Below, piece by piece: positions 1-64,000 of a DNA stretch of 64,000 bases. The position numbers and the translations under genes were made by a program. The stretch is from Escherichia coli (GTDB taxonomy: Bacteria; Pseudomonadota; Gammaproteobacteria; Enterobacterales; Enterobacteriaceae). The notes beneath the pieces are model-generated. The model saw only the letters and a list, made by a program, of their open reading frames with translations, searched no databases and was not told the origin of the DNA. The stretch is taken from the NCBI RefSeq assembly GCF_048403405.1, contig NZ_CP183129.1; one strand, written 5' to 3'. Numbering within the stretch: position 1 is the stretch's first letter; every line of letters begins with the position of its first letter.

Positions 1-269
1 GCCACGGTAATTCCAATAAAGATTATCGCCGTCAGCCTGCGGTGGCAGAATCCGTGGTTGCTCAAATCAAAGATGGCAATCGCTCAATTATTGGTCTGAT
101 GATCGAAAGTAATATCCACGAGGGCAATCAGTCTTCCGAGCAACCGCGCAGTGAAATGAAATACGGTGTATCCGTAACCGATGCCTGCATTAGTTGGGAA
201 ATGACCGATGCCTTGCTGCGTGAAATTCATCAGGATCTGAACGGGCAGCTGACGGCTCGCGTGGCTTAA
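1..269 (+). CDS. aroF: DAHP synthase (Tyr-sensitive), C-terminal fragment; gene begins upstream of window
   Basis: Open frame running in from window start, stop at 269, 10 bp before tyrA start; translation and aroF-tyrA operon context. Confidence 0.8.
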
Positions 270-279
270 GAGGTTTATT

Positions 280-1401
280 ATGGTTGCTGAGTTGACCGCA
301 TTACGCGATCAAATTGATGAAGTCGATAAAGCGCTGCTGAATTTATTAGCGAAGCGTCTGGAACTGGTTGCTGAAGTGGGCGAGGTGAAAAGCCGCTTTG
401 GACTGCCTATTTATGTGCCGGAGCGCGAGGCATCTATGTTGGCCTCGCGTCGTGCAGAGGCGGAAGCTCTGGGTGTACCGCCAGATCTGATTGAGGATGT
501 TTTGCGTCGGGTGATGCGTGAATCTTACTCCAGTGAAAATGACAAAGGATTTAAAACACTTTGTCCGTCACTGCGTCCGGTGGTTATCGTCGGCGGTGGC
601 GGTCAGATGGGACGCCTGTTCGAGAAGATGCTGACACTATCGGGTTATCAGGTGCGGATTCTGGAGCAACATGACTGGGATCGAGCGGCTGATATTGTTG
701 CCGATGCCGGAATGGTGATTGTTAGTGTGCCAATCCACGTTACTGAGCAAGTTATCGGCAAATTACCGCCTTTACCGAAAGATTGTATTCTGGTCGATCT
801 GGCATCGGTGAAAAATGGGCCATTACAGGCCATGCTGGCGGCGCATGATGGTCCGGTGCTGGGGCTACACCCGATGTTCGGTCCGGACAGCGGTAGCCTG
901 GCAAAGCAAGTTGTGGTCTGGTGTGATGGACGTAAGCCGGAAGCATACCAATGGTTTCTGGAGCAAATTCAGGTCTGGGGCGCTCGGCTGCATCGTATTA
1001 GCGCTGTCGAGCACGATCAGAATATGGCGTTTATTCAGGCTCTGCGCCACTTTGCTACTTTTGCTTATGGGCTGCACCTGGCAGAAGAAAATGTTCAGCT
1101 TGAGCAACTTCTGGCGCTCTCTTCGCCGATTTACCGCCTTGAACTGGCGATGGTTGGGCGACTGTTTGCTCAGGATCCGCAGCTTTATGCCGACATTATT
1201 ATGTCGTCAGAGCGTAATCTGGCGTTAATCAAACGTTACTATAAGCGTTTCGGCGAGGCGATTGAGTTGCTGGAGCAGGGCGATAAGCAGGCGTTTATTG
1301 ACAGTTTCCGCAAGGTGGAGCACTGGTTCGGCGATTACGCACAGCGTTTTCAGAGTGAAAGCCGCGTGTTATTGCGTCAGGCGAATGACAACCGCCACTA
1401 A
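280..1401 (+). CDS. tyrA: Bifunctional chorismate mutase / prephenate dehydrogenase (T-protein), 373 aa
   Basis: ORF 280..1401, ATG start; N-terminal chorismate mutase and GGGGQMG Rossmann motif; length matches TyrA. Confidence 0.93.
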
Positions 1402-1408
1402 TAATCCA

Positions 1409-1440
1409 GTGCCGGGTGATTCACATCATCCGGCACCTTT
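1409..1440. terminator. Hairpin (GTGCCGG...CCGGCAC) plus T-run between convergent tyrA and pheA; likely bidirectional terminator
   Basis: Inverted repeat read directly in the 42-bp gap between the two stop codons. Confidence 0.6.
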
Positions 1441-1443
1441 TCA

Positions 1444-2604
1444 TCAGGTTGGATCAACAGGCACTACGTTCTCACTTGGGTAACAGCCCAATACCTTCAT
1501 CGAACGGGTGATGTCCCCTAACTCTTTCAATGCTTTTTGCATTTCCGCTGATTCAAGATTGGCCTGAATATCCAGATAAAACATCTCTTCCCATGGATTA
1601 CCGTGAATCGGGCGTGACTCCAGACGGGTCATAATCAGATTGTGGTTGCGCAGTACCAGCAACGCTTCAACCAGCGCACCAGCTTGTTGCCCGGTCGCCA
1701 TTAACAACGTCGTTTTCGCTGGAACCTGGTCAGACACGTTAATGGCTTTACGTGCCAACACCACAAATCGGGTGAAGTTTTGTCGCTGATTCGCTTCAAT
1801 ACGCTCCAGTACCTGCAAACCGTACAAAGTGCCGCCAGCTTCGCTTCCCAACGCAGCAACATGCGGTGATTTTACCTGTGCAACCTTTTCCATTGCCGCA
1901 GACGTACTTTCGGTATATTCAATCTTCCAGTGCGGATAACGATTAAGGAATTTGCTGCATTGCTGGAATGGCTGCGGATGGCTGTAGACCGTATTGATGG
2001 TGGATAAATCAGTAGTGCCGGAGACCAACAAACAATGGTCGATAGTTAACGTCATCTCGCCAACAATCGACAAACTGGTATGTTGCAGCAGATCGTAAAC
2101 GTCATTTATGGCACCGGAGCTGGTATTTTCAATCGGTACGACGGCATAGTCGGCCTGGCCGGTTTCCACCTGATTAAAAATATCGGCAAATTTGGCGCAG
2201 CCACTTTCAATGAATTGCTCAAAGTGACGGGCAGCATACTGGCGCGCCGCAAGATGGGAATAAGAACCTTTGGGGCCGAGAAAAGCGATGCGTGCTGAGT
2301 GCGGATTAATTTTATTGAGATGTTGCTGGAGCAAAGCCTGCTGAGTTAATACGGAATCTTCAATGATGAGCTGGAACAGGCGAGTAATGTAATGGGCGTC
2401 CAGATGGTGCGCTTTACCGAGCGTAATTAATCTTTCCAGTAAATCGCGTTCACGATCAATATCACGTACCTGGCGATGCGAGAGCAGTTTGGCTTTTCCC
2501 ACCTCGACGGCCAGTTCGCGCCGCTCTGCCAGTAATGCTAATAATTTTTCATCCAGCGCGCTGATTTTCTCTCGCAGCGCCAGTAATGGATTTTCCGATG
2601 TCAT
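1444..2604 (-). CDS. pheA: Bifunctional chorismate mutase / prephenate dehydratase (P-protein), 386 aa
   Basis: ORF 1444..2604 minus; translation; preceded upstream by pheL leader and attenuator. Confidence 0.93.
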
Positions 2605-2623
2605 AGTGTTGCCTTTTTGTTAT

Positions 2624-2659
2624 CAATAAAAAAGGCCCCCCGATTTGGGAGGCCTTATT
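2624..2659 (-). promoter_or_regulatory. pheA attenuator terminator hairpin (AGGCCTCCC...GGGGGGCCT followed by U-run) between pheL and pheA
   Basis: GC-rich inverted repeat with T-run on the minus strand, placed between leader peptide ORF and pheA start. Confidence 0.7.
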
Positions 2660-2702
2660 GTTCGTCTTCGCATTCTGTTTCACACGACGAAACGCCTCCC
2701 AT

Positions 2703-2750
2703 TCAGGGGAAGGTAAAAAAGAATGCGAAGAAAAACGGTGTGTGTTTCAT
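2703..2750 (-). CDS. pheL: pheA leader peptide, 15 aa, [15 protein letters not shown] (7 Phe codons)
   Basis: Minus-strand ATGAAACACACACCGTTTTTCTTCGCATTCTTTTTTACCTTCCCCTGA read directly; too short for the ORF track. Confidence 0.85.
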   Translation of the reverse strand: [15 protein letters not shown]

Positions 2751-2804
2751 GTTTGTTTCCTTAAGTGACTTCAGTACAGTACCCGTACTGTTTTCACGCT
2801 GTCA

Positions 2805-2830
2805 ACAAAAAACGCGCCCGAAGGCGCGTT
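2805..2830 (-). terminator. Intrinsic terminator downstream of raiA (hairpin CGCGCCCGAAGGCGCG plus U-run on minus-strand transcript)
   Basis: Inverted repeat flanked by A-run on plus strand immediately 3' of raiA stop. Confidence 0.6.
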
Positions 2831-2853
2831 GGCGATACACTCAATATAAAGGA

Positions 2854-3249
<396 letters not shown>

Positions 3250-3416
3250 TCAAAATGTGTGATGGAAATCTCATAATTTTGTCACTTTTTGTCAACGAAT
3301 CTTTTTTGTGAGAAATCGCAGGAAGAGGTGTTTTTTTACTTGAGGAATATCTCAAAGCGAGCCATATTTGATGAGATCGATAGTGACTAAATCGCTTCAG
3401 TTTCACAACTGACAGA

Positions 3417-3451
3417 ATAAAAAAACGGCAGCTCAAGGGCTGCCGTTTTGT
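3417..3451. terminator. Hairpin AACGGCAGC..GCTGCCGTT flanked by A-run and T-run; terminator 3' of bamD, possibly bidirectional
   Basis: Perfect inverted repeat read directly, 15 bp from bamD stop. Confidence 0.6.
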
Positions 3452-3465
3452 GTTTCAGGTTTCTG

Positions 3466-4203
3466 TTATGTATTGCTGCTGTTTGCGGCGATGATTTTCG
3501 CTACTTTTTCAGCTTGCGCATTCATCTGCATCTGACGGTATGCATTTTCCATCAGCGGCAGCGCATCACGCGTAGCCTGGGTATCCGGGTAGTCGCGCAA
3601 CATGCCTTCTACGCGGTTAACGACGGCAACCCATGCGCCACGTTCTGTATAGTACTCGGCAACGGAGTATTCATATTTCGCCAGACGATCTTTCAGGAAT
3701 ACCAGACGTTTGGTGGCATCGGTGGTGTACTGACTGTTCGGATAGCCGCGCACCAGTTTGGAAAAGTCACTAAACGCAGCTCGTGCATGTTGAGGATCGC
3801 GATCGCTACGATCGACGCCAAAGAACCCTTGCAGTGCACTGTCATCGAGCGCCATATTGGTCAGGCCACGCATGTACATGACATAATCGATATTCGGATG
3901 GGTCGGGTTAAGGCGAATAAAACGATCGATGGCAGCCTGTGCTAACGGCAAATCGGCGTTTTTATAGTAGGCGTAGATGAGATCCAGCTGCACCTGCTGC
4001 GAATACGGACCAAACGGATAGCGATTATCTAACGCTTCCAGTTGCGTTATTGCCTGTCTCCAGTTACCGTCCTGCAGCTTTTGTTGTGCAGTCGCGTAAA
4101 TTTCATTTGGCGGATTATCAGGTACTTCTTCCTTTGACCCCGAGCAACCCGCCAAAAACAGGCTTAGTGTGGCGGCTGCCACCAGATATTTCATGCGCGT
4201 CAT
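3466..4203 (-). CDS. bamD: Outer-membrane protein assembly factor BamD (TPR lipoprotein), 245 aa
   Basis: ORF 3466..4203 minus; N-terminal lipobox LAGCSG; translation matches BamD/YfiO. Confidence 0.92.
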
Positions 4204-4337
4204 GACGTTTTGACTTTCCTCAAAATGTAATACGGGAGATTCTCTGTTCCTGCTCCCGGTTAAGACCAGCTACAATAGCACACTATATTAAACGGCAAAG
4301 CCGTAAAACCCCAACGATAAACGAAGAAGCAGTATAT

Positions 4338-5318
4338 ATGGCACAACGAGTACAGCTCACTGCAACGGTGTCCGAAAACCAACTCGGTCAACGCTTAGAT
4401 CAGGCTTTGGCCGAAATGTTCCCGGATTATTCACGTTCGCGGATAAAAGAATGGATCCTCGACCAGCGCGTGCTGGTTAACGGCAAAGTTTGTGATAAGC
4501 CGAAAGAAAAAGTATTGGGTGGCGAGCAGGTTGCCATCAACGCAGAGATTGAAGAAGAAGCGCGTTTTGAACCGCAGGATATCCCGCTGGATATCGTCTA
4601 TGAAGATGAAGACATCATCGTCATTAATAAACCGCGCGACCTGGTGGTTCATCCTGGCGCGGGTAACCCGGATGGCACGGTACTGAATGCGTTGCTTCAT
4701 TACTATCCGCCCATTGCCGATGTACCGCGTGCGGGCATCGTCCATCGTCTGGATAAAGACACCACTGGCCTGATGGTTGTGGCAAAAACCGTTCCGGCTC
4801 AGACGCGTTTAGTCGAATCTTTGCAACGGCGTGAAATTACTCGTGAGTATGAAGCGGTGGCAATTGGTCATATGACCGCTGGCGGTACAGTAGATGAACC
4901 AATCAGCCGCCACCCGACCAAACGTACTCACATGGCGGTACATCCCATGGGCAAACCGGCGGTCACTCACTATCGCATCATGGAACACTTCCGTGTGCAC
5001 ACGCGTCTGCGGTTGCGTCTGGAAACCGGACGTACGCACCAGATCCGCGTGCATATGGCCCATATCACTCATCCGCTGGTGGGCGATCCGGTTTATGGTG
5101 GCCGTCCGCGTCCGCCAAAAGGTGCTTCGGAAGCGTTTATCTCCACGCTGCGTAAGTTTGACCGCCAGGCGCTTCATGCAACCATGTTGCGTCTTTATCA
5201 CCCAATCTCCGGCATCGAAATGGAATGGCATGCGCCTATTCCACAAGATATGGTGGAGCTGATTGAGGTGATGCGCGCCGATTTCGAAGAGCATAAGGAT
5301 GAAGTGGACTGGTTATGA
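4338..5318 (+). CDS. rluD: 23S rRNA pseudouridine synthase RluD, 326 aa
   Basis: ORF 4338..5318; S4 domain N-terminus and HRLDKDTTG pseudouridine synthase motif. Confidence 0.93.
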   Translation: MAQRVQLTATVSENQLGQRLDQALAEMFPDYSRSRIKEWILDQRVLVNGKVCDKPKEKVLGGEQVAINAEIEEEARFEPQDIPLDIVYEDEDIIVINKPRDLVVHPGAGNPDGTVLNALLHYYPPIADVPRAGIVHRLDKDTTGLMVVAKTVPAQTRLVESLQRREITREYEAVAIGHMTAGGTVDEPISRHPTKRTHMAVHPMGKPAVTHYRIMEHFRVHTRLRLRLETGRTHQIRVHMAHITHPLVGDPVYGGRPRPPKGASEAFISTLRKFDRQALHATMLRLYHPISGIEMEWHAPIPQDMVELIEVMRADFEEHKDEVDWL

Positions 5319-6046
5319 GTAAGCTGATTGTCCCGCAGTGGCCGCTGCCAAAAGGTGTTGCGGCCTGTAGCTCCACTCGTATCGGCGGCGTGAGCTTGCC
5401 CCCGTATGACTCGCTCAACCTCGGTGCTCATTGTGGCGATAACCCGGATCACGTTGAGGAGAATCGTAAGCGACTTTTTGCTGCGGGCAATTTGCCTTCA
5501 AAACCGGTCTGGCTTGAGCAGGTACACGGCAAAGATGTGCTTAAGCTTACTGGCGAACCTTATGCCTCAAAACGAGCAGATGCCTCTTATAGCAACACGC
5601 CGGGCACGGTTTGCGCAGTGATGACTGCCGACTGCCTCCCCGTGCTGTTTTGCAATCGAGCGGGAACGGAAGTCGCCGCCGCTCATGCTGGCTGGCGTGG
5701 ACTGTGCTCAGGCGTGCTGGAAGAGACGGTTTCCTGTTTTGCTGATAATCCGGAAAATATTCTCGCCTGGTTAGGGCCGGCAATTGGTCCACGCGCGTTT
5801 GAAGTGGGGGCGGAGGTTCGCGAGGCGTTTATGGCAGTAGACGCCAAAGCGAGTACAGCTTTCATTCAGCATGGTGATAAGTATCTGGCGGATATTTATC
5901 TCCTTGCCCGGCAGCGTCTGGCGAACGTCGGTGTCGAACAAATTTTCGGCGGTGACCGTTGTACATATACGGAAAATGAGACTTTCTTCTCTTATCGTCG
6001 CGACAAGACCACCGGTCGTATGGCAAGTTTCATTTGGCTGATATAA
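5315..6046 (+). CDS. yfiH: YfiH family protein (purine nucleoside phosphorylase / peptidoglycan editing factor PgeF), 243 aa
   Basis: ORF 5315..6046, start overlaps rluD stop by 4 nt (ATGA); translation. Confidence 0.9.
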   Translation: MSKLIVPQWPLPKGVAACSSTRIGGVSLPPYDSLNLGAHCGDNPDHVEENRKRLFAAGNLPSKPVWLEQVHGKDVLKLTGEPYASKRADASYSNTPGTVCAVMTADCLPVLFCNRAGTEVAAAHAGWRGLCSGVLEETVSCFADNPENILAWLGPAIGPRAFEVGAEVREAFMAVDAKASTAFIQHGDKYLADIYLLARQRLANVGVEQIFGGDRCTYTENETFFSYRRDKTTGRMASFIWLI

Positions 6047-6108
6047 CCTAAAGAATCAAGACGATCCGGTACGCGTGATTTTCTTTTCACATTAATCTGG
6101 TCAATAAC

Positions 6109-6136
6109 CTTGAATAATTGAGGGATGACCTCATTT
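6109..6136 (+). promoter_or_regulatory. Candidate sigma-32 heat-shock promoter of clpB (-35 CTTGAA, -10-like GACCTCATTTA)
   Basis: Match to sigma-32 consensus CTTGAAA / CCCCATnT upstream of clpB; clpB is a known heat-shock gene. Confidence 0.5.
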
Positions 6137-6175
6137 AATCTCCAGTAGCAACTTTGATCCGTTATGGGAGGAGTT

Positions 6176-8749
6176 ATGCGTCTGGATCGTCTTACTAATA
6201 AATTCCAGCTTGCTCTTGCCGATGCCCAATCACTTGCACTCGGGCACGACAACCAATTCATCGAACCACTTCATTTAATGAGCGCCCTGCTGAATCAGGA
6301 AGGGGGTTCGGTTAGTCCTTTATTAACATCCGCTGGCATTAATGCTGGCCAGTTGCGCACAGATATCAATCAGGCATTAAATCGTTTACCGCAGGTTGAA
6401 GGTACTGGTGGTGATGTCCAGCCATCACAGGATCTGGTGCGCGTTCTTAATCTTTGCGACAAGCTGGCGCAAAAACGTGGTGATAACTTTATCTCGTCAG
6501 AACTGTTCGTTCTGGCGGCACTTGAGTCTCGCGGCACGCTGGCCGACATCCTGAAAGCAGCAGGGGCGACCACCGCCAACATTACTCAAGCGATTGAACA
6601 AATGCGTGGAGGTGAAAGCGTGAACGATCAAGGTGCTGAAGACCAACGTCAGGCTTTGAAAAAATATACCATCGACCTTACCGAACGAGCCGAACAAGGC
6701 AAACTTGATCCGGTGATTGGTCGTGATGAAGAAATTCGCCGTACCATTCAGGTACTGCAACGTCGTACTAAAAATAACCCGGTACTGATTGGTGAACCAG
6801 GCGTCGGTAAAACTGCCATCGTTGAAGGTCTGGCGCAGCGTATTATCAACGGCGAAGTGCCGGAAGGGTTGAAAGGCCGCCGCGTACTGGCGCTGGATAT
6901 GGGCGCGCTGGTGGCTGGGGCGAAATATCGCGGTGAGTTTGAAGAACGTTTAAAAGGCGTGCTTAACGATCTTGCCAAACAGGAAGGCAACGTCATCCTG
7001 TTTATCGACGAATTACATACCATGGTCGGCGCGGGTAAAGCCGATGGCGCAATGGACGCCGGAAACATGCTGAAACCGGCGCTGGCGCGTGGTGAATTGC
7101 ACTGCGTAGGTGCCACGACGCTTGACGAATATCGCCAGTACATCGAAAAAGATGCTGCGCTGGAACGTCGTTTCCAGAAAGTGTTTGTTGCCGAGCCTTC
7201 TGTTGAAGACACCATTGCTATTCTGCGTGGCTTAAAAGAACGTTACGAACTGCACCACCATGTGCAAATTACTGACCCGGCAATTGTTGCAGCGGCGACG
7301 TTGTCTCATCGCTACATTGCTGACCGTCAGCTGCCGGATAAAGCCATCGACCTGATCGATGAAGCAGCATCCAGCATTCGTATGCAGATTGACTCAAAAC
7401 CAGAAGAACTCGACCGACTCGATCGTCGTATCATCCAGCTCAAACTGGAACAACAGGCGTTAATGAAAGAGTCTGATGAAGCCAGTAAAAAACGCCTGGA
7501 TATGCTCAACGAAGAACTGAGCGACAAAGAACGTCAGTACTCCGAGTTAGAAGAAGAGTGGAAAGCAGAGAAAGCATCGCTTTCTGGTACACAGACCATT
7601 AAAGCGGAACTGGAACAGGCGAAAATCGCTATTGAACAGGCTCGCCGTGTGGGTGACCTGGCGCGGATGTCTGAACTGCAATACGGCAAAATCCCGGAAC
7701 TGGAAAAGCAACTGGAAGCCGCAACGCAGCTCGAAGGCAAAACTATGCGTCTGTTGCGTAATAAAGTGACCGACGCCGAAATTGCTGAAGTGCTGGCGCG
7801 TTGGACGGGGATTCCGGTTTCTCGCATGATGGAAAGCGAGCGCGAAAAACTGCTGCGTATGGAGCAAGAGCTGCACCATCGCGTTATTGGTCAGAACGAA
7901 GCGGTTGATGCGGTATCTAACGCTATTCGTCGTAGCCGTGCGGGGCTGGCGGATCCAAATCGCCCGATTGGTTCATTCCTGTTCCTCGGCCCAACGGGTG
8001 TGGGGAAAACTGAGCTTTGTAAGGCGCTGGCGAACTTTATGTTTGATAGCGACGAGGCGATGGTCCGTATCGATATGTCCGAGTTTATGGAGAAACATTC
8101 GGTGTCTCGTCTGGTTGGTGCGCCTCCGGGATATGTTGGTTATGAAGAAGGTGGCTACCTGACCGAAGCTGTGCGTCGTCGTCCGTATTCCGTTATCCTG
8201 CTGGATGAAGTGGAAAAAGCGCATCCGGATGTCTTCAACATTCTGTTGCAGGTACTGGATGATGGGCGTCTGACTGACGGGCAGGGGAGAACGGTCGACT
8301 TCCGTAATACGGTTGTCATTATGACCTCTAACCTCGGTTCCGATTTGATTCAGGAACGCTTCGGTGAACTGGATTATGCGCACATGAAAGAGCTGGTGCT
8401 CGGTGTGGTAAGCCATAACTTCCGTCCGGAATTCATTAACCGTATTGATGAAGTGGTGGTCTTCCATCCGCTGGGTGAACAGCACATTGCCTCGATTGCG
8501 CAGATTCAGTTGAAACGTCTGTACAAACGTCTGGAAGAACGTGGTTATGAAATCCACATTTCTGACGAGGCGCTGAAACTGCTGAGCGAGAACGGTTACG
8601 ATCCGGTCTATGGCGCACGTCCTCTGAAACGTGCAATTCAGCAGCAGATTGAAAACCCGCTGGCACAGCAAATACTGTCTGGTGAATTGGTTCCGGGTAA
8701 AGTGATTCGCCTGGAAGTTAATGAAGACCGGATTGTCGCCGTCCAGTAA
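6176..8749 (+). CDS. clpB: Disaggregase chaperone ClpB (Hsp100, two AAA+ modules), 857 aa
   Basis: ORF track 6164..8749; start moved to ATG 6176 ([10 protein letters not shown]) with GGGAGGAG SD upstream; two Walker A motifs GEPGVGKT and GPTGVGKT. Confidence 0.95.
6606..6622 (+). other. Internal translation start inside clpB (SD-like GGAGGTGA then GTG codon 149) producing N-terminally truncated ClpB
   Basis: In-frame GTG at 6620..6622 preceded by GGAGGTGA; internal start at Val149 is established for E. coli ClpB. Confidence 0.6.
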
Positions 8750-8757
8750 ATGATAAA

Positions 8758-8784
8758 ACGAGCCCTTCGGGGCTCGTTTTTGTC
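8758..8784 (+). terminator. Intrinsic terminator after clpB (AACGAGCCC-TTCG-GGGCTCGTT plus TTTTTG)
   Basis: Inverted repeat with T-run 9 bp after clpB stop. Confidence 0.7.
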
Positions 8785-8864
8785 TATAAGTTAGACGGAA
8801 AAGACTATATTTAAGATGTTTTGCCTGAAAAATGAGCGAACGATAAAGTTTTTATATTTTTCGC

Positions 8865-8892
8865 TTGTCAGGCCGGAATAACTCCCTATAAT
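8865..8892 (+). promoter_or_regulatory. rRNA operon promoter P1 (-35 TTGTCA, 16-bp spacer, -10 TATAAT) with A/T-rich UP-like region upstream
   Basis: Hexamers read directly; architecture typical of rrn P1. Confidence 0.7.
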
Positions 8893-8983
8893 GCGCCACC
8901 ACTGACACGGAACAACGGCAAACACGCCGCCGGGTCAGCGGGGTTCTCCTGAGAATTCCGGCAGAGAAAGCAAAAATAAATGC

Positions 8984-9011
8984 TTGACTCTGTAGCGGGA
9001 AAGCGTATTAT
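8984..9011 (+). promoter_or_regulatory. rRNA operon promoter P2 (-35 TTGACT, -10 TATTAT)
   Basis: Hexamers read directly about 120 bp downstream of P1. Confidence 0.65.
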
Positions 9012-9048
9012 GTACACCCCGCGCCGCTGAGAAAAAGCGAAGCGGCAC

Positions 9049-9061
9049 TGCTCTTTAACAA
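9049..9061 (+). promoter_or_regulatory. boxA antitermination element (TGCTCTTTAACAA) in rRNA leader
   Basis: Exact boxA-type sequence in the leader; a second boxA-like GCTCTTTAAAAA lies in the 16S-23S spacer near 10970. Confidence 0.7.
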
Positions 9062-9192
9062 TTTATCAGACAATCTGTGTGGGCACTCGAAGATACGGAT
9101 TCTTAACGTCGCAAGACGAAAAATGAATACCAAGTCTCAAGAGTGAACACGTAATTCATTACGAAGTTTAATTCTTTGAGCATCAAACTTTT

Positions 9193-10734
<1,542 letters not shown>

Positions 10735-10819
10735 CCTTAAAGAACTGTGCTTTGCAGTGCTCACACAGATTGTCTGATAGAAAGTGAAAAGCAAGGCGTC
10801 TTGCGAAGCAGACTGATAC

Positions 10820-10895
10820 GTCCCCTTCGTCTAGAGGCCCAGGACACCGCCCTTTCACGGCGGTAACAGGGGTTCGAATCCCCTAGGGGACGCCA
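10820..10895 (+). tRNA. gltW: tRNA-Glu (spacer tRNA, 76 nt with encoded CCA)
   Basis: GTCCCCTTCGTCTAGAGGCCCAGGACACCGCCCTTTCACGGCGGTAACAGGGGTTCGAATCCCCTAGGGGACGCCA read directly. Confidence 0.95.
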
Positions 10896-11088
10896 CTTGC
10901 TGGTTTGTGAGTGAAAGTCGCCGACCTTAATATCTCAAAACTCATCTTCGGGTGATGTTTGAGATATTTGCTCTTTAAAAATCTGGATCAAGCTGAAAAT
11001 TGAAACACTGAACAACGAAAGTTGTTCGTGAGTCTCTCAAATTTTCGCAACACGATGATGGATCGAAAGAAACATCTTCGGGTTGTGA

Positions 11089-13992
<2,904 letters not shown>

Positions 13993-14085
13993 ACAACGCC
14001 GAAGATGTTTTGGCGGATTGAGAGAAGATTTTCAGCCTGATACAGATTAAATCAGAACGCAGAAGCGGTCTGATGAAACAGAATT

Positions 14086-14205
14086 TGCCTGGCGGCCTTA
14101 GCGCGGTGGTCCCACCTGATCCCATGCCGAACTCAGAAGTGAAACGCCGTAGCGCCGATGGTAGTGTGGGGTCTCCCCATGCGAGAGTAGGGAACTGCCA
14201 GGCAT
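14086..14205 (+). rRNA. rrfG: 5S ribosomal RNA (120 nt)
   Basis: TGCCTGGCGGCC...CTGCCAGGCAT read directly. Confidence 0.96.
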
Positions 14206-14216
14206 CAAATTAAGCG

Positions 14217-14246
14217 AAAGGCCATCCGTCAGGATGGCCTTTTTGC
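14217..14246 (+). terminator. rRNA operon terminator (AAAGGCCATCC-GTCA-GGATGGCCTTT plus T-run)
   Basis: Inverted repeat with T-run 12 bp after the 5S 3' end. Confidence 0.8.
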
Positions 14247-14261
14247 GTTGGTGAAAAAAAT

Positions 14262-14279
14262 GCCGGATGCGACGCTGGC
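14262..14279. repeat. Left half of a REP/PU palindromic unit (GCCGGATGCGACGCTGGC) interrupted by the IS
   Basis: REP-like sequence; joins with 15716.. to give GCCGGATGCGACGCTGGCGCGTCTTATCCAGC, a typical PU. Confidence 0.7.
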
Positions 14280-14803
14280 TGAACTGCACCCCAAATGTTG
14301 GACATAATCTGACATCTGAAGGTGCAGTTTATGAAACATTCATTTGAAGTAAAACTTGCCGCTGTAAATCATTACCTGGCTGGTCATGCAGGCATCATTT
14401 CTACGGCAAAACTCTTTCAACTTTCTCACACCAGCCTCTCACACTGGATTAATCTTTTTCTTCTTCACGGTCCTCGGGCACTGGATTGCAGACACAGGCG
14501 TAGCTATTCTCCTGAAGATAAACTTTGCGTGGTTCTTTATGCTCTCGGGCATTCTGAGTCTCTACCCCGGGTAGCTGCCCGGTTTAACATTCCCAGCCAC
14601 AACACGGTTAAAAACTGGATAAAAGGCTACCGCAAATCTGGTAATGAGGCCTTTATCAGGCGCAGGAAGGAGAAATGCATGACCCGTTCTGATGATACCC
14701 ATGAAAACGAGGCAAACATGACGCCGGAAGAGATGAAGAATGAGCTGCGTTATCTTCGCGCAGAAAATGCATATCTGAAAGCCATGCAGGAGCATCTCCT
14801 GGA

Positions 14804-14809
14804 AAAAAA

Positions 14810-14810
<1 letters not shown>
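14804..14810 (+). other. Programmed -1 ribosomal frameshift heptamer A_AAA_AAG in the orfA zero frame
   Basis: Heptamer read directly in phase; the -1 frame is open from 14810 onward into orfB. Confidence 0.7.
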
Positions 14811-15735
<925 letters not shown>

Positions 15736-15987
15736 AGGCACGATAGGGGGCAGCTTATTCCTCCACATACGCCAGCGAATACGGCTTCCCCAACTTGCCC
15801 ACCTCCATACGTGTCCTCCTTACCAGAAATTTATCCTTAAGCTCCTCAATAACCATTTTCCTGCTAACTAAATTCGTGGTTAAGGTTGCATGATGATATG
15901 CAACAAATGTATAACGTTTTCTTTACCAAAAGAAATAAACAAAAGCGACCGACAAAAGCATCGGATTACGGCAGGAGACATAATGGC

Positions 15988-17286
15988 ATGGCTGAAAGTA
16001 CTGTAACGGCAGACAGCAAACTGACAAGTAGTGATACTCGTCGCCGCATTTGGGCAATTGTGGGGGCCTCTTCAGGTAATCTGGTCGAGTGGTTCGATTT
16101 CTATGTCTACTCGTTCTGTTCACTCTACTTCGCTCACATCTTCTTCCCTTCCGGGAACACGACGACTCAACTACTGCAAACAGCAGGTGTTTTTGCTGCG
16201 GGATTTCTGATGCGCCCAATAGGCGGTTGGCTATTTGGCCGCATAGCCGATAAACATGGTCGCAAAAAATCGATGCTGTTATCGGTGTGTATGATGTGTT
16301 TCGGCTCACTGGTTATCGCCTGTTTGCCAGGCTACGAAACAATCGGTACCTGGGCTCCGGCATTATTGCTTCTTGCTCGTTTATTCCAGGGATTATCCGT
16401 TGGCGGAGAATATGGCACCAGCGCCACCTATATGAGTGAAGTTGCCGTTGAAGGGCGCAAAGGTTTTTACGCATCATTTCAGTATGTGACGTTGATCGGC
16501 GGGCAACTGCTAGCTCTACTGGTTGTCGTGGTTTTACAACACACCATGGAAGACGCTGCACTCAGAGAGTGGGGATGGCGTATTCCTTTCGCGTTAGGAG
16601 CTGTGTTAGCTGTTGTGGCGTTGTGGTTACGTCGTCAGTTAGATGAAACTTCACAACAAGAAACACGCGCTTTAAAAGAAGCTGGATCTCTGAAAGGATT
16701 ATGGCGCAATCGCCGTGCATTCATCATGGTTCTCGGTTTTACCGCTGCGGGCTCCCTTTGTTTCTATACCTTCACCACTTATATGCAGAAGTATCTGGTA
16801 AATACTGCGGGAATGCATGCCAACGTGGCGAGTGGCATTATGACTGCCGCATTGTTTGTATTCATGCTTATTCAACCACTCATTGGCGCGCTGTCGGATA
16901 AGATTGGTCGTCGTACCTCAATGTTATGTTTCGGTTCTCTGGCAGCCATTTTTACCGTTCCTATTCTCTCAGCATTGCAAAACGTTTCCTCGCCTTATGC
17001 CGCTTTTGGTCTGGTGATGTGTGCCCTGCTGATCGTGAGTTTTTATACTTCAATCAGTGGAATACTGAAGGCTGAGATGTTCCCGGCACAGGTTCGTGCA
17101 TTAGGTGTTGGTCTGTCATATGCGGTCGCCAATGCTATATTTGGTGGTTCGGCGGAGTACGTAGCGTTGTCGCTGAAATCAATAGGAATGGAAACAGCCT
17201 TCTTCTGGTATGTGACCTTGATGGCCGTGGTGGCGTTTCTGGTTTCTTTGATGCTACATCGCAAAGGGAAGGGGATGCGTCTTTAG
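15988..17286 (+). CDS. kgtP: Alpha-ketoglutarate:proton symporter (MFS), 432 aa
   Basis: ORF track 15886..17286; start moved to ATG 15988 ([12 protein letters not shown]); multi-pass membrane protein. Confidence 0.92.
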
Positions 17287-17606
17287 TGACGGGTCAGTTG
17301 CCAGACGGTATAGCCAGTAGTTGCACCGGCGACATCCCAGGTAAAATCTTTCCAGCTCCAGCCGCTCCCCTCGGGGCGGCTATCCCAAAGTTCTTTTGAC
17401 GCCCCCAGCCCAACAGAGAACATCAGCCCGAAAGTGGCACTGCGATCGCGACTCATCCCCTGATGCTGTGCATATTCATTTCCGGCGGCGGAAAGCATCG
17501 CCGAGGCGATAAAGTGTTGAGCTTTATCCTGCCCGCTCCAGCTATCGTTAGCCATATGGCTGCATCCAGAAAGTAATAATAGCGAACAGACAAAAAGAAT
17601 ACGCAA
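17283..17606 (-). CDS. yfiM: Small lipoprotein YfiM
   Basis: ORF 17283..17627 minus; lipobox LLSGCS; start placed at TTG (MRILFV) behind a GGAGG SD, start uncertain. Confidence 0.8.
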
Positions 17607-17651
17607 AACGTGGCCTCCAAAAAACAAACCCCGTACAGGACGGGGTTGTGA

Positions 17652-19007
17652 TTACAGGATGCGGCTAATTAATCGGTCGATGCGGATACGGCGCAAACGA
17701 CGGATGAGTTTACGAACCTTCACCGGATAATCGGCAATACTTTGCAGGTCGCGATAGTGCTTAACGATGGTGGTATGCTCGCGGATCAGCTCCAGTTCTT
17801 TCTCTCGTTGTGGCGCAAGCTCCAGTTGCGGATCGTGGATCAAAATAGCGTTTTCCAGATCCAGACGCCAGGCGCGCGGGTTCAGGTTATTACCAGTGAT
17901 CAACATCCACTTATCATCAACCCACATCCCTTTCAGGTGATAGGTGTTGTCGTCATCTTTCCATAACCGAACCACTAACTGGTCAGTGTTGACGTAATAC
18001 TGCAAACGGCTCAGGAAACGACGCAGATTGATCTCATAGAGATAAGGCAATGCGCCAATTATCTTGAAAGGTTCATCTTCCGGAATGTAGAAGTCATTCG
18101 CGGTTTTATCACCAACAATAATTTCGACCTTTTTCCCTTCGCGCAGCAACTGGATAATATTGCGCACAAGGATTGCTGGCAGGTTGAAGTAAGGTGTGCA
18201 GATGGTTAGTTTCTGCTCGGCACAAGGCATAAGATGGAAAATGGTCTTGTTCAACAGACTCGATTTCCCCAGACCTACCAACGGCGTTACGGAAAGCTGA
18301 TCGTTGTCGGCATCGCCCTGGAAATGATAAGCGGCATCACGCAGCTCCTGGCGGAACAGACGAATATCGTTCTTGATTTCCGGGCTTTTTGGCCGATTAA
18401 CATCATCCAGACGATTAACGCCGCGGCCATTCATAATATTCTGTGTAACCCATTCAAACATAATGTCTGACATCTTACGGTTACGGATAAGATGATAACG
18501 GTCGTAGCGATATTTATCGTGCTGATGCAGGTAAACATCGTTCAGGCTGGCACCGCTATAAAGTACGCTATCGTCGATGATAAAGCCTTTAAAGTGCAGA
18601 ACACCAAGGGCTTCACGGGTATTGATTGGAACGCCATAAACCGGAACATCTACGCCCGGATTTTCCTGCGCCATGCGGCAGTACCAGTCAGCGTTAGTGT
18701 TAGATGCCGCAGCGCCAATGCGTCCACGTTGTGCACGATGCCAGTCGACCAGCACCCGCACATCCAGTTCCGGACGCTGCCTTTTAGCCTCATACAACGC
18801 GTTCAGAATGCCTTTGCCACCGTCATCCTGTTCGAGATACAGGGCGACAATGCAAATGCGCTGCTTCGCGCTGGCTATTTTTTCCAGCAGCGTCTCCCGG
18901 AAGTCGGCGGGAGCGTAAAAGAAATCGACATCATCAACTGATTGAGAAATCTTGGGTAGTTGGGCAAGGTGTTGTTGATGTTTATTACGCTTAAATTTTG
19001 ACAACAT
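17652..19007 (-). CDS. pssA: Phosphatidylserine synthase (PLD-type), 451 aa
   Basis: ORF 17652..19010 minus; start at second codon ATG (MLSKFKRNKHQ); translation. Confidence 0.93.
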   Translation of the reverse strand: MLSKFKRNKHQQHLAQLPKISQSVDDVDFFYAPADFRETLLEKIASAKQRICIVALYLEQDDGGKGILNALYEAKRQRPELDVRVLVDWHRAQRGRIGAAASNTNADWYCRMAQENPGVDVPVYGVPINTREALGVLHFKGFIIDDSVLYSGASLNDVYLHQHDKYRYDRYHLIRNRKMSDIMFEWVTQNIMNGRGVNRLDDVNRPKSPEIKNDIRLFRQELRDAAYHFQGDADNDQLSVTPLVGLGKSSLLNKTIFHLMPCAEQKLTICTPYFNLPAILVRNIIQLLREGKKVEIIVGDKTANDFYIPEDEPFKIIGALPYLYEINLRRFLSRLQYYVNTDQLVVRLWKDDDNTYHLKGMWVDDKWMLITGNNLNPRAWRLDLENAILIHDPQLELAPQREKELELIREHTTIVKHYRDLQSIADYPVKVRKLIRRLRRIRIDRLISRIL

Positions 19008-19120
19008 CACAGTGCATTTCTTCTCTGTTCATTGAAGGGTCCTCTGTGCAATGCAGACGACATAAGCGGGCAATAATAACACCAGTCCCGATTAAGTGGT
19101 CAACATTTCCAGTACCTTAC

Positions 19121-21781
19121 TCATGATTCCTCGCGCTGGGCAAGATTTAGCGTAAGCCCAACGATCCCCTCTTCGAGCTGGATATCAACGTTAAACCCGA
19201 GCTTGCGGGCCAGCGCCACCATGCCACGATTGTTTGGCATCGTAATACCATTCAGACGTTGCAGTCCGTGATCTCGCGTATAGGTAATCAACTTTTCCAT
19301 TAAGCGTCGACCTAAGCCTAACCCTTTGAGATCCGAGCGAACCAGCACGGCAAATTCGGCATCGATGTTATCAGGGTCGGAGATCGCACGCGTGACGCCA
19401 AGGATCTCTTCCGTTTGTTCAATACGTCGTACTGCTACAAACGCCATTTCCCGATCGTAGTCGATCTGCGTCATGTTGGCTAAATCTTCATGGGTAAATT
19501 CGTTGATCTCGCTAAAGTAGCGGTAATAAAGATCTTCTTTGGTGACTCGCGAAATGAATTGCTGAAGTTGTGGCTCATCTTCTGGCAAAATCGGGCGGAA
19601 CAAGCAGCGTTCACCGTTTTTCAATTCTACCCATTCTTCCAGCTGATGCGGATAAGGGCGCACTGCCAGCCGACTCTCGTTATCGCCTTCAAACGGCGCG
19701 ATATCCAGCGTGACATCCAGCGCGGTAAATTCACTGCCAGAAGCCAGCAAAGGATGAATATCCAGACGCTGAATTTCCGGGCAATCGACAATCAAGTTAG
19801 AAACCTGCACCAGAAGCTGGCTCAAGCCTGCAACATCTAATGGGCGTAGCGCACTGCGCGCACGAATCTTTTTACTTTTGATCCCCTGAATAACCAGATA
19901 GCGGGCCAGGTTCATGTTCAGCGGCGGTAGTGCGACGACGGCTTGATCTTCAGGACGCCACTCCACACCGCCTTCGCCCAGCATGATCAACGGCCCGAAA
20001 ACCGGATCGTGCTCAACCACAACCCGCAACTCCTGAGCGCCAGCACGGTTAGCCATACTTTGCACCAACAGGCCGTGGATCCGCGCCTGCGGCCAGGCCA
20101 TTTTTACGCGATCGAAAATAGCGTTTGCCGCTTGCTGGACTTCATTAGCTGTACGCAGGTAGAGCATTACGCCCTGAACTTCCGATTTATGTGGAATATC
20201 CGGCGAACGCAATTTCAGCGCCACCGGATAACCAATCTGTTCGGCAATATGCACCGCTTCGGTGCTATCGCTGGCAATCCAGGTGGGGAGCGTGTTCATG
20301 CCATACGCTTGCAGGATGGGCTGAACTTCATGGGTATCGAGCGACGTAGCCCCTTCGGCAATCGCCTGTTGCAACAGAAGATGTGCTTCTGCGGTATTGG
20401 AGGTCAGATTGCTGGGCAACGCCGGCGTTTCGCGTAGTTGCTTCTGATTACGTCGGTACTCCACCATATGCATAAAAGCAGTGATGGTTCCTTCCGGCGT
20501 GCGATAGGTCGGCAGCCCGGCTTCACTGAATAATCGTCGTGCCTCTTGCGAGGAGTGCTCGCCGCACCAGTTCGTCAGCAGAGAAACATACTTGCTGCGG
20601 GGATGATGCTTTACCGCTTCAATTAATGCTTGCGCACTTTCTGTTGCGGGAGCAGCGGCGCTGGGCGAATGAATAACCATCAGCGCGTCAAAATCCTGGC
20701 TGTGGAGCAGAATATTCAGCGTTTTAATATAGTGCTCACTGCTGGCGTCATCGCGTAGATCGAGCGGGTTAGAGATTGCCACATGTTCTGGCAGTGCATC
20801 GCGCAGTTTCTGGCAGGTTTCTTCGCTTAGCGTTGCCAGCTTGCCATTGCGTGACCATAAGGCATCCAGCGCCAGCGCGGCAGGCGCAGCACCGTTGCTG
20901 ATAATCATCAACCGGTCGCCACGCAGCGGGCGCATATGGCTAAGGGTTTCCACCGCCGAAAACAGCTCGTGGGTGTCCTGTACCCGCAACAAACCGGCAC
21001 GCTGAATAGCCGCATCCCACGCCGGATCCATTCCTGCCGTGGTGTTCAACAGACGTTGAGCCGCCGGGCTACGTCCGCTTTTAATCACCAGAATCGGTTT
21101 ATTGCGCGAGGCACTACGGGCCGCCGAAACAAAGCGTCGCGCGTCGCTTAACTGTTCGAGATAGAGCAGGATGGCGCTGGTTTTACTGTCGCGCGCCAGA
21201 TAGTCGAGCAATTCATCAACGTCGATATCCAGGCTGTCGCCGAGCGCAATAAAGTAAGAAAAGCCCATCTCACGCTGTTGCGCCCAGTCGAGGATGGTGT
21301 TGGAGACAGCAGCCGATTGCGAAATAAACGCCAGCTTGCCGCGTTTAATCGGCACAGGCGAAAAGCTGGCATTCAGACCTTGCCAGGGAGCCAGTAAGCC
21401 CAGACTGTTTGGTCCTAGCAGGCGCATGTTATGGCGCAGGGCGCAGGCGCGGAGCTCTTCGTGTTGCGATGCCGGGGCGGAAAGAATAATGCAGGTTTTA
21501 CAGCCTTTCTCGCCGAGCTCTTCCAGAAGAGCAAGATTACGGCTGGCATTGGTACATAAAACCGCAAGGTCGGGTGTAAAGGGCAAGCTGGCAATATCCG
21601 GCCAGGCCAACACACCCAACACCGCTTTCCAGGCTGGCGTCACCGGGAGTACCGGTCCGTTAAAGCCTCCCGCCAGCAGGTTACGCATCATCAGGTAACC
21701 TGCGCGATTGGGTTTCATCGATGCGCCAATTACCGCAATCGATTTTGGTCGCAGTAGTGCTTCCAGTCCTCGCTGACTCAT
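19121..21781 (-). CDS. patZ: Protein lysine acetyltransferase (NDP-forming acyl-CoA synthetase-like domains plus C-terminal GNAT), 886 aa
   Basis: ORF 19121..21781 minus; translation and length match YfiQ/Pka/PatZ. Confidence 0.92.
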   Translation of the reverse strand: MSQRGLEALLRPKSIAVIGASMKPNRAGYLMMRNLLAGGFNGPVLPVTPAWKAVLGVLAWPDIASLPFTPDLAVLCTNASRNLALLEELGEKGCKTCIILSAPASQHEELRACALRHNMRLLGPNSLGLLAPWQGLNASFSPVPIKRGKLAFISQSAAVSNTILDWAQQREMGFSYFIALGDSLDIDVDELLDYLARDSKTSAILLYLEQLSDARRFVSAARSASRNKPILVIKSGRSPAAQRLLNTTAGMDPAWDAAIQRAGLLRVQDTHELFSAVETLSHMRPLRGDRLMIISNGAAPAALALDALWSRNGKLATLSEETCQKLRDALPEHVAISNPLDLRDDASSEHYIKTLNILLHSQDFDALMVIHSPSAAAPATESAQALIEAVKHHPRSKYVSLLTNWCGEHSSQEARRLFSEAGLPTYRTPEGTITAFMHMVEYRRNQKQLRETPALPSNLTSNTAEAHLLLQQAIAEGATSLDTHEVQPILQAYGMNTLPTWIASDSTEAVHIAEQIGYPVALKLRSPDIPHKSEVQGVMLYLRTANEVQQAANAIFDRVKMAWPQARIHGLLVQSMANRAGAQELRVVVEHDPVFGPLIMLGEGGVEWRPEDQAVVALPPLNMNLARYLVIQGIKSKKIRARSALRPLDVAGLSQLLVQVSNLIVDCPEIQRLDIHPLLASGSEFTALDVTLDIAPFEGDNESRLAVRPYPHQLEEWVELKNGERCLFRPILPEDEPQLQQFISRVTKEDLYYRYFSEINEFTHEDLANMTQIDYDREMAFVAVRRIEQTEEILGVTRAISDPDNIDAEFAVLVRSDLKGLGLGRRLMEKLITYTRDHGLQRLNGITMPNNRGMVALARKLGFNVDIQLEEGIVGLTLNLAQREES

Positions 21782-21812
21782 ACCGGTCTCCCGCAGAAGT
21801 GACCGAATGATT

Positions 21813-22511
21813 TTAAACGCTTTCTAACTGTTCTGCTGTGATGCTACCCAGATGTTGCGTTTTTCCTGCCAGATAGCGTGTTTTAAAGCGGGTAAAATGC
21901 TCGCCTAACCCTGCCGCCGCCCCGGTATCGCCGGCCATATCTAACAGTGCGATGGCTACCTCGGCAGTACAATATTGGCCTTCAGCCTGGGCTTCACGCA
22001 GGCGATAGGCAGAAAGCCGGGAAAGATCGACGGAAATGACGGGAAGATTATCCAGATACGGACTTTTACGAAACATCTTGCGAGCTTCAGGCCAGGTACC
22101 ATCGAGCATGATAAATAGCGGAGGCTTACCGGCAGGTGGTGTGAAGATCACTTCCCGTTGCTCATCAGCATATGAGGCGGGAAAGACCACCATTGGCTGA
22201 TAGTCCGGGTTTTGTACCAGATCCAGCAAATCTAGCGAGGGTTCGGTACGCGACCATTGAAACGCAACGGTATCAGGCAAAATATCAGCAATCAGACGCC
22301 CGGTATTACTGGGCTTCATTGGCTCGGTGTCGAACATCAGCAAACAGAAGCGACTTTTTGCTTGTGCTGGGGTAATTGTCAAACAGAGACATAATTTCTC
22401 TGGCAAAAGACAGCGTTGGCAGCGACGAACGCGATTACCGCGGGCAAGAAAAGGACGTGTTGCGCGCGCAATACGCTCGGCGCGTAACTGGAGAACAGCG
22501 TTTTCGGTCAT
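21813..22511 (-). CDS. yfiP: DTW-domain protein YfiP (tRNA-uridine aminocarboxypropyltransferase), 232 aa
   Basis: ORF track 21813..22562 minus; start moved to the internal Met (MTENAVLQLRAER); Cys-rich N-terminus and DGTW motif. Confidence 0.88.
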   Translation of the reverse strand: MTENAVLQLRAERIARATRPFLARGNRVRRCQRCLLPEKLCLCLTITPAQAKSRFCLLMFDTEPMKPSNTGRLIADILPDTVAFQWSRTEPSLDLLDLVQNPDYQPMVVFPASYADEQREVIFTPPAGKPPLFIMLDGTWPEARKMFRKSPYLDNLPVISVDLSRLSAYRLREAQAEGQYCTAEVAIALLDMAGDTGAAAGLGEHFTRFKTRYLAGKTQHLGSITAEQLESV

Positions 22512-22579
22512 AAGAGAGCGTCGAAAAAACGCCATTGTCGCAGAGGAGAAAACGGGGCACAAGATGCGCCCCGGTAAGA

Positions 22580-22999
22580 TTAAAGAGATTCGTTCAGCCA
22601 GCTATCAAACGGCGCTTTCGGTACTGCGCCATTAAGCATGTCGACAACCTGACCGTTTTTGAAAATCATGATCGTCGGTATACTACGAATTCCAAAGCGA
22701 CTGCTCAATTCACGTTCAGCTTCGGTATTCACTTTCACAAAGCGCACTTTACCGCTACGCTCTTGCGCGACATCTTCAAAAATTGGTGCGAAATTACGGC
22801 AGGGGCCGCACCACGGTGCCCAGAAGTCGATCACCACAGGTAGATCATCTTTCAGCAATTTGTCGAGCGTTTCACCGGTCGCATTAATCACCTCTCCGTC
22901 AAACAAGTCGTGACCGCAGCGTCCGCATTTTGCCGCATCTTCGATCCGATCGTCGGGAATGCGATTGATGGCCTGACAATGGGTACAAACGGTATTCAT
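22580..22999 (-). CDS. trxC: Thioredoxin 2 (N-terminal zinc-binding CxxC pairs plus WCGPC active site), 139 aa
   Basis: ORF 22580..22999 minus; CTHC, CGRC and WCGPC motifs. Confidence 0.93.
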
Positions 23000-23205
23000 A
23001 ACTAACCTCGGGATGAGTAAGGAGACTTATCGGCAACGACGCCGGTATGTTTCTAATATGTTACATATTATCGGGGACATTGTTCCAGACAACAATCTGT
23101 TTTATTCAATAGGTATGATAGTCGCAGGCTTTGGTACGAAATCATGGCGAACCGCGCGGACTTCGGGTAATCTGCGCGCTTCGCGCAGCGCTGGTGGAGA
23201 AAAGC

Positions 23206-24243
23206 ATGAACGATGAAATGAAAGGTAAAAGCGGCAAGGTCAAAGTGATGTATGTCCGCAGTGATGATGATTCTGATAAACGTACCCACAACCCGCGTAC
23301 CGGGAAAGGGGGCGGGCGTCCAGGAAAATCTCGTGCTGACGGTGGCCGTCGCCCCGCCCGCGATGACAAACAGAGTCACCCCCGTGACCGCAAGTGGGAA
23401 GATTCGCCGTGGCGCACGGTTTCCCGCGCGCCGGGTGATGAGACGCCGGAAAAGGCCGATCACGGTGGCATCAGTGGTAAAAGTTTTATTGATCCGGAAG
23501 TTTTGCGTCGTCAGCGTGCGGAAGAAACCCGCGTCTACGGCGAAAACGCCTGTCAGGCACTGTTCCAGAGCCGTCCGGAAGCGATTGTTCGCGCCTGGTT
23601 TATCCAGAGTGTAACGCCGCGTTTTAAAGAAGCCTTGCGCTGGATGGCAGCAAACCGCAAAGCGTACCATGTGGTAGATGAAGCGGAACTGACAAAAGCG
23701 TCAGGCACGGAACATCACGGCGGCGTTTGCTTCCTGATCAAAAAGCGTAATGGTACAACCGTGCAGCAGTGGGTAAGCCAGGCAGGCGCGCAGGATTGTG
23801 TACTGGCGCTGGAAAACGAATCTAACCCGCATAACCTGGGTGGCATGATGCGCAGCTGTGCGCACTTCGGCGTGAAAGGCGTTGTGGTGCAGGATGCGGC
23901 ACTGCTGGAGTCGGGTGCGGCTATCCGTACCGCAGAAGGCGGCGCAGAGCACGTTCAGCCGATTACTGGCGACAACATTGTTAACGTGCTGGATGATTTC
24001 CGTCAGGCGGGTTACACCGTAGTGACCACTTCCAGCGAGCAGGGTAAACCGCTGTTCAAAACCAGTCTGCCAGCGAAAATGGTACTGGTGCTGGGTCAGG
24101 AATATGAAGGGTTACCGGATGCCGCACGCGATCCAAACGATCTGCGCGTGAAGATTGACGGTACTGGCAACGTTGCCGGGCTAAATATCTCTGTCGCAAC
24201 TGGCGTTTTGCTTGGTGAATGGTGGCGTCAGAATAAAGCCTGA
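23206..24243 (+). CDS. yfiF: SpoU/TrmH-family RNA methyltransferase with Lys/Arg/Gly-rich N-terminal extension, 345 aa
   Basis: ORF track 23131..24243; start moved to ATG 23206 ([11 protein letters not shown]); translation. Confidence 0.88.
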
Positions 24244-24290
24244 TAAATCAGCCGGGTGGCAACGCTGCCACCCGGCGTTTTCCTGCAAAT

Positions 24291-24980
24291 TTACTCACTC
24301 TCTGCCGGTAATACTGGCATCCAGTCAATCGGTTTCTCGCCACGTTGTTCCAGCCACTGATTTGCCAGCACAAAATGGTTGCAGCCAAAGAACCCACGAT
24401 GCGCAGAAAGCGGTGATGGATGCGGCGCTTTCAGTACGTGATGGCGTTGCTTATCAATAATCGCCCCTTTCTTTTGCGCATGTGAGCCCCACAACAAAAA
24501 CACCACGCCTTCGCGGTGCTGGTTAATCAGGCTGATGACTTTATCGGTGAAGGTCTCCCAGCCGAGGCTGGCGTGGGAATGCGCCTGACCTGCGCGAACC
24601 GTCAACACAGTATTGAGTAGCAGAACGCCCTGACGCGCCCAGCTTTCAAGATAACCATGATTAGGGCGGGTGAAACCGGGAATAGTATTTTCCAGCTCTT
24701 TATACATATTCAGCAGTGACGGCGGTGTCGCAATGCCGGGGCGAACGGAAAATGCCAGACCATGCGCCTGTCCCGGTCCGTGATAAGGATCCTGGCCGAG
24801 AATCACCACTTTAACGTCACCCAACTCTGTAAAGCGGAACGCGTTAAAGACATCCTTTTGTGGCGGATAGATAGTGACGCCGGACTGCCGCTCGCTGGCG
24901 ACGGTCTGTAGGGTATTAAGAAAATAGGGTTGTTGCTTCTCTTCAGCCAGCACGTCATGCCAGGTTAATTCGTTTGCCAT
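24291..24980 (-). CDS. ung: Uracil-DNA glycosylase, 229 aa
   Basis: ORF 24291..24980 minus; GQDPYH motif. Confidence 0.95.
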
Positions 24981-25110
24981 CTCGCTCTCCCGCGAATCTT
25001 CAATCCGCCTAGCTTAACTGCTTCTTTCTACAGAACAAAATCATGCTCATTTTTTAGACTTAAACGAGTGCAAAAAAATGTAAATTGGTAAAATTTCACA
25101 CCTGTATAAG

Positions 25111-25124
25111 TTGATGTAAAACAA
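25111..25124 (+). promoter_or_regulatory. Upstream FNR-type site (TTGATgtaaAACAA) in grcA promoter region
   Basis: Near-consensus TTGAT-N4-ATCAA half-sites; centre 53 bp from the downstream site. Confidence 0.6.
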
Positions 25125-25163
25125 TAAAATCCATTTGCGACCATACTTGATGTATGGTTTTTA

Positions 25164-25177
25164 TTGATTTAAATCAA
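25164..25177 (+). promoter_or_regulatory. Consensus FNR/CRP-family site TTGATttaaATCAA upstream of grcA
   Basis: Perfect TTGAT-N4-ATCAA palindrome about 110 bp upstream of the grcA ATG. Confidence 0.7.
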
Positions 25178-25284
25178 AGATTCAAGGGTGTTTGAGGAGT
25201 ATATATACACTCAAGCAACAATGGTTTTACCAATTGGCCGCGACAGGCTGAACAAATCAAATAATTTTGCCGGGGAGGCATCAC

Positions 25285-25668
25285 ATGATTACAGGTATCC
25301 AGATTACTAAAGCCGCTAACGACGATCTGCTGAACTCTTTCTGGCTGCTGGACAGCGAAAAAGGCGAAGCGCGTTGCATCGTTGCGAAAGCAGGTTTTGC
25401 AGAAGACGAAGTGGTTGCAGTAAGCAAACTGGGTGACATTGAGTACCGTGAAGTTCCAGTAGAAGTGAAACCAGAAGTTCGCGTTGAAGGTGGTCAACAC
25501 CTGAACGTAAACGTTCTGCGTCGTGAAACTCTGGAAGATGCAGTTAAGCATCCGGAAAAATATCCGCAGCTGACCATCCGTGTATCCGGTTATGCAGTTC
25601 GCTTTAACTCTCTGACTCCGGAACAGCAGCGCGACGTTATCGCTCGTACCTTTACTGAAAGCCTGTAA
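25285..25668 (+). CDS. grcA: Autonomous glycyl radical cofactor (stress-induced alternate pyruvate formate-lyase subunit), 127 aa
   Basis: ORF track 25267..25668; start moved to ATG 25285 (MITGIQITK); C-terminal RVSGYAV glycyl-radical motif. Confidence 0.92.
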
Positions 25669-25688
25669 GGCTTAAGTAGCAAGTTACT

Positions 25689-25720
25689 AAGCGGAAGAGG
25701 GCGACCTCTTCCGCTTTTTT
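25689..25720. terminator. Bidirectional terminator between grcA and eamB (GCGGAAGAGG-GCGA-CCTCTTCCGC plus T-run)
   Basis: Inverted repeat with T-run read directly. Confidence 0.7.
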
Positions 25721-25722
25721 CA

Positions 25723-26310
25723 TTAATAGAAAATGCGTACCGCGCAATAGACCAGCAGCAGCGTGAGCACGATATTTAACTGGCGACCATACTGGCGAAA
25801 CAATCGCTGAAACAGGTGCCCCGCCAGCGCCCAGCACACATTGCCAAACGTCCCAATCATCGCCAGCAAAACGCTGACGCCAATTATCCAGCTTAGCGCC
25901 TGCGTTTGCGGCAGGACAAACGTCGACAGTGCTGTAATGCCATACAAAATGATTTTGACGTTCACAAACTGCAAAGCAAAGCTGGCCCAAAAACTGATTG
26001 GTTTTGTCTGAAGCCCATCTTCCTTTGTTGGACTGGTAGCGATTTTCCACGCCAGCCAGACAATATATGCCGCCCCCGCCCAACTCAACAGATGCACTGC
26101 TGCCGGGTCGATAACAGCCAGTGAAAACGAAATTCCCGCGCATAGCAACATGACGATTAAAAATCCCAGACTCATCCCTGCCAGCACGCGAGTACTCTGA
26201 CGAAATCCGTGCGTTGTAGCTGAGCTAAGGGCGAGAATATTGTTCGGTCCTGGCGTCATGGCGGTAATCAGGGTGTAAGTCCAAAAAGCACTTAAAAGGG
26301 TCGGTGTCAC
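25723..26310 (-). CDS. eamB: LysE/RhtB-family cysteine / O-acetylserine exporter, 195 aa
   Basis: ORF 25723..26310 minus; hydrophobic multi-pass protein matching YfiK. Confidence 0.88.
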   Translation of the reverse strand: MTPTLLSAFWTYTLITAMTPGPNNILALSSATTHGFRQSTRVLAGMSLGFLIVMLLCAGISFSLAVIDPAAVHLLSWAGAAYIVWLAWKIATSPTKEDGLQTKPISFWASFALQFVNVKIILYGITALSTFVLPQTQALSWIIGVSVLLAMIGTFGNVCWALAGHLFQRLFRQYGRQLNIVLTLLLVYCAVRIFY

Positions 26311-26412
26311 TTGTTATCTCCTCTGTTTTGGTAGACAGTACCCGACACGGAACATTTAAAAAAATGAATGTTTTTACATTCTAAATTCGATATTTTCGAT
26401 AGGTTTGGGGTT

Positions 26413-27294
26413 ATGGATCTGCGCCGTTTTATTACGCTTAAAACCGTGGTGGAAGAGGGTTCCTTTTTGCGAGCTTCGCAAAAATTGTGCTGCACACAAT
26501 CGACGGTGACTTTTCATATTCAGCAGCTTGAGCAGGAGTTCTCAGTCCAGTTATTTGAGAAAATTGGTCGACGAATGTGCCTTACCCGCGAAGGAAAAAA
26601 GCTGCTGCCGCACATTTATGAACTCACCAGAGTGATGGATATCCTTCGTGAGGCTGCCAAAAAAGAGTCGGATCCGGACGGGGAACTACGCGTTGTTTCA
26701 GGCGAAACGTTGCTTTCTTACCGAATACCGCAGGTGTTGCAGCGTTTTCGGCAACGCGCACCAAAAGTGCGTTTATCGTTGCAGTCGCTGAACTGTTACG
26801 TGATCCGTGATGCGCTACTGAATGATGAGGCTGATGTCGGGGTTTTTTATCGCGTAGGGAATGATGATGCCCTGAACCGACGAGAGTTGGGTAAACAATC
26901 GCTGGTGCTGGTGGCTTCACCGCAAATTAAAGATGTCGATTTTACTGAGCCGGGAAGACATAACGCCTGTAGTTTTATTATCAATGAACCGCAATGTGTC
27001 TTTCGCCAGCTATTTGAAAGTACGCTGCGCCAGCGACGGATCACGGTGGAAAACACCATTGAGCTTATAAGTATCGAAAGCATCAAGCGTTGTGTCGCGG
27101 CAAATATCGGGGTCAGTTACCTGCCGCGCTTTACAGTGGCAAATGAACTTGCGAGTGGCGAATTAATCGAATTGCCTTTTGGCGAACAGTCGCAGACCAT
27201 TACGGCCATGTGCGCTCACCATGCCGGAAAAGCGGTTAGCCCGGCGATGCACATTTTTATTCAGTGTGTTGAAGAGTGTTTTTTGCCGGGATAA
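26413..27294 (+). CDS. yfiE: LysR-family transcriptional regulator, 293 aa
   Basis: ORF track 26368..27294; start moved to ATG 26413 (MDLRRFITLK); N-terminal HTH; divergent from eamB. Confidence 0.85.
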   Translation: MDLRRFITLKTVVEEGSFLRASQKLCCTQSTVTFHIQQLEQEFSVQLFEKIGRRMCLTREGKKLLPHIYELTRVMDILREAAKKESDPDGELRVVSGETLLSYRIPQVLQRFRQRAPKVRLSLQSLNCYVIRDALLNDEADVGVFYRVGNDDALNRRELGKQSLVLVASPQIKDVDFTEPGRHNACSFIINEPQCVFRQLFESTLRQRRITVENTIELISIESIKRCVAANIGVSYLPRFTVANELASGELIELPFGEQSQTITAMCAHHAGKAVSPAMHIFIQCVEECFLPG

Positions 27295-27326
27295 AAATAA
27301 TGCCGGGCTTAAACCCGGCATTGAGA

Positions 27327-28661
27327 TTACTCTTCTGTCGTTTGCGGTGGCACGCCCGTTCCGCTCGGTTTACGGCGCTTACCAATATTTTTGGTGTCGC
27401 GATGGCGTTTTTTCACCCGCGGCTTCTCTTTCTCTTTAGCTTTTTTCTTCTCGGCGCGTTTTGCCAGTACTTTCTTCGATGGCTTGCCGGTCTGCTTCTC
27501 GCTTGGCGCACGCGTTTTCGGGCGTAACTCATCAATTACACGAGCTTTAATTGGCTCTTCAATATAGCGACCAACTTTGCCCAGCAGCAGATGGTCATGG
27601 GCTTCTACCAGCGAAATTGCGGTGCCTTTACGACCGGCGCGCGCGGTACGTCCGATACGGTGCAAATAAGTATCGCCACTGCGCGGCATATCGAAGTTAA
27701 AGACGTGGCTGACGTCAGGAATGTCGATACCGCGCGCGGCAACATCGGTTGCAACTAGTACGTTTACGCGACCTTCGGTCAAACGCTTGATCGCTTCGTT
27801 ACGCTTGCCTTGTACCATCTCACCTTCGAGATAGCAGTTGTTGATGCCCGCTTCGCGCAGCCAGTTTGCCAGCTCATGTACACGCTCACGCTTACGCACA
27901 AATACGATTGAGCGAGTCGCTTCCGGCTGTTTTAACAGGTGCACCAGCAACGCGGTTTTATGTTCCAGGTCATCGGCGCGGTAATACCACTGATGAATTT
28001 TTTTGCGCTCACGGGTGGAGGGATTCGCAGAAACTTCCACCGGATCTTCCAGCAGACGCTCGGCAAAGTCCTGAATCGCATCGCCTTCCAGCGTTGCGGA
28101 AAAGAGCAGGGTCTGTTTACGCCAGCGCGTTTCGCCAGCAATATGTTCGATATCCTGAGCGAAGCCCATATCCAGCATACGGTCTGCTTCGTCGAGGATT
28201 AGCGTTTCAACCGCGCGGCAATCGAAGTTCTCTTCTTTTATGTATTGCAGCAAACGTCCGGTCGTGGCGACCACGATGTCCTGATTTTCGCTGAACACTT
28301 CCGCGTGGTTCATATAGGCTACGCCGCCGGTGATGGTGGCGATATCCAGATGCGTATGTTTCGCCAGTTCGCGGGCATGATCGGCCACCTGCATCGCCAG
28401 CTCGCGAGTTGGGGTGAGGATCAAAATACGCGGCGGACCGGATTTCTTACGTGGGAAATCGAGCAGGTGCTGCAACGCTGGCAGCAGATACGCCGCCGTT
28501 TTACCGGTGCCTGTCGGCGCAGAACCGAGTACATCACGGCCATCGAGCGCAGGCGGAATGGCGGCAGCCTGAATGGCGGTCGGGCGAGTGAAACCTTTAT
28601 CCTGGAGGGCTTCCAGCAGGCTTTCGTCGAGTTCAAGTTCGGAAAAAGTCGTTACAGTCAT
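27327..28661 (-). CDS. srmB: DEAD-box ATP-dependent RNA helicase SrmB, 444 aa
   Basis: ORF 27327..28661 minus; GTGKT Walker A, DEAD box and basic C-terminal tail. Confidence 0.93.
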
Positions 28662-28792
28662 GTTCTACCTCTGTGTGGGGCGCTGATTATAGACGTTACG
28701 GCTGCAATCTTCATCTGTTTGTATGGATATCGCTTCTCGGGTATTGTTCTCACCCGGTGCTATCGCCGTTTTTCCTGCAAGGTTTTATTTTC

Positions 28793-31161
<2,369 letters not shown>

Positions 31162-31434
31162 CGGTTTGGTCAGCATAGCATCATGTTGTGCGATTAAACA
31201 CCTGCTATTTTAATATTTGTTACAGTGGCTAAACACGCTGACTCAGGGCGGCGAGAAAAAGAGAAGTTACTGGCTGGTGGAGGATTAGGTGGTGAAATAA
31301 AAAGGCCGTTGGGTTACTCTTCAGGCAGATAAATGGGCATTTCTACACAGATAATGCGATGTTCAGATTCTGTAGACTTATAATGATAGATAATGATCCG
31401 TCTACAGCATGACAAACAAAAACAGATGCGTTAC

Positions 31435-31462
31435 GGAACTTTACAAAAACGAGACACTCTAA
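31435..31462 (+). promoter_or_regulatory. Sigma-E dependent promoter of rpoE (-35 GGAACTT, 16-bp spacer, -10 TCTAA)
   Basis: Match to the sigma-E consensus about 85 bp upstream of rpoE; rpoE autoregulation is established. Confidence 0.7.
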
Positions 31463-31544
31463 CCCTTTGCTTGCTCAAATTGCAGCTAATGGAGTGGCGT
31501 TTCGATAGCGCGTGGAAATTTGGTTTGGGGAGACTTTACCTCGG

Positions 31545-32120
31545 ATGAGCGAGCAGTTAACGGACCAGGTCCTGGTTGAACGGGTCCAGAAGGGAGATCA
31601 GAAAGCCTTTAACTTACTGGTAGTGCGCTATCAGCATAAAGTGGCGAGTCTGGTTTCCCGCTATGTGCCGTCGGGTGATGTTCCCGATGTGGTACAAGAA
31701 GTTTTTATTAAAGCCTATCGTGCGCTGGATTCGTTCCGGGGAGATAGCGCTTTTTATACATGGCTGTATCGGATTGCTGTAAATACAGCGAAAAATTACC
31801 TGGTTGCTCAGGGGCGTCGTCCACCTTCCAGTGATGTGGATGCCATTGAAGCTGAAAACTTCGAAAGTGGCGGCGCGTTGAAAGAAATTTCGAACCCTGA
31901 GAACTTAATGTTGTCAGAAGAACTGAGACAGATAGTTTTCCGAACTATTGAGTCCCTCCCGGAAGATTTACGCATGGCAATAACCTTGCGGGAGCTGGAT
32001 GGCCTGAGCTATGAAGAGATAGCCGCTATCATGGATTGTCCGGTAGGTACGGTGCGTTCACGTATCTTCCGAGCGAGGGAAGCTATTGATAACAAAGTTC
32101 AACCGCTTATCAGGCGTTGA
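31545..32120 (+). CDS. rpoE: RNA polymerase sigma-E (sigma-24) envelope stress factor, 191 aa
   Basis: ORF track 31512..32120; start moved to ATG 31545 (MSEQLTDQVLVERVQKGD); translation. Confidence 0.95.
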   Translation: MSEQLTDQVLVERVQKGDQKAFNLLVVRYQHKVASLVSRYVPSGDVPDVVQEVFIKAYRALDSFRGDSAFYTWLYRIAVNTAKNYLVAQGRRPPSSDVDAIEAENFESGGALKEISNPENLMLSEELRQIVFRTIESLPEDLRMAITLRELDGLSYEEIAAIMDCPVGTVRSRIFRAREAIDNKVQPLIRR

Positions 32121-32152
32121 CGATAGCGGGATACTGGATAAGGGTATTAGGC

Positions 32153-32803
32153 ATGCAGAAAGAACAACTTTCCGCTTTAATGGATGGCGAAACGCTGGAT
32201 AGTGAGCTGCTTAACGAACTGGCTCATAACCCAGAAATGCAGAAAACCTGGGAAAGCTATCACTTAATCCGTGACTCAATGCGGGGTGATACTCCCGAGG
32301 TGCTCCATTTCGATATCTCTTCACGCGTGATGGCCGCCATTGAAGAAGAGCCAGTACGTCAACCGGCGACATTGATCCCGGAAGCCCAGCCTGCGCCGCA
32401 TCAATGGCAGAAAATGCCATTCTGGCAGAAAGTACGTCCGTGGGCGGCACAGCTTACCCAAATGGGCGTAGCCGCATGCGTATCGCTTGCAGTTATCGTT
32501 GGCGTCCAGCACTATAATGGACAATCTGAAACGTCCCAGCAGCCCGAAACGCCGGTATTTAATACACTGCCGATGATGGGTAAAGCCAGCCCGGTAAGCC
32601 TGGGAGTACCTTCTGAAGCGACCGCAAACAATGGTCAACAGCAGCAGGTACAGGAGCAGCGTCGTCGCATTAATGCAATGTTGCAGGATTACGAACTGCA
32701 ACGCCGACTCCACTCTGAACAGCTTCAGTTTGAGCAGGCGCAAACCCAGCAAGCCGCTGTACAGGTGCCAGGAATTCAAACTTTAGGAACGCAATCGCAG
32801 TAA
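32153..32803 (+). CDS. rseA: Anti-sigma-E factor RseA, 216 aa
   Basis: ORF track 32117..32803; start moved to ATG 32153 (MQKEQLSALMDGE); single transmembrane segment and Gln-rich periplasmic part. Confidence 0.93.
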   Translation: MQKEQLSALMDGETLDSELLNELAHNPEMQKTWESYHLIRDSMRGDTPEVLHFDISSRVMAAIEEEPVRQPATLIPEAQPAPHQWQKMPFWQKVRPWAAQLTQMGVAACVSLAVIVGVQHYNGQSETSQQPETPVFNTLPMMGKASPVSLGVPSEATANNGQQQQVQEQRRRINAMLQDYELQRRLHSEQLQFEQAQTQQAAVQVPGIQTLGTQSQ

Positions 32804-33759
32804 TGAAGCAACTTTGGTTTGCCATGTCATTAGTGACAGGTAGCCTGTTATTCTCTGCTAACGCCTCGGCCACTCCCGCGTCCGGGGCGTTATTACAGCA
32901 GATGAACCTGGCCAGTCAGTCACTGAATTACGAGCTGTCATTCATCAGCATCAATAAACAGGGTGTTGAGTCTCTGCGTTATCGACATGCACGCCTCGAT
33001 AACCGTCCTCTTGCACAATTGTTGCAAATGGATGGCCCGCGCCGGGAAGTGGTACAGCGCGGCAATGAAATCAGCTATTTTGAACCGGGACTTGAACCGT
33101 TCACGCTTAATGGCGATTACATTGTTGATTCTCTACCATCGCTCATCTATACCGATTTCAAACGCCTTTCTCCTTACTACGACTTTATCTCCGTCGGGCG
33201 CACGCGTATTGCTGATCGTCTTTGCGAAGTCATTCGTGTGGTTGCCCGAGATGGTACACGCTACAGCTACATCGTGTGGATGGACACCGAATCGAAATTA
33301 CCGATGCGGGTTGATCTCCTTGATCGCGATGGTGAAACGCTGGAACAATTTCGCGTGATTGCTTTTAATGTCAATCAGGATATCAGCAGCAGTATGCAGA
33401 CGTTGGCGAAGGCAAATTTGCCGCCGTTGCTTTCTGTTCCTGTAGGTGAAAAAGCTAAATTCAGCTGGACGCCAACCTGGTTGCCACAGGGTTTTAGCGA
33501 AGTTTCCAGTAGTCGACGTCCGCTACCGACGATGGACAACATGCCTATCGAATCACGTCTCTATTCCGACGGATTATTCAGCTTTTCGGTAAACGTTAAC
33601 CGCGCTACGCCATCGAGCACCGATCAGATGTTGCGCACCGGACGCAGAACCGTCAGTACAAGCGTACGTGATAACGCCGAAATCACCATTGTCGGTGAAC
33701 TGCCGCCGCAAACGGCGAAACGCATTGCCGAGAATATTAAGTTCGGGGCAGCGCAATGA
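32803..33759 (+). CDS. rseB: Sigma-E regulatory protein RseB (periplasmic), 318 aa
   Basis: ORF 32803..33759; signal peptide; start overlaps rseA stop (TAATG). Confidence 0.93.
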   Translation: MKQLWFAMSLVTGSLLFSANASATPASGALLQQMNLASQSLNYELSFISINKQGVESLRYRHARLDNRPLAQLLQMDGPRREVVQRGNEISYFEPGLEPFTLNGDYIVDSLPSLIYTDFKRLSPYYDFISVGRTRIADRLCEVIRVVARDGTRYSYIVWMDTESKLPMRVDLLDRDGETLEQFRVIAFNVNQDISSSMQTLAKANLPPLLSVPVGEKAKFSWTPTWLPQGFSEVSSSRRPLPTMDNMPIESRLYSDGLFSFSVNVNRATPSSTDQMLRTGRRTVSTSVRDNAEITIVGELPPQTAKRIAENIKFGAAQ

Positions 33760-34235
33760 TCAAAGAGTGGGCTACCGTCATCTCCTGGGAAAACGGGCAG
33801 GCGCTGGTTAGTTGTGATGTTAAAGCCTCATGCAGCAGCTGCGCTTCACGCGCCGGTTGCGGTAGCCGCGTGTTGAATAAACTTGGCCCGCAAACCACGC
33901 ATACCATTGTCGTACCCTGTGATGAGCCGTTAGTGCCGGGGCAAAAAGTAGAATTAGGAATCGCCGAAGGCAGCCTGCTTAGCTCCGCATTACTGGTTTA
34001 TATGTCGCCGTTGATGGGACTATTCCTCATCGCTTCACTATTTCAGCTACTCTTTGCTTCAGATATTGCAGCATTATGCGGTGCGATTCTCGGTGGCGTT
34101 GGTGGATTCCTGATTGCACGTGGCTGCTCTCGAAAGTTTGCTGCCCGGTCTGAATGGCAACCGATCATCTTAAGCGTGGCCTTGCCGCCTGGCCTTGTGC
34201 GATTTGAAACATCTTCGGAAGACGCGAGCCAGTGA
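33756..34235 (+). CDS. rseC: Sigma-E regulatory protein RseC, 159 aa
   Basis: ORF 33756..34235; overlaps rseB stop by 4 nt; membrane protein. Confidence 0.9.
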   Translation: MIKEWATVISWENGQALVSCDVKASCSSCASRAGCGSRVLNKLGPQTTHTIVVPCDEPLVPGQKVELGIAEGSLLSSALLVYMSPLMGLFLIASLFQLLFASDIAALCGAILGGVGGFLIARGCSRKFAARSEWQPIILSVALPPGLVRFETSSEDASQ

Positions 34236-34432
34236 TTTCACTGGCTTTGTTGCATTTTGCATAACAAATGCGAGGACGTTTCCAGATACCACAATCCATA
34301 CGGTATGAACATTTCCTCGCCTCAATGTTGTAGTGTAGAATGCGGCGTTTCTATTAATACAGACGTTAAGCTCAGAACAGCGACTTCTAAAAGCCTGGTT
34401 AACCGGGCATTAAGGCACAATAATCATACTTT

Positions 34433-36232
34433 ATGAAGAATATACGTAACTTTTCGATCATAGCTCACATTGACCACGGTAAATCGACGCTGTCTGACCG
34501 TATTATCCAGATCTGCGGTGGCCTGTCTGACCGTGAAATGGAGGCGCAGGTTCTCGATTCCATGGATCTTGAGCGTGAGCGTGGCATTACCATCAAAGCG
34601 CAAAGCGTGACGCTGGACTACAAAGCGTCTGACGGCGAAACCTATCAGCTTAACTTTATCGACACCCCGGGCCACGTTGACTTCTCTTATGAAGTTTCTC
34701 GTTCGCTGGCTGCCTGTGAAGGTGCATTGCTGGTGGTCGACGCCGGGCAGGGCGTAGAAGCGCAAACCCTGGCAAACTGCTACACCGCCATGGAAATGGA
34801 TCTCGAAGTGGTGCCGGTACTGAACAAGATTGACCTGCCGGCAGCCGATCCTGAACGCGTGGCGGAAGAAATTGAAGATATTGTCGGCATCGACGCCACC
34901 GACGCGGTGCGCTGTTCAGCGAAAACCGGCGTTGGCGTACAGGACGTTCTCGAACGTCTGGTGCGCGACATTCCGCCGCCGGAAGGCGATCCGGAAGGCC
35001 CGTTGCAGGCACTCATTATCGACTCCTGGTTCGACAACTACCTGGGCGTTGTTTCACTTATCCGTATTAAAAACGGCACCCTGCGTAAGGGCGACAAAGT
35101 GAAAGTCATGAGTACCGGGCAGACCTATAACGCCGACCGTCTGGGCATCTTCACGCCAAAACAGGTTGACCGTACTGAACTGAAATGCGGCGAAGTAGGC
35201 TGGCTGGTATGTGCGATTAAAGATATCCACGGCGCTCCAGTAGGCGATACCTTAACGCTGGCGCGTAATCCGGCAGAAAAGGCGCTGCCTGGCTTTAAGA
35301 AAGTCAAACCGCAGGTATACGCCGGTCTGTTCCCGGTAAGTTCCGACGACTATGAAGCCTTCCGTGATGCGCTGGGTAAACTCAGCCTGAACGATGCCTC
35401 ACTGTTCTATGAGCCGGAAAGCTCAAGCGCGCTGGGCTTTGGTTTCCGCTGCGGCTTCCTCGGTCTGCTGCACATGGAGATCATCCAGGAACGTCTGGAA
35501 CGTGAATACGATCTGGATCTGATTACCACTGCGCCGACCGTAGTGTATGAAGTTGAAACCACGTCAAGAGAAGTTATCTACGTCGACAGCCCATCCAAGC
35601 TGCCAGCGGTAAATAACATCTACGAACTGCGCGAGCCGATTGCAGAATGTCACATGCTGCTGCCGCAGGCATATCTCGGCAACGTTATTACGCTGTGCGT
35701 AGAAAAACGCGGCGTGCAGACCAATATGGTTTACCACGGTAATCAGGTGGCGCTGACGTACGAGATCCCGATGGCGGAAGTGGTGCTCGATTTCTTCGAT
35801 CGCCTGAAATCTACCTCGCGTGGTTATGCGTCTCTGGATTACAACTTCAAACGCTTCCAGGCGTCCGACATGGTACGTGTAGACGTATTAATCAACGGTG
35901 AACGTGTTGATGCGCTGGCGTTGATCACCCACCGTGATAATTCGCAAAACCGCGGTCGCGAGCTGGTGGAGAAGATGAAAGATCTAATCCCACGCCAGCA
36001 GTTTGATATCGCTATTCAGGCAGCGATTGGTACGCACATCATTGCGCGCTCCACCGTGAAACAGCTGCGTAAAAACGTACTGGCTAAATGTTATGGCGGC
36101 GATATCAGCCGTAAGAAAAAGCTGCTGCAGAAGCAGAAAGAAGGTAAGAAACGCATGAAGCAGATCGGTAACGTCGAGCTGCCGCAGGAAGCGTTCCTCG
36201 CCATTCTGCACGTCGGCAAAGACAACAAATAA
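34433..36232 (+). CDS. lepA: Elongation factor 4 (LepA) GTPase, 599 aa
   Basis: ORF 34433..36232; [10 protein letters not shown]1 motif and conserved C-terminus. Confidence 0.95.
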
Positions 36233-36247
36233 CCCTTAGGAGTTGGC

Positions 36248-37222
36248 ATGGCGAATATGTTTGCCCTGATTCTGGTGATTGCCACACTAGTGACGGGCAT
36301 TTTATGGTGCGTGGATAAATTCTTTTTCGCACCTAAACGGCGGGAACGTCAGGCAGCGGCGCAGGCGGCTGCCGGTGACTCACTGGATAAAGCAACACTG
36401 AAAAAGGTTGCGCCGAAGCCTGGCTGGCTGGAAACCGGTGCTTCTGTTTTTCCGGTGCTGGCTATCGTATTGATTGTGCGTTCGTTTATTTATGAACCGT
36501 TCCAGATCCCGTCAGGTTCGATGATGCCGACTCTGTTAATCGGTGATTTTATTCTGGTAGAGAAGTTTGCTTATGGCATTAAAGATCCTATCTACCAGAA
36601 AACGCTGATCGAAACCGGTCATCCGAAACGCGGCGATATCGTGGTCTTTAAATATCCGGAAGATCCAAAGCTTGATTACATCAAGCGCGCGGTGGGTTTA
36701 CCGGGCGATAAAGTCACTTACGATCCGGTCTCAAAAGAGCTGACGATTCAACCGGGATGCAGTTCCGGCCAGGCGTGTGAAAACGCGCTGCCGGTCACCT
36801 ACTCAAACGTGGAACCGAGCGATTTCGTTCAGACCTTCTCACGCCGTAATGGTGGGGAAGCGACCAGCGGATTCTTTGAAGTGCCGAAAAACGAAACCAA
36901 AGAAAATGGAATTCGTCTTTCCGAGCGTAAAGAGACACTGGGTGATGTGACGCACCGCATTCTGACAGTGCCGATTGCGCAGGATCAGGTGGGGATGTAT
37001 TACCAGCAGCCAGGGCAACAACTGGCAACCTGGATTGTTCCTCCGGGACAATACTTCATGATGGGTGACAACCGCGACAACAGCGCGGACAGCCGTTACT
37101 GGGGCTTTGTGCCGGAAGCGAATCTGGTCGGTCGGGCAACGGCTATCTGGATGAGCTTCGATAAGCAAGAAGGCGAATGGCCGACAGGTGTGCGCTTAAG
37201 TCGCATTGGCGGCATCCATTAA
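36248..37222 (+). CDS. lepB: Signal peptidase I (leader peptidase), 324 aa
   Basis: ORF 36248..37222; catalytic SGSMMPTL motif. Confidence 0.95.
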   Translation: MANMFALILVIATLVTGILWCVDKFFFAPKRRERQAAAQAAAGDSLDKATLKKVAPKPGWLETGASVFPVLAIVLIVRSFIYEPFQIPSGSMMPTLLIGDFILVEKFAYGIKDPIYQKTLIETGHPKRGDIVVFKYPEDPKLDYIKRAVGLPGDKVTYDPVSKELTIQPGCSSGQACENALPVTYSNVEPSDFVQTFSRRNGGEATSGFFEVPKNETKENGIRLSERKETLGDVTHRILTVPIAQDQVGMYYQQPGQQLATWIVPPGQYFMMGDNRDNSADSRYWGFVPEANLVGRATAIWMSFDKQEGEWPTGVRLSRIGGIH

Positions 37223-37234
37223 TAGCCCATCTTC

Positions 37235-37269
37235 ATTCACGTTGTCGCCGTTATGGCGACAACGTGAAT
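37235..37269 (+). terminator. Perfect 15-bp-stem hairpin after lepB (ATTCACGTTGTCGCC-GTTAT-GGCGACAACGTGAAT)
   Basis: Inverted repeat read directly 13 bp after the lepB stop; followed by an A/T-rich stretch. Confidence 0.65.
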
Positions 37270-37367
37270 TATTTATGAGATAAATCTCCCGTGGCTAACG
37301 ACATCCCCCGTCGTTGTGTATAGAATATTCCCCCGAAGTTTAAGGTTGGCACCTCCAGGTTGCCACG

Positions 37368-37461
37368 GCACACGAAACAGCGTTGGTCCCCATATACCGG
37401 TAAACTGAAACTGCAGCGAAGCAGTTAGCAGAACCATGTATATCAGGTCTGTTTCGTGTGC
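37368..37461 (+). promoter_or_regulatory. rnc 5' leader long-range stem (GCACACGAAACAG pairs with CTGTTTCGTGTGC); candidate RNase III autoregulatory processing structure
   Basis: 13-nt perfect complementarity read directly; rnc leader cleavage by RNase III is established. Confidence 0.55.
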
Positions 37462-37464
37462 TGA

Positions 37465-39077
<1,613 letters not shown>

Positions 39078-39088
39078 GAGTAACTCCG

Positions 39089-39817
39089 ATGGAAGGCTGG
39101 CAGCGCGCATTTGTCCTGCATAGTCGCCCGTGGAGCGAAACCAGCCTGATGCTGGACGTCTTCACGGAGGAATCGGGTCGCGTGCGTCTGGTTGCCAAAG
39201 GCGCACGCTCTAAACGCTCTACTCTGAAAGGTGCATTACAGCCTTTCACCCCTCTCTTGCTACGTTTCGGCGGGCGTGGCGAAGTCAAAACGCTGCGCAG
39301 TGCTGAAGCCGTCTCGCTGGCGCTGCCATTAAGCGGTATCACGCTTTACAGCGGTCTGTACATCAACGAACTTCTCTCCCGCGTACTGGAATACGAGACG
39401 CGCTTCTCTGAACTCTTTTTCGATTACTTGCACTGCATTCAGTCTCTTGCAGGTGCCACTGGTACGCCAGAACCCGCGCTGCGCCGCTTTGAACTGGCAC
39501 TGCTCGGGCATCTGGGCTATGGCGTCAATTTTACCCATTGTGCGGGTAGCGGCGAGCCGGTAGATGACACCATGACGTATCGTTATCGCGAAGAAAAAGG
39601 GTTTATCGCAAGCGTCGTTATCGACAATAAAACGTTCACCGGAAGGCAGTTAAAAGCGTTAAACGCGCGGGAATTTCCTGACGCAGACACACTGCGCGCC
39701 GCGAAACGCTTTACCCGCATGGCGCTTAAGCCGTATCTTGGCGGTAAACCATTAAAGAGCAGGGAACTGTTCCGGCAGTTTATGCCTAAGCGAACGGTGA
39801 AAACACATTATGAATGA
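39089..39817 (+). CDS. recO: DNA repair protein RecO, 242 aa
   Basis: ORF 39089..39817; translation. Confidence 0.93.
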
Positions 39818-39828
39818 TGAGGATTGTC

Positions 39829-40560
39829 ATGGCTGAATTACTGTTAGGCGTCAACATTGACCATATTGCAACGCTGCGTAACGCACGCGGTACTGCTTAC
39901 CCGGATCCGGTGCAGGCGGCGTTTATTGCTGAGCAGGCGGGAGCGGACGGCATTACCGTGCATTTACGTGAAGATCGCCGCCACATTACTGACCGTGATG
40001 TGCGCATCCTGCGTCAGACGCTGGATACCCGCATGAATCTGGAGATGGCGGTGACCGAAGAGATGCTGGCGATCGCCGTTGAGACGAAGCCACATTTTTG
40101 CTGTCTGGTACCGGAAAAGCGTCAGGAAGTAACAACCGAAGGCGGCCTGGACGTCGCAGGGCAGCGTGACAAAATGCGCGATGCCTGTAAACGTCTGGCG
40201 GAGGCCGGGATCCAGGTTTCTCTGTTTATCGACGCCGATGAAGGGCAGATCAAAGCTGCGGCAGAGGTTGGCGCACCGTTTATCGAGATCCACACCGGTT
40301 GCTATGCTGATGCCAAAACTGACGCCGAACAGGCGCAAGAGCTGGCGCGTATCGCCAAAGCCGCGACCTTTGCCGCTAGTCTCGGTCTGAAAGTTAACGC
40401 TGGTCACGGTCTGACCTATCACAACGTGAAAGCTATTGCCGCCATCCCTGAGATGCATGAACTGAATATCGGTCATGCCATTATTGGTCGTGCAGTGATG
40501 ACCGGACTGAAAGATGCGGTGGCAGAAATGAAGCGTTTGATGCTGGAAGCGCGTGGCTAA
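39829..40560 (+). CDS. pdxJ: Pyridoxine 5'-phosphate synthase, 243 aa
   Basis: ORF track 39814..40560; start moved to ATG 39829 ([21 protein letters not shown]). Confidence 0.94.
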
Positions 40561-40940
40561 TGGCAATATTAGGTTTAGGTACGGATATTGTGGAGATCGC
40601 TCGCATTGAAGCGGTGATCACCCGATCCGGTGAGCGCCTGGCACGCCGCGTATTAAGCGATAACGAATGGGAAATTTGGAAAACGCACCACCAGCCGGTG
40701 CGTTTTCTGGCGAAACGCTTTGCCGTAAAAGAAGCCGCAGCAAAAGCGTTTGGCACCGGGATCCGCAATGGTCTGGCGTTTAATCAGTTTGAAGTATTTA
40801 ACGATGAGCTTGGTAAGCCACGGCTGCGACTGTGGGGCGAGGCATTAAAACTGGCGGAAAAGCTCGGCGTTGTAAATATGCATGTAACGCTGGCAGATGA
40901 ACGCCACTATGCTTGCGCCACGGTAATTATTGAAAGTTAA
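40560..40940 (+). CDS. acpS: Holo-[acyl-carrier-protein] synthase, 126 aa
   Basis: ORF 40560..40940; start overlaps pdxJ stop (TAATG); translation. Confidence 0.94.
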
Positions 40941-40963
40941 AATAATACCGTTCTCTTTAAAAA

Positions 40964-41004
40964 GTAAAACCCCCGAACTGGTAAGGAACAGGGGGTTTAC
41001 TTTA
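40964..41004 (+). terminator. Intrinsic terminator after acpS (GTAAAACCCCC...GGGGGTTTAC plus T-rich tail)
   Basis: Inverted repeat read directly. Confidence 0.7.
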
Positions 41005-41359
41005 CAACTTTAATTTTGTGCAGCACGCACCCTCAACAAGAGCGATTATGGATCAGGGCGGTTATCTTTTACAAGCAACTTGCAATCTTTAGCATAAAAA
41101 CTCGAGCCTTTACGAAGAAAACAATATTGATGGAAAGATTAACGTGACCGCCAATTCGGAAGTACATTAAAATTGGCTTCGTTATTGGCGATTTTGCTGT
41201 GCTTTATACCATGCCACAGAATTCCCCCATTGAAACGAGTGGTGTCGTCAAAGCTCTGGTGTGGAGTGCAGCATGCACCCTCAATAACTCGCACGTTCAG
41301 TTTTGGGGAGATGTAAGGGCTAATCTGAACGGCTGCATTCCTTGTTTAAGGAAAAACGA

Positions 41360-41440
41360 ATGACTGATTGCCGATACCTTATTAAACGGGTCATCAAAAT
41401 CATCATTGCTGTTTTACAGCTGATCCTTCTGTTCTTATAA
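41360..41440 (+). CDS. shoB: Small hydrophobic toxic peptide of the shoB-ohsC type I toxin-antitoxin locus, 26 aa (MTDCRYLIKRVIKIIIAVLQLILLFL)
   Basis: ATGACTGATTGCCGATACCTTATTAAACGGGTCATCAAAATCATCATTGCTGTTTTACAGCTGATCCTTCTGTTCTTATAA read directly; below the ORF-track size cutoff; location between acpS and yfhL. Confidence 0.8.
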   Translation: MTDCRYLIKRVIKIIIAVLQLILLFL

Positions 41441-41634
41441 CATAAGGAAACGTACTTAAGGCGCGTCAGGTTAACCAGCCAGGCGCGCCTTTAATAATTA
41501 TAAATAAGTGCTTATACAGATAGTGTTATCATTCATGAAATAATTGATATTTATGATCACATCACGAAAATAAATATAAGAACCTGAAGGCTCACACTAT
41601 AAAGTCAACAATAGTCTACTCCAGGAGCAGAATA

Positions 41635-41931
<297 letters not shown>

Positions 41932-41950
41932 TTATACGCGCATTCTTTAC

Positions 41951-42799
41951 TCAGACCAGTTTTTTCACCAGCGCTTCACTGTGACGAATACGTTCTGGAG
42001 CCAGTTCCAGATCCTGCTGAATCAGCGCAATGAACAGCAAATCCGTTAACATTCCCTGCGCGTGACAAGCAGAGATTGAAGCACTGTTTGTCGCTTGTTC
42101 TTCGGCAATGGTATACAGGCAATGAGAAGCACGCTGTTGCAGGGCATTCGGAGTAAAGCCGGTAATCGCCAGCACTTTTCCGCCCACTCGCAGCATCTCA
42201 TCTGCCGCCAGGTTTAACTCGCGTCGTACACCGGTGTAAGAAATGGCTAATAACAGATCGTCAGGGGACGACGCCTGTACGGTAGCGAGTAGCGCATGCA
42301 TATCGCGCACTGCGGCAGCATTGAAGCCAATCTTCATCAGCTTCCAGGCAAAGTTTTGCGCCACCAGACCCGAAGCGCCAATACCGGTCAGAATTATCCG
42401 CCGCGCAGAGCGCAACATTGTTACGCATTCATGCAGTTTCTCTTCACTATTAACGTTTAGCGTTGCGTACATAGCGGCAGTATTTTCTTTAATCAGTTTT
42501 TCGCCGACCAGCCGTAACGGATCATCACCGCGGATTTGGTTATGAATGGGCACGGAGGGCGATTCCGGCTGGCTTGCCAGCGCTTCACTCAACGCCAACT
42601 TAAGCGCCGGAAAACCTTTATAGCCGAGTTTTTGCGCGAACTTCACGACGCTGGACTGACTGACTCCGGCTTCGTTGGCCAGTTGCTGAGAGCTTAAATG
42701 GCGCGCCGTATCAGGTTGTAGCAGCAGATAATCCGCCAGTTTTTTATCACTCTGGGCAAGCCCCTGGTAACGCTGACGGATACGAAGTAAGCCGTTCAT
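41951..42799 (-). CDS. yfhH: RpiR/MurR-family transcriptional regulator (HTH plus SIS domain), 282 aa
   Basis: ORF track 41951..42871 minus; start moved to the internal Met (MNGLLRIRQRYQGL); translation. Confidence 0.85.
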   Translation of the reverse strand: MNGLLRIRQRYQGLAQSDKKLADYLLLQPDTARHLSSQQLANEAGVSQSSVVKFAQKLGYKGFPALKLALSEALASQPESPSVPIHNQIRGDDPLRLVGEKLIKENTAAMYATLNVNSEEKLHECVTMLRSARRIILTGIGASGLVAQNFAWKLMKIGFNAAAVRDMHALLATVQASSPDDLLLAISYTGVRRELNLAADEMLRVGGKVLAITGFTPNALQQRASHCLYTIAEEQATNSASISACHAQGMLTDLLFIALIQQDLELAPERIRHSEALVKKLV

Positions 42800-43007
42800 A
42801 TCTTTCCTCGCGATGAAATAGTGGCGACAACAGGCAATATGAGACAAACGCGAGTGAATTTTATATTCCATTGCCGCTAATTTCCATGAATTAAAAATTC
42901 CAGTTAGCCATGATGCGGTCGATTGTTGCCGGAAAAGTGATGATCTATCTGTTAGGCTATGTAGTAGCGAAAATTAATCAGGATGTTTCAGTCCAGAGGA
43001 GTATGGT

Positions 43008-43643
43008 TTGGCAACTCACGAGCGTCGTGTGGTGTTTTTTGACTTAGATGGAACATTGCATCAGCAGGATATGTTCGGCAGTTTTTTGCGTTATTTACTG
43101 CGGCGCCAACCGCTGAATGCGTTGCTTGTCCTGCCGTTGTTGCCGATCATAGCCATTGCGTTATTGATAAAAGGCCGTGCGGCACGCTGGCCGATGAGTC
43201 TGCTTCTGTGGGGATGCACTTTTGGTCACAATGAAGCGCGTTTGCAGGCGTTGCAGGCCGATTTCGTACGCTGGTTTCGTGACAATGTTACCGCCTTTCC
43301 GCTGGTTCAGGAGCGATTAACCACCTACCTGTTAAGTTCCGATGCTGATATCTGGTTGATTACCGGCTCTCCGCAGCCGCTGGTTGAAGCGGTTTATTTC
43401 GATACGCCCTGGCTGCCGCGGGTTAATCTTATCGCCAGTCAGATTCAGCGTGGCTATGGTGGTTGGGTATTGACGATGCGTTGCCTCGGGCATGAGAAGG
43501 TCGCGCAACTGGAGCGTAAAATCGGCACGCCACTGCGGTTGTACAGTGGCTATAGCGACAGTAATCAGGACAACCCGCTGCTTTATTTCTGTCAGCATCG
43601 TTGGCGAGTAACCCCGCGCGGTGAACTCCAGCAACTGGAATAG
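43008..43643 (+). CDS. pgpC: Phosphatidylglycerophosphatase C (HAD-like), 211 aa
   Basis: ORF 43008..43643; VFFDLDGTL HAD motif with a transmembrane segment. Confidence 0.88.
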   Translation: MATHERRVVFFDLDGTLHQQDMFGSFLRYLLRRQPLNALLVLPLLPIIAIALLIKGRAARWPMSLLLWGCTFGHNEARLQALQADFVRWFRDNVTAFPLVQERLTTYLLSSDADIWLITGSPQPLVEAVYFDTPWLPRVNLIASQIQRGYGGWVLTMRCLGHEKVAQLERKIGTPLRLYSGYSDSNQDNPLLYFCQHRWRVTPRGELQQLE

Positions 43644-43655
43644 AGTAAAGCATAG

Positions 43656-45757
<2,102 letters not shown>

Positions 45758-45922
45758 TTAGTTAATTCTCTGTGTCGTGCGCGTCCCAGCTTGAAAAAAC
45801 GTAATAATAGTGAAAGGTTTACTCATAAATGAGCGGCATTTTGCGTAAACCTGCGCCAGTTGGCAACTTATTACAGCCATTGGCGGCACGCGTTGCTAAT
45901 TCGCGATGGTGATTTTATTTCC

Positions 45923-45938
45923 ACGCAAACGGTTTCGT
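45923..45938. promoter_or_regulatory. PurR box (ACGCAAACGGTTTCGT) upstream of purL
   Basis: 16-bp near-palindrome matching the PurR operator consensus about 80 bp upstream of the purL start. Confidence 0.65.
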
Positions 45939-46014
45939 CAGCGCATCAGATTCTTTATAATGACGCCCGTTTCCCCCCCTTGGGTACACCGAAAGCTTAG
46001 AAGACGAGAGACTT

Positions 46015-49000
46015 ATGATGGAAATTCTGCGTGGTTCGCCTGCATTGTCGGCATTCCGAATCAACAAACTGCTGGCACGTTTTCAGGCTGCCAGGCTCCC
46101 GGTTCACACTATTTACGCCGAGTATGTCCATTTTGCTGACCTCAATGCGCCGTTAAACGATGATGAGCACGCACAACTTGAACGCCTGCTGAAATATGGC
46201 CCGGCACTCGCCAGCCACGCCCCGCAAGGCAAACTCCTGCTGGTGACCCCGCGTCCTGGCACCATCTCTCCCTGGTCTTCGAAAGCGACCGATATTGCCC
46301 ATAACTGCGGGCTGCAACAGGTAAACCGTCTTGAGCGCGGCGTGGCTTACTATATAGAAGCCGGTACGCTGACCAATGAACAATGGCAGCAGGTTACCGC
46401 TGAACTGCACGACCGCATGATGGAAACGGTCTTTTTTGCTTTAGATGATGCAGAGCAGCTGTTTGCACACCATCAACCGACTCCGGTCACCAGCGTTGAT
46501 TTGCTGGGGTTGGGCCGTCAGGCGCTAATCGACGCTAACCTGCGTCTTGGCCTGGCACTGGCGGAAGATGAAATTGACTATTTGCAGGATGCTTTCACAA
46601 AGCTTGGTCGTAACCCGAACGACATCGAACTGTATATGTTTGCCCAGGCGAACTCCGAGCACTGCCGCCACAAAATTTTTAACGCCGACTGGGTTATCGA
46701 TGGTGAACAGCAGCCGAAATCGCTGTTTAAGATGATCAAAAACACCTTCGAAACTACGCCGGATCACGTTCTCTCTGCTTATAAAGATAACGCCGCCGTC
46801 ATGGAAGGGTCTGAAGTGGGCCGCTACTTTGCTGACCACGAAACGGGCCGCTACGATTTCCATCAGGAACCGGCGCATATTCTGATGAAAGTTGAAACCC
46901 ACAACCACCCGACGGCGATTTCTCCGTGGCCGGGCGCGGCGACCGGTTCCGGCGGTGAAATCCGCGATGAAGGTGCCACCGGACGCGGCGCGAAGCCGAA
47001 AGCTGGTTTGGTTGGTTTCTCCGTTTCCAACCTGCGAATTCCTGGCTTCGAACAGCCGTGGGAAGAAGATTTCGGTAAGCCTGAGCGCATTGTCACCGCG
47101 CTGGACATCATGACCGAAGGCCCGCTGGGTGGCGCGGCATTTAACAACGAATTTGGTCGTCCGGCACTGAACGGCTACTTCCGTACTTATGAAGAAAAAG
47201 TGAACAGCCACAATGGCGAAGAGCTGCGCGGTTATCACAAACCGATCATGCTGGCGGGCGGGATCGGCAACATTCGTGCCGATCACGTACAAAAAGGCGA
47301 GATCAACGTTGGTGCGAAGCTGGTCGTTCTCGGCGGCCCGGCAATGAACATCGGTCTTGGCGGCGGCGCGGCGTCTTCCATGGCGTCTGGTCAGTCTGAT
47401 GCCGACCTCGACTTCGCTTCCGTACAGCGCGACAACCCGGAGATGGAGCGTCGCTGCCAGGAAGTGATCGACCGTTGCTGGCAGCTTGGTGATGCCAACC
47501 CAATCCTGTTTATCCACGACGTTGGCGCAGGCGGTCTTTCTAACGCCATGCCGGAACTGGTGAGCGACGGCGGGCGCGGCGGTAAATTCGAACTGCGCGA
47601 TATCCTGAGCGACGAACCGGGCATGAGCCCGCTGGAAATCTGGTGTAACGAATCCCAGGAACGCTACGTGCTGGCGGTTGCTGCCGATCAGTTACCGCTG
47701 TTTGACGAACTGTGTAAGCGTGAGCGCGCGCCATACGCGGTGATTGGTGAAGCGACCGAAGAACTGCATCTTTCTTTGCACGATCGTCATTTTGATAATC
47801 AGCCGATCGATCTGCCGCTGGACGTCCTGCTTGGTAAAACGCCGAAGATGACCCGCGAAGTACAAACGCTGAAAGCGAAGGGTGATGCGCTGGTTCGTGA
47901 AGGGATTACCATTGCTGACGCGGTGAAACGCGTGCTGCACCTGCCGACCGTGGCGGAGAAAACTTTCCTGGTGACCATTGGTGACCGCAGCGTAACCGGC
48001 ATGGTAGCGCGCGATCAGATGGTGGGTCCGTGGCAGGTGCCGGTCGCTAACTGCGCGGTCACTACCGCCAGCCTCGATAGCTACTACGGCGAAGCGATGG
48101 CGATTGGCGAGCGTGCGCCGGTTGCGCTGCTGGATTTCGCCGCCTCTGCCCGTCTGGCGGTCGGTGAAGCGTTAACCAATATTGCCGCAACACAGATTGG
48201 CGATATCAAACGCATTAAACTTTCCGCCAACTGGATGGCGGCGGCAGGCCACCCTGGTGAAGATGCGGGCCTGTATGAAGCCGTTAAAGCTGTGGGCGAA
48301 GAACTTTGTCCGGCGCTGGGCCTGACGATCCCGGTGGGTAAAGACTCTATGTCGATGAAAACCCGCTGGCAGGAAGGTAACGAAGAGCGCGAAATGACGT
48401 CGCCGCTGTCGCTGGTGATTTCTGCATTTGCCCGCGTGGAAGATGTGCGTCACACCATCACGCCGCAGCTTTCTACCGAAGATAACGCATTACTGCTGAT
48501 TGAACTGGGCAAAGGCAATAACGCGCTGGGCGCAACGGCGCTGGCGCAGGTTTATCGTCAGCTTGGCGACAAACCGGCAGATGTACGCGATGTCGCGCAA
48601 CTGAAAGGTTTCTATGACGCGGTTCAGGCGCTGGTAGCACAGTGTAAGCTGCTCGCGTACCACGACCGCTCTGATGGCGGCCTGCTGGTAACGCTGGCGG
48701 AAATGGCCTTTGCTGGTCATTGCGGCATTGACGCGGATATCGCCACTCTGGGTGACGATCGCCTGGCGGCGTTGTTTAACGAAGAACTGGGTGCGGTGAT
48801 TCAGGTTCGTGCCGCTGACCGTGAAGCAGTTGAAGCGGTACTGGCACAGCATGGGCTTGCGGATTGCGTCCATTATGTTGGGCAGGCGGTTTCCGGTGAC
48901 CGTTTTGTGATTACCGCCAACGGGCAGACTGTATTCAGCGAAAGCCGCACCACGTTGCGTGTCTGGTGGGCAGAAACTACCTGGCAGATGCAGCGCCTGC

Positions 49001-49902
49001 GTGACAACCCGGAGTGTGCCGACCAGGAGCACCAGGCGAAATCAAACGACGCCGATCCGGGCCTGAATGTAAAACTGTCGTTCGATATCAACGAAGATGT
49101 GGCAGCACCGTATATTGCCACTGGCGCACGTCCGAAAGTTGCTGTGCTGCGTGAGCAGGGCGTGAACTCGCATGTTGAAATGGCGGCAGCTTTCCACCGT
49201 GCAGGCTTCGATGCTATCGACGTGCATATGAGCGACCTGCTGGCTGGACGCACGGGCCTGGAGGATTTCCACGCCCTGGTCGCGTGCGGTGGTTTCTCCT
49301 ACGGTGATGTGCTGGGTGCCGGTGAAGGTTGGGCGAAGTCTATCCTGTTCAATGACCGTGTACGCGATGAGTTTGCAACCTTCTTCCATCGTCCGCAAAC
49401 GCTGGCGCTGGGGGTATGTAACGGTTGCCAGATGATGTCTAACCTGCGCGAACTGATCCCAGGTAGTGAGTTGTGGCCACGTTTTGTGCGTAACACCTCC
49501 GATCGCTTTGAAGCGCGTTTCAGCCTGGTTGAAGTGACCCAAAGCCCGTCACTGCTATTGCAGGGGATGGTGGGCTCGCAAATGCCGATTGCTGTGTCTC
49601 ACGGTGAAGGGCGTGTGGAAGTGCGTGATGCGGCGCATCTGGCGGCACTGGAAAGCAAAGGGCTGGTGGCACTGCGCTATGTCGATAACTTCGGCAAAGT
49701 CACTGAAACCTACCCGGCTAACCCGAACGGTTCTCCGAACGGTATTACGGCGGTCACGACTGAAAGTGGTCGAGTCACCATTATGATGCCGCACCCGGAA
49801 CGTGTTTTCCGTACTGTCAGCAACTCCTGGCATCCGGAAAACTGGGGCGAGGATGGGCCGTGGATGCGTATTTTCCGCAATGCACGTAAGCAGTTGGGGT
49901 AA
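46015..49902 (+). CDS. purL: Phosphoribosylformylglycinamidine synthase (large single-chain form), 1295 aa
   Basis: ORF 46015..49902; translation; C-terminal glutamine amidotransferase GVCNGCQM motif. Confidence 0.96.
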
Positions 49903-49959
49903 GCCGTCAACCCATTGGTTTTGCAGCCGGATGAGGCATTAAGCACCAACTACTATTAT

Positions 49960-49986
49960 AAGCTCCCAACTTCGGGAGCTTTTTTG
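49960..49986 (+). terminator. Intrinsic terminator after purL (AAGCTCCCAA-CTTC-GGGAGCTT plus T-run)
   Basis: Inverted repeat with T-run read directly. Confidence 0.75.
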
Positions 49987-50004
49987 TGTCTGTAAATCAC
50001 GACA
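49987..50004. promoter_or_regulatory. GlrR-type enhancer site 1 (TGTC-N10-GACA)
   Basis: Exact TGTC-N10-GACA read directly upstream of the glmY sigma-54 promoter. Confidence 0.6.
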
Positions 50005-50019
50005 ATGGGTGGTTTGCCG

Positions 50020-50037
50020 TGTCGCTTTCTGGCGACA
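50020..50037. promoter_or_regulatory. GlrR-type enhancer site 2 (TGTC-N10-GACA)
   Basis: Exact TGTC-N10-GACA read directly. Confidence 0.6.
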
Positions 50038-50082
50038 TTTAACTCATTGATTTTAATATTATCTAATAAGTTTATCTTAAGT

Positions 50083-50100
50083 TGTCTCTTTTTAGCGACA
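50083..50100. promoter_or_regulatory. GlrR-type enhancer site 3 (TGTC-N10-GACA)
   Basis: Exact TGTC-N10-GACA read directly, about 100 bp upstream of the -24/-12 element. Confidence 0.6.
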
Positions 50101-50189
50101 CAGTGGCTGATTTACATTCAAATAGCGAAGAAGCCATAAATCCCTCAAAGCAGCATATAATCAGTACGTTACCAAACTATTTTCTTTAT

Positions 50190-50205
50190 TGGCACAGTTA
50201 CTGCA
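50190..50205 (+). promoter_or_regulatory. Sigma-54 promoter (-24 TGGCAC, -12 CTGCA) of glmY
   Basis: TGGCACagttaCTGCA with correct GG-to-GC spacing; predicted start about 12 nt downstream coincides with the glmY 5' end. Confidence 0.75.
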
Positions 50206-50216
50206 TAATAGTAACC

Positions 50217-50401
50217 AGTGGCTCATTCACCGACTTATGTCAGCCCCTTCGGGACGTGCTACATAAAATACGAATGACGCACAACAAGGTGCCTGCCGTC
50301 CAACTTCTGATATCAGCGTAGCTATATCAACCATCGGGCGAAACGTCGAGTTAGGCACCGCCTTATTCCATAACAAAGCCGGGTAATTCCCGGCTTTGTT
50401 G
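50217..50401 (+). ncRNA. glmY: Small regulatory RNA GlmY (controls glmS via GlmZ/RapZ)
   Basis: Begins AGTGGCTCATTCACCGACTTATGTCAGCCCCTTCGGGACG, ends at intrinsic terminator AAAGCCGGGTAATTCCCGGCTTTGTTGT; position between purL and glrK; ends approximate. Confidence 0.8.
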
Positions 50402-50458
50402 TATCTGAACTTCCCCTCGGTTAGCATCAGGCTATTCGCGTCTGACGAGAGTAACACC

Positions 50459-51886
50459 TTGAAACGCTGGCCCGTTTTTCCCCGCTCATTACGACAACTG
50501 GTAATGCTGGCATTTTTGCTGATTCTGCTGCCCCTGTTGGTGCTGGCATGGCAAGCCTGGCAAAGCCTGAATGCACTTAGCGATCAGGCAGCGCTGGTTA
50601 ACCGCACTACGCTTATTGATGCCCGGCGCAGTGAAGCGATGACCAACGCGGCACTGGAGATGGAGCGCAGCTACCGTCAGTACTGCGTGCTGGACGACCC
50701 TACGCTTGCGAAGGTTTATCAAAGCCAGCGCAAGCGTTACAGCGAAATGCTTGATGCCCACGCAGGCGTGCTGCCGGACGATAAACTCTACCAGGCATTA
50801 CGTCAGGATTTGAACAATCTGGCTCAACTTCAGTGTAACAACAGTGGTCCTGATGCCGCCGCCGCCGCGCGTCTTGAAGCCTTTGCCAGTGCCAATACCG
50901 AAATGGTGCAGGCCACGCGCACAGTAGTGTTCTCTCGTGGGCAGCAACTTCAGCGTGAAATCGCCGAACGTGGGCAATATTTTGGTTGGCAATCGCTGGT
51001 GCTATTTCTGGTGAGTCTGGTGATGGTGCTACTTTTCACGAGGATGATTATCGGTCCGGTGAAAAATATCGAGCGCATGATCAACCGGCTGGGGGAAGGG
51101 CGTTCTCTGGGCAATAGTGTCTCGTTCAGTGGACCGAGCGAGTTACGCTCGGTTGGGCAACGTATTCTTTGGTTAAGTGAGCGCCTGTCATGGCTGGAAT
51201 CCCAACGCCATCAATTTTTAAGACATTTATCTCATGAATTAAAAACGCCACTGGCGAGTATGCGCGAGGGCACTGAATTACTGGCTGACCAGGTTGTCGG
51301 GCCGCTTACGCCAGAGCAAAAAGAGGTGGTGAGCATTCTTGATAGCAGCAGCCGCAATTTGCAAAAGTTGATCGAACAACTGCTTGATTACAACCGTAAA
51401 CAGGCGGACGGTGCGGTGGAACTGGAGAATGTTGAGTTAGCGCCACTGGTGGAAATGGTGGTTTCTGCTCATAGCCTGCCCGCGCGGGCTAAAATGATGC
51501 ATACCGATGTCGATCTCAAAGCAACAGCTTGCCTGGCGGAGCCAATGCTGCTGATGAGCGTACTGGATAATCTTTACTCCAATGCGGTGCACTACGGGGC
51601 TGAATCCGGTAACATTTGCCTTCGCAGCAGTTTACATGGCGCGCGGGTTTATATTGATGTCATCAATACAGGAACACCCATTCCGCAAGAGGAACGCGCC
51701 ATGATCTTCGAACCCTTTTTTCAGGGAAGCCACCAGCGAAAAGGGGCGGTGAAGGGCAGCGGTCTGGGATTAAGCATTGCCAGGGATTGTATTCGCCGTA
51801 TGCAAGGGGAACTGTATCTGGTCGACGAGAGCGGGCAAGACGTTTGCTTCCGCATTGAATTGCCGTCGTCGAAAAACACGAAATAA
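50459..51886 (+). CDS. glrK: Sensor histidine kinase GlrK (QseE), 475 aa
   Basis: ORF track 50396..51886; start placed at TTG 50459 (MKRWPVFPRS) from remembered K-12 length; HAMP-like region, H-box SHELKTPL and ATPase domain. Confidence 0.88.
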   Translation: MKRWPVFPRSLRQLVMLAFLLILLPLLVLAWQAWQSLNALSDQAALVNRTTLIDARRSEAMTNAALEMERSYRQYCVLDDPTLAKVYQSQRKRYSEMLDAHAGVLPDDKLYQALRQDLNNLAQLQCNNSGPDAAAAARLEAFASANTEMVQATRTVVFSRGQQLQREIAERGQYFGWQSLVLFLVSLVMVLLFTRMIIGPVKNIERMINRLGEGRSLGNSVSFSGPSELRSVGQRILWLSERLSWLESQRHQFLRHLSHELKTPLASMREGTELLADQVVGPLTPEQKEVVSILDSSSRNLQKLIEQLLDYNRKQADGAVELENVELAPLVEMVVSAHSLPARAKMMHTDVDLKATACLAEPMLLMSVLDNLYSNAVHYGAESGNICLRSSLHGARVYIDVINTGTPIPQEERAMIFEPFFQGSHQRKGAVKGSGLGLSIARDCIRRMQGELYLVDESGQDVCFRIELPSSKNTK

Positions 51887-52050
51887 TGCTAACAGCCTAT
51901 CCCATCAGGCTATTTTATTTGCCAGTTTGGCCCTGGGCAGTGCTCGAAATCCTCACGTACGACATGTACGCTCCGGTTTCTCCGCGCTGTCCATGTCCAG
52001 ACTGTCTGTAACAATTACGCCCACTGGGAAAGGCGCTAAGTCTGGTGAAT

Positions 52051-52764
52051 ATGCGACACATTTTTCAACGATTATTGCCCCGACGGCTGTGGCTGGCAGG
52101 GCTGCCATGTCTGGCATTGCTGGGTTGTGTGCAGAGTCACAATAAACCAGCCATTGATACGCCAGCAGAAGAAAAAATTCCGGTTTATCAACTGGCTGAC
52201 TATCTTTCTACTGAATGTAGCGACATCTGGGCGCTGCAAGGTAAATCAACCGAAACCAATCCGCTTTACTGGCTGCGGGCGATGGATTGTGCTGATCGTT
52301 TAATGCCTGCGCAGTCGCGTCAGCAAGCTCGCCAATATGACGACGGCAGCTGGCAAAAGACCTTTAAACAAGGGATTTTGCTCGCCGACGCCAAAATTAC
52401 GCCGTATGAGCGCCGCCAGCTGGTCGCGCGCATTGATGCGCTAAGTACCGAGATCCCGGCACAGGTTCGCCCTCTGTATCAACTCTGGCGCGACGGTCAG
52501 GCGCTGCAACTGCAACTGGCGGAAGAGCGCCAACGCTACGGCAAACTCCAGCAATCCAGCGACAGCGAGCTGGATACATTGCGCCAGCAACATCACGTTC
52601 TACAGCAGCAACTGGAACTCACCACCCGCAAGCTGGAAAACCTGACCGATATTGAACGCCAGCTCTCGACCCGCAAACCGGCTGGAAATTTCTCGCCGGA
52701 TACGCCGCACGAGGGTGAAAAGCCCGCGCCATCCATCCATGAGGTCACTCCTGATGAGCCATAA
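52051..52764 (+). CDS. yfhG: Lipoprotein YfhG (QseG), accessory to the GlrK/GlrR system, 237 aa
   Basis: ORF track 52045..52764; ATG at 52051 (MRHIFQRLLP); lipobox LLGCVQ. Confidence 0.85.
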   Translation: MRHIFQRLLPRRLWLAGLPCLALLGCVQSHNKPAIDTPAEEKIPVYQLADYLSTECSDIWALQGKSTETNPLYWLRAMDCADRLMPAQSRQQARQYDDGSWQKTFKQGILLADAKITPYERRQLVARIDALSTEIPAQVRPLYQLWRDGQALQLQLAEERQRYGKLQQSSDSELDTLRQQHHVLQQQLELTTRKLENLTDIERQLSTRKPAGNFSPDTPHEGEKPAPSIHEVTPDEP

Positions 52765-54088
52765 ACCTGCGCATTTATTATTGGTCGATGACGATCCGGG
52801 ATTGCTGAAACTGCTTGGCCTGCGCCTGATCAGCGAAGGCTACAGTGTGGTCACGGCGGAAAGTGGCGCTGAAGGATTACGGGTACTGAATCGCGAAAAA
52901 GTAGATTTAGTTATCAGCGACCTGCGGATGGATGAAATGGACGGTATGCAGCTGTTTGCTGAAATTCAGAAAGTGCAGCCTGGAATGCCAGTAATTATTC
53001 TTACCGCGCATGGTTCTATTCCCGATGCCGTTGCTGCAACACAGCAGGGAGTGTTCAGTTTCCTCACCAAGCCTGTCGATAAAGACGCGCTATATCAGGC
53101 AATTGACGATGCGCTGGAACAATCCGCGCCAGCCACCGATGAACGCTGGCGCGAGGCGATTGTCACCCGCAGCCCGCTGATGCTGCGTTTGCTGGAACAG
53201 GCGCGGCTGGTGGCGCAATCAGACGTCAGCGTTTTGATTAATGGCCAGAGCGGCACCGGGAAAGAGATTTTCGCCCAGGCTATCCACAACGCCAGCCCGC
53301 GTAACAGCAAGCCGTTTATTGCTATTAACTGTGGTGCATTGCCCGAGCAATTGCTGGAGTCGGAACTGTTTGGTCATGCGCGTGGCGCGTTTACTGGCGC
53401 TGTCAGCAATCGCGAAGGTTTATTCCAGGCGGCGGAAGGCGGTACGCTATTTCTCGATGAGATTGGCGATATGCCCGCACCGTTGCAGGTTAAACTGCTG
53501 CGCGTGTTGCAGGAGCGTAAAGTGCGCCCGCTGGGCAGTAACCGCGATATTGATATCGACGTGCGGATTATTTCTGCCACTCACCGCGACCTGCCAAAAG
53601 CGATGGCGCGCGGGGAATTCCGCGAAGATCTCTATTACCGCCTCAACGTTGTCAGCCTGAAAATTCCGGCACTGGCGGAGCGTACAGAAGACATTCCGCT
53701 ACTGGCAAATCACCTGTTGCGCCAGGCGGCAGAGCGACATAAACCGTTTGTCCGCGCGTTCTCCACCGATGCGATGAAACGCCTGATGACCGCGAGCTGG
53801 CCGGGTAATGTGCGCCAGTTGGTCAACGTGATTGAACAGTGCGTGGCGCTGACCTCATCTCCGGTGATTAGCGATGCATTAGTAGAGCAGGCGCTGGAGG
53901 GCGAAAACACGGCGCTGCCAACCTTTGTTGAAGCACGTAATCAGTTTGAACTCAACTATTTGCGTAAGCTGCTGCAAATCACCAAAGGCAACGTCACCCA
54001 CGCGGCGAGAATGGCGGGGCGCAACCGGACAGAATTTTATAAACTGCTTTCCCGACACGAGCTGGATGCAAACGATTTCAAGGAATGA
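52754..54088 (+). CDS. glrR: Sigma-54 dependent response regulator GlrR (QseF), 444 aa
   Basis: ORF track 52652..54088; start moved to ATG 52754 ([16 protein letters not shown]), overlapping yfhG by 11 nt; receiver domain, AAA+ GESGTGKE and C-terminal HTH. Confidence 0.92.
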
Positions 54089-54112
54089 ATTGGCGTTATG
54101 TGTTACGTTTAG

Positions 54113-54487
<375 letters not shown>

Positions 54488-54500
54488 ACCGCGTCAAGGA

Positions 54501-54524
54501 TTGCCGGATGTTTCCATCCGGCAA
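54501..54524. terminator. Hairpin TTGCCGGATG-TTTCC-CATCCGGCAA between convergent glnB and hmp
   Basis: Inverted repeat read directly in the 44-bp gap between the two stop codons. Confidence 0.65.
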
Positions 54525-54531
54525 CATCAAA

Positions 54532-55722
54532 TCACAGCACCTTATGCGGACCAAAGCATTCGTAATGAATGTTTTCCTGCTTCACGCCCAGATCCACTAA
54601 CTGTTTCGCGGCAAACTGCATGAAGCCAACCGGGCCGCAGAGATAGAACTGCATTGTCGGATCGCTGAACGCACCTTCCAGTTTGCTCAAATCCATCAGA
54701 CCTTCGCTATCAAACTGACCTTTAGAGCGATCGGCTTCGCTCGGCTGACGATACCAGGTGTGCGCGGTAAAGCGCGGCAGTGACAGCCCCAGTTCCTTAA
54801 CTTCATCAGCAAAGGCGTGAACATCGCCATTTTCTGCCGCATGGAACCAGTTCACTTGTGCTGTGTGGCCTGCTTTTGCCAGTGTGTCGAGCATTGCCAG
54901 CATTGGCGTTTGGCCGACACCAGCAGAGATTAACGTCACCGGCGTGTCATCTGCGACAGCCATAAAGAAATCACCTGCCGGAGCGACCAGTTTCACGACA
55001 TCGCCAACATTGGCGTGATTGTGCAGCCAGTTGGATACCTGCCCACCCTCTTCGCGTTTCACCGCAATACGATAGCCTTTGCCATCCGGTTTGCGAGTCA
55101 AAGAGTACTGACGAATTTCCTGATGCGGGAAACCTTCCGGCTTCAGCCAGACGCCGAGATATTGCCCTGGACGGTATTCTGCCACTGCGCCACCGTCGAC
55201 CGGCTCCAGTTCGAAGCTGGTGATAAGCGCGCTGCGCGGTGTTTTAGCCACAATGCGGAAATCGCGAGTACCTTCCCAGCCACCGGCTTTGCTGGCGTTT
55301 TCGTTATAGATTTCCGCCTCGCGATTGATAAATACATTAGCCAGTACGCCATAGGCTTTACCCCATGCGTCCAGCACTTCCTGGCCCGGGCTGAACATTT
55401 CGTCCAGCGTCGCCAACAGGTGTTCACCGACAATGTTGTACTGTTCCGGTTTGATCTGGAAACTGGTGTGCTTCTGCGCGATTTTTTCTACCGCTGGCAG
55501 CAGCGCAGGCAGGTTTTCAATATTACTGGCGTAGGCGGCAATGGCGTTAAACAGGGCTTCACGTTGATCGCCATTACGCTGGTTACTCATGTTAAAAATT
55601 TCTTTGAGTTCTGGGTTATGAGTAAACATACGGTCGTAGAAATGGGCGGTTAACTTTGGCCCTGTTTCCACCAGTAAAGGGATGGTGGCTTTTACTGTAG
55701 CGATGGTTTGAGCGTCAAGCAT
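54532..55722 (-). CDS. hmp: Flavohemoglobin (nitric oxide dioxygenase), 396 aa
   Basis: ORF 54532..55722 minus; globin N-terminus plus FAD/NAD reductase domain. Confidence 0.95.
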
Positions 55723-55749
55723 ATGGTCTTCCTTTTTTTTGCATCTTAA

Positions 55750-55772
55750 TTGATGTATCTCAAATACATCTT
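55750..55772. promoter_or_regulatory. Candidate NsrR operator in hmp promoter (TTGATGTATCTCAAATACATCTT; inverted repeat GATGTAT..ATACATC)
   Basis: Inverted repeat read directly about 30 bp upstream of the hmp start; NsrR repression of hmp is established. Confidence 0.6.
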
Positions 55773-56050
55773 ATAAAAAATAGCCCTGCAATGTAAATGG
55801 TTCTTTGGTGTTTTTCAGAAAGAATGTGATGAAGTGAAAAATTTGCATCACAAACCTGAAAAGAAATCCGTTTCCGGTTGCAAGCTCTTTATTCTCCAAA
55901 GCCTTGCGCAGCCTGAAGGTAATCGTTTGCGTAAATTCCTTTGTCAAGACCTGTTATCGCACAATGATTCGGTTATACTGTTCGCCGTTGTCCAACAGGA
56001 CCGCCTATAAAGGCCAAAAATTTTATTGTTAGCTGAGTCAGGAGATGCGG

Positions 56051-57304
56051 ATGTTAAAGCGTGAAATGAACATTGCCGATTATGATGCCGAACTGTGGCA
56101 GGCTATGGAGCAGGAAAAAGTACGTCAGGAAGAGCACATCGAACTGATCGCCTCCGAAAACTACACCAGCCCGCGCGTAATGCAGGCGCAGGGTTCTCAG
56201 CTGACCAACAAATATGCTGAAGGTTATCCGGGCAAACGCTACTACGGCGGTTGCGAGTATGTTGATATCGTTGAACAACTGGCGATCGATCGTGCGAAAG
56301 AACTGTTCGGCGCTGACTACGCTAACGTCCAGCCGCACTCCGGCTCCCAGGCTAACTTTGCGGTGTACACCGCGCTGCTGGAACCAGGCGATACCGTTCT
56401 GGGTATGAACCTGGCGCATGGCGGTCACCTGACTCACGGTTCTCCGGTTAACTTCTCCGGTAAACTGTATAACATCGTTCCTTACGGTATCGATGCTACC
56501 GGTCATATCGACTACGCCGATCTGGAAAAACAAGCCAAAGAACACAAACCGAAAATGATTATCGGTGGCTTCTCTGCATATTCCGGCGTGGTGGACTGGG
56601 CGAAAATGCGTGAAATCGCTGACAGCATCGGTGCTTACCTGTTCGTTGATATGGCGCACGTTGCGGGCCTGGTTGCTGCTGGCGTTTACCCGAACCCAGT
56701 TCCTCATGCTCACGTTGTTACTACCACCACTCACAAAACCCTGGCGGGTCCGCGCGGTGGCCTGATCCTGGCGAAAGGTGGTAGCGAAGAGCTGTACAAA
56801 AAACTGAACTCTGCCGTTTTCCCTGGTGGTCAGGGCGGTCCGTTGATGCACGTAATCGCCGGTAAAGCGGTTGCTCTGAAAGAAGCGATGGAGCCTGAGT
56901 TCAAAACTTACCAGCAGCAGGTCGCGAAAAACGCCAAAGCGATGGTAGAAGTGTTCCTGGAACGCGGCTACAAAGTGGTTTCTGGTGGTACTGATAACCA
57001 CCTGTTCCTGGTTGATCTGGTTGATAAAAACCTGACTGGTAAAGAAGCTGACGCCGCTCTGGGCCGTGCTAACATCACCGTTAACAAAAACAGCGTACCG
57101 AACGATCCGAAGAGCCCGTTTGTGACCTCCGGTATTCGCGTGGGTACTCCGGCGATTACCCGTCGTAGCTTTAAAGAAGCCGAAGCGAAAGAACTGGCTG
57201 GCTGGATGTGTGACGTGCTGGACAGCATCAATGATGAAGCGGTTATTGAGCGCATCAAAGGTAAAGTTCTCGACATCTGTGCACGTTACCCGGTTTACGC
57301 ATAA
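56051..57304 (+). CDS. glyA: Serine hydroxymethyltransferase, 417 aa
   Basis: ORF track 56045..57304; ATG at 56051 ([12 protein letters not shown]); PLP-lysine motif TTTTHKTL. Confidence 0.96.
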
Positions 57305-57324
57305 GCGAAACGGTTAATCTGTTG

Positions 57325-57353
57325 AAAAAAGGCTTCCTTCGGGAAGCCTTTCT
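57325..57353. terminator. Bidirectional terminator between glyA and yphH (AAAAAAGGCTTCC-TTCG-GGAAGCCTTTCT)
   Basis: Inverted repeat flanked by A-run and T-run. Confidence 0.75.
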
Positions 57354-57367
57354 ACGTTATCGCGCCA

Positions 57368-58561
57368 TCAAATCTGTCGTAACTGCGCCTCAACATACAA
57401 ATAGCCAATCCCCAGCACCTGTTGTGCGCGGCTTAATTGCCCAAAGCCAATTTTCGTCTCTTTCACGCTCGGTCCTTCGTCGCGGTCGAACGGGTTAAAT
57501 CCCGTCTGGCGAATAATGGTATTAAGCCAGTGCTCACCAAAGGCACAACTGCGACCGTACAACCAAATCTGATTAATATTGAGGATGTTGAGGAAGTTAT
57601 ACAGACTCAAACCAATGGCATTGGCAGAGCGATCAACCCAGCTGGTGATCCACGGTTCTCCACTCTGCCAGGCAGCGATTAACTGCGCTGTTGTCAGTTT
57701 TTCAGGATCAAGCTGAGTATTAACCGGTTGTGATTTTAGCCATACCCGCGCCTGTTTTTTTAATGCGCTTAACGAGGCGACGGTTTCCAGGCAACCATAA
57801 CGTCCGCAGTCGCAGACGACGCCATCCGGATTAACGATGGTGTGACCAATCTGTCCGCTACCATACAAACAGCCGCGATAAATTTGCTCGTTAATCACGA
57901 ACGACGAGCCAATGCCGTAATCAACGTTGATCACGCAGAAATCCCGTTCCTGCGAATTATTTTGCCATTTCTCCGCCAGCGCCAGCATCACGCAGTCATT
58001 ATCGACCATCACCCGAATGCCGAGCTTCTCTTCCAGCAGATACTTTACCTCAACCGGCGTTGTCCACGGCGCTTGCGGCATGGTTTGCGACACGCCGGTC
58101 ACCGGATCAACCTGACCGTGGATTGCCAGCGCCAGGTTGATGGTACGGTCCGGCCACAATTTACGGTGGCGATGCCAGCATTTTTCGATTTCGGACAGCA
58201 GCGCCTGCGGCGTCGGTGCATCAATCTGTAAATACTCAAATTCACCTTTCGGACTTAAACAGGCGTTAGCGACCTGACACTCAATACTGGTGGGCGTCAC
58301 GTTCAGGCACAGCGTCCAGTCACCTTCCGGCGCAATCAGCCATGTACCGCTACTATGCCCGCGCGTCTGGCTTTCATCGTCGATATTCACCACCCGTTTT
58401 TCGCTTTCCAGTTCCTGCAAAATATTACTGACCGCCGGAATCGAAATTTGCGCCAGCCGGGCCAGGGTTGATTTATTGGCGCGCTTTTGCCGGTACAGCA
58501 GTTCCAGAATCACGCATTTGTTATGGTGGCGAATCTGTTGATTATTAATGCAGGCTCTCAT
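57368..58561 (-). CDS. yphH: ROK/NagC-family transcriptional regulator, 397 aa
   Basis: ORF track 57368..58567 minus; start moved to the internal Met (MRACINNQQIRHHNKCV); N-terminal HTH plus ROK sugar-kinase-like domain. Confidence 0.85.
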   Translation of the reverse strand: MRACINNQQIRHHNKCVILELLYRQKRANKSTLARLAQISIPAVSNILQELESEKRVVNIDDESQTRGHSSGTWLIAPEGDWTLCLNVTPTSIECQVANACLSPKGEFEYLQIDAPTPQALLSEIEKCWHRHRKLWPDRTINLALAIHGQVDPVTGVSQTMPQAPWTTPVEVKYLLEEKLGIRVMVDNDCVMLALAEKWQNNSQERDFCVINVDYGIGSSFVINEQIYRGCLYGSGQIGHTIVNPDGVVCDCGRYGCLETVASLSALKKQARVWLKSQPVNTQLDPEKLTTAQLIAAWQSGEPWITSWVDRSANAIGLSLYNFLNILNINQIWLYGRSCAFGEHWLNTIIRQTGFNPFDRDEGPSVKETKIGFGQLSRAQQVLGIGYLYVEAQLRQI

Positions 58562-58678
58562 CTTCACTAAACCTTGTTTAGTTAATTGCGTGATTATTCC
58601 GCGAAAACATTGCCAGATTGTTCAATACACTGCCACAAATCTTTTAATTCAGTATGTCTTGTTAATATTGAGGGCACC

Positions 58679-61600
58679 ATGACTCCAGTAAAAGTGTGGC
58701 AAGAGCGCGTTGAGATCCCGACCTATGAAACCGGGCCGCAGGATATACATCCCATGTTCCTGGAAAATCGCGTTTATCAGGGATCGTCCGGCGCGGTTTA
58801 TCCCTACGGCGTGACCGATACGCTGAGCGAGCAGAAAACCCTGAAATCCTGGCAGGCGGTGTGGCTGGAAAACGACTACATCAAAGTGATGATCCTGCCG
58901 GAACTGGGCGGTCGGGTGCATCGCGCGTGGGATAAAGTGAAACAGCGCGATTTTGTCTATCACAATGAAGTCATTAAACCGGCGCTGGTGGGGCTGCTGG
59001 GACCGTGGATCTCCGGCGGGATTGAGTTTAACTGGCCGCAACACCATCGCCCGACCACCTTTATGCCCGTTGATTTCACCCTCGAAGCCCATGAAGACGG
59101 CGCACAGACGGTGTGGGTAGGCGAAACGGAGCCGATGCATGGTTTACAGGTGATGACAGGTTTCACCCTGCGTCCTGACCGGGCGGCGCTGGAAATCGCC
59201 AGCCGCGTCTATAACGGCAACGCCACGCCGCGTCATTTCTTGTGGTGGGCCAACCCGGCAGTGAAAGGGGGTGAAGGGCATCAGAGCGTTTTCCCACCGG
59301 ATGTGACTGCGGTGTTTGATCACGGCAAACGGGCCGTCTCTGCTTTCCCCATCGCCACCGGCACTTACTACAAAGTGGACTACTCCGCTGGAGTGGACAT
59401 TTCTCGCTATAAAAATGTGCCTGTTCCAACCTCATATATGGCTGAAAAATCACAGTACGATTTTGTTGGCGCGTGGTGTCACGATGAAGATGGCGGTTTG
59501 CTGCACGTTGCCAACCACCATATTGCGCCAGGTAAAAAACAGTGGAGTTGGGGACACAGTGAATTTGGCCAGGCGTGGGATAAGAGTCTGACCGACAATA
59601 ACGGCCCGTATATCGAACTGATGACCGGTATTTTTGCCGATAACCAGCCTGATTTTACCTGGCTTGATGCGTACGAAGAGAAGCGTTTCGAGCAGTATTT
59701 CCTGCCTTATCATTCTCTGGGCATGGTGCAAAATGCCTCCCGCGATGCGGTGATAAAACTCCAGCGTAGTGAGCGGGGGATTGAGTGGGGGCTGTATGCC
59801 ATCTCTCCGTTGAAAGGATACCGTCTGGCGATCCGCGAAATCGGCAAATGCAACGCGTTACTCGATGATGCCGTGGCCCTGACACCAGCGACCGCCATCC
59901 AGGGCGTGTTGCACGGTATCAATCCTGACAGACTGACCATTGAACTCTCCGATGCCGACGGCAATATTGTACTGAGTTATCAGGAACATCAGCCGCAAGA
60001 GTTGCCGTTGCCGGACGTCGCCAAAGCGCCACTGGCAGCACAAGACATTACCAGTACAGATGAAGCCTGGTTTATCGGTCAGCATCTGGAGCAATATCAT
60101 CACGCCAGCCGTTCACCGTTCGATTACTACCTGCGCGGCGTGGCGCTGGATCCGCTGGATTATCGCTGTAACCTGGCGCTGGCGATGCTGGAATATAACC
60201 GCGCCGATTTCCCGCAAGCGGTGGCGTATGCCACTCAGGCGCTGAAACGCGCACATGCGCTGAACAAAAATCCGCAGTGCGGACAGGCGAGTTTGATTCG
60301 CGCCAGTGCTTACGAACGTCAGGGACAATATCAACAAGCCGAAGAGGATTTCTGGCGTGCGGTCTGGAGCGGCAACAGTAAAGCCGGAGGCTATTATGGT
60401 CTGGCACGACTGGCGGCGCGTAATGGTAACTTCGACGCGGGTCTGGATTTTTGCCAACAAAGTCTTCGCGCCTGCCCAACCAATCAGGAAGTGCTTTGCC
60501 TGCATAATCTGCTGCTGGTGTTAAGTGGTCGTCAGGACAACGCGCGTTTGCAGCGCGAGAAACTGCTGCGCGATTATCCGCTGAACGCCACTCTGTGGTG
60601 GCTGAACTGGTTCGATGGTCGTAGCGAATCAGCTCTCGCGCAGTGGCGCGGTCTGTGTCAGGGACGCGACGTTAACGCCCTGATGACCGCCGGGCAACTG
60701 ATTAACTGGGGAATGCCCACCCTGGCGGCAGAGATGCTGAACGCACTGGACTGCCAGCGCACGCTGCCGCTTTACCTGCAAGCCAGCTTGCTGCCGAAAG
60801 CCGAACGTGGCGAACTGGTCGCAAAAGCCATTGATGTCTTCCCGCAGTTTGTCCGTTTCCCGAATACGCTGGAAGAAGTGGCGGCGCTGGAGAGTATTGA
60901 AGAGTGCTGGTTTGCCCGTCATTTATTGGCCTGCTTCTACTACAACAAGCGTAGCTACGGCAAAGCCATTGCCTTATGGCAACGTTGCGTAGAGATGTCG
61001 CCGGAGTTTGCCGACGGCTGGCGCGGGTTAGCGATCCATGCGTGGAATAAGCAACACGATTATGAGCTGGCCGCGCGTTATCTTGATAATGCTTATCAGC
61101 TTGCGCCGCAGGATGCACGTCTGCTTTTCGAACGGGATTTGCTGGATAAGTTAAGTGGAGCCACACCGGAGAAACGACTGGCGCGTCTGGAAAATAATCT
61201 GGAAATTGCGCTGAAACGCGACGACATGACCGCAGAACTGCTCAATTTGTGGCATCTCACGGGTCAGGCAGACAAAGCGGCGGACATTCTCGCCACGCGC
61301 AAATTCCACCCGTGGGAAGGCGGGGAAGGGAAGATCACCAGTCAGTTTATCCTCAACCAGTTATTACGCGCCTGGCAGCATCTTGATGCCAGAGAGCCGC
61401 AGCAGGCCAGCGAACTGCTTCATGCCGCGCTGCATTATCCGGAGAATTTAAGCGAAGGCCGTTTACCGGGGCAAACTGATAACGACATCTGGTTCTGGCA
61501 GGCGATATGCGCCAACGCGCAGGGCGATGAAACTGAAGCGACGCGTTGTTTACGTCTGGCGGCGACTGGCGATCGCACCATTAACATTCACAGTTATTAC

Positions 61601-61960
61601 AACGATCAGCCGGTTGATTATCTCTTCTGGCAAGGAATGGCGCTGCGACTGCTGGGTGAACAGCAAACCGCACAGCAACTGTTTAGTGAAATGAAACAGT
61701 GGGCGCAAGAGATGGCGAAAACCAGTATTGAGGCGGATTTCTTTGCTGTTTCACAACCTGACCTGTTATCGCTGTATGGCGATTTACAACAGCAGCATAA
61801 AGAAAAATGCCTGATGGTGGCGATGCTGGCGTCCGCGGGACTCGGGGAGGTTGCGCACTATGAATCTGCTCGCGCTGAATTGACGGCGATTAATCCGGCC
61901 TGGCCGAAAGCGGCATTATTCACCACTGTGATGCCTTTTATTTTTAACCGCGTTCACTAA
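58679..61960 (+). CDS. yphG: Large uncharacterised protein YphG (N-terminal domain of unknown function plus TPR-like C-terminal repeats), about 1093 aa
   Basis: ORF track 58586..61960; start moved to ATG 58679 (MTPVKVWQERVEIPTY); translation. Confidence 0.85.
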   Translation: MTPVKVWQERVEIPTYETGPQDIHPMFLENRVYQGSSGAVYPYGVTDTLSEQKTLKSWQAVWLENDYIKVMILPELGGRVHRAWDKVKQRDFVYHNEVIKPALVGLLGPWISGGIEFNWPQHHRPTTFMPVDFTLEAHEDGAQTVWVGETEPMHGLQVMTGFTLRPDRAALEIASRVYNGNATPRHFLWWANPAVKGGEGHQSVFPPDVTAVFDHGKRAVSAFPIATGTYYKVDYSAGVDISRYKNVPVPTSYMAEKSQYDFVGAWCHDEDGGLLHVANHHIAPGKKQWSWGHSEFGQAWDKSLTDNNGPYIELMTGIFADNQPDFTWLDAYEEKRFEQYFLPYHSLGMVQNASRDAVIKLQRSERGIEWGLYAISPLKGYRLAIREIGKCNALLDDAVALTPATAIQGVLHGINPDRLTIELSDADGNIVLSYQEHQPQELPLPDVAKAPLAAQDITSTDEAWFIGQHLEQYHHASRSPFDYYLRGVALDPLDYRCNLALAMLEYNRADFPQAVAYATQALKRAHALNKNPQCGQASLIRASAYERQGQYQQAEEDFWRAVWSGNSKAGGYYGLARLAARNGNFDAGLDFCQQSLRACPTNQEVLCLHNLLLVLSGRQDNARLQREKLLRDYPLNATLWWLNWFDGRSESALAQWRGLCQGRDVNALMTAGQLINWGMPTLAAEMLNALDCQRTLPLYLQASLLPKAERGELVAKAIDVFPQFVRFPNTLEEVAALESIEECWFARHLLACFYYNKRSYGKAIALWQRCVEMSPEFADGWRGLAIHAWNKQHDYELAARYLDNAYQLAPQDARLLFERDLLDKLSGATPEKRLARLENNLEIALKRDDMTAELLNLWHLTGQADKAADILATRKFHPWEGGEGKITSQFILNQLLRAWQHLDAREPQQASELLHAALHYPENLSEGRLPGQTDNDIWFWQAICANAQGDETEATRCLRLAATGDRTINIHSYYNDQPVDYLFWQGMALRLLGEQQTAQQLFSEMKQWAQEMAKTSIEADFFAVSQPDLLSLYGDLQQQHKEKCLMVAMLASAGLGEVAHYESARAELTAINPAWPKAALFTTVMPFIFNRVH

Positions 61961-62056
61961 ACCCTATTAACTGTAATATTTGAGCGGCACGCGCTGCCGC
62001 TCATCACAAAATAATTAGAATAAGCCGTTGTAAATAAAAACCCTACAGGAGGCACT

Positions 62057-63040
62057 ATGCCTAAAAAAATGAGAACAACCCGTAATCTATTATTAATGGC
62101 TACGCTATTAGGTAGCGCTCTATTTGCCAGGGCAGCGGATAAAGAAATGACCATTGGTGCAATATACCTTGATACCCAGGGATATTACGCTGGCGTGCGT
62201 CAGGGCGTTCAGGATGCGGCAAAAGATTCTTCAGTACAGGTACAGTTAATTGAAACTAACGCCCAGGGCGATATTTCGAAAGAAAGTACTTTTGTAGATA
62301 CCCTCGTGGCGCGTAATGTCGATGCCATTATTTTATCGGCAGTATCTGAAAATGGCAGTAGCCGTACCGTTCGTCGCGCCAGTGAAGCGGGTATTCCGGT
62401 GATTTGCTACAACACCTGTATTAATCAAAAGGGTGTCGATAAATATGTCTCGGCATATCTGGTTGGTGACCCGCTGGAATTTGGTAAAAAACTGGGTAAC
62501 GCTGCCGCCGATTATTTTATTGCCAACAAAATTGACCAGCCGAAAATTGCCGTCATCAATTGCGAAGCCTTTGAAGTTTGTGTGCAACGACGTAAAGGGT
62601 TTGAAGAAGTATTAAAAGCCCGCGTTCCCGGCGCGCAAATTGTCGCTAATCAGGAAGGGACTGTTTTAGATAAAGCGATTTCCGTTGGTGAAAAACTAAT
62701 TATCTCCACGTCGGATCTCAACGCCATTATGGGGGAATCGGGCGGTGCGACACTCGGCGCGGTAAAAGCGGTACGTAATCAAAATCAGGCCGGAAAAATT
62801 GCTGTTTTCGGTTCGGATATGACCACTGAAATTGCTCAGGAGCTGGAAAACAATCAGGTGCTGAAAGCGGTGGTGGATATTTCCGGTAAGAAAATGGGCA
62901 ATGCTGTTTTCGCGCAAACTTTGAAGGTTATCAATAAACAAGCCGACGGTGAAAAAGTGATTCAGGTGCCAATCGATCTCTATACCAAAACGGAAGACGG
63001 TAAACAGTGGCTGGCAACGCACGTTGATGGTCTGCCCTAA
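62057..63040 (+). CDS. yphF: ABC transporter periplasmic sugar-binding protein (LacI/RbsB-type fold), 327 aa
   Basis: ORF 62057..63040; signal peptide MPKKMRTTRNLLLMATLLGSALFARA. Confidence 0.88.
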   Translation: MPKKMRTTRNLLLMATLLGSALFARAADKEMTIGAIYLDTQGYYAGVRQGVQDAAKDSSVQVQLIETNAQGDISKESTFVDTLVARNVDAIILSAVSENGSSRTVRRASEAGIPVICYNTCINQKGVDKYVSAYLVGDPLEFGKKLGNAAADYFIANKIDQPKIAVINCEAFEVCVQRRKGFEEVLKARVPGAQIVANQEGTVLDKAISVGEKLIISTSDLNAIMGESGGATLGAVKAVRNQNQAGKIAVFGSDMTTEIAQELENNQVLKAVVDISGKKMGNAVFAQTLKVINKQADGEKVIQVPIDLYTKTEDGKQWLATHVDGLP

Positions 63041-63062
63041 TCGCTGATTCGCAGAGGTCCCT

Positions 63063-64000
63063 ATGTTCACGGCAACAGAGGCAGTCCCGGTAGCAAAAGT
63101 GGTGGCAGGAAATAAGCGTTATCCCGGCGTCGTTGCGTTGGATAACGTTAACTTCACGCTCAATAAAGGCGAAGTTCGTGCGCTGTTAGGCAAAAACGGC
63201 GCGGGCAAATCGACCCTCATTCGAATGCTTACCGGCAGTGAACGTCCGGATAGCGGTGATATCTGGATTGGCGAGACGCGACTGGAAGGTGACGAAGCTA
63301 CGTTGACTCGCCGTGCCGCTGAACTGGGGGTTCGTGCGGTTTATCAGGAGTTAAGTCTGGTGGAGGGACTGACGGTGGCGGAAAACCTCTGCCTCGGTCA
63401 GTGGCCCCGCCGCAACGGCATGATTGATTACCTGCAAATGGCGCAGGATGCCCAACGTTGCTTACAGGCGCTGGGCGTTGACGTTAGCCCTGAACAACTT
63501 GTTTCAACGCTAAGCCCGGCACAAAAGCAACTGGTGGAAATTGCGCGGGTGATGAAGGGCGAGCCGCGCGTGGTCATTCTTGATGAACCTACCAGTTCGC
63601 TTGCCAGTGCGGAAGTTGAACTGGTGATCAGTGCGGTTAAAAAGATGTCGGCACTGGGCGTGGCGGTGATTTATGTCAGCCACCGGATGGAAGAAATCCG
63701 CCGCATTGCCTCCTGTGCCACCGTTATGCGCGATGGTCAGGTGGCGGGCGATGTGATGCTCGAAAACACCTCCACGCATCATATTGTGTCGCTAATGCTC
63801 GGGCGCGATCACGTTGATATTGCGCCGGTTGCCCCTCAGGAAATTGTCGATCAGGCTGTGCTGGTAGTCCGTGCGTTACGCCATAAGCCCAAGCTGGAGG
63901 ATATCAGCTTTACGCTACGTCGTGGCGAAGTACTCGGCATTGCTGGCCTGCTGGGGGCAGGGCGCAGTGAATTGCTGAAGGCGATTGTTGGGCTGGAGAC
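63063..64000 (+). CDS. yphE: ABC transporter ATP-binding protein (sugar importer type), N-terminal part; continues beyond window end
   Basis: ATG 63063 (MFTATEAVPVAKVV); Walker A GKNGAGKST; frame open to the window edge, so absent from the ORF track. Confidence 0.85.
   Translation, partial: MFTATEAVPVAKVVAGNKRYPGVVALDNVNFTLNKGEVRALLGKNGAGKSTLIRMLTGSERPDSGDIWIGETRLEGDEATLTRRAAELGVRAVYQELSLVEGLTVAENLCLGQWPRRNGMIDYLQMAQDAQRCLQALGVDVSPEQLVSTLSPAQKQLVEIARVMKGEPRVVILDEPTSSLASAEVELVISAVKKMSALGVAVIYVSHRMEEIRRIASCATVMRDGQVAGDVMLENTSTHHIVSLMLGRDHVDIAPVAPQEIVDQAVLVVRALRHKPKLEDISFTLRRGEVLGIAGLLGAGRSELLKAIVGLE

Follow-up and report, generated by a model that had tools for sequence, protein, structure and literature searches.

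A common and apparently neutral Thr/Ile polymorphism at codon 4 of the pheL leader peptide in the phenylalanine attenuator of Escherichia coli

The genome of Escherichia coli GCF_048403405.1 (contig NZ_CP183129.1) harbours a pheL leader peptide gene that differs at one residue from that of strain K-12, with ACA (Thr) instead of ATA (Ile) at codon 4. The question raised by this locus is whether the difference sets the strain apart, or changes the control of pheA. A sequence-only reading of the stretch of 64,000 nucleotides analysed here, hereafter the window, had regarded the difference as a minor strain marker with attenuation preserved. We are very confident that the window carries an ordinary E. 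coli pheL-pheA attenuator with the commonest natural leader allele (Thr4). The coordinates of the features are given in Table 1.

Table 1. Features of the pheL-pheA region, with positions in the window.
Feature	Position	Strand	Basis
pheA (chorismate mutase/prephenate dehydratase), gene under control of the leader	1444..2604	minus	ORF list; RefSeq annotation of MS 69-1
Intrinsic terminator (attenuator), 10-bp stem AAGGCCTCCC/GGGGGGCCTT and T-run	2626..2656	minus	terminator scan, folds, Rfam
Phe leader RNA, ribosome-mediated transcription attenuator	2626..2751	minus	Rfam RF01859; fold z = -5.2
Predicted antiterminator, consuming both terminator arms	~2636..2710	minus	masked constrained folds, in silico
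Protector/pause stem ("1:2" pairing), Phe-codon region with downstream sequence	2660..2736	minus	MFE and Rfam structures
pheL leader-peptide ORF	2703..2750	minus	translation; pheL WP_001386991.1 annotation in MS 69-1
pheL codon 4, ACA (Thr) in the window, ATA (Ile) in K-12	2739..2741, variant base 2740	minus	K-12 alignment
Second K-12 difference, G in the window, A in K-12	2772	minus	alignments
pheL-pheA promoter, -35 TTGACA (2805..2800), probable weak -10 TACTGT (2781..2776), 18-nt spacer	2776..2805	minus	read from the sequence

Translation of the pheL ORF gives 15 codons followed by a TGA stop, including seven Phe codons at positions 6-8, 10-12, and 14, and its 3′ end, ACC TTC CCC TGA, corresponds to the ending UUC_CCC_UGA. 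The sequence-only reading had placed the leader correctly, as the minus-strand translation showed, and had left the strand unstated. A plus-strand reading of the same 48 nucleotides was rejected, since its translation gives nothing meaningful. The Rfam family Phe_leader (RF01859) matched the region with 132.2 bits (gathering score 55, E = 1.9e-24), and the match to the covariance model was full length, with model positions 1-125 of 125 covered and all helices formed. Because this match is joined by the RefSeq annotation of pheL in the near-identical strain MS 69-1, pheL is not a chance ORF, and the element is the classical pheL-pheA attenuator. The short ORF with its run of Phe codons lies directly upstream of pheA, which encodes 386 amino acids and starts 98 nt past the pheL stop. 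Upstream of pheL lies an ORF of 113 amino acids (3195..2854, minus strand), which is raiA according to the annotation of MS 69-1.

The window belongs to the core E. coli chromosome, with the gene order aroF-tyrA-pheA-pheL-raiA-bamD-rluD-yfiH-clpB followed by an rRNA operon, and past it the genes from kgtP onward to ung, and then among others srmB, nadB, lepA, purL, and mltF. The closest strains were MS 69-1, 4621, TUM14771, GN02461, TUM1226, and OX030728, with 99.9-100% identity. In MS 69-1 (99.9% identical) pheA, pheL, and raiA are annotated, with tyrA and aroF beyond pheA, and bamD beyond raiA. Two further elements were found in the window. An IS3-family insertion sequence (14322-15679, plus strand) separates kgtP from the 5S rRNA gene of the rRNA operon; this insertion sequence possesses two overlapping ORFs (14322-14852 and 14957-15679), described in the annotation of MS 69-1 as a programmed-frameshift transposase. 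A match to the RyfD sRNA (Rfam RF02768, 125 bits) was detected at 6057-6195 on the plus strand, where it immediately precedes clpB and overlaps its start, which is a known arrangement.

For the comparison with K-12 MG1655, the region 2736500-2739500 of NC_000913.3 was used, in which pheL (b2598) occupies 2737599-2737646. The 311-nt alignment started at the end of raiA, reached into pheA, and contained four differences. Codon 4 is the only one of them within the pheL ORF, as well as within the leader transcript, and its variant base is C on the minus strand and G on the plus strand. The other three are the G vs A at 2772 and the third positions of pheA codons 6 and 7. The window and K-12 do not differ anywhere between pheL codon 5 and the start codon of pheA, a stretch that includes the protector stem, the antiterminator segment, and the terminator with its T-run. 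The K-12 peptide given in the sequence-only reading agrees with the translation of b2598, and the single-residue difference was confirmed by the alignment, in which the reference has ATA (Ile) and not Thr at codon 4. Its two further statements also held: the seven Phe codons are intact by translation and by alignment to K-12, and so is the attenuator hairpin by the Rfam match, the folds, the terminator scan, and the identity to K-12.

An intrinsic terminator is present between pheL and pheA, with a GC-rich stem of 10 bp (2656..2632) followed by TTTTTT. In the Rfam consensus, model positions 1-15 are unpaired, and the variant base falls in this unpaired 5′ part, at position 12. Folding of the 145-nt leader with either the C or the U allele gave the same MFE structure (-51.7 kcal/mol, z ~ -5.2 vs shuffles), which consists of the protector stem (2736..2660) and the terminator (2656..2632), and leaves the variant base unpaired. 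An effect of codon 4 on the RNA structure was thus rejected, as every attenuator pairing is 3′ of the base, and both alleles fold alike.

The regulatory switch was modelled by forcing the RNA covered by the ribosome to remain unpaired, with a crude footprint whose 3′ edge was set 12 nt beyond the first base in the A-site. With the A-site on any of the Phe codons 6-11, the best structure was a long antiterminator (~2710..2636) using both terminator arms, so that in silico, and with this rough footprint, an alternative antiterminator accompanies a stall at the Phe codons. The terminator was kept when the A-site was placed on the stop or on codon 4, 12, or 14. The masked folds are consistent with the classical model, in which scarce Phe-tRNA would stall the ribosome on pheL at the Phe codons, the RNA downstream of the stalled ribosome would form the antiterminator, and RNA polymerase would read into pheA. 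When Phe is plentiful, the ribosome would get to the pheL stop codon, the terminator hairpin with its T-run would form, and transcription would end before pheA. The same folds suggest that a slow codon 4 alone would not cause read-through. Phe-dependent control of pheA transcription in vivo is known for K-12, according to PMC9291695 and PMC3082878. Transcriptional pausing has been described at hisL, trpL, leuL, pheL, and thrL, and for pheL a NusA-sensitive pause tied to a very stable hairpin was shown in vitro (PMC9291695). Such a pause would be expected to resynchronise ribosome and polymerase after a small delay at codon 4.

Allele frequencies were obtained with megablast, using the 48-nt ORF as query against 5,426 complete E. 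coli genomes, where 48/48 identities fall in the ">=99%" band and 47/48 corresponds to 97.9%; the identity-band counts on so short a query take in a few partial alignments, e.g. that of PCN061. The window allele (WP_001386991.1) was found in 3,564 exact copies, and the K-12 allele in 1,392. A third allele, spotted among the 97.9% matches and carrying T13I, accounted for another 428, and the three together represent 5,384 of the 5,414 matched genomes. At least 3,992 of the 5,414 (~74%) thus encode Thr4, and ~26% Ile4. Exact DNA matches to the window allele include O157:H7 and O104:H4 strain HUSEC2011, and WP_001386991.1 is annotated in MS 69-1, BL21(DE3), and ST95-32. Among the matches listed, the exact K-12 allele was carried by MG1655 derivatives, BW25113, and an O89m:H9 strain. 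Neither the window peptide nor that of K-12 was found as a sequence in a full-text search of the literature. The window allele is the commonest natural E. coli version of pheL, and it has no diagnostic value for this strain. The proposal of a minor strain marker was consequently not borne out, as the allele belongs to the E. coli majority, and Thr4 is found in other Escherichia as well.

The distribution of codon 4 beyond E. coli was determined in one genome per GTDB species with the pattern M-K-x-x-P-F-F-F-x-F-F-F-x-F-P-stop, in which codons 3, 4, 9, and 13 were left free. The scan recovered 107 pheL loci among Enterobacterales species representatives; this set lacks representatives of E. coli, E. 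fergusonii, E. marmotae, and Salmonella, although the E. coli pheL fits the pattern, and their absence may reflect a gap in the collection or variant leaders in those genomes. Four Escherichia species other than E. coli were recovered, and in each of them codon 4 is a Thr codon (ACN). Codons 3-4 are CAT ACT in E. albertii, CAA ACG in both E. whittamii and Escherichia sp. E1V33, and CAC ACA, as in the window, in Escherichia sp. MOD1-EC7003. Since all of these outgroups encode Thr4, parsimony indicates that Thr4 (ACA) is most likely ancestral in Escherichia, and that the K-12 ATA is a derived C-to-T transition, with the outgroup sample being these four species and incomplete (no E. fergusonii or Salmonella). 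Recurrent mutation or recombination might also lie behind the codon-4 alleles.

The same 107 representatives indicate how strongly the residue is constrained. Codon 3 encodes 12 residue types and codon 4 eight (L 33, T 26, V 21, F 10, I 9, Q 6, S 1, H 1). In contrast, codon 9 is always Ala and codon 13 always ACC (107/107), despite being equally free in the search pattern. As codons 3 and 4 vary while 9 and 13 do not, the PheL peptide has two unconstrained positions, and residue 4 is one of them. Codons 5-15 of the window pheL are the same as in most of the representatives. This is in agreement with the description by Gurvich et al. (2011, PMC3082878), where the enterobacterial pheL group ending in UUC_CCC_UGA is highly conserved, and variation is placed outside the start and the Phe codons.

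The Thr/Ile difference is best read as a neutral polymorphism, predicted to be without effect on attenuation, since codon 4 precedes the Phe codons, none of the regulatory pairings extends as far 5′ as this codon, and its residue varies freely. This neutrality is deduced from position, variability, and predicted folds, and phenylalanine attenuation by the window leader would be expected to be unchanged relative to K-12.

It is very unlikely that the change at residue 4 is functional, in the sense that it alters the set-point of attenuation, the behaviour of the nascent peptide (+1 frameshifting at UUC_CCC_UGA), or the kinetics of leader translation, so that the control of pheA in this strain differs from that in K-12. 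The nascent PheL peptide does act at the ribosome, where 15% +1 frameshifting at the pheL stop depends on peptide residues; the mutations reported to affect it in the accessible part of PMC3082878, nevertheless, are only those at -1 (Phe), -2 (Thr), and -10 (Pro), and the frameshifting was described there as having no influence on pheA expression in Salmonella. Against a functional role stand also the free variation of residue 4, the position of the base outside all pairings with identical folds, the protector stem that stays closed in the masked fold with the ribosome on codon 4, and the fact that both alleles are common among natural isolates.

The codon used by K-12 offers another argument for a functional difference. 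No Ile codon is rarer in E. coli than ATA, which is read by the minor, lysidine-modified tRNA-Ile2. At codon 4, ATA was absent from all 107 species representatives. A small early kinetic difference in the K-12 leader due to ATA is conceivable. We consider it hardly probable that the derived ATA makes pheA attenuation of the K-12 type slightly unlike that of the ancestral Thr4 type, e.g. through a delayed ribosome start or a sensitivity to the supply of tRNA-Ile2. If true, decades of data on pheA attenuation in K-12 would not be fully representative of E. coli, which would be of modest interest. That the codon-4 difference is an artefact, arising from faulty sequencing or assembly of the window or from a wrong K-12 sequence in the sequence-only reading, has practically no probability and was rejected, as nothing was found in its support, while the K-12 reference reads ATA, the exact 48-nt sequence of the window is present in 3,564 independent complete genomes, and the window peptide has its own RefSeq protein accession.

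Compared with the neutral difference at codon 4, the G at 2772 is a somewhat better lineage marker, because just 685 of 5,425 E. coli genomes (~13%) have the exact 61-mer containing it. Position 2772 is flanked by the promoter and the Shine-Dalgarno sequence, ~22 nt before the pheL ATG, and falls just past the probable -10, close to the site where transcription is expected to start or slightly 5′ of it. E. albertii, E. whittamii, and Escherichia sp. E1V33 also have G at this position, and since these three other Escherichia species share it, the G is probably ancestral too. A consensus promoter scan of 2550-2900 detected no sigma-70-like site, and TACTGT was assigned as the putative -10 from its sequence. 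In view of the negative scan and the weak -10, the promoter call rests on reading of the sequence and on a cloning primer in PMC3082878, whose attenuation construct begins at this TTGACA. The terminator hairpin of raiA (2830..2811, minus strand) was observed next to this promoter, and its T-run continues straight into the -35 of pheL (2805..2800), so that terminator and promoter abut. In K-12, the 3′-UTR of raiA gives the sRNA RaiZ.

The third pheL allele found in E. coli (WP_001700969.1) has ATC instead of ACC at codon 13 (T13I), and was seen in HCP6S3_I1 and NRZ100600. A T-to-A change 3 nt past the stop accompanies this allele. The protector stem is kept in this allele via a G-U pair, with an MFE of -50.6 vs -51.7. 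T13I hits the -2 position, one of those affecting +1 frameshifting according to PMC3082878, and codon 13 is ACC in 107/107 representatives. A consequence is more likely for T13I than for the I4T difference.

Taken together, the Thr4 allele of pheL is a known, annotated, and apparently neutral polymorphism in a textbook attenuator, and nothing novel. The emphasis of the comparison should be reversed, with K-12 carrying the minority, most likely derived allele, and the window the majority allele of ancestral type. K-12 does not represent the consensus of E. coli, as codon 4 of pheL illustrates, and otherwise the difference matters very little.

Among the known systems, the leader of the window is closest to the annotated pheA operon leader peptide PheL, WP_001386991.1, with an identical peptide and no difference at the protein level. 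BL21(DE3) encodes the same Thr4 peptide as the window, while its leader RNA has the T-to-A change after the stop, and the 3′ arm of its terminator is one G short (GGGGG instead of GGGGGG). The pheL of K-12 (b2598, NP_417089.1) has in common with the window the locus raiA-pheL-pheA-tyrA, the length, the seven Phe codons, the stop context, and the sequences of the pause stem, antiterminator, and terminator; it differs by Ile (ATA) at residue 4, and by A at the equivalent of 2772, where the window has G. Relative to Rfam RF01859 there is no notable difference, as the variant base is located at a weakly conserved, unpaired model position. Similarly, the window shares the ending and the conserved nucleotide sequence of the pheL group ending in UUC_CCC_UGA, without differences from it as described by Gurvich et al. 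(2011, PMC3082878). The trpL, hisL, leuL, and thrL attenuators are built like pheL, in that a small ORF with many copies of the regulatory codon is combined with a pause/protector hairpin and with RNA that can fold into either an antiterminator or a terminator, but they respond to another regulatory amino acid and their sequences are unrelated.

Follow-up and report, generated by a model that had tools for sequence, protein, structure and literature searches.

The ClpB80 internal start site in Escherichia coli clpB: anatomy, Shine-Dalgarno strength and conservation among close relatives

Introduction

At the clpB locus, one bacterial reading frame yields two functional proteins: ClpB95, which carries a substrate-binding N-terminal domain, and ClpB80, which does not. 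We find that clpB in a segment of the E. coli chromosome (hereafter the window, meaning the whole 64,000-nucleotide stretch of DNA that was analyzed) contains the classical internal translation start for ClpB80, a site known from earlier experiments and present in the reference annotation of K-12. Our main reading, to which we assign a probability of about 0.96, is that two in-frame starts on one clpB mRNA give rise to both ClpB95 and ClpB80, and no contradiction to this explanation was found in the window. The observations that carry it are the anatomy of the site, its identity to the annotated K-12 site, a Shine-Dalgarno (SD) sequence that is an outlier in strength, and the conservation of synonymous sites in close relatives.

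The site was established in E. coli decades ago and is part of the K-12 reference annotation, and the window adds no new biology to it. Two aspects of the analysis are modestly new. One is quantitative, in that the SD upstream of GTG149 is the strongest in the entire 64-kb window. The other is comparative, in that close relatives of E. coli maintain the site by strong selection at silent positions, together with its absence or loss elsewhere. Routine pipelines still omit the ClpB80 coding sequence (CDS), as illustrated by the PGAP annotation of strain TUM14771, the only PGAP record inspected, which contains full-length clpB and no ClpB80. The synonymous-site signature, wherein GTG149 and GGA145 are fixed while neighboring codons drift, could serve as an easy comparative screen for further nested in-frame starts.

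Results and discussion

The window carries the annotated ClpB80 start of K-12

Of 5426 complete E. coli genomes, 5425 cover the region from 6100 to 8800 in full at a minimum of 95% identity, and several match it at 100%; every match listed is annotated as 'clpB: ATP-dependent chaperone ClpB'. The encoded protein, identical to K-12 ClpB, has the N-domain, two AAA+ modules and middle domain that identify a clpB orthologue of the class 1 Hsp100 type, and its Pfam architecture reads Clp_N (twice), AAA, AAA_lid_9, AAA_2 and ClpB_D2-small. The calculated masses of the two products (Table 1) fit the names ClpB95 and ClpB80.

Codon 149 falls between Clp_N and the first AAA module as defined by Pfam, in the linker that follows the N-terminal domain. 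The 148-residue chain of the ClpB N-domain structure (PDB 1KHY) matches residues 1-148, which is exactly the part that is missing from ClpB80.

Table 1. Features of the clpB locus and its anti-SD partner in the window.
Feature	Position	Strand	Basis
clpB CDS, full-length ClpB (ClpB95)	6176..8749	+	RefSeq annotation of identical locus; 857 aa, calculated 95.6 kDa
Nested in-frame CDS, ClpB80	6620..8749	+	K-12 RefSeq CDS YP_010051194.1 begins at the equivalent base; 709 aa when Val149 is decoded as fMet, calculated 79.9 kDa
N-terminal domain region, residues 1-148, ClpB95 only	6176..6619	+	Pfam Clp_N repeats; PDB 1KHY
Putative sigma-32 heat-shock promoter (CTTGAA, 14 nt spacer, CCTCATTTA)	6109..6137	+	By eye versus sigma-32 consensus
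Primary SD (GGGAGGAG) and ATG start of full-length ClpB	6166..6178	+	Sequence; duplex -10.2 kcal/mol; annotated start
ATG Met143, nearby in-frame decoy, not the functional start	6602..6604	+	Upstream of SD; ATG in 32/57 relatives; Salmonella mutant
Internal SD GGAGGTGA within Gly145-Gly146-Glu147 (GGA GGT GAA)	6608..6615	+	8-nt perfect 16S complement
Internal start codon GTG, codon 149	6620..6622	+	Sequence; 6620 = 6176 + 148*3, in frame
16S rRNA 3' tail (GATCACCTCCTTA), anti-SD partner	10722..10734	+	Rfam SSU match ends at 10734

In the RefSeq annotation of K-12 MG1655, clpB (b2592) is represented by two CDS, one for the full-length protein and one named 'ClpB80' (YP_010051194.1, 2731600..2733729). 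The second starts 444 nt after the first, which corresponds to position 6620 of the window, and the 60 nt surrounding the site are identical to K-12. The two clpB alleles differ by 33 synonymous substitutions, none of which lies between 6340 and 6697. Of the 5426 complete E. coli genomes, 5416 match the 30-mer spanning 6598..6627 at 99% identity or better; since megablast requires a 28-nt exact word, each of these copies can differ from the query by no more than a single terminal base. The site is therefore the K-12 ClpB80 (or ClpB-S) start at Val149, with the same gene, codon and SD and no difference at the site. Its description in K-12 goes back to Squires et al. 1991 and Park et al. 1993, both cited in a bioRxiv preprint (10.1101/520783).

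The initial annotation of this DNA, made from the letters alone, had described an in-frame GTG at codon 149 preceded by an SD-like sequence, and this description is correct to the base. Its identification of the codon as the known internal start for an N-terminally truncated ClpB agrees with the K-12 ClpB80 CDS and with the papers discussed below. It had also held that a simple list of open reading frames would miss the second product, as is indeed the case: the mechanical list gives this frame only as 6164..8749, opening it four codons upstream of the annotated clpB start.

The internal SD is an outlier in strength

Read in the DNA, the site consists of the ATG for Met143, the codons CGT GGA GGT GAA AGC, and GTG149, with a spacing of 7 nt from the GGAGG core to the GTG. 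All eight bases of GGAGGTGA are complementary to TCACCTCC, part of the 3' tail of the 16S rRNA whose gene also lies in the window (10724..10731). For GTG149, the predicted SD:anti-SD duplex has a free energy of -15.2 kcal/mol, compared to -10.2 kcal/mol for the primary start of clpB. This value ranks first among the 51 in-frame ATG, GTG and TTG codons of clpB. It also ranks first among the 1029 in-frame NTG codons, genuine gene starts among them, of the window's 41 long frames, in which the next strongest duplex is -13.3 kcal/mol.

The octamer by itself is not rare, since the window contains three matches when 1.18 are expected, one of them being the 16S gene itself. Another, at 38275..38282 on the minus strand, was rejected as a candidate SD because it is antisense to a coding sequence and has no usable spacing to a start.

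The strength of the duplex is also not what the peptide would be expected to yield. We enumerated all 1152 synonymous encodings of Met-Arg-Gly-Gly-Glu-Ser and weighted them by local codon usage. The expected value is -9.5 +/- 2.6 kcal/mol, and encodings that reach -15.2 kcal/mol carry only about 3% of the weighted probability. Specifically, the strong SD hinges on the rare glycine codon GGA, which accounts for 6 of the 103 Gly codons in clpB, rluD and yfiH combined. The combination of this SD with an in-frame start at codon 149 is an outlier beyond chance.

One further codon within clpB, the GTG for Val744 (8405), is preceded by a predicted duplex of -10.0 kcal/mol and recurs in 31 of 79 species of the diverse sample described below. 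We rejected it as an additional internal start because it seems to arise incidentally from conservation of the peptide. The available text of the ribosome profiling report (10.1101/520783) mentions no second internal site in clpB.

RNA structure gives the internal start no additional support. The minimum free energy fold of 6560..6680 pairs the internal SD with an upstream segment, CCACCGCC (6571..6578), in a manner that could suggest an RNA thermometer. This fold is no better than those of shuffled sequences (z = -0.86, 42/200), and accessibility of 6608..6622 as computed with RNAplfold is ordinary (37th percentile) at 30-45 C. Over the same temperature range, the RNAplfold ratio of internal to primary accessibility does not rise with temperature. 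The pairing partner CCACCGCC encodes Thr-Thr-Ala and is not conserved in Photorhabdus. The RNA thermometer was rejected for lack of signal.

Silent sites at the internal start are under selection in close relatives

To collect homologous loci, metagenomic sequences were scanned with a degenerate pattern for a downstream 14-residue peptide that is clear of codons 143-149, which yielded 120 loci. A close set comprises 57 non-redundant sequences (pairwise nucleotide identity below 97%) whose amino acid identity to E. coli ClpB is 80% or more. No taxon labels come with these metagenomic sequences, and the counts that follow are not phylogenetically independent, with statistics uncorrected for phylogeny.

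Codon 149 is GTG in 54 of the 57 close relatives, which places it first among 43 conserved Val columns (mean GTG fraction 0.40, next highest 0.75). Gly145 is encoded by GGA in 36 of 56 sequences (64%), compared to 11% across the remaining conserved Gly columns (Fisher p ~1e-20, with phylogeny ignored). An SD with a predicted energy of -9 kcal/mol or stronger is found in 56 of 57. Codons near 149 show mixed synonymous usage: at Arg144, for instance, CGT occurs in 25 sequences, CGG in 16, CGA in 8, AGA in 5 and CGC in 3. The retention of GTG149 and of GGA at Gly145 while neighboring codons drift argues for silent-site selection on both the start codon and the SD, and we conclude from these sequence comparisons that purifying selection acts on the silent positions of this pair among E. 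coli's near relatives.

The three close relatives without GTG at codon 149 have GTT (L002), GTA (L120) and GTC (L129). In L129 the SD has disappeared together with the GTG, leaving the peptide RSGSN and a predicted duplex of only -2.3 kcal/mol.

As a side observation, the SD of the close relatives occurs in many synonymous versions, with predicted energies from -9 to -17 kcal/mol; natural variants include GGGGAGGAGA and GAGGCGGTGA.

Because the internal SD is stronger than that of any genuine start in the window, and so stronger than initiation would seem to need, it could conceivably be kept mainly for another purpose. It sits exactly at the domain boundary (Pfam; 1KHY), where an elongation pause at the junction of the N-domain and NBD1 might aid co-translational folding, with initiation at GTG149 as a mere side effect. 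A role in pausing leaves unexplained why a GTG is present 7 nt downstream in nearly all close relatives, as well as why SD and GTG were lost together in L129. There is also dispute over whether SD sequences induce pausing in E. coli at all. Cooperation between the isoforms has experimental support (PMC6941012), and overall we regard the pausing explanation as improbable. A conserved function in initiation at GTG149 remains our preferred reading of the SD.

Published experiments place initiation at GTG149

In their preprint (10.1101/520783), Meydan et al. name clpB, infB and mrcB as three E. coli genes with previously characterized internal starts, and they report specific Ribo-RET peaks at the internal sites of these genes in E. 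coli BW25113 and BL21. According to the same text, infB (IF2-alpha/beta) and mrcB (PBP1b) likewise use one mRNA and one frame with two starts to produce a full-length protein and one shortened at its N-terminus. These genes and their functions are unrelated to clpB, and in clpB the shortening takes away a whole folded domain.

Further evidence comes from the orthologous GTG at codon 149 (nt 445) of a different species, Salmonella Typhimurium, where the forms called ClpB-L and ClpB-S were validated by mutagenesis and HiBiT blotting (PMC11005335). HiBiT-tagged ClpB gives two bands of 96.7 and 81.0 kDa. Changing GTG445 (Val149) to CTT leaves full-length ClpB alone, whereas mutation of Met143 leaves both forms in place. 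The ratio of the forms in Salmonella shifts under SPI-2-inducing conditions (PMC11005335), which accords with the heat-dependent isoform ratio in E. coli for which that paper cites Chow and Baneyx 2005. Initiation at codon 149 and the properties of the isoforms are thus drawn from papers, and the strain represented by the window would be expected to behave like K-12.

The same mutants decide against a start at Met143, six codons upstream of GTG149. As a start codon ATG outperforms GTG, and automated calling of translation initiation sites on Salmonella Ribo-RET data chose Met143 (PMC11005335). Despite these points, the strong SD is located downstream of this codon, and the duplex upstream of codon 143 is weak enough to fall outside the top 15 in-frame candidates of clpB. 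Only 32 of the 57 close relatives have ATG at codon 143, and most of the others carry Leu codons that are unable to start. Given this poor conservation and the Salmonella mutants, Met143 is ruled out as the start of the short form to the extent that we consider its use extremely improbable.

We judge it equally improbable that the 80-kDa form arises from a separate, shorter transcript whose promoter lies within clpB, or by proteolysis that strips off the N-domain. In Leptospira, weak internal transcription starts map 20-96 nt upstream of the putative internal start of clpB (PMC6941012), and the linker after the N-domain would be a plausible protease site. Yet a consensus scan for sigma-70-type promoters finds no match on the plus strand between 6176 and 6620, and an internal transcript would still need the same SD and GTG. 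Proteolysis would not predict that the short form is lost on mutation of the start codon, as is observed in Salmonella (PMC11005335). Furthermore, ribosomes arrested by retapamulin while initiating are found at the internal site of clpB (10.1101/520783). Selection at synonymous sites for GTG and SD is predicted by an initiation site, not by a cleavage site.

We propose instead that a single heat-shock mRNA of clpB carries both in-frame starts. It would be transcribed from the sigma-32-type sequence listed in Table 1, which we take, from general knowledge of the clpB promoter, to be the promoter of this gene. Initiation at the ATG at 6176 would give ClpB95. Independent binding of a 30S subunit at the internal SD would permit a start at GTG 6620, read as fMet, to give ClpB80. 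This shorter protein would begin in the linker that precedes the first AAA+ module and would lack the substrate-binding N-terminal domain.

The literature describes co-assembly of ClpB95 and ClpB80 in mixed hexamers, which are reported to be better at protein disaggregation than either form alone, with improved survival of heat stress as a consequence. Specifically, PMC6941012 cites Nagy et al. 2010 for a higher reactivation activity of ClpB95/ClpB80 hetero-oligomers.

The signal fades in distant relatives

The pattern seen in close relatives does not extend to more divergent genes. Among 32 non-redundant sequences with less than 80% amino acid identity to E. coli ClpB, GTG is found at codon 149 in 13 of 30, which ranks 14th among 29 Val columns, and GGC predominates at Gly145; the signal is gone. 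A second, independent sample of 80 diverse ClpB loci from different species and many phyla was assembled, of which 78 were usable, giving 79 sequences with E. coli.

Position 149 is Val in most lineages of this sample. A start-capable codon is present there in 22 of 79 sequences (GTG in 21, including E. coli, and ATG in one), and GTC occurs in 26. All alphaproteobacteria-like sequences have Ala at this position and hence no start-capable codon, and 30 of the 79 have no ATG, GTG or TTG anywhere in positions 138-160. Across the 79 diverse sequences, the combination of an SD with an NTG codon is not enriched in the 140-149 bin relative to other parts of the gene.

A weak association between SD and start codon does remain in this sample, in that the mean SD energy is -7.3 kcal/mol in sequences with a start codon versus -5.3 kcal/mol in those without (one-sided Mann-Whitney p = 0.006, uncorrected for phylogeny). 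Individual loci vary as well: a cyanobacterial sequence (L032) has GTG at position 149 with an SD of -10.3 kcal/mol, and Photorhabdus ClpB has GTT at codon 149.

Universal conservation of the ClpB internal start is ruled out by the 79 diverse loci together with the set below 80% identity. There is no signal in distant ClpB genes, so deep conservation cannot be used as evidence for the site. GTG149 has been stated to be highly conserved (PMC6168691), a statement that the non-universality seen in our comparison qualifies, and universality of the internal start in ClpB is implied by some papers. Judged from the amino acid identities of Photorhabdus (85%), Shewanella (78%) and Vibrio (76%), the range of at least 80% identity probably corresponds roughly to the Enterobacterales.

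We lean slightly toward the view that the internal start is restricted to approximately this clade, where it would be held by strong selection at synonymous sites with few losses, and where different SD versions could tune the ratio of ClpB80 to ClpB95 by lineage. If this view is true, then the losses represented by Photorhabdus (GTT), L120 (GTA) and L129 (SD and GTG) predict that species with a single ClpB isoform exist in nature.

Forms of ClpB of about 80 kDa that originate from an internal start near the junction of the N-domain and NBD1 have also been described in Mycobacterium tuberculosis, Synechococcus and Leptospira (PMC6168691, PMC6941012). In these organisms the context of the start codon and the strength of the SD differ from those of E. 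coli, and for Leptospira the reported start is an ATG with the sequence AGGGAA.

Natural variation at the internal start codon of clpB

Three close relatives of the E. coli ClpB (85-87% amino acid identity) lack a GTG at the codon aligned with position 6620, where the shorter isoform ClpB80 would begin. Specifically, this codon is GTT in Photorhabdus caribbeanensis (locus L002), GTA in L120 and GTC in L129, and in L129 the internal SD is gone as well (the peptide there reads RSGSN). The three lineages may be natural single-isoform ClpB producers.

Among the cluster representatives, several ClpB-like sequences of 566-753 amino acids (P0024, P0059, P0080, P0081, P0086, P0089 and P0137) have their first residues right at the junction between the N-domain and NBD1. 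These could be stand-alone genes without the N-domain, gene calls placed at an internal start, or fragments from contig ends.

Other features of the clpB locus

Another in-frame GTG, at Val744, also follows an SD-like sequence. The combination of an SD and an NTG codon recurs in the 740-749 bin, which includes Val744, in 31 of the 79 diverse ClpB genes. The site seems to be a side effect of peptide conservation, and nothing points to initiation there. An 87-amino-acid ORF runs opposite the internal start region, and its status as a gene is unsupported.

At the 5′ end of clpB, the annotated start, ATG 6176, lies four codons further downstream than ATG 6164, where the mechanical ORF list opens the frame (MGGVMRLD...). 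The SD GGGAGGAG at 6166..6173 (+) overlaps 6164, and ATG 6176 is the start that it serves. The small RNA RyfD (ryfD, b4609 in the K-12 annotation) extends across the inferred sigma-32 promoter and 5′ UTR into the clpB coding sequence, of which it takes in the initial ~20 nt. Immediately 3′ of clpB lies a complete rRNA operon, the same arrangement as in K-12 (rrnG), and two strong sigma-70-like promoters are found at 8865..8892 and 8984..9011. Five known RNA elements elsewhere in the window, from the Phe leader to GlmY in the table, all meet the Rfam gathering score.

Features in and around clpB and RNA elements elsewhere in the window
Feature	Coordinates	Strand	Evidence or content
In-frame GTG (Val744)	8405..8407	+	SD-like sequence upstream, -10.0 kcal/mol
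Antisense ORF, 87 aa	6497..6760	-	mechanical ORF list only
RyfD small RNA	6054..6196	+ (clpB strand)	Rfam RF02768, 125 bits
rRNA operon	9193..14203	+	16S, tRNA-Glu, 23S, 5S
StyR-44	10973..11081		Rfam match in rRNA operon spacer
Phe leader	2626..2751	-	Rfam
AsrC antisense RNA	33720..34551	-	Rfam
rncO leader	37335..37549	+	Rfam
ohsC antitoxin sRNA	40961..41037	-	Rfam
GlmY	50217..50364	+	Rfam

Follow-up and report, generated by a model that had tools for sequence, protein, structure and literature searches.

The sequence around the start of yfiF in the analysed stretch of Escherichia coli DNA (the window, 64,000 nucleotides in all) is probably best explained as the 5' end of a gene for an RlmB paralogue with a genuine N-terminal tail, preceded by a conserved block that would control its expression. 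The new point is the conservation of this control region, and not the tail or the fold of the hairpin. The 45-nt block at the ribosome-binding site, which is kept throughout the order, and 14 synonymously quiet codons point to a tight, undescribed control of yfiF expression. The block with its hairpin is read as an expression-control region of yfiF, which represents a modest new lead. Neither the gene nor its tail is out of the ordinary, and both were already known; Tkaczuk et al. described the basic, disordered extension in YfiF orthologues in 2007 (PMC1829167).

Identity, folded core and start of YfiF

23206..24243, + strand: yfiF coding sequence from the list of open reading frames, 345 amino acids plus stop; candidate RlmB-paralogous RNA 2'-O-methyltransferase of the SPOUT/TrmH family
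23533..23748, + strand: L30e-like RNA-binding domain (SpoU_sub_bind), residues 110-181; Pfam PF08032, E = 5.7e-15, pLDDT above 95
23800..24213, + strand: SPOUT catalytic domain (SpoU_methylase), residues 199-336; Pfam PF00588, E = 1.1e-31, conserved N207/R216, E299 and N327
24251..24276, unstranded: terminator-like 11-bp hairpin from the terminator scan, common to the convergent genes yfiF and ung

The name yfiF, given to the gene in the first-pass annotation, agrees with both the equivalog profile and the annotation of E. coli. The product matches the NCBIfam YfiF equivalog NF008117 / PRK10864 with 667.1 bits against a cut-off of 267, residues 1-345 aligning to positions 1-344 of the 344-position profile, and of 5426 complete E. 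coli genomes, 5425 annotate it as yfiF; the K-12 counterpart is b2581. The assignment of the protein to the SpoU methyltransferases is likewise borne out by the matches to PF08032 and PF00588 and by an RlmB-like fold. The PF00588 match scores 110.3 bits (curated cut-off 29.7), and the motifs N-x-x-G-x-x-x-R, LG-E-G and the terminal N-x-S are present in an alignment of 128 homologues, in which N327 is fully conserved and N207, P208, H209, N210, G212, R216, G297, E299 and G302 almost so. The AlphaFold2 model has pLDDT >90 over residues 110-345. A Foldseek search with this model returned RlmB, RlmR, TsnR, AviRb and TrmH (E = 1e-20 to 1e-9), the alpha/beta fold being like that of solved SPOUT enzymes.

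RlmB (YjfH, 1GZ0) is the best match by structure (Foldseek, E = 1e-20) and also by sequence (E = 2.7e-19, residues 108-342). The two proteins share the L30e-like SpoU_sub_bind domain, a SPOUT core with a knot that is predicted in YfiF, and the conserved catalytic motifs. Unlike RlmB, which has a known 23S Gm2251 target, YfiF has about 100 extra N-terminal residues. Its scores fall below the cut-offs of the RlmB equivalogs (117.8 against 160.15 for TIGR00186, and 92 against 366 for NF008386), and it is therefore taken as a paralogue of RlmB and not as RlmB itself. Judged by its sequence, YfiF is thus a paralogue of the 23S rRNA Gm2251 methyltransferase RlmB in which the predicted 2'-O-methyltransferase residues are intact. 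It has been described as a gammaproteobacterial duplicate of RlmB (Tkaczuk 2007, PMC1829167). The protein is restricted to Proteobacteria and is among the last SPOUT methyltransferases of E. coli still to be assigned a target; a search of the literature for its methylation target found none.

Comparison across species places the start of yfiF translation at the ATG at 23206, upstream of the low-complexity region with which the protein opens, as the first-pass annotation had supposed. If the annotated start were wrong, translation would begin 3' of that region and the 'tail' would be an untranslated leader. Protein-level conservation and the kept reading frame contradict this. The amino acids of residues 1-52 and 67-109 are conserved although their codons vary synonymously. 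Across 81 species M1, D3, E4, K6 and K8-R18 are fixed or almost fixed, D3 and K6 varying synonymously, while the region 5' of the ATG is conserved at the DNA and not at the protein level. The frame survives every indel in 80 species, the lengths of the 80 orthologous coding sequences all being multiples of three despite indels in the linker, and the full-length equivalog model covers the tail as well as the domains. Inspection of the sequence near residues 95-110 found no ATG or GTG with a Shine-Dalgarno sequence. Nothing in favour of a wrong start was found; an in-frame AAGG-N6-ATG (M15, 23248) could act as a minor start within the gene, though one that would still precede the Gly/Arg region. 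A start downstream of the low-complexity region is considered extremely improbable.

The N-terminal extension

23206..23490, + strand: N-terminal extension, residues 1-95, predicted disordered, basic, with few hydrophobic residues (AlphaFold2 and composition)
23227..23277, + strand: motif 1, residues 8-24, near-invariant in alignments, core KV[KR][VI]MYVR kept in orthologues down to 40% identity
23302..23361, + strand: Gly/Arg-rich basic block, residues 33-52, whose amino acids are conserved while synonymous change is free
23362..23403, + strand: variable-length Arg/Asp/Glu linker, residues 53-66, from the alignment of orthologues
23404..23487, + strand: motifs 2 and 3, residues 67-94, from alignments

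Disorder prediction, which had been proposed as a check on the tail, found the first approximately 95 residues to be basic and predicted to be disordered, with pLDDT 44-53 as against above 95 in the domains. Over residues 1-90 the AlphaFold2 model, built on the 128-sequence alignment, contains no DSSP secondary structure, and order starts at the helix 97-106. Hydrophobic residues account for 14% of residues 1-109 versus 32% of the YfiF domains. The tail is only moderately basic: the net charge is +7 over the 109 residues, of which 25% are Lys or Arg, 18% acidic (Asp or Glu) and 12% Gly. Residues 1-109 searched alone have no relative in Pfam or PDB, and tandem repeats, sought in the tail-coding DNA, are absent in E. 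coli.

In the first-pass annotation this part of the protein was described as about 100 residues of low complexity, rich in Lys, Arg, Gly and Asp. The quoted peptides (KGKSGKVKV...) are indeed present in the open reading frame 23206..24243, but the tail contains invariant motifs and is therefore not merely of low complexity. A search of related loci ranked KVKVMYVR among the family's two most conserved peptides. In Enterobacter, Klebsiella and Cronobacter the linker 53-66 is lengthened by repeats of RKRDD, RD or RE. The tail is conserved as a modular region consisting of motif 1, the Gly/Arg block, the length-variable linker, and two invariant motifs leading into the first helix. This result is a confirmation with a finer map of motifs versus linker, and it shows which residues to mutate.

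The tail had also been called unusual for an enzyme of this family. It is so with respect to RlmB, TrmH, TrmJ and TrmL, but less so with respect to the closest relatives of YfiF, 52 of 130 of which have an extension of at least 80 amino acids, mostly basic and poor in hydrophobic residues; the 130 are the closest 50%-cluster representatives with a complete core, a ranking that may favour tailed proteins. Basic extensions are also carried by mitochondrial MRM1 (Pet56), MRM3 (RNMTL1) and other eukaryotic COG0566B/C proteins, and the same tether logic is proposed for them and for YfiF. The MRM3-bearing mitoribosomal structures 7OI6 and 9HCD are among the Foldseek matches of the YfiF model, and MRM3 dimers are seen on late assembly intermediates of the mitoribosomal large subunit. 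However, the tails of MRM1 and MRM3 share no sequence similarity with that of YfiF, the eukaryotic extensions are partly organelle-targeting, and both enzymes act on defined rRNA targets. Basic disordered extensions of ribosomal proteins typically become ordered upon RNA binding. The YfiF tail resembles these extensions, and those of biogenesis factors, in being Lys/Arg/Gly-rich, predicted disordered and conserved in short segments, although this is an analogy only.

Full-length YfiF binds RNA in vivo, as detected by OOPS and iCLIP, the bound species including rRNA, tRNA and ncRNAs, and a growth defect was reported for the yfiF knockout (PMC11066096). The protein co-purifies with ribosomal proteins and rRNA-modification enzymes (PMC3384335) and is enriched with RNase E, DeaD, SrmB, RhlB and RluB particles (PMC13106914). 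Binding to RNA or to the ribosome, suggested for the tail in the first-pass annotation, may be due to the tail or to the L30e-like domain. By analogy with other tailed proteins, the tail would function as a flexible, electrostatically driven tether that raises affinity for a large RNA or a pre-ribosomal particle, its invariant motifs would fold when bound to a specific RNA or protein partner, and the linker 53-66 would only set the reach. We infer this role at slightly better than even confidence. The contrary view makes the tail a neutral or merely solubilising appendage without a specific role, and the hairpin and Chi octamer upstream chance features. It is very unlikely: the linker does drift in sequence and length, homologues carry similar basic tails that are very different in length and sequence, and, as described below, the hairpin is statistically ordinary and Chi is not conserved, but residues 8-24, 67-77 and 85-94 are invariant over 81 species, KVKVMYVR and an invariant P68 persist in relatives of 30-40% identity, and the leader is near-invariant.

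The conserved block upstream of yfiF

23144..23151, + strand: second conserved block ATGGCGAA ([AG]T[GA]GC[TG][AT]A), at a constant spacing, free of indels, from GTAATCT in 70 distinct leaders
23159..23205, + strand: ultra-conserved block ACTTCGGGTAATCTGCGCGC...GGTGGAGAAAAGC directly 5' of the ATG, from the comparison of leaders
23172..23188, + strand: hairpin CTGCGCG-CTT-CGCGCAG, perfect 7-bp stem and 3-nt loop, -10.4 kcal/mol alone
23190..23197, + strand: exact Chi octamer GCTGGTGG from the sequence scan, overlapping the Shine-Dalgarno
23196..23199, + strand: Shine-Dalgarno GGAG, 6 nt before the ATG 23206, conserved, predicted unpaired in the E. coli allele

The 45 nt before the yfiF ATG are 92-99% identical across 81 Enterobacteriaceae species. 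Column identity reaches 0.97-0.99 over 23166..23195 but is 0.63-0.68 where the same intergenic region is poorly conserved. The core of the block, GGTAATCT[T/G]CGCG, is invariant across the order Enterobacterales, and the block is likewise invariant in the protein-retrieved loci of Pectobacterium, Dickeya, Serratia, Yersinia, Pantoea, Providencia, Xenorhabdus and Sodalis.

Within the block lies the inverted repeat noticed in the first-pass annotation, which is present as described, one base away from the 23171..23187 given there. In the E. coli leader this hairpin is the minimum free energy element. Taken simply as an inverted repeat or a fold it is unremarkable, whereas its conservation exceeds chance. 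The window contains 66 perfect 7-bp repeats with loops of 3-8 nt versus 26.6 +/- 6.3 in Markov-1 simulations, and 10 G+C-rich ones among them versus 2.8 +/- 1.7 simulated, while the 111-nt hairpin region folds no better than its shuffles (z = +0.86). Of the 81 Enterobacteriaceae sequences, 61 have the perfect 17-mer and a further 17 have it with one mismatch. The unit TTCGCGC occurs once in other families, twice in Enterobacteriaceae and three times in L165, and the hairpin arose by tandem duplication of this unit. No function was ascribed to it in the first-pass annotation; its importance is that of the conserved block around it. A function as terminator or attenuator was rejected, since the hairpin is followed by CGCTGGTGGAG, with no U tract, and it is absent from the output of the terminator scan.

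The octamer next to the hairpin, previously described as Chi-like, is an exact Chi, GCTGGTGG. The window contains 12 copies of Chi versus 2.1 expected, 10 of them on the + strand, as is usual in E. coli. The position before yfiF holds Chi in 42 of 81 species and GCAGGTGG in 38, so the octamer is not conserved as Chi, and its conservation is due to its overlap with the Shine-Dalgarno sequence. The Chi beside yfiF is incidental.

Several other explanations of the block were tried and rejected or found no support. Mimicry of 23S rRNA was considered for the pattern GUAAUC-N17-CUGGUGG, expected near G2251, but this pattern matches only the yfiF leader; the 23S gene of the window (11089..13992) reads GTTATC at that place, and blastn-short gave only 7-9-mers (E = 2-34), indicating a chance likeness. 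An eight-codon upstream open reading frame of fixed length, from ATG 23145 to TAA 23169, is interrupted by in-frame stops in Citrobacter R56, K. oxytoca and Yokenella, and many other leaders have GTA, ATA or ACC where it would start. A stem-loop within the variable spacer, convincing by eye in leaders of the Serratia and Rahnella types, has 36% canonical pairs in 116 sequences, which equals background, and alifold found no structure in the spacer among 116 distinct sequences. Long-range pairing between leader and coding sequence gave duplex energies equal to those of shuffles in most species. Readings as a sigma-54, sigma-32 or sigma-E promoter, a marbox or a CsrA site were set aside by eye only, the -12 GC, CCCCAT and GGA elements not being conserved.

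Promoter and RNA-leader readings

23227..23268, + strand: codons 8-21, with almost no synonymous variation in 81 species

The preferred reading, adopted tentatively and at somewhat less than even confidence, takes the conserved block for a core promoter or operator. The promoter would consist of TGGCGA, a 17-bp spacer, TAATCT and then a G+C-rich discriminator, and the hairpin would be a by-product of the duplicated TTCGCGC unit. TGGCGA (23145..23150) and TAATCT (23168..23173) have the geometry of a -35 element, 17 bp and a -10 element, with spacing fixed in about 70 distinct leaders; the spacer between the two blocks is variable and without helical covariation, and the sequence between the block and the Shine-Dalgarno varies freely. 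Each putative hexamer fits the sigma-70 consensus at only 3 of 6 positions, and a consensus scan returned no promoter. Contacts with sigma do not account for twenty invariant bases in a row. Published TSS, Term-seq and sigma-factor supplements were searched for a yfiF transcription start site; those searched contained none and, apart from an orthologue table, yielded just a single Rho-dependent 3' end, antisense to yfiF at K-12 2,717,859.

The stringent, DksA-sensitive promoters of the rrn P1 type have a G+C-rich discriminator. The yfiF region resembles them in its candidate -10 of the form TAnnnT followed by GCGC-rich sequence, in its 17-bp spacer, and in its link to ribosome biogenesis. It differs from them in the poor consensus fit of both hexamers and in a conservation that spans 20 contiguous bases.

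It is also possible, though rather less probable, that the block is transcribed as a 5' leader and serves as a translational operator, in which the UCUUC tract and a G+C clamp control access to the Shine-Dalgarno sequence. The invariant single strand ACAUCRGGUAAUCUUC with the clamp would then pair with or free the Shine-Dalgarno, and YfiF itself (autoregulation) or another factor may bind. The duplicated TTCGCGC would give Enterobacteriaceae two mutually exclusive hairpins, CTGCGCG-CTT-CGCGCAG, which leaves the Shine-Dalgarno open, and an alternative which closes it. Consistent with this, a hairpin follows UCUUC on its 3' side in every lineage with differing stems (CGCGC/GCGCG, CGCC/GGCG, GCGC/GCGC, CUCC/GGAG), and in Sodalis a 12-bp helix covers both the Shine-Dalgarno and the start. 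RNAalifold of 16 sequences found a stem proximal to the Shine-Dalgarno in which both sides of five pairs have changed. At 23174, one G/T difference alone shifts the predicted probability of Shine-Dalgarno pairing from 0.04, in E. coli and other species with the G allele, to about 0.98 in species with the T allele such as Salmonella. However, this leaves the Shine-Dalgarno of the E. coli allele free, UCUUC and a purine-rich Shine-Dalgarno pair by default, the mean minimum free energy z against dinucleotide shuffles is only -0.8, the E. coli region is not unusually structured, and 18 lineage types give no consensus RNA structure. A search of 22900..23500 with Rfam covariance models produced only two chance-level matches (E = 2.9 and 5.5) and thus no Rfam family.

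An element directly at the ribosome-binding site, with a pyrimidine tract that can pair with the Shine-Dalgarno, is reminiscent of fourU and ROSE thermometers and of autoregulated operators. Unlike leaders that sequester the Shine-Dalgarno, that of yfiF shows no consensus structure supported by covariation across the 18 lineage types. Binding of YfiF to its own mRNA was reported by iCLIP (PMC11066096), which would favour autoregulation, but the clone used there consisted of the ORF only in pBAD, so the signal cannot report on the native leader and was discounted as evidence of leader binding.

The leader reading also draws on codons 8-21. Their synonymous heterozygosity of 0.08, where the median for the gene is 0.41, is the smallest value among 221 windows along the gene, and none of 100,000 random draws was as low. 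The near absence of synonymous change suggests a constraint at the RNA level. A hairpin GCGG...CCGC within the coding sequence was rejected as its cause, support being weak and the pairing largely following from the Gly and Val-Arg codons. The constraint on these codons is explained by neither the promoter nor the RNA reading.

A bolder and rather unlikely proposal joins all of these elements. The block GGUAAUCU[U/G]CGCG, the hairpin and the frozen codons 8-21 would together form an undescribed, Enterobacterales-wide RNA operator at the start of yfiF, through which YfiF or another factor would tune YfiF synthesis, the G/T state of 23174 and the copy number of TTCGCGC setting whether the Shine-Dalgarno is open or closed.

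YfiF as a paralogue of RlmB

The window derives from an E. coli chromosome, and a 1.27-kb query around the region of interest was matched in 5425 of 5426 complete E. coli genomes, with annotation as yfiF and trxC. The K-12 counterpart is b2581 ('putative methyltransferase YfiF'), a known gene for an orphan methyltransferase.

23206..24243, + strand: yfiF, 345 aa
22580..22999, - strand: trxC, divergent from yfiF across a 206-bp intergenic region
Residues 110-181 of YfiF: SpoU_sub_bind (Pfam)
Residues 199-336 of YfiF: SpoU_methylase (Pfam)

Because the NCBIfam YfiF equivalog is matched over residues 1-345 (667 bits) and both RlmB equivalogs score under their cut-offs, YfiF is a paralogue of RlmB and not RlmB itself; in the classification of Tkaczuk et al. 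2007 (PMC1829167) it is an RlmB duplicate of the Gammaproteobacteria. Among PDB entries, RlmB (1GZ0) comes first both in sequence comparison (E = 2.7e-19, residues 108-342) and in structural comparison with an AlphaFold2 model of YfiF built with 128 homologues. The catalytic residues N207/R216, E299 and N327 are conserved.

OOPS has identified full-length YfiF as RNA-binding, iCLIP found it cross-linked to rRNA, tRNA, CsrB/C, ArrS, ChiX and the yfiF mRNA itself, and a yfiF knockout grows poorly (PMC11066096). The protein co-purifies with ribosomal proteins and rRNA-modification enzymes (PMC3384335) and is enriched in cross-linked particles together with RNase E, DeaD, SrmB, RhlB and RluB (PMC13106914). 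No paper found by literature search names its methylation target or assays the tail separately from the rest of YfiF.

Downstream, yfiF and ung are convergent, and the 11-bp G+C-rich hairpin between them (24251..24276) has T runs on either strand and resembles a bidirectional terminator. In a supplementary table that appears to hold bicyclomycin-sensitive (Rho-dependent) sites, Adams et al. 2021 (PMC7815308) list a 3' end that lies antisense to yfiF at K-12 position 2,717,859, + strand (window ~23875, - strand), consistent with termination of ung read-through transcription inside yfiF.

A basic tail predicted to be disordered

The first-pass annotation had described the N-terminus as an unusual, disordered basic extension. 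This interpretation is partly supported: the basic charge is borne out and disorder is predicted, and both had been published in 2007 (Tkaczuk et al., PMC1829167). In the AlphaFold2 model residues 1-90 have a pLDDT of 44-53 and lack secondary structure, with values above 90 from residue 97 onward. Lys+Arg make up 25% of residues 1-109, Asp+Glu 18% and Gly 12%, and hydrophobic residues only 14% versus 32% in the domains; the tail alone matched no Pfam family and no PDB chain.

As for rarity, the description holds when the comparison is with RlmB, TrmH, TrmJ and TrmL, but not inside the YfiF clade. When 1.84 billion cluster representatives were scanned with HMMER, 52 of the 130 complete-core homologues among the best 150 matches carried 80 or more residues ahead of the L30e-like domain, a ranking that may favour tailed proteins since the query included the tail. 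These extensions are mostly basic, hydrophobic-poor and up to 364 aa long; homologues P0127, P0140 and P0150 have basic extensions of 200-364 aa.

A start codon downstream of the tail, which had been considered, is contradicted by protein-level conservation from M1: in 81 species M1, D3, E4, K6 and K8-R18 vary little or not at all, with synonymous changes in the D3 and K6 codons. Orthologue coding lengths range from 1035 to 1128 nt, every one a multiple of three, and conservation upstream of the ATG is at the DNA level, in no reading frame.

Judging from the alignments, the tail is modular rather than uniformly low in complexity.

Residues 8-24: near-invariant 17-residue motif
Residues 33-52: conserved Gly/Arg basic block
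Residues 53-66 (23362..23403): linker of drifting sequence
Residues 67-77: invariant 11-residue motif
Residues 85-94: invariant 10-residue motif

The core KV[KR][VI]MYVR of residues 8-24 persists in orthologues with 40-63% identity, Symbiopectobacterium and Sodalis among them, and P68 is retained even at 30-40% identity. In Enterobacter, Klebsiella and Cronobacter (orthologues P0055, P0097 and P0118) the linker is lengthened by in-frame repeats of RKRDD, RD or RE. With slight preference, we infer a mechanism in which the tail would be a flexible electrostatic tether that raises the capture of some large RNA or pre-ribosomal particle. Its invariant motifs would serve as short binding segments that become ordered on contact with a specific partner, and the linker would set the reach. 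MRM1, MRM3 and ribosomal-protein extensions would share this logic, and the structural comparison with the YfiF model also picked up MRM3 dimers bound to mitoribosome assembly intermediates.

Hairpin, Chi octamer and codons 8-21

23172..23188: inverted repeat CTGCGCG-CTT-CGCGCAG, -10.4 kcal/mol in isolation
23173..23186: duplicated TTCGCGC units
23190..23197: exact Chi, GCTGGTGG
23196..23199: Shine-Dalgarno (SD) GGAG, 6 nt before the ATG, overlapped by Chi

The inverted repeat is real, having been placed one base too far left in the first-pass annotation, and the neighbouring octamer, noted there as Chi-like, proved to be an exact Chi. As a bare repeat the hairpin is not more than chance and is ordinary as a structure: the window holds 66 perfect inverted repeats of 7 bp with loops of 3-8 nt versus ~27 in Markov simulations, ten of them G+C-rich versus ~3 expected, and the fold of the 111-nt region is no more stable than those of dinucleotide shuffles (z = +0.86). 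A terminator role is ruled out because no U tract follows the stem. Chi occurs 12 times in the 64 kb, 10 on the + strand, an excess and orientation bias normal for E. coli. Across 81 Enterobacteriaceae sequences the site is Chi in 42 and GCAGGTGG in 38; thus the octamer is not kept as Chi, and its presence is incidental.

TTCGCGC is present as two tandem units in Enterobacteriaceae, one in other families (e.g. Pectobacteriaceae and Yersiniaceae leaders) and three in a metagenomic contig (VOFL01000128.1, 4224-4319; locus L165). The leader evolves by tandem copy-number change of the 7-mer, and the inverted repeat is a product of its duplication.

Codons 8-21 (23227..23268) have a synonymous heterozygosity of 0.08 versus a gene-wide median of 0.41 in 81 Enterobacteriaceae species, the lowest of 221 windows and unequalled in 100,000 random draws. 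Outside the family these codons vary synonymously, so the peptide motif is selected as protein; within Enterobacteriaceae a nucleotide-level constraint is superimposed. Neither a local hairpin nor pairing with the leader is a convincing cause. An AAGG-N6-ATG (M15) inside the segment is a candidate internal ribosome-binding site and a possible cause, and the iCLIP signal on the protein's own mRNA could map here.

The conserved block upstream of yfiF

What remains of interest is the initiation region of yfiF, whose very strong conservation is not annotated. In an alignment of 80 GTDB species, identity is 92-99% over 23160..23205 versus 63-68% in the poorly conserved part of the intergenic region. 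The core GGTAATCT[T/G]CGCG shows no variation in loci that were retrieved via the protein from Pectobacterium, Dickeya, Serratia, Yersinia, Pantoea, Providencia, Xenorhabdus, Symbiopectobacterium and Sodalis. A second block, [AG]T[GA]GC[TG][AT]A, keeps a strictly fixed distance to the core without indel in ~70 distinct leaders, and the variable spacer between them showed no helical covariation. The same leader is found, with a 75% identical Enterobacteriaceae-type yfiF locus, in a record titled Chryseobacterium sp. 18061 (CACSKA010000009.1), probably a contamination or mislabelling.

A promoter or operator is the preferred though tentative reading of the block. TGGCGA (23145..23150), 17 bp, TAATCT (23168..23173) and a G+C-rich discriminator have promoter geometry; each hexamer matches 3/6 consensus positions, and a consensus scan reported no promoter. 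No yfiF transcription start site was found in the published datasets searched.

An RNA leader, a somewhat doubtful alternative, would fit the ability of some hairpin to form downstream of the block in every lineage, despite variable sequence.

Serratia and Yersinia: CGCGC-CCU-GCGCG
Relative's locus L102: CGCC...GGCG
Xenorhabdus: GCGC-CAUA-GCGC
Relatives' loci L142 and L171: CUCC-N6-GGAG
Sodalis: 12-bp helix over SD and start

However, the lineage folds beat shuffles by only 0.8 SD on average and share no consensus structure across 18 lineage types, and the own-mRNA iCLIP signal, obtained with an ORF-only pBAD clone, says nothing on the native leader. Position 23174, the third base of the hairpin 5' arm, is G in 64/81 species, including E. 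coli, and T in 17/81; with G the hairpin is the MFE structure and the SD is predicted free (P paired ~0.04), while with T (e.g. Salmonella) pairing of the SD is predicted (P ~0.98). A function other than promoter, operator or RNA leader is unlikely.

Nearer trxC, conserved blocks in 23048..23125 comprise TGTTTC-N5-TGTTAC direct repeats at a distance of 11 bp, together with ATAG motifs around 23108..23121, which fit the published ArcA-P footprint and OxyR site of the trxC promoter (PMC3798270).

Elsewhere the window carries a complete rRNA operon (9193..14203) and Rfam matches at gathering score.

9193..10734: 16S
10820..10892: tRNA of the operon
11089..13992: 23S
14088..14203: 5S
2626..2751: Phe leader (Rfam)
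6057..6195: RyfD (Rfam)
33720..34551: AsrC, antisense of rseC (Rfam)
37335..37549: rncO (Rfam)
40961..41037: ohsC (Rfam)
50217..50364: GlmY (Rfam)

Around 13295 the 23S copy reads CCCGTTATCCGGG where GUAAUC had been expected.

What the first reader, a model, noticed from the sequence alone, without database searches (positions are those of the whole stretch)
25111..25177. Paired FNR-type sites upstream of grcA
A perfect TTGAT-N4-ATCAA (25164..25177) and a near-consensus copy (25111..25124) lie with centres 53 bp apart upstream of grcA, consistent with the tandem FNR arrangement described for this oxygen- and acid-responsive gene.
Basis: partly seen in the sequence, partly recalled or inferred. 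Interest (0 to 1): 0.3.

Follow-up and report, generated by a model that had tools for sequence, protein, structure and literature searches.

The report
Known tandem FNR sites of grcA
The two motifs are real and are the long-studied pair of binding sites for the oxygen sensor FNR in the Escherichia coli grcA (yfiD) promoter, so the finding is correct but already known.

Summary
TTGATTTAAATCAA (25164-25177, perfect) and TTGATGTAAAACAA (25111-25124, one mismatch) lie with centres 53 bp apart in the 304-bp ung-grcA intergenic region of an E. coli chromosome. A perfect match is expected 0.05 times per window.

These are the published FNR sites of the yfiD/grcA promoter. The site at -40.5 activates (class II). 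The weaker site at -93.5 lowers expression when FNR is fully active, so expression peaks under microaerobic conditions.

Published K-12 coordinates map exactly onto the window:
- Both motifs are in the FNR PWM table of Myers 2013.
- The FNR ChIP-seq peak maps to 25149-25151.
- The sigma70 peak maps to 25210.
- The ArcA site (-10/+22) maps to 25201-25232, which puts the start at 25211.

My comparison of 80 GrcA loci adds three points:
- 60 of 65 non-Pasteurellaceae Enterobacterales keep the pair at 52-53 bp.
- The upstream site always has at least one mismatch.
- A TATA block 29.5 bp downstream of the proximal site centre is invariant.

Within E. coli both sites are invariant, and variation sits in the spacer.

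Side observations: a terminator-like hairpin between the sites with compensatory changes, a different site layout in Pasteurellaceae, and the hmp FNR site at 55750-55763.

Novelty: already known. Interest is low.

The parts
25164..25177 (.). Proximal FNR site (FNR I), TTGATTTAAATCAA, perfect consensus, centre 25170.5 = -40.5; class II activating site
   Evidence: Listed in Myers 2013 Table S6 (17.25 bits) at K-12 v2 coordinate 2714579, which maps here. TTGA and TCAA are present in all 55 promoters that were anchored on this site (a selected set, so this is partly circular). Invariant in 5 E. coli strains and E. albertii.
25111..25124 (.). Upstream FNR site (FNR II), TTGATGTAAAACAA, one mismatch, centre 25117.5 = -93.5; weaker, down-regulating site
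   Evidence: Listed in Myers 2013 Table S6 (TTGTTTTACATCAA, 13.87 bits) at 2714632. The title of Green 1998 names a site at -93.5. Kept 52-53 bp upstream of the proximal site in 60 of 65 non-Pasteurellaceae loci, always with at least 1 mismatch.
25125..25163 (.). 39-bp spacer between the sites; length conserved, sequence poorly conserved (mean 0.58 bits per column)
   Evidence: Intraspecies substitutions cluster here. The FNR ChIP-seq peak centre maps to 25149-25151.
25139..25163 (+). Hairpin (8 pairs, loop TTGAT) followed by a T-run; terminator-like; role unknown and membership of the promoter uncertain
   Evidence: Pattern scan. RNA fold -10.2 kcal/mol, z = -4.2. Two double substitutions within Escherichia keep the pairing. 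No Rfam match.
25200..25205 (+). -10 element TATATA (inferred)
   Evidence: TATA at 25200-25203 is invariant in 55 of 55 anchored promoters, and these columns were not used for anchoring. It lies 29.5 bp downstream of the proximal site centre, as expected for class II. There is no -35 consensus (0 sigma70 consensus hits).
25211..25211 (+). Transcription start as used in the literature (transferred, not mapped here)
   Evidence: -40.5 in Myers 2013 Table 1. The ArcA site at -10/+22 equals 25201-25232. A sigma70 ChIP-seq peak maps to 25210.
25201..25232 (-). Published ArcA site with three direct repeats (TGGTAAAACCATTGTTGCTTGAGTGTATATAT)
   Evidence: Park 2013 supplementary tables. Exact string found at these coordinates.
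25219..25235 (.). PdhR-like box CAATGGTTTTACCAATT (2 mismatches to AATTGGT-N3-ACCAATT), at +9 to +25
   Evidence: The only match with at most 2 mismatches in the window. Partly conserved. PdhR repression of yfiD is published. The consensus is from my own memory of Quail and Guest 1995.
25274..25278 (+). Shine-Dalgarno GGAGG, 6 nt before the ATG
   Evidence: Read directly from the sequence.
25285..25668 (+). grcA (yfiD) coding sequence, 127 aa, autonomous glycyl radical cofactor
25689..25716 (+). Intrinsic terminator-like hairpin after grcA (12 pairs, then a T-run)

Best explanation
The two motifs are the FNR operators of the grcA (yfiD) promoter of E. coli. Under low oxygen, dimeric [4Fe-4S] FNR binds the perfect site centred at -40.5. 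That site takes the place of a -35 element, and FNR there recruits RNA polymerase as a class II activator to the TATATA -10 element, with transcription starting at about 25211. The upstream site at -93.5 carries a conserved mismatch and is weaker, so it fills only when active FNR is abundant (full anaerobiosis). FNR bound there lowers the output of the promoter. Expression is therefore highest at intermediate oxygen. ArcA (site 25201-25232, and reported interference with FNR-mediated down-regulation) and the pyruvate-sensing repressor PdhR (box at 25219-25235) add redox and pyruvate inputs. Shown here: the motifs, their improbability by chance, their conservation, the conserved 53-bp spacing (about five helical turns, so both dimers sit on the same face), the conserved imperfection of the upstream site, and the conserved -10 block. 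Taken from the literature: FNR occupancy, the signs of regulation, and the transcription start. Inferred: that the conserved mismatch exists to keep affinity low.
For: Sequence and statistics. Gene identity. Literature: -40.5 activation and FNR ChIP-seq peak; a site at -93.5 that down-regulates (titles and text); a higher microaerobic than anaerobic activity, and stronger anaerobic activity when the upstream site is deleted or mutated; ChIP-chip peak at yfiD/ung; both motifs in the PWM table and a peak in all five FNR datasets; yfiD listed as FNR-activated; ArcA (+), FNR (+/-) and PdhR (-); ArcA acting through disruption of FNR. Coordinate transfer; the K-12 promoter is identical to the window from 25155 to the ATG and at both sites. 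Phylogenetic footprint: 60 of 65 non-Pasteurellaceae loci keep a pair at 52-53 bp (54 at exactly 53), against a chance rate of about 0.002 per locus. The upstream site is never perfect: position 25121 is A in 49 of 55, G in 3 and T in 3, and the three with T have a defective left half. The proximal site is perfect in about half of the loci. TATA at 25200-25203 is 55 of 55.
Against: Nothing in the data contradicts it. Caveats: no experiment was run on this strain. The start at 25211 is a T and is transferred from K-12 literature that probably rests on a single primer-extension result. Myers 2013 Table 1 counts only one FNR site under the peak, although Table S6 lists both. My information-content figures for the site cores are inflated, because loci were anchored by requiring the pair; the flanks and the -10 block are free of this bias. 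Park 2013 record ArcA as negative on yfiD in their own data, against positive in earlier work, so the ArcA role is unsettled.
Confidence: 0.95

Rival explanations
1. The motifs are CRP sites, or shared CRP/FNR sites, so the promoter answers to cAMP rather than to oxygen.
For: CRP and FNR recognise related inverted repeats. Read as a CRP 16-mer, the proximal site has 3 mismatches.
Against: Both discriminating positions are T:A (TTGA/TCAA), not the G:C of GTGA/TCAC. The upstream site has 5 of 10 mismatches to the CRP core. There are 155 positions in the window with 3 mismatches to the CRP core, so that score is background. FNR ChIP and FNR-dependent expression are published.
Confidence: 0.02
2. 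Only the proximal motif is a working FNR operator. The upstream motif is conserved mainly as the target of another protein (ArcA, IHF or a regulator of the divergent ung gene), and its likeness to an FNR site is secondary.
For: Conservation extends beyond the FNR core: AA at 25108-25109 in 54 of 55, the TAAA in the N4 spacer, A25127 in 52 of 55, and the 'wrong' A at 25121 in 49 of 55. Myers 2013 flag IHF ChIP-chip signal at both sites and count one FNR site in Table 1. ArcA is said to act by disrupting FNR at yfiD.
Against: The published work assigns FNR occupancy and an AR1-dependent effect to -93.5 (titles). Removing or mutating the upstream site raises anaerobic activity. The site scores 13.87 bits in the FNR PWM. 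The FNR ChIP peak centre lies between the two sites. The strict 53-bp phasing with the proximal site is what a pair of FNR dimers would need. I found no convincing ArcA repeat or IHF consensus over it by eye, and did not scan for them formally.
Confidence: 0.04
3. Chance occurrence of A+T-rich palindromes in an A+T-rich intergenic region.
For: The region is 36.5% G+C, and TTGAT-like words are commoner there.
Against: Even with the intergenic composition, the expected counts are 0.001 (perfect) and 0.027 (at most 1 mismatch). The pair is conserved across five families of Enterobacterales while the spacer drifts.
Confidence: 0.005

Closest known systems
E. coli K-12 yfiD (grcA) promoter with FNR sites at -40.5 and -93.5 (Green, Baldwin and Richardson 1998; Marshall et al. 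2001; Wyborn et al. 2002)
   Same: It is the same locus. Both 14-mers, the -10 region, the ArcA site, the PdhR-like box and the 5' UTR are identical to K-12, and the coordinates map one to one.
   Different: The window comes from another E. coli lineage. It is 100% identical to strain ST2747 over 801 bp, and only 18 of 5425 records are at least 99% identical over the promoter. It differs from K-12 at three spacer or upstream positions: 25103, 25105 and 25154. The last one makes the hairpin stem perfect.
Simple class II FNR promoters with a single site near -41.5 (for example dmsA, narG, nikA)
   Same: A consensus TTGAT-N4-ATCAA replaces the -35 element. Activation is anaerobic (Table 1 of Myers 2013).
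   Different: grcA has a second, weaker site 53 bp upstream that turns the response into a microaerobic maximum.
ndh promoter, repressed through two upstream FNR sites (Meng, Green and Guest 1997, cited)
   Same: Tandem FNR sites with a negative role for upstream-bound FNR.
   Different: At ndh the net effect of FNR is repression. At grcA the proximal site activates and the distal one only tempers. (This comparison is from my own knowledge of the literature; it was not tested here.)
Tandem CRP promoters in which upstream-bound CRP represses at a distance (Lee and Busby 2012, PMC3445967)
   Same: A second activator dimer bound far upstream lowers output.
   Different: There the effect works through alpha-CTD. 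For yfiD the same paper states that alpha-CTD is not involved.

Membership tests
FNR (CRP/FNR-family) operator | Inverted repeat TTGAT-N4-ATCAA with T:A at the position that separates FNR sites from CRP sites | tested here: met
   0 and 1 mismatches. CRP-core mismatches are 3 and 5.
FNR (CRP/FNR-family) operator | Occupied by FNR in vivo | not testable with these tools
   Literature only: ChIP-chip and ChIP-seq or ChIP-chip in five datasets. The peak maps to 25149-25151.
FNR (CRP/FNR-family) operator | Expression of the adjacent gene depends on fnr | not testable with these tools
   Literature only: yfiD is listed as FNR-activated in three data sources (Table S8), and in Table 1.
Class II activator-dependent promoter | Site centred near -41.5, overlapping the -35 position, with a -10 element about 29-30 bp downstream of the site centre and no good -35 hexamer | tested here: met
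   The invariant TATA starts 29.5 bp from the centre. No sigma70 consensus promoter was found. The published position is -40.5.
Tandem-FNR microaerobic promoter architecture (yfiD type) | A second, weaker FNR site about 53 bp upstream (-93.5) on the same helical face | tested here: met
   53 bp in the window. 52-53 bp in 60 of 65 non-Pasteurellaceae loci. The upstream site is never perfect. PWM scores are 13.87 against 17.25 bits.
Tandem-FNR microaerobic promoter architecture (yfiD type) | Upstream-bound FNR lowers, rather than raises, promoter output | not testable with these tools
   Literature only.
CRP operator | TGTGA-N6-TCACA | tested here: not met
   3 and 5 mismatches. 155 positions in the window score as well as the better one.
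Intrinsic terminator (for the hairpin at 25139-25163) | G+C-containing stem-loop directly followed by a U-run on the transcribed strand | tested here: met
   The stem has only 3 G-C pairs.
Intrinsic terminator (for the hairpin at 25139-25163) | An upstream transcript on the same strand that ends there | tested here: inconclusive
   No promoter-like site on either strand. No 3' end was found in the held supplements of one Term-seq study. Two other papers had no held supplements.

The most novel reading that the evidence does not exclude
The hairpin plus T-run at 25139-25163, which sits between the two FNR sites, keeps its pairing through two double substitutions within Escherichia and recurs as a stem-forming tendency in other Enterobacteriaceae. 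It could be a functional element rather than neutral spacer. Two possibilities are an intrinsic terminator that shields the FNR-dependent promoter from plus-strand transcription coming from the ung side, or a structure or protein site that sets the geometry between the two FNR dimers.
Probability: 0.12. Interest if true: 0.35.

Novelty: already known. Interest (0 to 1): 0.08.

Why it matters
The finding itself adds nothing new. It rediscovers from raw sequence one of the best characterised FNR promoters, the standard example of how two sites of unequal affinity turn an anaerobic activator into a microaerobic switch for the protein that repairs oxygen-damaged pyruvate formate-lyase. It does show that the first-stage reader can recognise real regulatory sites. 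The comparison made here has small extra value. The 53-bp spacing and the imperfection of the upstream site are conserved across Enterobacteriaceae, Erwiniaceae, Pectobacteriaceae, Yersiniaceae and Hafniaceae. This argues that the tempering function, not just anaerobic induction, is under selection. Pasteurellaceae use another layout.

Tried and rejected
- The primary papers could not be read: Green 1998 and Wyborn 2002 and Barnard 2003 are not held. The mechanism therefore rests on how open-access papers cite them.
- Independent transcription-start data: the TSS table of Kim 2012 is truncated and has no entry near grcA.
- 3' end data for the hairpin: nothing in the supplements of Adams 2021, and no supplements are held for two other papers.
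- One literature search on the position numbers returned mostly unrelated papers.
- Rfam scan of 24900-25750: only chance-level matches to microRNA and sRNA families, far below their gathering scores.
- The sigma70 consensus scan found no promoter on either strand. This fits an activator-dependent promoter but leaves the ung promoter unlocated.
- I looked by eye for ArcA direct repeats and an IHF consensus over the upstream FNR site and found nothing convincing. The published ArcA site is downstream, at 25201-25232.
- Assuming the window was colinear with NZ_CP007394.1 over all 64 kb failed. The gene context of the other FNR-like hits was therefore checked directly on the window.
- The CRP reading was rejected. 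The chance reading was rejected.

Full report
**1. What is in the sequence**

Reading 24500-26000 shows TTGATTTAAATCAA at 25164-25177 and TTGATGTAAAACAA at 25111-25124. The first matches TTGAT-N4-ATCAA perfectly. The second has one mismatch (A instead of T at 25121). A search of the whole window with up to one mismatch gives six matches, against 2.3 expected from shuffles. A perfect match is expected only 0.05 times per window. With the A+T-rich composition of the intergenic region itself (36.5% G+C), the expected counts in its 304 bp are 0.001 for a perfect match and 0.027 for a match with at most one mismatch.

**2. Context**

The window is E. coli chromosome. A stretch of 801 bp is 100% identical to strain ST2747, and 5425 of 5426 complete E. 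coli genomes carry the region. The motifs lie between ung (24291-24980, minus strand) and grcA (25285-25668, plus strand). Neighbouring genes are yfiF and trxC on one side and eamB, yfiE and srmB on the other. The downstream protein matches the GrcA equivalog model TIGR04365 at 233.9 bits against a cut-off of 170, and the upstream one is uracil-DNA glycosylase. A strong terminator-like hairpin follows grcA at 25689-25716.

**3. What the literature says**

grcA is the gene formerly called yfiD.
- A 2023 study of oxygen-dependent promoters summarises Green 1998 and Marshall 2001. It reports that mutating or deleting the upstream FNR site gives stronger activity under complete anaerobiosis, and that the wild-type promoter is more active under microaerobic than under fully anaerobic conditions.
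- Myers 2013 list yfiD as directly FNR-activated, with the top-scoring site at -40.5. Their supplementary tables hold both 14-mers (17.25 and 13.87 bits), an FNR peak seen in all five datasets, and a sigma70 peak.
- Grainger 2007 found an FNR ChIP-chip peak at yfiD/ung.
- Trotter 2011 summarise the regulation as ArcA (+), FNR (+/-), PdhR (-).
- Park 2013 attribute ArcA activation of yfiD to disruption of FNR. They list a three-repeat ArcA site at -10/+22.

**4. Transfer of published coordinates**

I fetched the K-12 region and aligned it with the window. K-12 is identical to the window at both sites and from 25155 to the ATG. The K-12 positions of the motifs equal those in Myers Table S6 after the 1978-bp offset between genome versions. 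The offset is from my own knowledge, and the exact match of both site coordinates confirms it. Mapped to the window:
- the FNR ChIP-seq peak falls at 25149-25151, between the two sites;
- the sigma70 peak falls at 25210;
- the ArcA 32-mer is found exactly at 25201-25232.

Since that site is published as -10/+22, the start used in the literature is 25211. I could not obtain independent start-site data.

**5. Independent comparative evidence**

A scan of one genome per species with GrcA returned 80 loci from Enterobacterales and Pasteurellaceae. I searched the 330 bp upstream of each start codon.
- Of 65 non-Pasteurellaceae loci, 60 have a proximal site (at most 1 mismatch) with a second site (at most 2 mismatches) 52 or 53 bp upstream. 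In 54 the spacing is exactly 53 bp. The chance rate is about 0.002 per locus.
- The genera include Escherichia, Citrobacter, Enterobacter, Klebsiella, Kluyvera, Erwinia, Pectobacterium, Dickeya, Brenneria, Yersinia, Serratia, Rahnella, Hafnia and Edwardsiella.
- The exceptions are three Pantoea, Plesiomonas and Mixta. Mixta keeps a 53-bp pair with a weaker proximal site.
- The proximal site is perfect in about half of the loci. The upstream site is never perfect. Its right half is AACAA or AACAT almost everywhere. Position 25121 is A in 49 of 55, and the three sequences with the consensus T there have a defective left half instead.

In an ungapped alignment anchored on the proximal site (55 distinct sequences), the mean information is 1.8-1.9 bits in the two cores and 0.58 bits in the 39-bp spacer. 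The core figures are inflated, because loci were chosen by having the pair. Columns that played no part in the choice are nevertheless conserved: AA at 25108-25109 (54 of 55), the N4 bases, and above all TATA at 25200-25203 (55 of 55). This TATA lies 29.5 bp from the proximal centre, where the -10 element of a class II promoter belongs. No sigma70 consensus promoter is present, as expected when the activator site replaces the -35 element.

Within E. coli the promoter varies between 90% and 100% identity. In five strains plus E. albertii both sites are invariant, and substitutions cluster in the spacer and upstream of the distal site.

**6. How it works**

FNR bound at -40.5 activates as a class II activator. 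The distal site is weaker, so it fills only at high levels of active FNR, and FNR there reduces output. This gives maximal expression at intermediate oxygen. That suits a protein that restores oxygen-damaged pyruvate formate-lyase. The fixed 53-bp spacing (about five helical turns) with a freely drifting spacer sequence implies that the two dimers must sit on the same face of the DNA. This is my inference, and it agrees with the reported need for the AR1-containing face of the upstream FNR (title of Green 1998). The conserved imperfection of the distal site is best read as selection for low affinity. An overlapping site for another protein cannot be excluded.

A PdhR-like box, CAATGGTTTTACCAATT, lies at 25219-25235 (+9 to +25). 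It is the only match with at most two mismatches in the window, and it overlaps the published ArcA site. Repression by PdhR and relief by pyruvate are published.

**7. Rival readings**

- CRP: rejected. Both discriminating positions are T:A. The CRP-core mismatch counts are 3 and 5, and 155 positions in the window score as well as the better one.
- Chance: rejected, as shown in sections 1 and 5.
- The distal motif serves mainly another protein: this keeps a few percent. Conservation extends beyond the FNR core, and Myers flag IHF ChIP-chip signal there. However, the genetics summarised and the strict phasing argue for FNR.

**8. Comparison with what is known, and novelty**

This is not merely similar to the yfiD promoter; it is that promoter. 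Every testable defining feature is met: motif, class II geometry, and a second weaker site at 53 bp. The rest (occupancy, fnr dependence, sign of the distal effect) is covered by published experiments on an identical sequence. Novelty: already known. Interest is low.

**9. Things seen in passing**

(a) Hairpin between the sites. At 25139-25159 there is an 8-pair hairpin with loop TTGAT, followed by a T-run. The terminator scan flags it, and it folds at -10.2 kcal/mol with z = -4.2. Within Escherichia two pairs change on both sides:
- 25144/25154 is T-A in the window, C-G in strains 2009C-4687, NCTC11151, PK13 and L003, and T-G in K-12;
- 25142/25156 is C-G in E. coli and A-T in E. albertii.

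Across the 55 anchored promoters, fixed-register pairing is 0.60, against 0.37-0.44 when the partner is slid. In 15 of 55 the spacer fold has z below -2. Most single changes in the A/C-only left arm are transitions, which give G-U pairs automatically, so the signal is suggestive only. There is no Rfam family, and I found no 3' end data. It stays unexplained.

(b) Pasteurellaceae. These promoters have a conserved extended -10 element (TGaTAAAAT). A strong FNR site is centred 77.5-88.5 bp upstream of it, and often a weaker one 34.5-36.5 bp upstream. The Enterobacterales values are 82.5 and 29.5, so the layout is different.

(c) hmp promoter. The only other intergenic FNR-like match in the window, TTGAGATACATCAA at 55750-55763 on the minus strand, is centred 34.5 bp upstream of the hmp start codon. 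hmp is a published FNR target.

Noticed in passing
window 25139-25163 (+): An 8-pair hairpin (GACCATAC/GTATGGTT, loop TTGAT) followed by a T-run sits between the two FNR sites and looks like an intrinsic terminator. The fold has z = -4.2. Two double (compensatory) substitutions within Escherichia keep the pairing, and there is a weaker stem-forming tendency in other Enterobacteriaceae. No known RNA family matches and no transcript is known to end there.
   Followed up: partly
L043-L073 (Pasteurellaceae loci), 50-140 bp upstream of grcA at locus position 1201: Pasteurellaceae grcA promoters have a conserved extended -10 element (TGaTAAAAT) and a -35-like TTGAA. A consensus FNR site is centred 77.5-88.5 bp upstream of the hexamer, and often a weaker site 34.5-36.5 bp upstream. 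This layout differs from the 82.5/29.5 of Enterobacterales, with the strong and weak sites swapped.
   Followed up: partly
window 55750-55763 (-): TTGAGATACATCAA (1 mismatch to the FNR consensus) is centred 34.5 bp upstream of the hmp start codon (ATG at 55722-55720, protein [11 protein letters not shown]...). hmp is a published FNR-repressed gene. This is the only other intergenic FNR-like match in the window.
   Followed up: partly
window 25064-25090: A moderately conserved block (GCAAAAAAATGTAAATTGGTAAAATTT, invariant within E. coli) lies upstream of the distal FNR site. It contains a perfect PdhR-type half-site, AATTGGT. It could belong to the unlocated ung promoter or be a further regulator site.
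   Followed up: no
window 25108-25127: Conservation around the distal FNR site goes beyond the FNR core: AA at 25108-25109, TAAA in the N4 spacer, the non-consensus A at 25121, and A at 25127. This hints either at selection for a fixed low affinity or at an overlapping site for a second protein.
   Followed up: partly
window 20898-20911, 32941-32954, 62921-62934: Three further matches to the FNR consensus with one mismatch lie inside long ORFs (patZ-like, rseB-like and yphF-like). They are most simply chance matches.
   Followed up: yes
whole window versus NZ_CP007394.1: The window is 100% identical to strain ST2747 over 801 bp around grcA, but it is not colinear with that record over the full 64 kb (a simple base-by-base comparison fails). 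There is at least one insertion or deletion elsewhere, possibly the IS1397 copy annotated near kgtP in that record.
   Followed up: no

What the first reader, a model, noticed from the sequence alone, without database searches (positions are those of the whole stretch)
37235..37461. Perfect long hairpin after lepB and long-range stem in the rnc leader
A 15-bp perfect stem (37235..37269) follows lepB, and the rnc 5' region contains 13-nt segments (37368..37380 and 37449..37461) that are exactly complementary. This is consistent with an RNase III autoregulatory processing structure in the rnc-era-recO transcript.
Basis: partly seen in the sequence, partly recalled or inferred. Interest (0 to 1): 0.3.

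Follow-up and report, generated by a model that had tools for sequence, protein, structure and literature searches.

The report
Known rncO leader plus lepB terminator
Both inverted repeats are real but ordinary: one looks like the transcription terminator of the E. coli lepA-lepB operon, and the other is the base of rncO, the long-known leader hairpin through which RNase III cuts its own mRNA to limit its own production.

Summary
The window is Escherichia coli chromosome: lepA-lepB, then rnc-era-recO-pdxJ-acpS. Both repeats sit exactly where reported. They are the only perfect inverted repeats of 13 nt or more (arms up to 100 nt apart) in the 64 kb; about 0.09 are expected by chance.

The 13-nt complement (37368-37380 / 37449-37461) is the core of a 15-bp lower stem of stem-loop II of rncO. 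Rfam RF00552 matches 37335-37549 full length at 258.8 bits (threshold 43). rncO is the published RNase III autoregulatory "operator" (Bardwell 1989; Matsunaga 1996).

The 15-bp hairpin (37235-37269) is a separate element. It starts 12 nt after the lepB stop, is followed by a U-rich tail, and ends 66 nt upstream of the rnc transcription start (37335, from the published 160-nt 5'UTR). It is therefore not in the leader made from the rnc promoter. Its structure is kept across about 69 of 74 distinct Enterobacteriaceae sequences, with many compensatory changes. That fits an intrinsic terminator for lepAB.

Folding the lepB hairpin into the same RNase III structure is not supported.

Verdict: already known, low interest. 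Minor extra: the apical ~68 nt of stem II is missing in most genera, while the lower stem is almost invariant.

The parts
36248..37222 (+). lepB (signal peptidase I), last gene of the lepA-lepB operon; stop codon TAA at 37220-37222
   Evidence: NCBIfam NF008114 at 673.6 bits, full length; RefSeq annotation
37235..37269 (+).
   Evidence: -25.9 kcal/mol, z = -6.4. Flagged as terminator-like. Structure kept with compensatory changes in about 69 of 74 distinct Enterobacteriaceae sequences
37270..37277 (+). U-rich tail after the hairpin (TATTTATG). Read with the last stem bases it is AATTATTT, which is conserved in relatives even where the stem sequence is entirely different
37298..37326 (+). rnc promoter: -35 ACGACA (37298-37303), 17-nt spacer, -10 TAGAAT (37321-37326), inside the conserved block CTAACGACATCC...GTATAGAATAT
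   Evidence: Consensus scan; block conserved in all loci whose aligned segment reaches it; position fits a start at 37335
37335..37549 (+). rncO, the RNase III autoregulatory leader. It comprises the 160-nt 5'UTR (37335-37494) plus the first 55 nt of rnc
   Evidence: Rfam RF00552 at 258.8 bits (gathering 43), model 1-214 of 214. The 160-nt 5'UTR length comes from PMC10037077 and PMC4191395
37347..37365 (+). rncO stem-loop I (7 pairs). It abuts stem II with no unpaired base between them
   Evidence: Rfam structure; 5 of 7 pairs show changes on both sides across relatives
37366..37380 (+).
   Evidence: 15 pairs, 97.6% of cells paired, 11 pairs invariant, one compensatory pair (37379/37450, A-U vs C-G)
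37381..37448 (+). Apical, irregular part of stem-loop II (internal loops plus upper helices). Lineage-variable, and missing in most Enterobacteriaceae genera
   Evidence: gaps in 47-49 of 73 distinct sequences; rncO matches span 162-237 nt
37449..37463 (+). 37463 is nt 129 of the 5'UTR, the end of the fragment used as an in vivo RNase III substrate
   Evidence: PMC10037077
37495..38175 (+). rnc (RNase III). Its stop overlaps the era start (38172)
   Evidence: TIGR02191 at 247.8 bits; annotation
37515..37534 (+). rncO stem-loop III (8 pairs), inside rnc codons 7-14
   Evidence: Rfam structure; 95.7% of cells paired; third-codon-position entropy 0.25 for codons 1-19 against 0.87 for the rest of rnc

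Best explanation
These are two adjacent, functionally separate RNA elements of the E. coli lepB-rnc intergenic region.

(1) 37235-37269 plus its U-rich tail is the intrinsic (Rho-independent) terminator that ends the lepA-lepB transcript. The nascent RNA folds into a 15-bp hairpin directly ahead of UUAUUU, and RNA polymerase releases the transcript.

(2) About 30 nt further on lies the rnc promoter, which starts transcription at 37335. The first 215 nt of that mRNA are rncO: stem-loop I, a long irregular stem-loop II whose 15-bp base is the reported 13-nt complement, a single-stranded linker carrying the ribosome-binding region and AUG, and stem-loop III in the first codons. According to the literature, RNase III (the product of rnc) cleaves stem-loop II. 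This removes the protective 5' structure and leaves a monophosphorylated, unstructured 5' end that RNase E attacks. The rnc-era-recO mRNA then decays faster, giving negative feedback. The feedback is relieved when abundant substrates such as pre-rRNA titrate the enzyme.

Shown here: the sequences, the folds, the Rfam match, the genes, the position relative to promoter and start, and conservation and covariation in relatives. Taken from the literature: the cleavage and the decay mechanism. Inferred: termination at the lepB hairpin.
For: The window is E. coli: the 411-nt query is 100% identical to many complete genomes and covers at least 80% in 5424 of 5426 genomes, annotated lepB | rnc.

rncO:
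- Full-length RF00552 match at 258.8 bits against a gathering score of 43.
- MFE and centroid folds reproduce stems I and II.
- RF00552 passes its gathering score in all 20 diverse Enterobacteriaceae loci tested, at 149-231 bits.
- On 73 distinct leader sequences, 90.7% of cells pair, against 35-44% when partners are slid by 1-3 columns. Stem I has 5 of 7 pairs with changes on both sides. The lower stem of II is 97.6% paired and has one A-U/C-G switch, 29 vs 37 sequences.
- Literature: RNase III cleaves a hairpin in its own 5'UTR, which leads to RNase E-dependent decay (PMC5371410; PMC3867540; PMC8708148; PMC10037077). The 5'UTR is 160 nt, and nt 1-129 suffice as an in vivo RNase III substrate (-160 also). 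Position 129 is 37463, exactly the end of stem II.

Terminator:
- The hairpin starts 12 nt after the lepB stop, and it is the only terminator-like site found in 36900-37800.
- Its stability is -25.9 kcal/mol.
- In relatives the stem sequence changes freely (for example TTCACGCTGCCG/CGGCAGCGTGAA, TATGCGGGGGC/GCCTCCGCATA, CGGGGTGCGGA/TCCGCACCCCG), pairing is kept, and the tail AATTATTT is retained 27-31 nt upstream of the -35 motif.
- Even within E. coli, the GTDB representative carries a compensatory C-G to U-A change (L002).
Against: No RNA-end data could be consulted here. Termination at the lepB hairpin and the exact RNase III cut position in stem II were therefore not verified. The primary papers (Bardwell 1989, Matsunaga 1996) are not in the held library, and the supplements of Altuvia 2018 are not held. 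The U-tract is interrupted (UAUUUAUG; 5 T in 8), so some read-through into rnc is possible. The lower stem II offers little covariation, because 11 of 15 pairs never vary; its pairing is supported mostly by conservation and thermodynamics rather than compensatory change. Seven loci have no hairpin at the aligned position, so the element is not universal: no comparable hairpin was seen in L041, L079, L063, L065 and L066, while L067 and L078 carry different GC-rich hairpins.
Confidence: 0.93

Rival explanations
1. The lepB hairpin is itself an RNase III processing site. It would act on a lepA-lepB-rnc read-through transcript as part of one combined autoregulatory structure with the leader stem.
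For: It is a perfect 15-bp double-stranded RNA helix on the same strand, 100 nt upstream of rncO. The imperfect U-tract may allow some read-through.
Against: It lies upstream of the rnc promoter and start and outside the Rfam rncO model. From my own knowledge, 15 bp is shorter than the roughly two helical turns typical of E. coli RNase III substrates. It is always followed by a conserved U-rich tail and sits right after a stop codon, which is terminator anatomy. Five loci keep a full rncO (L041, L079, L063) or an aligned leader (L065, L066) with no comparable hairpin.
Confidence: 0.05
2. The 15-bp palindrome is a DNA-level element, such as an operator for a dimeric regulator of the rnc promoter or a recombination or REP-like site, and not an RNA hairpin.
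For: It is a perfect DNA palindrome that ends 29 nt upstream of the -35 hexamer (37298) and folds equally well on both strands (-26.5 kcal/mol on the minus strand).
Against: Across genera the sequence is not conserved but the pairing is, with several Watson-Crick pair types and G-U pairs at nearly every stem position. That is the signature of selection on RNA structure, not on a protein-binding DNA sequence. G-U pairs (for example GTCGTC/GGCGGC arms) work only in RNA. The U-rich tail exists only on the + strand. The element occurs once per genome (median 1 place), so it is not a dispersed repeat.
Confidence: 0.02
3. One or both inverted repeats are chance matches with no function.
For: None beyond the general frequency of short inverted repeats in genomes.
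Against: About 0.085 such repeats are expected per 64 kb and two are observed within 230 nt. Fold z-scores are -5 to -6.4. Both structures are conserved across more than 25 genera.
Confidence: 0.005

Closest known systems
rncO (Rfam RF00552), the RNase III post-transcriptional 'operator' of the E. coli rnc-era-recO operon (Bardwell et al. 1989 EMBO J 8:3401; Matsunaga, Simons and Simons 1996 RNA 2:1228)
   Same: It is this very element. There is a full-length match at 258.8 bits, and the locus, strand, organism, 160-nt 5'UTR and three stem-loops all agree. The reported 13-nt complement is the base of stem-loop II.
   Different: Nothing differs for the leader stem.
Intrinsic (Rho-independent) transcription terminators
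   Same: A GC-containing hairpin of -25.9 kcal/mol is immediately followed by a U-rich tract, 12 nt after the stop codon of the last gene of an operon. Structure, not sequence, is conserved in relatives.
   Different: The stem is unusually long and perfect (15 bp), and the U-tract is interrupted by A (UUAUUUAU). Termination itself was not measured here.
pnp leader RNase III site (rpsO-pnp), another autoregulatory 5'UTR hairpin cut by RNase III in E. coli
   Same: It uses the same logic: RNase III cleavage of a long leader hairpin starts decay of the downstream mRNA (PMC5371410; PMC8708148).
   Different: It is a different gene and sequence. In pnp the feedback comes from PNPase acting on the RNase III-processed leader, whereas in rnc the cutting enzyme is itself the regulated product.

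Membership tests
rncO (RF00552) | Sequence and structure match to the curated covariance model above its gathering score | tested here: met
   258.8 bits against 43, model positions 1-214 of 214, E = 1e-61; found again in the whole-window scan
rncO (RF00552) | Location: the 5' end of the rnc mRNA, same strand, running into the first codons of rnc | tested here: met
   37335-37549 on the + strand; rnc ATG at 37495. The published 160-nt 5'UTR puts the start at 37335
rncO (RF00552) | Three stem-loops (I, II, III), with the long stem-loop II as the RNase III target | tested here: met
   Folds. On 73 distinct sequences, helix I is 89.6% paired with 5 of 7 compensatory pairs, lower II is 97.6% paired, and III is 95.7% paired; slid controls give 35-44%. 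That stem II is the target comes from the literature and my recollection of Matsunaga 1996
rncO (RF00552) | RNase III-dependent cleavage in the leader and resulting destabilisation of rnc mRNA (negative autoregulation) | not testable with these tools
   Documented for E. coli, whose sequence is identical to the window, in papers cited. The exact cut position could not be retrieved
Intrinsic terminator | Stable GC-containing hairpin followed within 0-2 nt by a U-rich tract on the transcribed strand | tested here: met
   (16 pairs counted, 8 G-C, tail TATTTATGAG); -25.9 kcal/mol; the minus strand has no T-rich tail
Intrinsic terminator | Placed at the end of a transcription unit, with an independent promoter for the next gene | tested here: met
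   It lies 12 nt after the lepB stop. The rnc promoter-like site is at 37298-37326 and the start at 37335
Intrinsic terminator | Hairpin maintained by compensatory substitutions in relatives | tested here: met
   About 69 of 74 distinct sequences keep a hairpin (median -23.1 kcal/mol), with 2-6 standard pair types (including G-U) at the stem positions 3-14 nt from the tail and a conserved AATTATTT tail
Intrinsic terminator | Transcript 3' ends generated at the U-tract | not testable with these tools
   No 3'-end mapping data could be reached; a literature search for a lepB terminator found nothing relevant
RNase III substrate (for the lepB hairpin) | Double-stranded helix of about two turns (~20 bp or more) present in a transcript, with RNase III-dependent ends | tested here: inconclusive
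   The helix is 15 bp, shorter than typical substrates by my own knowledge. Cleavage data are not available

The most novel reading that the evidence does not exclude
The invariant 15-bp lower stem of stem-loop II, possibly stacked coaxially on the directly abutting 7-bp stem I to give about 22 bp, may be the whole conserved RNase III recognition module of rncO. The ~68-nt apical segment present in E. coli, Salmonella and some Citrobacter and Raoultella would then be a dispensable, lineage-specific insertion. The near-total sequence invariance of both arms (11 of 15 pairs never change in 73 distinct sequences, while stem I and the lepB terminator covary freely) would reflect sequence-specific readout by RNase III or another factor, not mere pairing.
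Probability: 0.15. Interest if true: 0.3.

Novelty: already known. Interest (0 to 1): 0.08.

Why it matters
This matters little as a discovery. RNase III autoregulation through the rnc leader has been a textbook case of post-transcriptional feedback since 1989-1996, has an Rfam family, and is used as a standard in vivo RNase III substrate. The value of this check is tidying up. It separates two neighbouring hairpins that a sequence-only reading merged, assigns each a coordinate-level role, and shows that both are under structural selection across Enterobacteriaceae. The one mildly useful by-product is comparative: the part of stem II that E. coli studies work with is mostly absent in other genera, while the 15-bp base is almost invariant. 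That narrows where the conserved recognition determinants must lie.

Tried and rejected
1. I tried to read the primary papers to get the exact RNase III cut site. Matsunaga 1996 (PMC1369450), Bardwell 1989 (PMC401487) and Court 2013 (PMC6311387) are not held. Supplements of Altuvia 2018 and of the 2023 MBE paper are not held. The cut position is therefore not given here.

2. A literature search for a lepB terminator or read-through into rnc returned nothing relevant.

3. The minus-strand rncO hit (23.9 bits, below the gathering score of 43) and a mir-2001 hit on the lepB hairpin (20.1 bits against 74) are by-products of helix symmetry, and I rejected them.

4. The small inverted repeat ACGAC/GTCGT inside the promoter (37298-37302 / 37310-37314; folded) was considered as a possible operator or RNA hairpin. 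I rejected it because its right half is not conserved in relatives.

5. Minus-strand ORFs across the leader (37273-37551, 92 aa; 37340-37477, 45 aa) were not pursued. They overlap a region fully explained by rncO, and nothing is annotated there in RefSeq.

6. My first regex for finding the lepB stop failed for 26 loci. I replaced it by anchoring on the conserved promoter motif.

Full report
**Observation**

The sequence at 36900-37800 contains both features exactly as reported.
- IR1: ATTCACGTTGTCGCC (37235-37249), loop GTTAT, GGCGACAACGTGAAT (37255-37269). This is a perfect 15-bp stem.
- IR2: GCACACGAAACAG (37368-37380) and CTGTTTCGTGTGC (37449-37461), 13 nt exactly complementary with 68 nt between them.

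The repeat finder reports only these two inverted repeats in 37100-37600. In the whole 64-kb window they are the only perfect inverted repeats of >=13 nt with arms <=100 nt apart. First-order Markov simulations of the window give 0.085 per 64 kb.

**Context**

The 411 nt around the finding are 100% identical to many complete E. coli chromosomes. They cover at least 80% of the query in 5424 of 5426 genomes, once per genome at the median, and are annotated lepB | rnc. NCBIfam equivalog models and RefSeq annotation give:
- lepA 34433-36232
- lepB 36248-37222
- rnc 37495-38175
- era 38172-39077
- recO 39089-39817
- then pdxJ and acpS

All are on the + strand. Nothing is annotated in the 272-nt lepB-rnc spacer.

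**The leader stem is rncO**

Rfam family RF00552 (rncO) matches 37335-37549 on the + strand over its full length (1-214 of 214) at 258.8 bits, against a gathering score of 43 (repeated). Mapping the model's structure onto the window gives:
- stem-loop I: 37347-37365
- stem-loop II: 37366-37463
- stem-loop III: 37515-37534, inside rnc codons 7-14

It is extended by C37366-G37463 and G37367-U37462.

The thermodynamic fold of 37366-37463 alone reproduces this structure (-40.9 kcal/mol, z = -5.5). Two papers state that the rnc 5'UTR is 160 nt (PMC10037077; PMC4191395 uses -160 as the transcript start). That places the transcription start at 37335, the first base of the Rfam model. It lies 8 nt downstream of a promoter-like site (-35 ACGACA at 37298, 17-nt spacer, -10 TAGAAT ending at 37326). 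The fragment "nucleotides 1-129" that PMC10037077 uses as an in vivo RNase III substrate ends at 37463, the last base of stem II.

RNase III cleaves an irregular hairpin in its own 5'UTR. The new monophosphorylated, unstructured 5' end is attacked by RNase E and the rnc-era mRNA decays. This negative feedback can be titrated by abundant substrates such as pre-rRNA (PMC5371410; PMC3867540; PMC8708148; PMC10037077; all cite Bardwell 1989 and Matsunaga 1996).

**Comparative evidence for rncO**

A genome-contig scan with the RNase III protein returned 80 loci from more than 25 Enterobacteriaceae genera. RF00552 passes its gathering score in all 20 diverse loci I tested, at 149-231 bits.

I aligned the leader of the window and 78 loci (A1) and counted pairs for the Rfam structure:
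- Overall, 90.7% of cells pair, against 35-44% when partners are slid by 1-3 columns.
- Stem I has changes on both sides at 5 of 7 pairs.
- The lower stem of II is 97.6% paired. Eleven of its 15 pairs never vary. One pair (37379/37450) switches between A-U (29 sequences) and C-G (37 sequences).
- Stem III is 95.7% paired but nearly invariant.

The RNA-level constraint reaches into the gene. Third-codon-position entropy is 0.25 for rnc codons 1-19 against 0.87 for the rest.

**The hairpin after lepB is a different element**

It begins 12 nt after the lepB stop codon and ends at 37269. That is 29 nt upstream of the -35 hexamer and 66 nt upstream of the rnc transcription start. It is therefore absent from the leader transcribed from the rnc promoter and lies outside the Rfam model.

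It is the only terminator-like site the scan finds in 36900-37800 (stem plus tail TATTTATGAG). It is very stable (-25.9 kcal/mol, z = -6.4). Only the + strand has a T-rich tail.

In the relatives, a hairpin occupies the same place in about 69 of 74 distinct sequences (median -23.1 kcal/mol). The stem sequence changes freely while pairing is kept. Examples are TTCACGCTGCCG/CGGCAGCGTGAA, TATGCGGGGGC/GCCTCCGCATA, CGGGGTGCGGA/TCCGCACCCCG and GGGTTGCAGC/GCTGCAACCC. The stem positions 3-14 nt from the tail each show two to six standard pair types, including G-U pairs that work only in RNA. The tail AATTATTT is retained at a fixed 27-31 nt from the conserved AACGAC (-35) motif. Even the GTDB E. coli representative differs from the window by a compensatory C-G to U-A change (L002).

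This is the signature of selection on an RNA hairpin plus U-tract, that is, an intrinsic terminator of lepAB. Termination itself is inferred, because I could reach no 3'-end data.

**Rivals**

- The lepB hairpin could be an RNase III site on a read-through transcript. This cannot be excluded without end-mapping, but several points argue against it: its position, its terminator anatomy, its 15-bp length, and lineages that keep rncO while lacking the hairpin (L041, L079, L063).
- A DNA-level operator is contradicted by the pattern of structure, not sequence, conservation.
- Chance is contradicted.

**Comparison with what is known, and verdict**

The leader stem is not merely like rncO; it is rncO in its type organism. 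The lepB hairpin is an ordinary intrinsic-terminator-like element. It is not supported where it treats the lepB hairpin as part of the same RNase III structure. Novelty: already known. Interest: low.

**What is left open**

The exact RNase III cut position could not be retrieved.

One comparative point may go slightly beyond the classic work. The ~68-nt apical portion of stem II (37381-37448) is absent in most genera, with gaps in 47-49 of 73 distinct sequences. rncO matches range from 162 to 237 nt. Enterobacter cloacae folds into just the 15-bp stem with a small loop. Meanwhile the lower stem is almost invariant on both arms. This suggests that the conserved recognition determinants lie in the lower stem, possibly stacked on the abutting stem I. 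That is an inference and would need in vitro cleavage of short-form leaders to test.

Noticed in passing
window 37381-37448; A1 columns ~119-217: The apical ~68 nt of rncO stem-loop II is lineage-variable. It is present, with divergent sequence, in Escherichia, Salmonella, several Citrobacter, Phytobacter/Kosakonia S29 and Raoultella-like loci (where it is longer still). It is absent in most other genera (Enterobacter, Kluyvera, Pluralibacter, Trabulsiella, Atlantibacter and others), where stem II is only the 15-bp lower stem with a ~17-nt loop.
   Followed up: partly
window 37366-37380 and 37449-37463: Both arms of the lower stem II are almost sequence-invariant across 73 distinct Enterobacteriaceae sequences (mean column entropy 0.15 and 0.12, against 0.84 for stem I). 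Only one pair switches (37379/37450, A-U vs C-G). This is more conservation than pairing alone would need.
   Followed up: partly
window 37495-37570 and 38140-38175: Synonymous (third-position) variation in rnc is strongly suppressed in the first ~19-25 codons (entropy 0.25 against 0.87 for the rest), which fits rncO extending into the coding region. It is suppressed again in the last ~10 codons, where rnc overlaps the era start (ATGA at 38172-38175).
   Followed up: partly
window 37280-37330: The rnc promoter block CTAACGACATCC...GTATAGAATATTCCCCCGAAG is conserved across all genera examined, and so is an A/T-rich ATAAAT-like motif about 10 nt upstream of it. The small inverted repeat ACGAC/GTCGT (37298-37302 / 37310-37314) is not conserved on its right half.
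   Followed up: partly
L041, L079, L063, L065, L066, L067, L078 (upstream of rnc): Several loci lack the lepB hairpin at the aligned position. In Entomohabitans (L041) and Franconibacter (L079) the lepB stop is followed almost directly by the rnc promoter, giving a spacer of only 170-171 nt. No comparable hairpin was seen in Atlantibacter (L063, L065, L066). L067 and Siccibacter turicensis (L078) carry different GC-rich hairpins. This raises the question of how lepAB transcription ends there.
   Followed up: no
L069 and L067 (record titles): L069 is titled Chryseobacterium sp. 18061 but encodes an Enterobacteriaceae-type RNase III (97% identity) with a typical rncO leader, so contamination or mislabelling is likely. 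L067 is titled Citrobacter freundii M-21, but its leader groups with the Atlantibacter sequences.
   Followed up: no
window 33720-34551 (-), 40961-41037 (-), 50217-50364 (+), 6057-6195 (+), 2626-2751 (-), 9193-14203 (+): The whole-window Rfam scan also finds AsrC (antisense of rseC, overlapping the start of lepA), the ohsC antitoxin sRNA just after acpS, GlmY, RyfD, the Phe leader and a complete rRNA operon with a tRNA. All are known E. coli features.
   Followed up: no
L075 3609-3700 (+): In the Klebsiella oxytoca locus, Rfam reports AaHKsRNA22 (48.5 bits against a gathering score of 39.8) about 1.6 kb downstream of the rnc start. Judged by the window's spacing (era ends at +1583, recO starts at +1595), that is around the era/recO junction. 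No such hit occurs in the window.
   Followed up: no

What the first reader, a model, noticed from the sequence alone, without database searches (positions are those of the whole stretch)
41005..41634. Type I toxin-antitoxin locus shoB-ohsC between acpS and yfhL, invisible to the ORF track
The roughly 630-bp gap between acpS and yfhL looks empty in the six-frame track but contains an 81-nt ORF (41360..41440) encoding the 26-aa hydrophobic peptide MTDCRYLIKRVIKIIIAVLQLILLFL, which matches the ShoB toxin as I remember it. The divergent antisense sRNA OhsC should lie upstream on the opposite strand, but I cannot place its ends from sequence alone.
Basis: partly seen in the sequence, partly recalled or inferred. 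Interest (0 to 1): 0.5.

Follow-up and report, generated by a model that had tools for sequence, protein, structure and literature searches.

The report
Known shoB–ohsC toxin–antitoxin locus

Summary
Confirmed and already known. The 81-nt ORF at 41360..41440 (+) encodes MTDCRYLIKRVIKIIIAVLQLILLFL. This is identical to K-12 ShoB (b4687) and is annotated as shoB in a RefSeq genome that is 100% identical over the region. The antitoxin OhsC is not at 41150..41300. Rfam RF02495 (99.2 bits, threshold 50) and the K-12 annotation place it at 41037→40959 (-). That position straddles the left edge of the finding, and OhsC shares a two-way terminator hairpin with acpS. The two genes diverge and do not overlap. 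The first 20 nt of OhsC pair in trans with 41266..41285 in the shoB 5' UTR (18 Watson-Crick pairs plus 2 G·U, about -40 kcal/mol). This is the only such site in the 64 kb, and it ends 74 nt upstream of the AUG. The Shine-Dalgarno sequence is predicted to be locked in a UUCCUU/AAGGAA hairpin. The first ~30 nt of the mRNA are predicted to mask the OhsC site. Both predictions fit the published account: an inactive ~320-nt transcript, an active processed ~280-nt form, and a proposed tisB/istR-1-like standby mechanism. Side results: E. coli carries two co-varying ohsC/shoB pairing alleles (about 68% and 31% of 5,426 genomes), and one genome is a mismatched recombinant. An upstream ORF ending in ATGA shows no coding constraint.

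The parts
40959..41037 (-). ohsC gene: OhsC antitoxin sRNA, 79 nt, with its 5' end at 41037
   Evidence: Rfam RF02495 gives 99.2 bits (gathering score 50), E=1.6e-16, over 41037..40961. It aligns end to end with K-12 ohsC b4608, 79 nt.
41018..41037 (-). OhsC 5' pairing region (seed), GUUGAGGGUGCGUGCUGCAC
   Evidence: RNAduplex pairs it with 41266-41285 at -39.7 to -41 kcal/mol. The literature reports 19 nt of complementarity between the OhsC 5' end and the shoB 5' UTR (PMC3919570).
40961..41003 (.). Near-palindromic terminator hairpin that can serve both OhsC (-) and acpS (+)
   Evidence: Supported by the Rfam structure line and the OhsC minimum-energy fold. A weak + strand Rfam hit (25.5 bits, 40936..41003) reflects the palindrome. 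The same palindrome is noted in PMC11264685.
41045..41074 (-). ohsC promoter: -35 TTGTAA (41074-41069), 18-nt spacer, -10 CATAAT (41050-41045)
   Evidence: Found by the consensus scan. It matches the elements listed in PMC11264685 Table 2. The -10 box lies 7 nt upstream of the Rfam/K-12 5' end.
41144..41173 (+). shoB promoter: -35 GTGACC (41144-41149), 18-nt spacer, -10 TAAAAT (41168-41173)
   Evidence: Found by the consensus scan. It matches PMC11264685 Table 2.
41181..41497 (+). shoB primary transcript, about 317 nt; both ends are inferred, not mapped
   Evidence: The start is inferred from the -10 box and the end from the terminator hairpin. The length agrees with the ~320-nt full-length RNA in PMC5397157. 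The fold gives -102.1 kcal/mol, z = -3.9 against shuffles.
41181..41211 (+). 5' segment predicted to mask the OhsC site: 41181-88 pairs with 41281-88 and 41195-41211 pairs with 41257-73. The published +40 processing would remove it.
   Evidence: Seen in both the minimum-energy and centroid structures. 99.5% of cells are paired in 11 Escherichia sequences, but there are no two-sided changes. The 5' half of the target is 0.19 unpaired in the full-length RNA and 0.44 in the +40 form.
41266..41285 (+). OhsC target site in the shoB 5' UTR, GUGCAGCAUGCACCCUCAAU. It ends 62 nt before the SD and 74 nt before the AUG.
   Evidence: All 20 positions pair (18 Watson-Crick, 2 G·U). Apart from the ohsC gene itself, it is the only site in the 64-kb window with 20 pairs; the next best has 18 pairs, 6 of them G·U. 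It co-varies with the OhsC 5' end between allele classes.
41338..41353 (+). Anti-SD/SD hairpin: UUCCUU (41338-43), GUUU loop, AAGGAA (41348-53)
   Evidence: Present in the minimum-energy fold. The SD has an unpaired probability of 0.06-0.07 in the full-length and +40 forms. It is invariant in 10 of 11 Escherichia sequences. AAGGAA is the published RBS.
41360..41440 (+). shoB CDS: 26-aa hydrophobic toxin ShoB
   Evidence: Supported. The peptide is identical to K-12 ShoB and RefSeq annotates shoB here. pN/pS is 0.19. GRAVY is 1.59 overall and 2.94 for residues 11-26.
41458..41491 (+). shoB terminator hairpin, followed by a short U-poor tail
   Evidence: Present in the minimum-energy fold. The K-12 allele carries paired changes in the stem, C-G to U-A and A/A to C-G, read directly from alignment A2. 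The simple terminator scan did not flag it because the T run is too short.
41199..41363 (+). Upstream reading frame (GTG 41199 or ATG 41211) whose TGA overlaps the shoB ATG as ATGA. It is probably not coding.
   Evidence: The frame is open in all 11 Escherichia sequences. However, pN/pS is about 1.0 (0.65 without the target block), the ATG is lost in L009, and both start codons lie upstream of the +40 processing site.

Best explanation
[quoted passage not shown] It encodes the 26-residue hydrophobic peptide ShoB, which depolarises the inner membrane when overproduced. ohsC is transcribed leftward from TTGTAA/CATAAT, about 143 bp away from the inferred shoB start, as a 79-nt RNA that ends in the hairpin that can also terminate acpS. 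The genes do not overlap. The first 20 nt of OhsC pair in trans with 41266-41285 of the shoB leader, far upstream of the ribosome binding site. The most likely mechanism has four steps, each inferred from predicted structure and from published work on K-12. (1) The primary transcript is inert, because its 5' end masks the OhsC/standby region and the SD sits in a UUCCUU/AAGGAA hairpin. (2) Removing about 40 nt from the 5' end opens the upstream region. (3) 30S subunits load there as standby ribosomes and slide to the transiently open SD. (4) OhsC occupies that region, blocks loading, and creates an RNase III substrate. The identity of the locus is shown directly. The standby step is inferred.
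For: Identity: the peptide is identical to K-12 ShoB, and RefSeq annotates shoB in a 100%-identical genome. The Rfam ohsC_RNA hit scores 99.2 bits against a gathering score of 50. Synteny recO-pdxJ-acpS / shoB / yfhL-yfhH matches K-12. Both published promoters are present. The locus occurs in 5,424 of 5,426 complete E. coli genomes.
Pairing: a unique 20-bp duplex of about -40 kcal/mol. Class A and class B alleles change 6-7 bases at both sites together. Cognate duplexes score -40 and -33 kcal/mol, against -20 to -21.5 for non-cognate pairs. Of 5,426 genomes, 0 carry A-ohsC with a B-target and 1 carries B-ohsC with an A-target.
Mechanism: the SD unpaired probability is 0.07. The 5' half of the target is 0.19 unpaired in the full-length RNA and 0.44 in the +40 form. 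The leader has 98% column identity across Escherichia species apart from the target block.
Literature: only the ~280-nt processed form is translated (PMC5397157). PMC7708055 describes the '+40' form and proposes a standby model. A putative RNase III cleavage site lies in the duplex region (PMC6212723). Overexpression depolarised 98% of cells (PMC8309996).
Against: Nothing argues against the identity of the locus. The mechanism is less secure. No transcript ends were mapped in this strain. The leader structure is a thermodynamic prediction with no two-sided covariation, because the leader is too invariant to provide any. Predicted opening of the target after processing is modest (0.32 to 0.46 overall). 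The papers I could read propose standby loading for shoB but do not demonstrate it. One natural strain with mismatched ohsC and shoB alleles is viable, so OhsC pairing may not be essential under all conditions.
Confidence: 0.9

Rival explanations
1. OhsC represses shoB mainly by triggering RNase III cleavage and decay of the mRNA, not by competing with standby ribosomes.
For: A 20-bp perfect or near-perfect duplex is a plausible RNase III substrate. A transcriptome-wide study detected a putative RNase III cleavage site in the shoB/OhsC duplex region (PMC6212723).
Against: In the related tisB/istR-1 and zorO/orzO systems, cleavage accompanies repression, and translational block at an upstream site is the proposed primary step. 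The sequestered SD means some upstream entry site is needed in any case. The two mechanisms are not exclusive.
Confidence: 0.25
2. shoB is translated by coupling to the upstream reading frame (GTG 41199 or ATG 41211 to TGA 41361-63, overlapping the shoB ATG as ATGA), as hok is coupled to mok. On this view OhsC acts on that leader ORF.
For: The frame is open for 71 codons in all 11 Escherichia sequences, and its stop overlaps the shoB start. [quoted passage not shown]
Against: pN/pS of the frame is about 1.0 (0.65 without the target block), against 0.19 for shoB. The ATG is replaced by ATA in L009. Neither start has an obvious SD. Both starts lie in the first ~40 nt, which are removed in the only form reported to be translated. 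The OhsC site lies 55-67 nt downstream of the starts, not over them. The high nucleotide conservation of the leader alone explains why the frame stays open.
Confidence: 0.04
3. The ORF is a chance short ORF in an intergenic region that only holds promoters and terminators.
For: Short ORFs of this size are abundant by chance: 30 of at least 20 aa in 1.7 kb. NCBIfam has no HMM for ShoB.
Against: The peptide is identical to an experimentally characterised toxin. The ORF shows a purifying-selection signature. The RBS is reported as conserved in 100% of loci in a survey of over 2,000 E. coli strains, and the 26-codon ORF length in more than 99.9%. A cognate antitoxin RNA lies next to it.
Confidence: 0.01

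Closest known systems
shoB-ohsC (ryfB/ryfC) of E. coli K-12 MG1655 (b4687/b4608)
   Same: It has the same flanking genes, an identical ShoB peptide, the same promoters, RBS and target site, and a 79-nt OhsC. The window is about 95-96% identical to K-12-type alleles over 41006-41510.
   Different: OhsC carries G instead of A at its nt 12 (window 41026 is C, K-12 has T). The duplex therefore has 18 Watson-Crick pairs plus 2 G·U instead of 19 plus 1, at -39.7 versus -40.1 kcal/mol. Other differences are three changes in the OhsC terminator, a different allele of the shoB terminator stem, one synonymous change in shoB (CTT versus CTG), and a strongly diverged shoB-yfhL spacer at 41510-41634.
tisB/istR-1 (E. 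coli)
   Same: The genes are divergent and non-overlapping. The 5' end of the sRNA pairs about 20 nt within a long toxin 5' UTR, far upstream of a sequestered RBS. The primary transcript is inactive and a 5'-processed form is active. There is an upstream ORF (tisA) with no evidence of translation.
   Different: There is no sequence homology. tisB is LexA/SOS-controlled, whereas shoB/ohsC is reported to be CpxR-responsive. Standby loading is demonstrated for tisB but only proposed for shoB.
zorO/orzO and dinQ/agrB (E. coli)
   Same: They share the divergent architecture, pairing distal to the RBS, and activation by 5' processing. zor/orz has paralogous pairs with discriminating pairing regions, which is analogous to the two shoB/ohsC allele classes found here.
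   Different: The peptides and RNAs are unrelated. zor/orz specificity classes coexist as tandem copies in one genome, whereas the shoB/ohsC classes are alternative alleles at a single locus.
hok/sok-mok (plasmid R1 and chromosomal copies)
   Same: It is a type I system encoding a small membrane toxin with a structured, processed mRNA, and a leader reading frame overlaps the toxin start.
   Different: Sok is a true cis-antisense RNA that covers the mok translation start, and hok translation is coupled to mok. Here the sRNA is trans-encoded and the upstream frame shows no coding constraint.

Membership tests
ShoB/OhsC type I toxin-antitoxin system | Toxin peptide homologous to ShoB (26 aa, hydrophobic C-terminal helix) | tested here: met
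   The peptide is 100% identical to K-12 ShoB. RefSeq annotates WP_000128776.1 'type I toxin-antitoxin system toxin ShoB' on identical DNA. GRAVY of residues 11-26 is 2.94.
ShoB/OhsC type I toxin-antitoxin system | OhsC sRNA (Rfam RF02495) encoded next to the toxin gene | tested here: met
   The hit scores 99.2 bits against a gathering score of 50 and covers the full-length model 1-77 at 41037..40961 (-).
ShoB/OhsC type I toxin-antitoxin system | Divergent, non-overlapping genes in the acpS-yfhL intergenic region | tested here: met
   The OhsC 5' end is at 41037 and the shoB -10 box at 41168-73, leaving a spacer of about 143 bp. The flanking genes match K-12.
ShoB/OhsC type I toxin-antitoxin system | About 19 nt of complementarity between the OhsC 5' end and the shoB 5' UTR | tested here: met
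   There are 20 contiguous pairs (18 Watson-Crick, 2 G·U) at -39.7 kcal/mol, unique in the window. The literature value is 19 nt.
ShoB/OhsC type I toxin-antitoxin system | Published promoter and RBS elements (shoB GTGACC/TAAAAT, ohsC TTGTAA/CATAAT, RBS AAGGAA) | tested here: met
   All are present at the expected spacing.
ShoB/OhsC type I toxin-antitoxin system | Toxicity and membrane depolarisation on overexpression, rescued by OhsC | not testable with these tools
   This is reported in the literature for the identical K-12 peptide only (PMC5397157, PMC8309996).
ShoB/OhsC type I toxin-antitoxin system | Both RNAs actually transcribed (~320/280-nt shoB RNAs, short OhsC RNA) | not testable with these tools
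   No expression data exist for this strain. Transcription is inferred from intact promoters and terminators.
Standby-site regulated type I toxins (tisB/istR-1 type) | sRNA binds far upstream of the RBS, not over it | tested here: met
   The target 41266-41285 ends 62 nt before the SD and 74 nt before the AUG.
Standby-site regulated type I toxins (tisB/istR-1 type) | RBS sequestered in stable structure | tested here: met
   This is a prediction only. The SD unpaired probability is 0.06-0.07 and the AUG 0.01, with a UUCCUU/AAGGAA hairpin.
Standby-site regulated type I toxins (tisB/istR-1 type) | 5' processing converts an inert primary transcript into a translatable one by exposing the upstream site | tested here: inconclusive
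   The predicted fold has nt 1-31 pairing with both ends of the target region, and removing 40 nt raises the unpaired probability of the target's 5' half from 0.19 to 0.44. There is no two-sided covariation to support the fold. Processing is known from the literature only.
Standby-site regulated type I toxins (tisB/istR-1 type) | 30S/S1 binding at the upstream single-stranded site (with a 5' pseudoknot) that the sRNA competes with | not tested
   This is only hypothesised for shoB in PMC7708055. I made no pseudoknot prediction.
Leader-ORF coupled type I toxins (hok/mok/sok type) | A translated leader ORF overlapping the toxin start, with the antitoxin covering its initiation region | tested here: not met
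   An overlapping frame exists (ATGA). However, pN/pS is about 1, its ATG is lost in L009, its starts are removed by +40 processing, and the OhsC site lies 55-67 nt downstream of them.

The most novel reading that the evidence does not exclude
The shoB/ohsC locus exists in E. coli as two co-evolved recognition alleles. Class A is carried by this window and K-12 (block YGCACCCU) and accounts for about 68% of complete genomes. Class B is carried by O157:H7, SF-173 and E50 (CACGAUUC in the gene, CUCGAUUC in the target) and accounts for about 31%. The two classes differ at 6-7 bases in both the OhsC 5' end and the shoB target. If the prediction holds, each antitoxin represses only its own allele, because predicted cognate duplexes score -40 and -33 kcal/mol against about -20 for non-cognate pairs. 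Mixed combinations are almost absent: 0 and 1 of 5,426 genomes. This would be natural compensatory evidence for the pairing, which a 2024 survey said had not yet been validated for shoB-ohsC. It would also make the single recombinant strain, Z1323CEC0015, a natural 'unrepressed shoB' case. The covariation and the linkage are shown here. The lack of cross-repression is inferred from energies only.
Probability: 0.55. Interest if true: 0.3.

Novelty: already known. Interest (0 to 1): 0.1.

Why it matters
For this window it matters only as an annotation point. A real 26-codon toxin gene and its 79-nt antitoxin RNA sit in a gap that ORF-length filters leave empty, and the sRNA shares its terminator with acpS. 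The locus has been characterised since 2005-2008 and is annotated in K-12 and by RefSeq. The modest added value lies in the population-level side result. The OhsC seed and its target co-vary as two allele classes with almost no mixed genotypes. This supports the proposed trans pairing in vivo and points to simple cross-repression experiments on how pairing specificity evolves in a single-copy type I system.

Tried and rejected
1. NCBIfam scan of the 26-aa peptide found no family. Identity therefore rests on exact sequence identity and RefSeq/K-12 annotation. Pfam could not be used because the peptide is under 30 aa.

2. I tried to place the two published CpxR boxes (CB1, CB2) with the GTAAA-N5-GTAAA consensus at up to 2 mismatches. 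No match fell in the promoter spacer 41038-41180. The one local match, 41193-41207 (-), is not above chance: 68 matches in the window against 49 ± 7 expected. The boxes are left unplaced.

3. The primary papers (Fozo 2008, PMC2597788; Kawano 2005, PMC549416) are not held. Their results are cited second-hand through later open-access papers.

4. Covariation test of the predicted leader structure: 99.5% of cells pair, but there are no two-sided changes and the result is no better than shuffles. The structure is compatible with the data but unproven.

5. A full-length OhsC-mRNA RNAduplex suggested a 76-nt interaction at -57.5 kcal/mol. I rejected it as an artefact of ignoring intramolecular structure, since the OhsC terminator would have to unfold. 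Only the 20-nt seed is retained.

6. The upstream-ORF coupling idea was tested and judged unlikely.

7. A literature search for 'ohsC' plus 'compensatory' returned only neuroscience 'OHSC' papers. One malformed search was also made.

8. That stretch is the shoB promoter and leader, and the only minus-strand ORFs and features there are chance matches.

Full report
**Observation**

The window is E. coli chromosome. The interval 41005-41634 is 100% identical to strain CFSAN061763, and 5,424 of 5,426 complete E. coli genomes have a match. RefSeq annotation on the identical genome maps onto the window as follows:
- acpS at 40560..40940 (+)
- shoB at 41360..41440 (+)
- yfhL at 41635..41895 (-)

This is identical to K-12 ShoB, b4687. 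The only coding difference from K-12 is a synonymous CTT/CTG.

A 26-codon ORF is not significant by itself, since 30 ORFs of at least 20 aa overlap this 1.7 kb. The case rests on other evidence:
- exact identity to a characterised toxin
- the published RBS AAGGAA at 41348-41353
- 7 synonymous against 4 conservative replacement changes across 11 Escherichia sequences, pN/pS about 0.19
- the antitoxin gene next door

The true intergenic gap is 40941..41634 (694 bp). The finding's left boundary cuts through ohsC.

**Where OhsC is**

Rfam RF02495 (ohsC_RNA) matches 41037..40961 on the minus strand at 99.2 bits (gathering score 50, E=1.6e-16) over the full model. K-12 ohsC (b4608, 79 nt) aligns end to end with 41037→40959.

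The published ohsC promoter is in place 7 nt upstream: TTGTAA at 41074-69, an 18-nt spacer, then CATAAT at 41050-45. The shoB promoter is GTGACC at 41144-49, an 18-nt spacer, then TAAAAT at 41168-73.

That stretch is the shoB promoter and leader.

The OhsC terminator hairpin (40961-41003) is nearly palindromic and lies 18-20 nt after the acpS stop codon. It can terminate both genes. The palindrome explains the weak plus-strand Rfam hit of 25.5 bits, and PMC11264685 notes it as well.

**Anatomy of the regulation**

The genes diverge without overlapping. About 143 bp separate the two inferred 5' ends.

The DNA carries a 20-nt direct repeat:
- 41018-41037, GTGCAGCACGCACCCTCAAC, the template of the OhsC 5' end
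- 41266-41285, GTGCAGCATGCACCCTCAAT, in the shoB leader

OhsC nt 1-20 can therefore pair with the leader over 20 contiguous positions (18 Watson-Crick and 2 G·U) at -39.7 to -41 kcal/mol. No other site in the 64 kb comes close; the next best has 18 pairs, 6 of them G·U. K-12 has 19 Watson-Crick pairs plus 1 G·U, matching the '19 nt' in the literature. This strain has C instead of T at 41026, which puts a G·U in the middle of the duplex at negligible energetic cost.

The target ends 62 nt before the SD and 74 nt before the AUG, so OhsC cannot act by occluding the RBS directly.

**Predicted mRNA structure**

I folded an RNA from about 41181, inferred from the -10 box, to about 41497, just after the terminator hairpin at 41458-41491. 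It gives -102.1 kcal/mol, z = -3.9 against dinucleotide shuffles.
- Nt 1-8 pair with 41281-41288.
- Nt 15-31 pair with 41257-41273.

The mRNA's own 5' end thus covers both ends of the OhsC site and resembles the OhsC seed.

The SD is in a 6-bp UUCCUU/AAGGAA hairpin (41338-41353), with an unpaired probability of 0.07. The AUG is also paired, at 0.01. Removing the first 40 nt raises the unpaired probability of the 5' half of the target from 0.19 to 0.44 and leaves the SD closed.

This agrees with published K-12 data:
- There is a ~320-nt full-length RNA and a ~280-nt processed RNA, and only the processed form is translated (PMC5397157).
- PMC7708055 describes a '+40' form and proposes a standby model like tisB/istR-1.
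- A putative RNase III cleavage site lies in the duplex region (PMC6212723).
- ShoB overproduction depolarises the membrane within minutes (PMC8309996).
- CpxR is reported to bind and regulate the shared promoter region (PMC9600279). I could not place its boxes by consensus.

The structure is compatible with 11 Escherichia sequences, with 99.5% of cells paired. It has no two-sided covariation because the leader is 98% invariant, so it remains a prediction.

**Comparative evidence for the pairing**

An alignment of the window with K-12 and divergent E. coli alleles shows two allele classes:
- Class A (window, K-12, TKEC21-59) has YGCACCCT at both sites.
- Class B (E50, SF-173, O157:H7) has CACGATTC in ohsC and CTCGATTC in the shoB leader.

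Six to seven bases change at both sites together. The class B duplex is left with one U·U mismatch.

| Pairing | Predicted duplex energy (kcal/mol) |
|---|---|
| A with A | about -40 |
| B with B | -32.9 |
| A with B | -20 to -21.5 |

Counts among 5,426 complete genomes:

| Sequence queried | Genomes with a match |
|---|---|
| Class A target | 3,692 |
| Class B target | 1,676 |
| Class B ohsC 5' end | 1,696 |

The class B share is consistent with the 33% TTGTAC -35 allele reported in PMC11264685.

I then ran chimeric queries. A-ohsC with a B-target found no genome. B-ohsC with an A-target found one, Z1323CEC0015. Alignment shows it is a true recombinant with the breakpoint between the two promoters and an intact shoB.

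This is strong natural support for the trans pairing. PMC11264685 noted the variability but stated that pairing potential had not yet been validated for shoB-ohsC.

**Distribution**

A degenerate pattern for the ShoB N-terminus found the ORF only in Escherichia among about 100,000 species-representative genomes. The hits were E. albertii, E. whittamii, two unnamed Escherichia species and two E. coli-labelled representatives. This agrees with Fozo et al. [quoted passage not shown] Because the pattern required exact matches, more diverged homologues would be missed.

**The upstream frame**

A reading frame from GTG 41199 or ATG 41211 ends in a TGA that overlaps the shoB ATG as ATGA. It stays open in all 11 sequences. 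Several results argue against it being a gene:
- Its pN/pS is about 1.0, or 0.65 without the target block.
- The ATG is ATA in one lineage.
- Both starts would be removed by the +40 processing.
- OhsC binds 55-67 nt downstream of the starts.

I treat it as a tisA-like non-coding frame kept open by RNA-level conservation, with about a 4% chance that it matters.

**Verdict**

The locus is the known, annotated shoB-ohsC system, so interest is low. The most likely mechanism is trans-pairing of the OhsC 5' end to an upstream standby/entry region of a processed, RBS-sequestered mRNA, plus RNase III cleavage. That mechanism is inferred from predicted structure, from allele covariation and from published K-12 work. 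It was not demonstrated here.

Noticed in passing
window 41018-41037 and 41266-41285; L004, L005 (class B alleles): E. coli has two co-varying allele classes of the OhsC seed and shoB target. Class A is about 68% of genomes and class B about 31%. They differ at 6-7 bases at both sites. Predicted non-cognate duplexes are about half as stable as cognate ones. The variable block (mRNA nt 94-100) falls in an unpaired internal loop of the predicted full-length fold.
   Followed up: yes
L013 (NZ_CP148423.1, E. coli Z1323CEC0015) 352-852: This is the only genome of 5,426 that combines a class B ohsC with a class A shoB leader. The recombination breakpoint lies between the two promoters and the ShoB ORF is intact. 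The antitoxin and target are predicted to be mismatched at about -20 kcal/mol.
   Followed up: partly
L006 (NZ_CP135595.1, E. coli GDSC2227PM) 789-1486: An IS1A element is inserted in the shoB region, and only the 3' part of shoB remains matchable. It is an example of the roughly 1% 'interrupted' loci reported in the literature.
   Followed up: partly
window 41510-41634: The spacer between the shoB terminator and the yfhL stop is hypervariable among strains. Most genomes align only up to about 41510, and the window is only about 60% identical to K-12 here. It contains two terminator-like hairpins on the minus strand (41631-41615 and 41593-41580), presumably for yfhL.
   Followed up: partly
window 41181-41360: The shoB leader has 98% column identity across Escherichia species, including E. 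albertii. It is more conserved than the synonymous sites of shoB itself, except for the 8-nt OhsC-target block.
   Followed up: yes
window 41181-41211 vs 41257-41288: The 5' end of the shoB mRNA (GUUAUUGG...UGCUGUGC) resembles the OhsC seed. It is predicted to pair with both ends of the OhsC target, acting as a built-in 'cis-antitoxin' that +40 processing would remove.
   Followed up: partly
window 41199-41363: An upstream reading frame has a TGA that overlaps the shoB ATG as ATGA. It is open in all 11 Escherichia sequences but shows no coding constraint, much like tisA.
   Followed up: yes
window 41206 and 41026: This strain carries two minor changes that turn Watson-Crick pairs into G·U. T at 41206 affects leader helix pair 27-81, which is C-G in the other 10 sequences. 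C at 41026 puts a G·U in the OhsC-target duplex where K-12 has A-U.
   Followed up: partly
window 2626-2751, 6057-6195, 9193-14203, 33720-34551, 37335-37549, 50217-50364: There are other Rfam hits elsewhere in the window: the Phe leader, RyfD, an rrn operon (16S-tRNA-23S-5S, with StyR-44), AsrC antisense of rseC, the rncO leader and GlmY. All are expected for this part of the E. coli chromosome.
   Followed up: no
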